NCBI RefSeq assembly: GCF_003334815.1
Contig: NZ_QOWO01000138.1
Length of the DNA stretch: 253 bases
Source: Escherichia coli
Lineage (GTDB): Bacteria; Pseudomonadota; Gammaproteobacteria; Enterobacterales; Enterobacteriaceae
Reading direction: 5' to 3' (one strand)
Shown here: piece by piece, positions 1-253 of the stretch
How positions within the stretch are numbered: position 1 is the first letter of the stretch
Layout: every line of letters starts with the position of its first letter
Made by a program: the position numbers and the translations under genes
Notes under the pieces: model-generated
What the model was told of the DNA's origin: nothing
The model's input: the letters and a program-made list of their open reading frames with translations, nothing else
Databases searched by the model: none

Positions 1-2
1 GC

Positions 3-251
3 GAGAGAGCGTTGCCGCAGGCAACGACCCGAAGGGCGAAGCGCGCAGCGCTGAGTAATCCTTCCCCCACCACCATCACTTTCAAAAGCCCCGGAATTCT
101 CAAACGAATCCGCAATCAAATATTCTGCCCAAGCGGGGAAGGATGAGAAGCTTCGACCAAGGTTCGACTTGAGCGCCAGCGAGAGAGCGTTGCCGCAGGC
201 AACGACCCGAAGGGCGAAGCGCGCAGCGCTGAGTAATCCTTCCCCCACCAC
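3..251 (-). CDS. Hypothetical stop-free reading frame on the minus strand (fragment, open at both window ends); no recognisable product
   Basis: Minus-strand codons occupying plus triplets 249-251 down to 3-5 contain no stop over 83 codons. Translation: [83 protein letters not shown]. Plus-strand tca occurs only at 76, 82, 100 and 116 (all out of this frame); no tta or cta anywhere. Caveats: the 178-bp period is not a multiple of 3, so the two repeat copies are read in different frames; the second half is Arg-rich like off-frame GC-rich sequence; third-position GC is about 70% in the first 40 codons but about 53% in the rest; no similarity search possible. An ATG on the minus strand at plus 76-74 (MVVGEGLL...) is a possible start in a different frame. 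Confidence 0.15.
10..26. other. Perfect hairpin: 7-bp stem CGTTGCC / GGCAACG with 3-nt loop GCA
   Basis: Seen directly: 10-16 cgttgcc is the exact reverse complement of 20-26 ggcaacg, loop 17-19 gca. All seven pairs are Watson-Crick. No U/T tract follows on either strand, so it is not an intrinsic terminator. Function unknown. Confidence 0.45.
40..52. other. Hairpin: 5-bp stem AGCGC / GCGCT with 3-nt loop GCA
   Basis: Seen directly: 40-44 agcgc pairs with 48-52 gcgct, loop 45-47 gca. It lies in a GC-palindromic tract (gcgcgc, agcgct), so alternative registers exist. Function unknown. Confidence 0.35.
58..144. repeat. 10-bp perfect inverted repeat pair: ATCCTTCCCC (58-67) and GGGGAAGGAT (135-144), bracketing the AT-richer core
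   Basis: Seen directly: the reverse complement of 58-67 equals 135-144 exactly. Extension fails on both sides (57 a vs 145 g; 68 c vs 134 c). The left arm is inside the 75-bp repeat, so 236-245 is also complementary to 135-144. Biological meaning not established. Confidence 0.6.
188..204. other. Second copy of the 7-bp stem / GCA-loop hairpin (inside repeat copy 2)
   Basis: Identical sequence to 10-26, shifted by 178 nt. Confidence 0.45.
218..230. other. Second copy of the 5-bp stem / GCA-loop hairpin (inside repeat copy 2)
   Basis: Identical sequence to 40-52, shifted by 178 nt. Confidence 0.35.
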
Positions 252-253
252 CA

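Follow-up and report, generated by a model that had tools for sequence, protein, structure and literature searches.

The 253-nt window (the whole stretch of DNA analysed here) is best explained, with very little room for doubt, as the distal end of a 178-bp tandem array in the trailer of the Escherichia coli tyrT-tyrV operon, the prototype of the tRNA-linked repeats (TLRs), and there is no evidence that contradicts this identification. The repeat itself is already known: it was published in 1978, is represented in Rfam and is automatically annotated as RtT sRNA in thousands of genomes. The window is neither a circle nor a satellite nor a new element.

Genomic Context and Identification

The entire window is identical (253/253, 100%) to complement(1286710..1286962) of the E. 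coli K-12 MG1655 chromosome (NC_000913.3), where it is part of the 3' trailer that follows the tRNA-Tyr genes of the tyrT-tyrV operon, with purU on one side and narI on the other. In the PGAP-annotated MG1655 locus (hereafter L001, in which the window occupies 4001-4253), the order is purU, tRNA-Tyr, RtT, tRNA-Tyr, three RtT units and the convergent narI. A search of nucleotide databases, one of the checks proposed in the initial annotation of this DNA, was carried out with megablast and returned matches to the window in 4,700 of 5,426 complete E. coli genomes, many of them (K-12 MG1655 included) at 100% identity. In the curated chromosome record, tyrV (NC_000913.3 1287244-1287328) is followed by the 171-nt gene rttR (b4425, 1287066-1287236), which starts 7 nt past tyrV, and by tpr (b1229, 1287087-1287176); both of these curated genes lie in distal unit 1 of the array, whereas the window comprises part of unit 2 and the whole of unit 3.

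Positions 122-253 match the complete model (1-130/130) of the Rfam RtT RNA family (RF00391) with 134.2 bits (E 5e-30) against a gathering score of 45 bits, and scores of 133-137 bits are obtained for all four RtT units of the MG1655 locus; both this score and the position downstream of tRNA-Tyr in the tyrT operon identify the repeat as RtT. Other Rfam families gave just two lncRNA matches in the window, both at chance level (E 4.7). A tRNA gene in the window was considered and rejected: ARAGORN found neither a tRNA nor a tmRNA there, and the tail ending in CCA reproduces 19 nt of a tRNA end.

The TLRs, as described in PMC8144298, comprise 22 elements at 10 K-12 loci, each having 18-19 bp identical to the tRNA or rRNA gene upstream of it, at that gene's 3' end; the tyrT locus is described as a 178-bp unit in about 3.14 repeats. 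The TLR literature cited in that paper includes Egan and Landy (1978), with the 178-bp tyrT repeat as the first description of a TLR, and Rudd (1999). The array containing the window agrees with the tyrT 178-bp repeats and with RtT (rttR, RF00391) in sequence, locus, period, copies and 19-nt tRNA-Tyr end, and differs from them in nothing.

The perfect 75-bp direct repeat that the initial annotation had reported was confirmed by a repeat search and by string comparison (positions 1-75 equal 179-253 at 75/75 bases, with a spacing of 178), and chance, at about 4^-75 per offset, is excluded as the origin of a 75-nt exact match within a 253-nt sequence. The accompanying remark that the repeat ends exactly at the window edges is true of the window but not of the chromosome, where the perfect match between units 2 and 3 runs 2 bases past each edge, to a total of 79 bp (L001 3999-4077 = 4177-4255), and thus the fit of the repeat to the edges is due to the position of the cut. 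With both edges lying 2 nt inside this maximal repeat, a repeat-aware cut would fit. The trinucleotide 'cca' preceding the second copy (176-178), noted earlier as a possible junction microhomology, turned out to be incidental: its 'ca' lies within the perfect repeat, and at position 176 ('c' here) the units differ, having either C or T. The units naturally divide after ...CCACCA (window 75/76 and 253/254) and not at 178/179, with the array abutting the tRNA 3' end. The decisive clue, absent from the initial annotation, is the tRNA-like 3' end ...CCCCCACCACCA that closes both copies.

Of the readings then offered, a longer head-to-tail tandem array is the correct one: flank extension followed by a tandem-repeat search, as had been advised, yielded a period of 178 and 3.1 copies with 95% matches (TRF, L001 3701-4259), and the flanks, which were to be checked for a single-copy arrangement, instead contain further repeat units to the left and unique narI-side sequence to the right. 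The idea of a nucleosome-scale satellite attached to that reading is wrong for a 3-copy array within a bacterial tRNA operon. Similarly, a satellite-like long array (tens or more head-to-tail copies without gene association) was rejected, as the E. coli loci examined carry 0-5 distal copies, always within the tRNA-Tyr operon; in other genera, there are at most 5 pattern matches per locus. A duplication is an apt description in the evolutionary sense but not as a recent one-off event, the array being old, Enterobacterales-wide and polymorphic in copy number.

Organization of the Repeat Units

The three distal units occupy L001 3720-3897, 3898-4075 and 4076-4253 and are identical to one another at 169-170 of 178 positions over their whole length; SNPs that tell the units apart are located at L001 3733-3820 and 3911-3998. 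The window contains the last 75 nt of unit 2 and the complete unit 3, and its right edge is the array-final CCA. The 3' part of unit 2 (positions 1-75, + strand; L001 4001-4075, within the RtT sRNA annotated at 3944-4075) matches RF00391 over model positions 57-130 with 70.8 bits, being 5'-truncated by the window edge. It is closed by a 19-nt copy of the tRNA-Tyr 3' end, AATCCTTCCCCCACCACCA, at positions 57-75 (+ strand; 19/19 columns of alignment A1). The same 19 columns are identical in the tRNA-Tyr gene and in all four RtT units of this alignment, including the second copy at 235-253, so that the units repeat the tRNA-Tyr 3' end (19/19) in the manner defining a TLR.

Unit 3 (76-253, + strand, 178 nt; L001 4076-4253), the last of the array, is identical to units 1 and 2 at 169/178 positions each. 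It opens with the linker between RtT cores (76-134, + strand), which, taken together with the preceding tail (58-134), is C-rich, G-poor and almost unstructured (C 39%, G 9%, MFE -5.4 kcal/mol over 77 nt); the core that follows (135-253) has a folding energy of -47.9 kcal/mol. The full-length RtT family match (122-253, + strand) coincides with the RtT sRNA called by PGAP at L001 4122-4253. By analogy with rttR, which corresponds to a unit minus its first 7 nt, a 171-nt RtT-type RNA of unit 3 is predicted at 83-253 (+ strand). The plan of the unit is, in short, an unstructured C-rich, G-poor linker and then a structured RtT core of ~119 nt ending in the 19-nt tRNA-Tyr copy.

Conserved Structure of the RtT Core

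The fold of the single sequence is unconvincing when taken alone (z = -1.73, with 13/200 shuffles folding equally well), and comparative data were therefore used instead, in the form of an alignment (A2) of 111 distinct units to which an RNAalifold consensus with one added hairpin was applied. In this model, 96.7% of cells are paired and 15 pairs show pair-preserving changes on both sides, a level of covariation that was reached by 0 of 500 shuffles, while slid controls pair in 34-46%. The Rfam consensus applied to the same alignment is 98.7% paired with 7 compensatory pairs, and the disagreement between the two models is confined to non-varying positions.

The core is closed by a 10-bp terminal helix between a 5' arm, GGGGAAGGAT (135-144, + strand), and the 3' arm ATCCTTCCCC (236-245, + strand; 10/10 complementary), which is taken from the tRNA-derived 19-mer and is followed by the single-stranded tail CACCACCA (246-253). 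This helix is nearly invariant (99.4% of cells paired in the 111 homologues), and part of the invariance, as in several other columns, is due to ascertainment, since the aligned sequences are related and were gathered by a fixed 27-nt pattern. Within the core, the hairpin at 168-185 (+ strand; alignment columns 47-53/58-64) displays compensatory changes across species, one of its pairs occurring as UA (70), CG (22) or GC (12) and another as GC (102) or AU (7). The next hairpin, CGUUGC-CGCAG-GCAACG at 188-204 (+ strand), has changes on both sides that retain pairing in 6/6 pairs, with 98.5% of cells paired. The third, AGCGC-GCA-GCGCU at 218-230 (+ strand; columns 99-103/108-112), is outside the Rfam consensus; all 5/5 pairs have changes on both sides, with only 82.9% of cells paired. 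The three internal hairpins of RtT covary, and the structure is conserved.

That the RtT core arose internally from the T arm of tRNA-Tyr (CTTCG[ACC]AAGGTTCGA) was also considered and set aside, as the local alignment score was matched by 62 of 1000 shuffles and is not significant. A short unit in Pseudocitrobacter vendiensis (L079:3209-3320), spaced at 109 nt, has the 5' part of RtT fused at AAGGTTCGA directly to ATCCTTCCCCCACCACCA; it looks as though the T-arm-like motif within RtT had undergone exchange with the true tRNA T arm, and this fusion exactly at the motif keeps the T-arm derivation as a lead.

Copy Number Variation in E. coli

Between 0 and 5 distal units are present at the E. coli loci examined, with one in B-JRPT-4119, two in O157:H7, three in K-12 and five in GmM062, the latter carrying 2 additional units between the tRNA genes. 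At the lower end, strains M10 and UR21/11-869 possess two tRNA-Tyr genes and zero RtT units. In these RtT-less operons (782-1152 of the M10 locus, L105; 601-970 of the UR21/11-869 locus, L106) the tRNA genes are separated by a 33-34-nt spacer and the narI-side flank begins precisely after the tRNA CCA; when tRNA-Tyr and the post-array flank were joined into a synthetic query, strains such as M10 matched it without interruption over 252/252 positions. The exact junction in both strains indicates that the loss was precise and in register and that the units can be dispensed with; RtT units are dispensable in nature. More broadly, blastn, even in distant mode, gave no RtT match in about 690 complete E. 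coli genomes (~13%), and the rttR losses listed in PMC3318445 are consistent with RtT-less E. coli strains.

Two further strains deviate from the usual arrangement. In the laboratory strain E. coli Stbl4 (NZ_CP081009.1 4538885-4539681) the match is in pieces with an 'ISAs1 family transposase' annotated beneath it, which suggests an insertion sequence within or beside the RtT array. The locus of E. coli IH5 (L005, 552-1575) has just a partial RtT beside narI, its last 75 nt matching the window, and where the tRNA-Tyr genes and purU would usually be there is a truncated porin pseudogene, a layout that suggests a rearrangement whose breakpoint fell inside the array.

Occurrence in Other Genera and Concerted Evolution

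A pattern scan of one genome per species retrieved 99 stretches, nearly all from Enterobacterales, in genera including Citrobacter, Enterobacter, Klebsiella, Salmonella, Kosakonia, Pantoea, Serratia and others. Outside E. coli, RtT units are often in tandem, with spacings of 167-180 nt, and of the 129 units whose locus includes an upstream tRNA, 128 have tRNA-Tyr(GTA) as the nearest such gene. For one unit of this set (loci L006-L104) the nearest upstream tRNA is tRNA-Gln, with a tail match of 19/19 as scored by script. RtT-like units were also seen in three records labelled as other than Enterobacterales: L045 (a Cellvibrionaceae MAG), with truly divergent internal hairpins and tail; L064 ('Chryseobacterium sp. 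18061'), typically enterobacterial in look and likely to reflect contamination or mislabelling; and L083 ('Martelella alba').

Across species, 18-19 of the 19 tail positions are identical to the end of the upstream tRNA in 108/129 units. Two intact tail types could be compared with their tRNAs: ACCACCA is paired with ACCACCA in 79/79 cases and GCCACCA with GCCACCA in 18/18, with no discordant pair among the 97. The RtT tail evolves in concert with the tRNA-Tyr 3' end. As the variable tail base is single-stranded and outside the RtT helix, pairing within RtT cannot explain the match, which can be accounted for by gene conversion, by unequal exchange with the tRNA 3' end or by selection for the same processing signal.

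The tRNA-like 3' tail is missing from 24-25 pattern-matching units (the count depends on the extraction window), which continue into unrelated sequence; examples are L017:150, L018:280 and units on the minus strand of L046 and L100. Among those read, the tail-less units of L018, L046 and L100 are the last of their arrays, and from their terminal position in several arrays it appears that array ends are often truncated copies.

Transcription, Processing and Termination

A promoter-like tyrT site (TTTACA, 16-nt spacer, TATGAT; L001 3263-3290) is located upstream, and no intrinsic terminator was found on the + (operon) strand after the array. We propose that each unit recreates a tRNA 3'-maturation site, in which case the normal tRNA 3'-maturation enzymes would cut the operon transcript after each unit, because every unit reproduces the tRNA 3' end. 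Cuts after each CCA tail would release RtT RNAs of ~171 nt resembling the curated rttR, and an endonuclease that cuts immediately 3' of the mature end, with subsequent trimming, would be expected to leave the rttR start 7 nt past the tRNA. For transcription and processing into a discrete RNA of about 171 nt, there are the curated rttR annotation of unit 1 and statements in PMC3318445 and PMC8144298. Processing through the repeat of a tRNA or rRNA end has been proposed likewise for the 5S-linked relatives (PMC8144298). Growth, shrinkage and homogenisation of the array may proceed via unequal homologous recombination, slippage or gene conversion between the units and the tRNA 3' end.

The C-rich linkers are putative Rho loading sites at which transcription would be brought to an end ahead of the convergent narI; the composition of the linker at 58-134 is like that of a Rho-loading site, and from this composition we infer the loading role. 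The operon whose transcription they would stop is terminator-less and strongly expressed. Kupper et al. in 1978 and Rossi et al. in 1981 are said to have placed a Rho-dependent terminator within the tyrT repeats and to have dealt with processing sites; in the open literature, we found no paper describing a Rho-dependent terminator of tyrT. Since rttR is curated for unit 1 only, units 2 and 3 (those of the window) may be largely beyond the terminator and weakly expressed. In one RNA-seq data set (PMC13010647), RtT accounted for a mere 0.0008-0.0009% of effective reads, a figure that multi-mapping may have lowered.

Alternative Explanations

A window that measures 178 + 75 nt, with a repeat touching both edges, has the appearance of a circle of ~178 nt (a viroid-like RNA, a rolling-circle product or an excised DNA circle) whose sequence was output with its ends overlapping, or of a de Bruijn assembler loop artefact, and a mobilome-sequencing preprint (10.1101/2024.07.17.603846) does report raised exonuclease-resistant coverage of the K-12 tyrT-rttR-tpr region after several stresses. 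Its authors leave the cause open and do not ascribe the coverage to circles; excised repeat circles or RNA:DNA hybrids are candidates for that signal. As an account of the window, a circle or artefact has a vanishingly small probability, and in the form given in the initial annotation it is refuted by the presence of the intact 253 nt, at 100% identity, in closed chromosomes, which continue into non-repeat sequence on the right and into further, slightly different units on the left. The copy number is, moreover, integral and in register at one locus, and no ribozyme or viroid family of Rfam matched the window at E up to 10. The likeness to viroid-like circular RNAs or rolling-circle concatemers goes no further than the look of one whole unit with part of another; the tyrT repeat differs from them in being chromosomal and linear, with a unique flank, without a ribozyme and with non-identical units. 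A mobile-element origin was rejected along the same lines: phage matches were absent even in distant mode, and the 21 'plasmid' matches are all to non-mobilizable records, several of them chromosome-sized. Coding as the reason for the repeat, through tpr (a 29-aa protamine-like protein, + strand) or YchS (91 aa, - strand), is somewhat less remote and still very improbable. Both genes are annotated in NC_000913.3, tpr having been proposed by Altman et al. (1981), as cited in PMC11623569, and frame 2 of the minus strand is free of stops throughout the window. However, the 29-aa tpr frame is intact in unit 1 only, with a stop at codon 6 in unit 2 and at codon 10 in unit 3, where MRSFDQGST* (143-172, + strand) ends at a TGA after 9 codons; across 111 homologous units it ends after 5 codons in 80 and is not conserved. 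The period of 178, not being a multiple of 3, also means that successive units are read in different frames. The hypothetical gene ychS (b1228; NC_000913.3 1286709-1286984, minus strand) covers positions 1-253, runs off both window ends and is antisense to units 2 and 3; its ATG is the antisense of the ...CCAT found behind every CCA end, in RtT units and tRNA-Tyr genes alike, and the length of YchS-like ORFs depends on copy number, position and strain, lying anywhere between 36 and 189 aa. YchS has no Pfam or NCBIfam match, the tpr product has no NCBIfam match, PGAP calls neither gene, and ychS looks like a spurious ORF.

The more substantial alternative, which we nevertheless consider unlikely, is that RtT RNAs are trans-acting regulatory sRNAs (e.g., protein or RNA sponges like RrA/RrB/RrF), with the array kept for dosage. 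It draws on the conservation of the RtT structure, with compensatory changes across many genera, on the differential expression of RtT in K. pneumoniae (PMC4147364) and on the in vitro binding of Hfq and CsrA by rRNA-linked TLRs (PMC8144298). Set against these are CsrA-binding prediction scores below 0.01 for 19 tRNA-linked TLRs, the description of TLRs as without known function and the withdrawal of a starvation phenotype once ascribed to RtT and later attributed to a neighbouring gene (all PMC8144298), as well as the low abundance of RtT in the one RNA-seq data set (PMC13010647); the entire absence of units from about 13% of complete E. coli genomes likewise speaks against a function of importance. 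Mention of RtT is gone from the latest version of the CoCoNuT preprint. Like the tyrT units, RrA/RrB/RrF are situated in the 3' trailer of a stable-RNA operon, repeat at their 3' end 18-19 nt of the upstream mature RNA and have been proposed to be processed through that repeat (PMC8144298). Unlike the tyrT units, which are in tandem, behind a tRNA and with a CsrA-binding prediction below 0.01, they are single copies downstream of 5S rRNA, between two terminators, and bind Hfq and CsrA. Another comparison is offered by 3'ETS-leuZ (PMC8144298), likewise an RNA that the tRNA maturation machinery frees from a tRNA precursor; it is, however, a single short spacer with a demonstrated role as an sRNA sponge, whereas RtT, a structured unit of 171 nt, is repeated and no role has been demonstrated for it.

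Discussion

With the window identified as the distal end of the tyrT-tyrV repeat array, the useful outcome of this analysis is a negative one: what could be taken, from the window, for a satellite or a very small circular replicon is a textbook locus of bacteria. We entertain as an outside chance, well short of the regulatory-sRNA reading, that RtT copy number is selected and tunable, as opposed to undergoing neutral turnover, with each unit supplying one Rho-loading site and one tRNA-type 3'-processing site. If this were true, differences between strains in unit number (0 to 5 or more) would translate into differences in tRNA-Tyr output, in read-through into the convergent narGHJI operon or in the degree to which the tRNA-mimic tails of RtT titrate factors that recognise tRNA 3' ends; the co-variation of tail and tRNA would then represent selection for identical processing signals in combination with gene conversion.

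The details added here are the range of 0-5 distal units, the Enterobacterales-wide arrays behind tRNA-Tyr, the three covarying hairpins and the 97/97 match between tail and tRNA, and the by-products also include the precise, in-register loss of the units and linkers with the composition of Rho-loading sites. What remains of interest is the purpose of tRNA-linked repeats, a question now more than 45 years old, which these by-products sharpen rather than answer.

Follow-up and report, generated by a model that had tools for sequence, protein, structure and literature searches.

The DNA analysed here, 'the window' below, is 253 nt long with 60% G+C and just 13% T, and K-12 MG1655 matches it at 100% identity on the K-12 minus strand (NC_000913.3 1286710-1286962). 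It lies at the far end of the tRNA-Tyr operon tyrTV and comprises the last 1.4 units of a tandem repeat of 178 bp. In the window itself this appears as a direct repeat of 75 nt, positions 1-75 being 100% identical to 179-253 at a spacing of 178, and at the locus as a whole (L001, for coordinates below) Tandem Repeats Finder gives a period of 178 bp and 3.1 copies. The gene order in L001 is purU, tRNA-Tyr, RtT, tRNA-Tyr and three RtT copies, with the nitrate reductase gene narI coming from the opposite side; narGHJI and tyrTV are convergent and the gap from narI to the array is approximately 180 nt. The repeat locus of the tyrT operon has been known since the late 1970s. On the plus strand of the window 122..253 is a whole RtT RNA copy, the last of the three in the array after tyrV (full-length to Rfam RF00391; PGAP 'RtT sRNA' at L001 2622-2753), 1..75, the same as window 179-253, is the 3′ part of the second copy (5′-truncated to RF00391; within the 'RtT sRNA' at L001 2444-2575), and 76..121 is the 46-nt spacer of the 178-bp unit between the two RtT cores, inside which lie all four antisense stop triplets of the window. 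The unit that comes first after tyrV is the one named rttR in NC_000913.3 (1287066-1287236), whereas the window holds the second, in part, and the third, which are paralogous to it, and PGAP labels these two copies 'RtT sRNA' as well.

The structure of the locus varies among E. coli strains, with one or two tRNA-Tyr genes, the intervening RtT copy present or absent, and from one to three trailing units with a length of 177, 178 or 179 nt. Complete E. coli genomes with a match number roughly 4,700, and the comparison among strains covers seven loci plus an even sample of 40 records. There is a single trailing unit in 15 of these 40 E. coli records, and about 25% of matching E. coli records have at least 99% identity over the window. 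A circular or mobile small element was also considered, 253 being 178 + 75 and so what a circle with overlap would give, and it was rejected as the array is chromosomal, tandem and of 3.1 copies. No phage match to the window was found, and what few 'plasmid' records did match are either as large as a chromosome or non-mobilizable.

The plus strand of the window is a member of the RtT family (RF00391), with every defining feature that can be tested by sequence being present: against a gathering score of 45, 122-253 scores 134.2 bits (E 5e-30) over the whole model and 1-75, as a 5′-truncated copy, 70.8 bits. A DNA-pattern scan of species-representative genomes gave 109 stretches with RtT, from Citrobacter, Enterobacter, Klebsiella, Salmonella, Kluyvera, Buttiauxella, Pantoea, Serratia, Xenorhabdus and others, and 132 distinct Enterobacterales RtT copies form the alignment (A1) used throughout. 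The secondary structure as a whole, derived from RNAalifold plus counts of pairs in the 132 copies, spans 136..244 on the plus strand. RNAalifold yields a closing helix of 9 bp (136-144 with 236-244) and four hairpins, and a sixth hairpin spotted in the alignment, at 218-222/226-230, brings the structure to 32 pairs; the other plus-strand hairpins are at 147-153/159-165, 168-174/179-185, 188-191/201-204 and 206-208/212-214, and the three nearest the 3′ end (188-191/201-204, 206-208/212-214 and 218-222/226-230) recur in the partial copy at 10-13/23-26, 28-30/34-36 and 40-44/48-52. The Rfam consensus line leaves 218-222/226-230 unpaired, whereas it is a covarying hairpin in the present alignment. 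Over the 132 copies 97.0% of cells pair as compared to 39-49% (maximum 48.9%) when the partners are slid, 12 of the 32 pairs have compensatory changes (in one of them UA is found in 76 copies, GC in 26 and CG in 24), and none of 500 shuffles reached any of the observed measures of pairing. Column entropy is 0.25 for paired and 0.55 for unpaired columns, i.e., about half. It is the plus-strand RNA that is constrained in the repeat.

What is the relationship of this RNA to the tRNA whose genes precede it? Each RtT unit ends in the last 19 nt of tRNA-Tyr, CCA included. In the window that sequence, AATCCTTCCCCCACCACCA, closes the second RtT copy at 57..75 and the last at 235..253, both on the plus strand, the former being identical to both tRNA-Tyr ends in L001 and the latter likewise identical to the tRNA-Tyr ends. 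At all 97 of the other Enterobacterales loci where upstream sequence is visible, tRNA-Tyr is the closest tRNA upstream on the same strand, and at 95 of the 97 it is within 120 nt of RtT. In other genera the 3′ tails of RtT mirror the local 3′ variant of tRNA-Tyr (TCTCCC in 14 of 14, CCCCCG in 9), and the lineages with TCTCCC have a compensating change in the 5′ strand of the closing helix (pair 18-127, AU in nine copies). Derivation of RtT from tRNA-Tyr over its whole length was a separate idea and was rejected: outside the 19-nt 3′ end only CTTCG...AAGGTTCG aligns, with a score of 17 versus a shuffle mean of 14.3 (P = 0.14), which is not significant. The covariation, together with the copying of tRNA-Tyr variants in the tails, supports a mechanism in which RtT units would be co-transcribed with the tRNA-Tyr genes, and each would fold independently into a compact multi-hairpin structure under its 9-bp closing helix, its tRNA-like 3′ end being open to trimming by the tRNA maturation machinery; the end-processing through which the tRNA matures may also be what frees each unit from the primary transcript. 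Release by that route is what we infer over and above the published processing data, in which, as related in PMC3318445 and bioRxiv 2024.07.17.603846, processing of the tyrT primary transcript in K-12 yields a discrete RNA of ~171 nt (Bösl & Kersten 1991). A modulating effect of RtT RNA on the stringent response has been proposed (bioRxiv 2024.07.17.603846). A preliminary description of the window, made from its letters, had overlooked this structured plus-strand RNA and the 19 nt from the tRNA-Tyr 3′ end with which it closes.

The plus strand of the first array copy also has an intact ORF of 29/33 aa, tpr (b1229, 'protamine-like protein'), which starts at GGATGAGAAGC. It is not in the window copy, where there is a truncated tpr-like ORF, MRSFDQGST* (143..172, plus strand), broken by CGA to TGA at 170-172; the ATG and first 9 codons are kept, and AAG stands in place of the upstream ATG. 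As a constrained plus-strand feature tpr was rejected, since it is intact in merely 6 of the 132 distinct RtT copies, and 78 of the 132 stop after five codons.

The preliminary description was concerned with the minus strand. There the frame opposite plus triplets 3-5 to 249-251 has 83 codons without a stop, and the other two minus frames have stops. Of the triplets whose complements are stops, TTA and CTA are absent from the plus strand of the window and TCA is at 76, 82, 100 and 116 only, always outside that frame, with three of the four sharing one frame; there is no TTA, CTA or TCA within 122-253 or 1-75. All three plus frames are closed, by TGA at 52, 144, 170 and 230 and TAA at 56 and 234. 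In all of this the earlier description was exact, position by position, and it was right also that the repeat is translated in two frames on the minus strand (178 mod 3 = 1) and that the CAT at 74-76 provides an antisense ATG. The ORF it foresaw from that ATG in a tandem array does have 110 codons; the accompanying 'about 2.4 unit lengths' has to be amended, as 333 nt, stop included, is 1.87 units.

The open frame already has a name. Its translation is identical to that of ychS (b1228), 'putative uncharacterized protein YchS', a CDS of 91 codons from ATG to TAG at 1286709..1286984 of NC_000913.3 (plus strand there; L001 2479..2754, minus strand) that covers window 1..253 on its minus strand. 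The ATG starts one base to the right of the window, being the complement of 252-253 (the CA that ends CCACCA) and of the T that follows, and the TAG, 22 bases to the left of the window, arises from a C-to-T difference in the preceding repeat copy (GACCAAGG to GACTAAGG). Stops in this frame are five codons upstream of the ATG and seven codons past the window, giving a stop-to-stop stretch of 96 codons (L001 2482-2769); stops just outside the window were among the things that the preliminary description had said would count against a gene. The exact protein is UniRef YCHS_ECOLI and was found on 73 contigs, and the cluster at 90% identity has 25 members, all from E. coli except for one partial 'Staphylococcus aureus' entry, and named solely 'hypothetical' or 'YchS'. 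PGAP makes no CDS call on either strand at the locus in seven genomes, calling just tRNA-Tyr and RtT sRNA. As to literature, one microarray table (PMC2731931) places ychS after narI, and the sole statement found (PMC5444009) is that 'no additional information is available'. ychS is directly downstream of narGHJI and in the same orientation, and read-through transcripts could cover it. The RNA (rttR) and ychS are both already named, and there is nothing new in kind here; between ychS and the window ORF there is no difference in sequence, and what differs is status, as comparative tests give the gene no support.

Is an open frame of this length a surprise? The 178-nt unit was shuffled and then re-extended to 253 nt. 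One pre-specified minus frame was open in 4.9% of mononucleotide and 12.8% of dinucleotide shuffles; with the dinucleotide-preserving shuffles any minus frame was open in 31%, and an open minus strand was combined with a closed plus strand in 16%. Any of the six frames was open in 24% of mononucleotide and 63% of dinucleotide shuffles. The rough estimate of about 5% in the preliminary description accordingly holds for one pre-specified frame with mononucleotide shuffling (0.049), though not for dinucleotide shuffling (12.8%) nor for any minus frame (31%). The open minus frame is real, yet it is no more than chance gives, and of the three readings proposed at the outset, i.e., a disrupted gene, a repeat-encoded ORF and an effect of composition, these shuffles make the last the best supported. 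TTA and CTA are rare in the unit because it has few Ts and only two TA dinucleotides. A point on the other side is that antisense stop triplets are missing from all frames of the RtT core, which the shuffles make mildly unusual (P 0.02 with mononucleotides, 0.09 with dinucleotides). A T-poor and TA-poor RNA strand would leave the antisense stop triplets TTA, CTA and TCA rare, and so the minus frame open, while the tRNA 3′ end CCACCA followed by T, which on the opposite strand reads ATG GTG GTG, would supply the start. Every CCACCAT, whether at the end of a tRNA or of an RtT, opens an antisense 'MVVGEG...' ORF, the antisense sequence being ATGGTGGTGGGGGAAGG, the reverse complement of window 57-75 plus the next base. 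We consider it very likely that selection on the RNA, or its composition, together with the CCA-T junction, gave rise to the minus-strand ORF as a by-product, and that it is no protein-coding gene.

If ychS encoded a protein that mattered, its frame ought to be visible in the comparison of the RtT copies. The spacing of RtT units across genera is 167-180 nt with all three mod-3 classes represented, and the RtT core has a length of 101-111 nt, the mod-3 classes having 68, 50 and 14 of the 132 copies. Core indels are of 1, 2, 3, 4, 6 and 8 nt, and one 1-nt indel in a loop divides the set into 75 and 57 copies. Of the 132, 68 have the ATG frame open, and for the other minus frames the figures are 52 and 82; shuffles predict around 45-48 open copies per minus frame, and the observed values are somewhat higher, all frames alike. 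No single minus frame is preserved across the copies. In the frame in which ychS reads the full copy, the column entropies of codon positions 1, 2 and 3 are 0.413, 0.375 and 0.334, the third being the least variable, and the pooled pN/pS over the 132 copies is 1.48; the frame in which it reads the partial copy has a pN/pS of 1.33. The remaining minus frame, with a pN/pS of 0.39, was considered for a hidden coding signal and rejected, that frame being open in 52 of 132 copies, near expectation.

Within E. coli, K-12 and an O157:H7 strain have approximately six nucleotide differences over the window region (97.6% identity), and while the ORF is of 91 aa in both, five residues differ: five of about six ORF differences alter the amino acid. 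In seven E. coli strains the antisense ORF that starts from the last unit has 91, 91, 188, 45, 59, 110 and 59 aa. Searches for relatives of the ychS protein gave no NCBIfam match at E up to 1, no Pfam match at E up to 10 and no match to PDB sequences at E up to 1, which is the lack of protein similarity that the preliminary description had suggested looking for. The codon statistics, also suggested there, are non-genic: GC at codon positions 1/2/3 is 0.65/0.58/0.56 in ychS and 0.58/0.39/0.72 in its neighbour narI, and very rare codons amount to 12% in ychS, 4% in narI and 3% in purU. The codon usage of ychS is atypical of its host and its GC3 is not raised. ychS does not pass a single one of the comparative tests for a gene and, because of the frameshifting indels, the pN/pS of ~1.5, the variation in length, the absence of a family match and the atypical codons, is judged almost certainly non-coding. 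The repeat-encoded ORF of the preliminary description therefore does exist, and is annotated as ychS/b1228 in NC_000913.3, with no evidence of its being a gene.

Could ychS nevertheless be a real, young, lineage-restricted gene for a small protein that arose de novo antisense to RtT and is expressed by narGHJI read-through or from an unrecognised promoter? It is a CDS in the K-12 reference and is in UniProt/UniRef, it has an ATG with, 3-4 nt upstream in seven of seven E. coli strains, the Shine-Dalgarno-like AGGAAG, its 91-aa length is shared by K-12 and one O157:H7 strain, and to this can be added the 73 contigs with the exact protein and the ~25% of matching E. coli records in which identity over the window reaches 99% or more. 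However, that same K-12/O157 comparison is where five of ~6 differences change an amino acid, pN/pS exceeds 1, the length ranges from 45 to 188 aa among strains, family and structure matches are lacking and codon usage is poor. A crude scan of the minus strand from the narI terminator as far as the ychS ATG found no sigma-70-like site, PGAP makes no call, and functional literature on ychS was not found. We regard such a gene as very improbable, and its more specific form, a very young, strain-restricted de novo gene expressed by narGHJI read-through, as a shade more improbable still; were it true, the raw material for a new protein would have been an RNA repeated in tandem and read in two frames. 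A role of the minus strand in which the frame is irrelevant can also be envisaged, namely as non-coding antisense RNA, with narGHJI read-through pairing with the tail of the tyrT operon or with RtT and so affecting processing or stability. The convergence of narGHJI and tyrTV with only ~180 nt between narI and the array would suit it, and ychS probes tracked the nar genes on one array (PMC2731931). Against this, the interval between narI and the array has a strong intrinsic terminator (a 9-bp stem plus a T-run) and a REP-like sequence, the comparative data do not require an antisense RNA, and array signal from a repeat opposite a highly expressed tRNA operon would be unreliable if the probes were not strand-specific. 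This too has a very low probability in our estimation.

The remaining proposal, from the preliminary description, was that the open frame is a remnant of an ancestral protein gene broken by a frameshifting 178-bp duplication. The formal pattern alone, an open frame with a repeat in it of a length not divisible by 3, speaks for it, and what was taken for a duplication is the RtT array of 3.1 copies native to the operon. Its repeat unit is a functional RNA unit in its own right, found in 1-5 copies after tRNA-Tyr across the Enterobacterales with periods of 167-180 nt. The single-unit translations have no protein homolog in Pfam, NCBIfam or PDB. The corollary that fewer 178-bp units would restore a longer ORF is not borne out either, as strains with fewer units regain no conserved longer protein, and in those with a single unit the ORFs simply continue antisense to the tRNA gene. 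A disrupted gene is extremely improbable and already effectively refuted.

With the RNA and the ORF already named, and with comparative evidence that speaks against ychS as a gene, the biological weight of the open frame is small. Its value is for curation: the indels that shift the frame, a pN/pS over 1, the varying length among strains and the missing PGAP call make a case for demoting ychS (b1228), still a CDS in the K-12 reference, to a spurious ORF. It also exemplifies a general trap for scans, in that structured RNA poor in T and TA yields long antisense open frames, and the trap is added to when the reverse complement of a tRNA CCA end plus T supplies an ATG. The spurious antisense ORFs called opposite structured RNA genes, such as those for rRNA and tRNA, are a parallel, the window ORF too being a long open frame opposite conserved RNA, with its start in a tRNA 3′ end read in reverse complement. 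It differs from them in that it received a gene name and b-number in a reference annotation. It is not alone at its own locus, as K-12 has further antisense ORFs of 129 and 201 codons there, the latter crossing both tRNA-Tyr genes, and long antisense frames are thus generic at tyrTV.

The RtT repeat has an extra hairpin on the plus strand, at window positions 218-222/226-230 and again at 40-44/48-52, corresponding to columns 101-105/110-114 of A1, our alignment of 132 distinct RtT copies from Enterobacterales. Though the Rfam RtT consensus line leaves this stretch unpaired, as does the RNAalifold prediction, all five of its pairs have compensatory changes in the alignment, the pairing variants being AGCGC/GCGCT, GGCGC/GCGCC, GACGC/GCGTC and GCAGC/GCTGC. 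Overall the hairpin is 84% paired, and one sub-lineage (GGAGC..GCGAC) is a misfit.

What of tpr, the small plus-strand ‘protamine-like protein’ ORF inside the repeat? The first copy of the K-12 array is the only one in which it is intact (plus strand, 2275-2376 of L001, the K-12-type locus), and the broken copy at window 143-172, on the same strand, reaches a stop after 9 codons. Because the 29-aa ORF is kept in only 6 of the 132 distinct Enterobacterales copies, and in 78 of them the stop comes after 5 codons, the conservation of tpr looks no better than that of ychS, the minus-strand ORF opposite the array. Other antisense ORFs of the operon are one of 201 codons that passes through both tRNA-Tyr genes (minus strand, L001 1832-2437) and one of 129 codons opposite the operon (minus strand, L001 2226-2615); the CCACCAT at each tRNA or RtT end is the start of an antisense ‘MVVGEG’ ORF.

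The 90%-identity YchS cluster includes WP_308906144.1, a 66-aa partial hypothetical protein labelled ‘Staphylococcus aureus’, which is most likely E. coli contamination of an S. aureus assembly. One evolution experiment reported that an allele of ychS carrying 3 point mutations was present at 100% frequency (PMC5444009). Since the array has three near-identical 178-bp units, that allele may reflect gene conversion between units or mis-mapping of reads and not selection on ychS.

In some E. coli lineages the array is lost, or strongly expanded, as a megablast search with the window gave no match at all in 726 of 5,426 complete genomes and matches at 1 to 10 places per genome in the others. The match in the laboratory strain E. 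coli Stbl4 (NZ_CP081009.1 4538885-4539681) is in three pieces over ~800 nt and overlaps an annotated ISAs1-family transposase, which suggests that an IS inserted in or beside the array. Among the loci of other genera (L008-L116) arrays reach five copies, and periods go down to 167 nt (Enterobacter ludwigii, L069). Some copies there end early, after the first hairpins (there are examples among L023, L025, L066, L042 and L054), and the sequence that follows such shortened copies resembles a REP element or a terminator. The CCACCA tail is missing from 27 of the 181 extracted RtT copies. In the K-12-type locus the interval between the array and the convergent narI (L001 2790-2925) has a REP-like palindromic element (…GCCTACAATATCC…GTAGGTCGGATAAGCGAAGCGCATCCGAC…), together with the intrinsic terminator for narGHJI on the minus strand (L001 2918-2897) and a sigma-70-like site on the plus strand (L001 2803-2830).

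Follow-up and report, generated by a model that had tools for sequence, protein, structure and literature searches.

The perfect inverted repeat in the tail of the Escherichia coli tyrT-tyrV operon is the closing helix of RtT RNA

In the tail of a tRNA-Tyr operon of Escherichia coli, a 10-nt sequence lies between two copies of its reverse complement, which raises the questions of whether a helix is formed and maintained there, which of the two copies takes part in it, and what purpose it might serve. In the 253-nt stretch of DNA analyzed here (the window), ATCCTTCCCC at 58-67 and again at 236-245 is the exact reverse complement of GGGGAAGGAT at 135-144. A repeat finder returned two pairs of 10-nt arms with 100% complementarity, 58-67/135-144 with 67 nt between them and 135-144/236-245 with 91 nt between them, as the original prediction had placed them. 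That prediction also took such a repeat to be uncommon, which it is, but the estimate of a few percent was too high, since a perfect inverted repeat of at least 10 nt occurred in 1.1% of 2000 dinucleotide-preserving shuffles of the 178-nt unit. The division into an AT-richer and a GC-rich part is borne out by GC contents of 0.46 (68-134) and 0.64 (145-235). A TAA at 56-58 and an ATG at 143-145 do overlap the arms where they were said to; these overlaps are incidental.

Table 1. Features of the window and of related repeats behind other E. coli tRNA genes
Feature	Positions	Strand	Description
3' part of rtV2	1-75	+	Holds H2 (10-26), CCCGAAGGG (28-36), and H3 (40-52), followed by the C arm and a tRNA-like tail
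19-nt copy of the tRNA-Tyr 3' end, AATCCTTCCCCCACCACCA	57-75	+	Identical to the last 19 nt of tyrT/tyrV; contains the last T-loop bases, T-stem 3' strand, acceptor 3' strand, discriminator base, and CCA
C arm of rtV2, ATCCTTCCCC	58-67	+	P1 3' strand of the upstream unit
Linker between units	76-134	+	A20 C19 G7 T13; C-rich, G-poor, weakly structured
Repeat rtV3	122-253	+	Full Rfam RtT match, 134.2 bits
G arm, GGGGAAGGAT	135-144	+	P1 5' strand; GGG is acceptor 5-7, GAAGG is the T-stem 5' strand, AT pairs T-loop bases 59-60
Hairpin GAAgCTT/AAGgTTC	147-165	+	Seen in MFE folds
Hairpin H1, CTTGAGC GCCA GCGAGAG	168-185	+	Central tandem G.A/A.G
Hairpin H2, CGTTGCC GCA GGCAACG	188-204	+	First GCA-loop hairpin
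Hairpin H3, AGCGC GCA GCGCT	218-230	+	Second GCA-loop hairpin
Same 19-nt copy, closing rtV3	235-253	+	Identical to the last 19 nt of tyrT/tyrV
C arm of rtV3, ATCCTTCCCC	236-245	+	P1 3' strand, likely partner of 135-144
Unpaired tail of rtV3, CACCACCA	246-253	+	
Tyr arms (5'/3')			GGGGAAGGAT / ATCCTTCCCC
proK repeat			Rfam RtT 101 bits; Pro arms (5'/3') GAGGAT / ATCCTC
lysT operon repeats			Rfam RtT 47-60 bits; Lys arms (5'/3') CGTG(A/T)AGGAT / ATCCTGCACG
serX repeat			Rfam RtT 36-46 bits; Ser arms (5'/3') GGGGGGAT / ATCCCCCC
argV-Q repeats			Rfam RtT 31 bits, below threshold; Arg arms (5'/3') GGGAGGAT / ATCCTCCC, extended by CC/GG and GCA/TGC

Identity and genomic setting of the repeat

The window matches E. 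coli K-12 MG1655 at 100% identity, and 4700 of 5426 complete E. coli genomes contain close matches to it. In MG1655, a promoter-like site, tyrT, one repeat, tyrV, and three tandem 178-nt repeats follow one another on one strand, and the window is the tail of this tRNA-Tyr operon, comprising the 3' part of rtV2 and the whole of rtV3. On the MG1655 locus as extracted, tyrT lies at 841-925, tyrV at 1135-1219, and the window at 1501-1753, with four annotated RtT sRNAs, each labeled "RtT sRNA, processed from tyrT transcript" in RefSeq; the annotation at 1444-1575 covers the rtV2 part of the window. The repeat finder gave the 178-nt direct repeat as 1-75 and 179-253, which are 100% identical. The Rfam RtT model (RF00391, gathering score 45 bits) matched 122-253 over model positions 1-130 (134.2 bits, E = 5e-30) and, in part, 1-75 over model positions 57-130 (70.8 bits). 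The inverted repeat thus corresponds to the closing helix (P1) of RtT RNA, already catalogued in Rfam.

The RtT element is a tRNA-linked repeat (TLR) cotranscribed with tyrT and tyrV; it lies downstream of tRNA-Tyr in the tyrT operon transcript, on the same (+) strand. The gene of the RNA is named rttR, with rtT and rtV1-3 as the repeats of the E. coli tyrT operon, and the RNA is presumably about 171 nt long and processed from the primary transcript, in line with the RefSeq note. The inverted repeat is therefore an already known feature: the repeat was described in 1978 and the RNA in 1991 (reportedly by Bosl & Kersten), and the helix is in Rfam. We find no essential difference between the window element and the Rfam entry, which agree in sequence, closing helix, place behind tRNA-Tyr, and strand, except that the E. 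coli stem is 10 bp long against a conserved core of 8 to 9 bp and that H3, unpaired in the Rfam consensus, covaries here. The first description of TLRs is that of Egan and Landy in 1978, and K-12 has 22 copies at ten loci (PMC8144298). The names rtT and rtV1-3 come from the strain table in the supplement of that paper (PMC8144298). The position in a tRNA or rRNA operon by which TLRs are recognized is also that of the window repeats.

Several other identities were considered and rejected. ARAGORN found no tRNA in the window and the Rfam tRNA model had no match there, which excludes a tRNA or pseudo-tRNA, and a cloverleaf would require a 7-bp acceptor stem where only three acceptor-type pairs are present. 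A circular or viroid-like RNA, a reading prompted by the 1.4 units that the window spans, has no ribozyme match at E ≤10, and the repeats are a chromosomal tandem array. An intrinsic terminator is at odds with arms 67 to 91 nt apart and with a stem followed by CACCACCA instead of a U run. No terminator-like site was found on the + strand of the whole operon, and the literature on Rho termination in tyrT yielded nothing usable. A 225-nt Rho site was reportedly described by Kupper et al. in 1978. The linker between the units has a rut-like composition.

Conservation and compensatory change in the closing helix

Orthologs were sought with a pattern anchored inside the domain and not on the arms, which gave 120 loci, nearly all in Enterobacterales; pattern matches in Chloroflexi, Bacillus, Acidobacteriota, and Zixibacteria were attributed to chance and left out. 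We aligned 122 distinct complete copies from about 100 Enterobacterales species with MAFFT (alignment A1). RNAalifold did not recover P1 or H2 from this alignment, because a G-arm variant with a 1-nt deletion and variants in hairpin length were misaligned. Pairs were hence counted on a structure that we specified, and the arms were also checked directly. Counted in this way, on an alignment not fitted to the structure, 93.5% of P1 cells form standard pairs, and one P1 pair is GC in 109 copies, AU in 11, and GU in 2. The structure as a whole beat 500 of 500 shuffles as well as every slid control. When the duplexes were evaluated directly (3 of the 122 arm extractions being artefacts of an earlier TGAGAA match), P1 reached at least 8 bp in 116 of 122 copies, with a median of 10 bp and -16.9 kcal/mol compared to -9.2 kcal/mol for a shuffled 3' arm. 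Only 73 of 122 copies form the outermost E. coli pair, 135-245, and we conclude that the conserved helix is 8 to 9 bp long. Inside the domain, changes on both sides were found in four of the seven pairs of H1, in six of seven in H2 (with 94% of cells paired), and in all five pairs of H3. An example in H1 is pair 40-57 of the alignment, which is UA in 62 copies, GC in 32, and CG in 19.

The 3' end of the element follows the tRNA gene beside it. The 3' 18-mer of RtT equals the tRNA-Tyr 3' end of its own locus in 116 of 132 copies. In Pantoea, Izhakiella, Budvicia, and Pragia, which we place in two families, presumably Erwiniaceae and Budviciaceae, the tRNA 7-66 pair is A-U and not G-C. Copies whose tRNA has U at position 66 carry U in the RtT 3' arm and A in the 5' arm (17/17), and in all others the RtT pair is C/G (115/115). 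Because positions 7 and 49 are not adjacent in the tRNA, the G arm is out of reach of gene conversion from the tRNA gene, and its switch from G to A is therefore truly compensatory. The tail, although unpaired, follows the tRNA as well, with A or G at position 70, which shows that the 3' block also evolves in concert with the tRNA. A GGGT-type G arm forms a G.U pair on the + strand in 24 copies, where the - strand would have a C.A mismatch; since the G.U pair is tolerated there, the relevant molecule is the RNA of the + strand.

Sister repeats behind other tRNAs repeat the pattern. The RtT model reaches its gathering score behind proK, serX, and the lysT operon, and not behind argV-Q. In each of these repeats, the 3' end equals the 3' end of its own tRNA and the 5' arm is its complement (Table 1), such that, on comparison of these paralogs, the helix is kept through many simultaneous changes in both strands. 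Compensatory change between the arms, for which the original prediction had suggested looking in homologs, is thus present among both orthologs and paralogs, and together they show, at the level of sequence comparison, that P1 is maintained by selection. The present analysis shows this re-fitting of the closing helix to Tyr, Ser, Arg, Pro, and Lys tRNAs. From this re-fitting for each tRNA, together with the tracked base-pair change in tRNA-Tyr, we argue for selection on a structure that resembles a tRNA end.

A tRNA-like 3' end and its possible roles

We propose that the G arm and the C arm at 236-245 enclose a conserved domain of three to four hairpins and leave the tail CACCACCA-3' single stranded, and that P1 would in this form present a tRNA-like 3' end. 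RNase E would cut just past the CCA, tRNA 3' exonucleases would trim to the CCA, and the cut and trimming would release and stabilize each RtT unit. The register would be set because the upstream arm has either been cut away or is occupied beforehand, within the tRNA or the previous unit. Excision and stabilization by such a 3' maturation route have been suggested by the authors of PMC8144298 for the repeats linked to 5S rRNA. Overall, we consider an RtT closing helix whose tRNA-like 3' end would support processing and stability to be the best explanation of the inverted repeat, and we hold it with good confidence.

Several findings on TLRs constrain what such processing might be for. The function originally claimed was later attributed to a neighboring gene, TLRs are stated to "have no known function," and a strain deleted for all 22 TLRs appears in the strain table of the same paper (PMC8144298). 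Since this strain exists, any TLR function is dispensable in the laboratory. The arms offer a concrete handle for probing what RtT/TLR RNAs do.

The structure that P1 appears to resemble is a shortened acceptor/T-arm minihelix in which the RtT module replaces the T loop. Like the minihelix of a tRNA, it is a continuous helix of T-stem pairs and acceptor pairs 5-68 to 7-66, with the ...CACCACCA-3' of the tRNA itself at its end. It differs in that the Tyr repeat has only three acceptor pairs, which is why its 3' overhang is 8 nt long rather than 4 nt, and in that about 91 nt stand in place of the T loop. This likeness allows for other roles, which we consider unlikely as a group: TLRs as mimics or decoys of the acceptor/T arm, or a G arm that acts as a toggle, with a conceivable mobile origin. 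As mimics, TLRs may present a conserved module at the T-loop position of a tRNA-specific minihelix. As decoys, the released RNAs may compete for processing nucleases, the CCA enzyme, tRNA-targeting toxins, or phage factors. As a toggle, the G arm may alternate between the 3' strand of the upstream tRNA and its own 3' end and so couple tRNA folding to processing or termination. By analogy, a direct repeat of 18 to 19 nt of the tRNA end around a small module recalls attachment-site scars, and a mobile origin is conceivable.

Known relatives share some features with the RtT repeats and differ in others. The TLRs of E. coli K-12 include those behind proK, serX, lysT-Q, and argV-Q as well as rrA, rrB, and rrF behind 5S rRNA. 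Their core is detected by the RtT model, and their closing helix is fitted to each tRNA. They share with the window repeats a last 18 to 19 nt equal to the 3' end of the upstream RNA gene, the hallmark of TLRs, and are cotranscribed and processed with that gene (PMC8144298). Most other TLRs are single, in contrast to the tandem array of 178-nt Tyr units, and the Lys and Arg repeats are without the GAGAA...TTCGA hairpin. RrA/B/F bind Hfq and CsrA in vitro, whereas the TLRs of tRNA operons score <0.01 in a CsrA-binding predictor (PMC8144298). As proposed for RtT, 3'ETS-leuZ, the 3' external transcribed spacer of glyW-cysT-leuZ and a functional by-product of a tRNA operon, is a stable RNA freed from a tRNA precursor by RNase E (PMC8144298); 3'ETS-leuZ is a base-pairing sRNA sponge, whereas RtT has no known target or partner.

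Competing registers and origins

Each G arm in the array lies between two C arms, and the original prediction named the pairing of 58-67 with 135-144 first. Its claim of a stem in transcribed RNA stands, in that there is indeed a stem, on the + strand and under selection, but the pairing named first is not the catalogued one. The second pairing that it offered, around the GC-rich domain, is the one that matches the Rfam consensus, in which 136-142 and 144 pair with 236 and 238-244 (GGGAAGG and U with A and CCUUCCC in the structure line); of the tandem or circular context given for it, a chromosomal tandem array is the one present. We consider it likely that the G arm at 135-144 pairs as RtT P1 with the C arm at 236-245, about 100 nt downstream.

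In the alternative register, which we regard as decidedly unlikely to matter, the pairing of 58-67 with 135-144 would be relevant in the primary transcript, where each G arm would fold onto the tRNA-like 3' end that precedes it, in the tRNA or in the previous repeat. The hairpin so formed around the C-rich linker could compete with the folding of tRNA-Tyr or could modulate cleavage by RNase E or loading of Rho in the linker. Covariation or helix extension cannot separate the two registers, because the tandem partners share sequence and flanks, and the weighing of one against the other draws on folding, on the parts enclosed, and on processing.

Folding depends on what is allowed to pair. Unrestricted folding favors the upstream register, with a probability of 0.91 to 1.0 in the window and 0.92 to 0.97 in the full transcript, where the 3' strand of tyrV is also among the partners. 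For the transcript from tyrV to the end, it gives -218.2 kcal/mol for the upstream register versus -196.5 kcal/mol, a gain of 22 kcal/mol that comes from long-range pairs among near-palindromic hairpins of separate repeats. We find such inter-repeat pairs implausible, and on these model energies we judge the global MFE of long transcripts to be unreliable as evidence on the register. With only local pairs allowed, the registers differ by 1.7 to 3.5 kcal/mol, and a fold limited to a span of 115 to 130 nt pairs the window's G arm with the downstream C arm at a probability of 0.97. Furthermore, pairing with tyrV would unfold an essential tRNA, and the energy model ignores tertiary contacts. Comparison with shuffles, the folding check proposed with the original prediction, did not favor the unit as phased there: at 1-178 it folds no better than shuffled sequence (z = -0.92 on the + strand and +0.84 on the - strand), because this phase splits the structured domain. 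Properly phased, z is -1.59 for 83-253, -3.05 for 135-245, and -3.50 for 58-144, the last of which speaks for the upstream register, with the values for 135-245 and 58-144 inflated because their ends were chosen at the perfect stem.

The distribution of arms also has two sides. An upstream C arm is present for 158 of 158 G arms examined, 28 were scored as without a downstream C arm, and several arrays end in a partial unit that has an upstream partner only. About 10 of these 28, however, have just a 1-nt deletion in the downstream arm. Two further observations favor the downstream register: the upstream partner of the first repeat is the 3' strand of a real tRNA, and short RtT variants in several genera keep ATCCTTCCC right after H2 and have a tail that is not tRNA-like.

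What each register would enclose differs sharply in conservation. Mean pairwise identity is 0.75 in the domain enclosed by the downstream register (median 90 nt) versus 0.36 in the linker (median 56 nt, computed across 83 loci), which has a G content of 11%; the unconserved linker counts against the upstream pairing. So does processing, since RNase E cuts with high efficiency 1 to 3 nt after the CCA in the trailers of tyrT, lysW, lysY, and proK (PMC2241853), and operon spacers accumulate in an RNase E mutant (PMC3082872). The linker at 76-134 probably holds such an RNase E site just after the CCA. A cut there would leave the upstream arm on a separate molecule, and 58-67 can pair with 135-144 only in the unprocessed precursor. 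All four tRNAs with these mapped trailers have TLRs behind them.

A further possibility is that the complementarity is a historical by-product without a role at the RNA level: partial copies of the tRNA would have brought in both strands of the stem, and unequal crossing-over and gene conversion with the tRNA gene would have kept the array uniform. The composition of the G arm, which joins acceptor 5-7 to the T-stem 5' strand, fits this origin, as does the 5' arm of the Arg repeat, which includes nearly the whole acceptor 5' strand. A tail that follows the tRNA at position 70 although unpaired points to concerted evolution rather than selection for pairing, and the withdrawn function and the construction of a strain without any of the 22 TLRs (PMC8144298) also speak for a by-product. 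Against it, the G arm changed from G to A at every one of the 17 copies with U at position 66, a change that conversion cannot reach; across Enterobacterales, both the element and the three hairpins inside it are conserved, with numerous double changes; and G.U pairs are tolerated on the + strand only. A purely historical origin is contradicted by the compensatory change and by the covariation in the hairpins, and we consider this explanation very unlikely.

It is extremely improbable that the arms act as DNA, in a cruciform or as a recombination signal, or as coding sequence of the tpr ORF from the ATG at 143, since the presence of the inverted repeat on both strands and the annotation in K-12 of a "protamine-like" tpr ORF that starts inside the G arm (PMC2731890) are set against an arm spacing of 67 to 91 nt that is unfavorable to cruciform extrusion, G.U-type changes that fit the RNA of one strand only, and an ORF that, among 122 distinct copies, has 9 codons in the window copy, 5 codons in 56 copies, no ATG in 31, and its intact 29 aa in only 3.

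Within the domain closed by P1, a second part of the tRNA recurs. Long TLRs hold another copy of the cognate T-stem 5' strand and T loop, AAGGTTCGA in Tyr, GGAGGTTCGA in Pro, and GGGGTTCGA in Ser. In the window, this copy forms the 3' strand of the hairpin at 147-165, for which Rfam draws instead a long-range helix of 154-166 with 208-216; the ortholog data fit both. The second copy is paired with a tRNA-specific partner, which differs in the Pro and Ser repeats.

Inner hairpins, the internal tRNA-like copy and the Rfam model

Among the Enterobacterales copies, all five base pairs of H3, the last inner hairpin of the RtT unit, show changes on both sides, and one subfamily carries a tandem G.A variant of it (GGAGC/GCGAC). 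This covarying hairpin differs from the Rfam RtT consensus, in which the same positions are unpaired. In most species a tandem G.A/A.G mismatch interrupts the first inner hairpin, H1; Serratia (GTCTCAC/GTGAGAC) and Pectobacterium (AAAACCG/CGGTTTT) have Watson-Crick pairs in its place.

Long tRNA-linked repeats (TLRs) hold a second, internal copy of the 5′ strand of the cognate tRNA T-stem together with the T loop (AAGGTTCGA, GGAGGTTCGA, GGGGTTCGA), and the strand that partners this copy is tRNA-specific. Comparison of paralogous sequences supports a predicted local hairpin at this position, whereas the Rfam RtT model places the same bases in a long-range helix. In the Lys repeats, the Rfam match begins within the upstream tRNA-Lys, such that its 5′ arm is the acceptor 5′ strand of that tRNA; a local 5′ arm, CGTG(A/T)AGGAT, gives a 9-10 bp helix inside the repeat.

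Locations of features in the window and in retrieved loci (L numbers)
Feature	Location	Detail
Hairpin H1	window 168-185	
Hairpin H3	window 218-230 and 40-52	AGCGC-GCA-GCGCT
Internal T-stem/T-loop copy	window 147-165; L129 (proK repeat) 349-482; L126 585-721	
tpr "protamine-like protein" ORF	window 143-171	ATG at 143, TGA at 170-172
Linker between units	window 76-134	
Rfam RtT matches, Lys repeats	L128 62-230, 351-517, 655-821, 877-1044	
Short RtT variants	L018 (second copy), L048, L056, L065, L091	
Arrays with terminal partial unit	L013, L036, L042, L063, L079, L088, L093, L097, L117	
REP-like palindrome	L001 (E. coli tyrT locus) 1836-1870	GTAGGTCGGATAAGCGAAGCGCATCCGAC
Rfam naRNA4 match	L129 176-255	

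The tpr reading frame

The tpr ORF is not conserved. Among 122 distinct copies, 56 have a stop that leaves 5 codons, 31 have no ATG, and the 29-aa form occurs in only 3. In the window copy the frame is shortened to 9 codons by a C-to-T change that creates a TGA, and the same change converts a C-G pair of H1 to U.G.

Variant units, array ends and the linker

Short RtT variants that lack both CCCGAAGGG and H3 were found in Serratia, Winslowiella, Erwinia and Cedecea. In these variants the second inner hairpin, H2, is joined directly to (T)AATCCTTCCC, and the tail beyond this does not resemble tRNA; one locus (L056) has a tandem pair of such 3′ modules. Many arrays close with a partial unit composed of the linker, the G arm of the closing helix and part of the domain, without a downstream C arm, and in one of them (L097) this unit leads into a hairpin resembling an intrinsic terminator. 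The E. coli K-12 array, in contrast to these, ends exactly at CCA.

The linker of the window is rich in C and poor in G (7/59 nt). Across 83 loci its G content is 11%, and its sequence is unconserved. Judged from base composition, such a C-rich, G-poor linker would suit Rho loading. Kupper et al. reportedly placed, in 1978, a Rho-dependent stop ~225 nt beyond the tyrV CCA; if that is true, the RtT copies in the window may be reached by read-through only.

Genomic surroundings and assembly labels

A REP-like palindrome lies ~85 nt 3′ of the array at the E. coli tyrT locus, and an Rfam naRNA4 match adjoins the proK repeat. In E. coli Stbl4 (NZ_CP081009.1), the RtT array is interrupted by insertion of an ISAs1-family transposase, and 19 of the E. 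coli places matching the window are plasmid-borne. Loci at odds with their assembly labels were seen in three assemblies (L081, L084 and L119), probably as a result of mislabelling or contamination. Six RtT copies of the Pantoea type, repeating every 167 nt, are present in "Enterobacter ludwigii" EnVs2, and the assemblies that bear the names Chryseobacterium sp. 18061 and Martelella alba contain tRNA-Tyr/RtT loci of the typical enterobacterial kind.

Follow-up and report, generated by a model that had tools for sequence, protein, structure and literature searches.

This locus raises the question of what kind of element a compact block of paired sequence represents, and whether selection acts on it as RNA, as DNA, or as a reading frame. 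The window (the whole stretch of Escherichia coli DNA analyzed, 253 nucleotides) carries within positions 10–52 a perfect 7-bp stem with a GCA loop (CGTTGCC-GCA-GGCAACG, 10–26) and a perfect 5-bp stem with the same loop (AGCGC-GCA-GCGCT, 40–52). The motif CGAAG is present twice (30–34 and 37–41), the first time in the context CCC-GAA-GGG (28–36). A preliminary description, made from the letters alone, gave all of these elements with exact coordinates and read them as a structured RNA module, or a protein-binding or recombination site, more than as coding sequence.

The window is 100% identical to part of the E. coli K-12 tyrT operon, in K-12 MG1655 and in many other E. coli chromosomes, and a match to it is present in 4700 of 5426 complete genomes. 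The order in K-12 is tRNA-Tyr (tyrT), an RtT copy in the spacer, tRNA-Tyr (tyrV), and three 178-bp units that each contain an RtT copy. In the coordinates of the K-12 tyrT locus (L001), the tRNA-Tyr genes lie at 1841–1925 and 2135–2219 and the RtT copies at 1969–2100, 2266–2397, 2444–2575, and 2622–2753, on the same strand and downstream of the tRNA genes; RefSeq labels all four copies "RtT sRNA, processed from tyrT transcript". This layout, a tRNA and then RtT, recurs in other genera. Since the window takes in the final 75 nt of the second 178-bp unit downstream of tyrV and the entire third unit, positions 1–75 are identical to 179–253 (a period of 178 nt), and for this reason the hairpin block is found again at 188–230. 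A circular or satellite origin of the 178-nt period and a CRISPR-like array had been among the candidates and were dropped once the tyrT locus was identified.

A covariance scan of the window against all Rfam families (cmscan), a check that the preliminary description had recommended, returned the RtT RNA family, RF00391, for both copies. The complete copy at 122–253 scores 134.2 bits (E = 5e-30, model positions 1–130) and the 5′-cut copy at 1–75 scores 70.8 bits (model positions 57–130), both above the gathering score of 45 bits. Among other Rfam families up to E = 10, the scan gave only chance-level matches to HTT-AS1_3 (12 bits versus a gathering score of 70). The preliminary description had not recognized the block as a known RNA family, but the RtT score (134 bits versus 45) and the RefSeq annotation show that it is one. 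The window copies share sequence, locus, strand, and covariance-model score with RtT RNA (RF00391; E. coli rttR, b4425), and they share P1 and hairpin 1, which belong to the Rfam consensus structure. We conclude with high confidence that the flagged block makes up the middle of RtT RNA (gene rttR, RF00391), present once per 178-bp tyrT repeat unit, with conserved stem-loops inside it. The features of the window are as follows, P1 to P6 being the helices of the six-helix model examined below.

1–75, + strand: 3′ 75 nt of RtT in the second unit after tyrV (5′-cut RF00391 match; equals L001 2501–2575)
1–7, + strand: 3′ arm of P3 of the earlier copy
10–26, + strand: P4 copy 1, hairpin 1 (in the Rfam consensus structure; stem variants, variable loops)
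28–36, + strand: P5 copy 1, CCC-GAA-GGG, near-invariant; a local mini-hairpin, or paired with upstream CGACC/TTCG as in Rfam
37–55, + strand: P6 copy 1, hairpin 2 extended, C-GA-AGCGC-GCA-GCGCT-GA-G (covariation; absent from the Rfam consensus)
57–75 and also 235–253, + strand: AATCCTTCCCCCACCACCA, 19 nt that repeat the tRNA-Tyr 3′ end, CCA included (compared with tRNA-Tyr at L001 2135–2219)
58–67, + strand: 3′ strand of P1 of the earlier copy (inverted repeat)
76–121, + strand: start of the third unit (TCACTTTCAAAAGCCCC...), between the CCA end of the preceding copy and the RtT core (unit alignment; outside the Rfam match)
122–253, + strand: complete RtT RNA core of the third unit (RF00391, 134.2 bits; RefSeq ncRNA, L001 2622–2753)
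135–245, + strand: P1 closing helix, GGGGAAGGAT (135–144) with ATCCTTCCCC (236–245), a 10-nt inverted repeat, 100% complementary
143–172, + strand: tpr ORF remnant, ATG plus eight codons and then TGA (MRSFDQGST*; translation by eye)
147–165, + strand: P2 hairpin GAAGCTT-CGACC-AAGGTTC (147–153 with 159–165; RNAalifold)
168–185, + strand: P3 hairpin CTTGAGC-GCCA-GCGAGAG with internal tandem G·A/A·G (168–174 with 179–185; covariation)
188–204, + strand: P4 copy 2, identical sequence (188–194 with 198–204; repeat identity, covariation)
206–214, + strand: P5 copy 2 (206–208 with 212–214; as copy 1)
215–233, + strand: P6 copy 2 (215–222 with 226–233; as copy 1)

The identity of the RNA is already known: RtT has been described since 1991, forms a separate Rfam family, and is annotated in RefSeq, so that finding these hairpins here is ordinary. 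The tyrT locus was among the earliest E. coli loci to be sequenced, and Rho-dependent termination has been mapped inside its repeats. The first report of the 178-bp unit, repeated 3.14 times and with a 19-bp match to the tRNA end, is said to be that of Egan and Landy (1978). The gene rttR is encoded by one tyrT repeat unit, and only the first unit is reported to yield the characterized RNA (PMC3318445); the copies in the window come from the two units that follow it.

Judged from the sequence of E. coli, the pattern stands out only marginally. Among 2000 dinucleotide shuffles of a single 178-nt unit, 6.6% contain a perfect stem of 7 bp or longer and 4.7% contain at least four perfect stems of 5 bp or longer, and the folding z of block 10–55 is −1.3. 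When each hairpin is set against 200 dinucleotide shuffles, one reaches the −8.9 kcal/mol of hairpin 1 and 102 reach the −5.4 kcal/mol of hairpin 2. It is covariation across species that shows these hairpins to be real. Homologues were sought in one genome per species using a pattern from the 5′ part of RtT, outside the flagged block (GGRTGAGAANCTTCGNNNNAGGT), to avoid bias; this search returned 117 loci, nearly all in Enterobacterales. From about 100 loci we obtained 144 distinct full-length RtT cores (~119 nt), many of which are paralogous copies within one genome or come from close relatives, and aligned them with MAFFT (alignment A2).

The six-helix model (P1–P6) was tested by pair counts, by an alignment-free table of stems, and on a model-fitted alignment (A3). 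On the MAFFT alignment it scores above 500 of 500 shuffles on every measure and above every slid control: 85% of cells are paired versus 40%–44%, and 200 cells are double changes versus 4–39, cell counts that overstate the number of independent events because many copies are paralogous or from close relatives. The stem swaps are seen equally in the alignment-free table. Thus, in the covariation check that had been recommended on homologous copies, stem bases vary with compensatory changes across the 144 copies from about 100 loci; both hairpins are kept in this way, and the proposal of a structured RNA module is upheld. P3, P4, and P6 are the helices maintained by compensatory mutations, and their loops are free to vary.

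Hairpin 1 is P4, which is 97%–99% paired with three to six covarying pairs. Double changes are seen at three of its seven pairs on the MAFFT alignment, in which 14 short-stem variants are misaligned, and at six of seven on the model-fitted alignment, which leans towards its own model. The alignment-free stems include CGTTGCC/GGCAACG, CGTTGC/GCAACG, CGATGC/GCATCG, CGCGC/GCGCG, CGCTGC/GCAGCG, CGCTGCC/GGCAGCG, and TGTTGCC/GGCAACA, and they are capped by GCA, AAA, ACA, GTA, AAC, GAA, TTCA, TTTA, or GTCA loops.

Hairpin 2 is part of a longer helix (P6, 37–55), in which a covarying pair closes the base and a nearly invariant tandem G·A/A·G lies between this pair and the 5-bp stem. P6 is the strongest helix of the model. 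Its closing pair (37 with 55) is CG in 89 copies, UA in 50, and UG in five, and is never unpaired among the 144; the tandem G·A/A·G is present in 138–139 of 144, double changes occur at seven of eight positions, and the five inner pairs carry AU, UA, CG, and GU variants. Stems found here include AGCGC/GCGCT, GGCGC/GCGCC, GGAGC/GCTCC, GCAGC/GCTGC, GACGC/GCGTC, and GTCGC/GCGAC, with loops GCA, GTA, AAC, ATC, GAA, AAA, and TTTA. In about 50 copies a second tandem G·A lies inside the stem (GGAGC-GAA-GCGAC), and these are counted as "unpaired" cells. A hammerhead core, considered for the likeness of its "GA-stem-GA" arrangement, was rejected, there being no Rfam match and no CUGAUGA.

Two details that had been given weight in the preliminary description lose it in this comparison. 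The loops of both hairpins vary freely between species, so the matching GCA triloops are a feature of E. coli and are not conserved. The duplication of CGAAG is present as described, and its second occurrence is part of the base of the longer helix P6. Tandem Repeats Finder (TRF) reports 30–51 as 3.1 copies of the heptamer CGAAGCG.

The remaining helices are more uneven in their support. P3 shows double changes in five of seven pairs (outer pair UA in 81 copies, GC in 28, CG in 26), and in five sequences Watson-Crick pairs take the place of its tandem G·A. P1 has 95% of cells paired and one covarying pair (GC in 131, AU in 12). P2 has no covariation, with four invariant pairs and one position that is G·G in 102 of 144 copies, and it conflicts with the long-range pairing of the Rfam consensus. 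RNAalifold on the MAFFT alignment recovers P1, P2, and P3 and gives only a spurious 3-bp pairing in the flagged region, where the short-stem P4 variants were misaligned by MAFFT and GC-rich arms compete. We rejected the minimum-energy fold of the 119-nt E. coli core, in which the 5′ arm of P4 and the 3′ arm of P6 form one long hairpin, as the conserved structure: across copies 76% of its cells are paired, many of its pairs are unpaired in 40–112 copies, and neither its pairs nor its pair types exceed those of shuffles. Two observations fit the + strand, that of the tRNA genes: read from the opposite strand, the tandem G·A pairs would become C·U, and G·U cells are more numerous than A·C cells (85 versus 48).

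A more distant copy shows the same architecture. An RtT-like element beside tRNA-Gln in a Cellvibrionaceae MAG, from a different order of bacteria, scores 57 bits to RF00391 and carries, in the same order as in E. coli, TTCGC-GAA-GCGAA, CCC-GAA-GGG, and C-GA-GGCC-CGGAC-GGCC-GA-G, with unrelated stem sequences.

Between P4 and P6 sits CCCGAAGGG, which is exact in 114 of 143 copies, has its stem changed in only five, and also occurs with GCA, GGA, and GTA loops. Because it is nearly invariant, covariation cannot choose between a local mini-hairpin (P5), whose CCC-GAA-GGG fold is worth only −1.2 kcal/mol, and the pairing drawn by Rfam; neither P2 nor P5 is backed by covariation, and the Rfam consensus pairs their bases otherwise. 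RtT might, with its identity unchanged, fold in the middle as in the RF00391 consensus structure, the CGAA of CCCGAAGG pairing with an upstream UUCG and GGCG with CG.CC, leaving neither a local mini-hairpin nor a base for P6. This long-range helix has 96%–99% of cells paired in the 144 copies versus 41%–56% in slid controls, and the changes that are seen, G-C to G-U, are tolerated ones; the columns involved are so conserved, however, that a high paired percentage proves little. No pair is changed on both sides, and the long-range pairing of CCCGAAGGGCG is without covariation support in the 144 copies. Column 86 (C/U), whose Rfam partner is an invariant G, covaries fully with its P6 partner, column 105 (G/A), and no cell of this pair is unpaired. 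Moreover, 18 copies with a GCA-type loop break one Rfam pair, and in the Cellvibrionaceae copy, read by eye, two of the four outer Rfam pairs are lost while P2 can still be folded. We lean towards the local arrangement of CCCGAAGGG and regard the long-range fold as the less likely one, though one to be taken seriously. The consensus structure in the cmscan output lacks P6 and the full P3, both of which are added by the present comparison.

A protein-coding origin of the constraint has to be weighed against this RNA reading, as in the first unit the flagged sequence, identical there, forms the 3′ half, up to the end, of the annotated tpr ORF. Tpr (b1229) is catalogued as a "small protamine-like protein" (PMC3141248), rttR is transcribed together with tyrT and tpr (PMC3141248), and Altman et al. 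1981 is cited in later literature; the conserved block would then encode the arginine-rich C-terminus of Tpr and the palindromes would be incidental. An intact, open 29-codon tpr is found only in that first unit (L001 2287–2376). The window copies differ from it by premature stops, the tpr frame of the second unit ending at TAA (codon 6) and that of the third (ATGAGAAGC start) at TGA (codon 10, window 170–172), so that neither window copy is coding. Nor is the ORF conserved across genera: 106 of 144 copies stop after five codons, at least 25 codons are kept in only 21 of 121 ATG-starting copies (17 of 100 loci), those copies with long ORFs read the flagged region in different frames, and the P3 loop differs by 1 nt in length between lineages, which shifts the frame. 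Since the frame stops early, is rarely intact, and differs between copies, the conservation is not due to Tpr and the constraint is on RNA structure, which bears out the initial impression of noncoding sequence and makes the coding explanation highly improbable. We give just as little credence to an element acting as double-stranded or cruciform DNA, such as a REP-like, recombination, or protein-binding palindrome. The hairpins are perfect palindromes, they share with REP/BIME elements a GC-rich palindromic character (imperfect in REP/BIME) and a noncoding location, RepRanger lists rttR among REP-containing sRNAs (PMC12306157), and 178-bp units in tandem are therefore substrates for unequal recombination. 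Yet a search for other occurrences, with the 253-nt query (which would miss isolated single hairpins), found a median of three places per E. coli genome; K-12 has four, all of them the tyrT RtT copies. Unlike a dispersed REP family, to which it bears no likeness, the block is confined to one locus and covaries in the manner of an RNA: the stems are compensated while loops vary, and the helices keep G·U pairs and near-invariant tandem G·A pairs that are noncomplementary in DNA. The suggestion of a recombination or protein-binding DNA site thus found no support. The hairpins had also been judged not to be intrinsic terminators, and this is confirmed, as no T-run follows 26 or 52; a terminator scan of the tyrT repeat region (L001 1700–2950) gave no + strand site.

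It might also be argued that the hairpins have no function of their own and are leftovers of repeat duplication (a heptamer CGAAGSG repeated three times, a tRNA fragment with an insert), similar by recent descent and gene conversion. The 3.1-copy heptamer repeat at 30–51, the near identity of copies within one genome, and the fact that a function of RtT is not established in the literature would agree with such a history. It does not account for stems that differ between genera and stay paired via double substitutions while loops drift, nor for the same architecture beside a different tRNA in another order of bacteria (Cellvibrionaceae), and we consider it improbable, if slightly less so than a coding or a DNA-level origin. 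The reading of the block as the maintained, folded middle of RtT RNA remains the one we prefer.

In RtT, then, two independently folding, evolutionarily maintained stem-loops flank an invariant CCCGAAGGG, the ends of the RNA are clamped by P1, and the 3′ tail is an exact copy of a tRNA 3′ end. Across species this tail tracks the 3′ end of the neighboring tRNA, reading CCCCCGCCACCA where the tRNA has G, CCTTCTCCC in Pantoea, and ACCCCAGCCA beside tRNA-Gln; within P2, AAGGTTCGA matches the 5′ side of the T-arm of tRNA-Tyr. As in mimics of the tRNA acceptor and T-arm, the last 19 nt of RtT equal those of the adjacent tRNA, from the 3′ strand of the T-stem through that of the acceptor stem and the discriminator base to CCA. 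RtT differs from such mimics in having ~68 nt (P3 to P6, including the flagged block) where the T-loop would close. It also differs in P1, whose 5′ strand reaches no further than the T-stem and a portion of the acceptor strand, so that 8 nt stay unpaired. The RtT copies are not called as tRNA by ARAGORN, run on the tyrT locus.

These features suggest how the RNA might be made. The unit would be transcribed within the tRNA precursor, and its tail would let the tRNA maturation machinery define the 3′ end; because the end of the unit resembles a tRNA acceptor end, excision by tRNA-processing enzymes seems plausible. The GC-rich bundle of hairpins would make the released piece compact, nuclease-resistant, and stable. 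RttR is described in the literature as released from the tRNA transcript and has been tied to amino-acid limitation and the stringent response (PMC4986893; bioRxiv 10.1101/2024.07.17.603846). A growth-recovery phenotype related to relA was reported in 1991, and discrete release of RtT by processing of the tyrT transcript is attributed to Bosl and Kersten 1991, as cited in PMC3318445 and PMC4986893. Stress-related changes in rttR signal have been reported (including bioRxiv 10.1101/2024.07.17.603846), and one overexpression screen found RttR to be without a biofilm, motility, or fimbriae phenotype (PMC4606813). Among the papers listed by a literature search for RttR with Hfq and ProQ, none linked RttR to either. 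One further paper citing the tyrT locus, on pseudouridine, concerns an antisense RNA of tRNA-Tyr and not RtT, and was set aside. Among sRNAs derived from tRNA or rRNA precursors, 3′ETS-leuZ (PMC12306157) and rrA/rrB/rrF (PMC8144298) are, like RtT, stable by-products of the processing of stable-RNA operons; RtT differs in being tandemly repeated, in ending in a copy of a tRNA 3′ end, and in having no demonstrated base-pairing target or chaperone.

What the conserved middle is for can be addressed only speculatively. The invariant parts of the RNA, ACCCGAAGGG and the tandem G·A motifs, might provide a sequence-specific docking surface, whose partner would mediate the effect that RtT is reported to have on the amino-acid starvation response. 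That they form such a surface for a putative partner linking RtT to the starvation response is a tentative suggestion that may well prove wrong. Somewhat more doubtful still is the fuller proposal that P4, CCCGAAGGG, and P6, in which covarying pairs enclose the nearly invariant tandem G·A/A·G that has a counterpart in P3, together act as a conserved recognition module for a putative protein or RNA partner and thereby explain how RtT acts on the starvation response.

What is new here is limited to a refined secondary structure, which gains P6 and the complete P3 with their tandem G·A motifs, and to evidence against conservation of tpr. The comparison gives covariation support for a six-helix RtT fold, which departs from the curated Rfam consensus precisely in the flagged region, and the annotated tpr reading frame is not conserved. 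If the recognition-module reading is true, the absence of P6 from the curated consensus would mean that the structure model of the RtT family needs revising. This carries little weight as a discovery, but a better structure model is a useful start for work on RtT.

The 5'-GA/3'-AG tandem mismatches in P3 and P6, two of the six helices (P1–P6) modelled for the RtT RNA (RF00391), are nearly invariant, being kept in 137–139 of the 144 distinct RtT copies aligned, and covarying Watson-Crick pairs lie on both flanks of each. They occupy these positions in the window:

171–172 with 181–182, tandem mismatch in P3
216–217 with 231–232, tandem mismatch in P6
38–39 with 53–54, tandem mismatch in P6 of copy 1

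A third GA/AG tandem mismatch lies within the P6 stem in many copies, and five copies carry U-A and C-G pairs in place of the P3 mismatch.

At the 3' end of RtT, the final 16–19 nt of each copy compared are identical to those that close the tRNA gene immediately upstream in the same genome:

window 57–75 and 235–253, tRNA-identical tails
L032 5475–5592, L013 8890–9006, L031 5604–5718, L116 1628–1742 and L093 2935–3054, copies in other genomes with tRNA-identical tails

The tail varies in step with its tRNA, reading ...CCCCCGCCACCA where tRNA-Tyr carries G, ...CCTTCTCCCACCACCA in Pantoea-type genomes, and ...CCTTCCACCCCAGCCA in a Cellvibrionaceae MAG in which RtT adjoins tRNA-Gln. Because the tails are identical to the upstream tRNA and change with it, sequence comparison points to either gene conversion or selection for a matching tRNA-like end.

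In one of the repeat units of Pseudocitrobacter vendiensis (L117 3187–3251), the RtT 5' part (GGGAAGGATGAGAAGCTTCGACCAAGGTTCGA) is fused straight to ATCCTTCCCCCACCACCA and the P3–P6 block is absent. This looks like recombination via the 9-mer AAGGTTCGA, which is common to RtT and the tRNA T-arm; read in the opposite direction, the P3–P6 block, which holds both hairpins of the preliminary description, acts like an insertion at a T-loop-like site.

The number of tandem units varies widely among genomes; L116 1447–2410 (an assembly labelled Enterobacter ludwigii) holds six copies in a row, of which five score identically, as against three units after tyrV in K-12. In several genomes the final copy is broken off past P2 or P3:

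L011 143–, cut-off copy at the array end
L021 3700–, minus strand, the same
L030 2350–, the same
L059 294–, minus strand, the same

Such copies run on into CCGGTGGCGCT...CTTACCGGGCCTAC-type sequence, and this appears to be a REP element that has inserted at the array end or beside it.

The minus strand of window 28–36, the P5 segment of copy 1, reads CCCUUCGGG, the complement of CCCGAAGGG, and includes a C(UUCG)G tetraloop hairpin, a very stable structure. Nothing in the analysis suggested that the minus strand is the one that functions at window 28–36; antisense RNA has been described at the nearby tRNA-Tyr in a preprint.

Enterobacterial-type copies also occur in assemblies labelled Chryseobacterium sp. 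18061 (L053; Bacteroidota) and Martelella alba (L049; Alphaproteobacteria), both probably mislabelled or contaminated. Pattern matches in Alistipes, Prevotella, Hyphomonas and Phormidesmis (L033, L041, L035, L067) are due to chance and are not RtT.

Within the K-12 tyrT locus (L001), the copy in the tyrT–tyrV spacer (1982–2100) belongs to a sequence class distinct from the copies at 2279–2753: it has GTG rather than ATG, C-G in P2 where those have G·G, and carries P6 in the form TGA-GGAGC-GAA-GCGAC-GAA. In Pluralibacter (L020), and apparently in other genera, the spacer again holds a copy of this class; since the class recurs in this position, the two classes seem to predate the genera, with no homogenisation between them.
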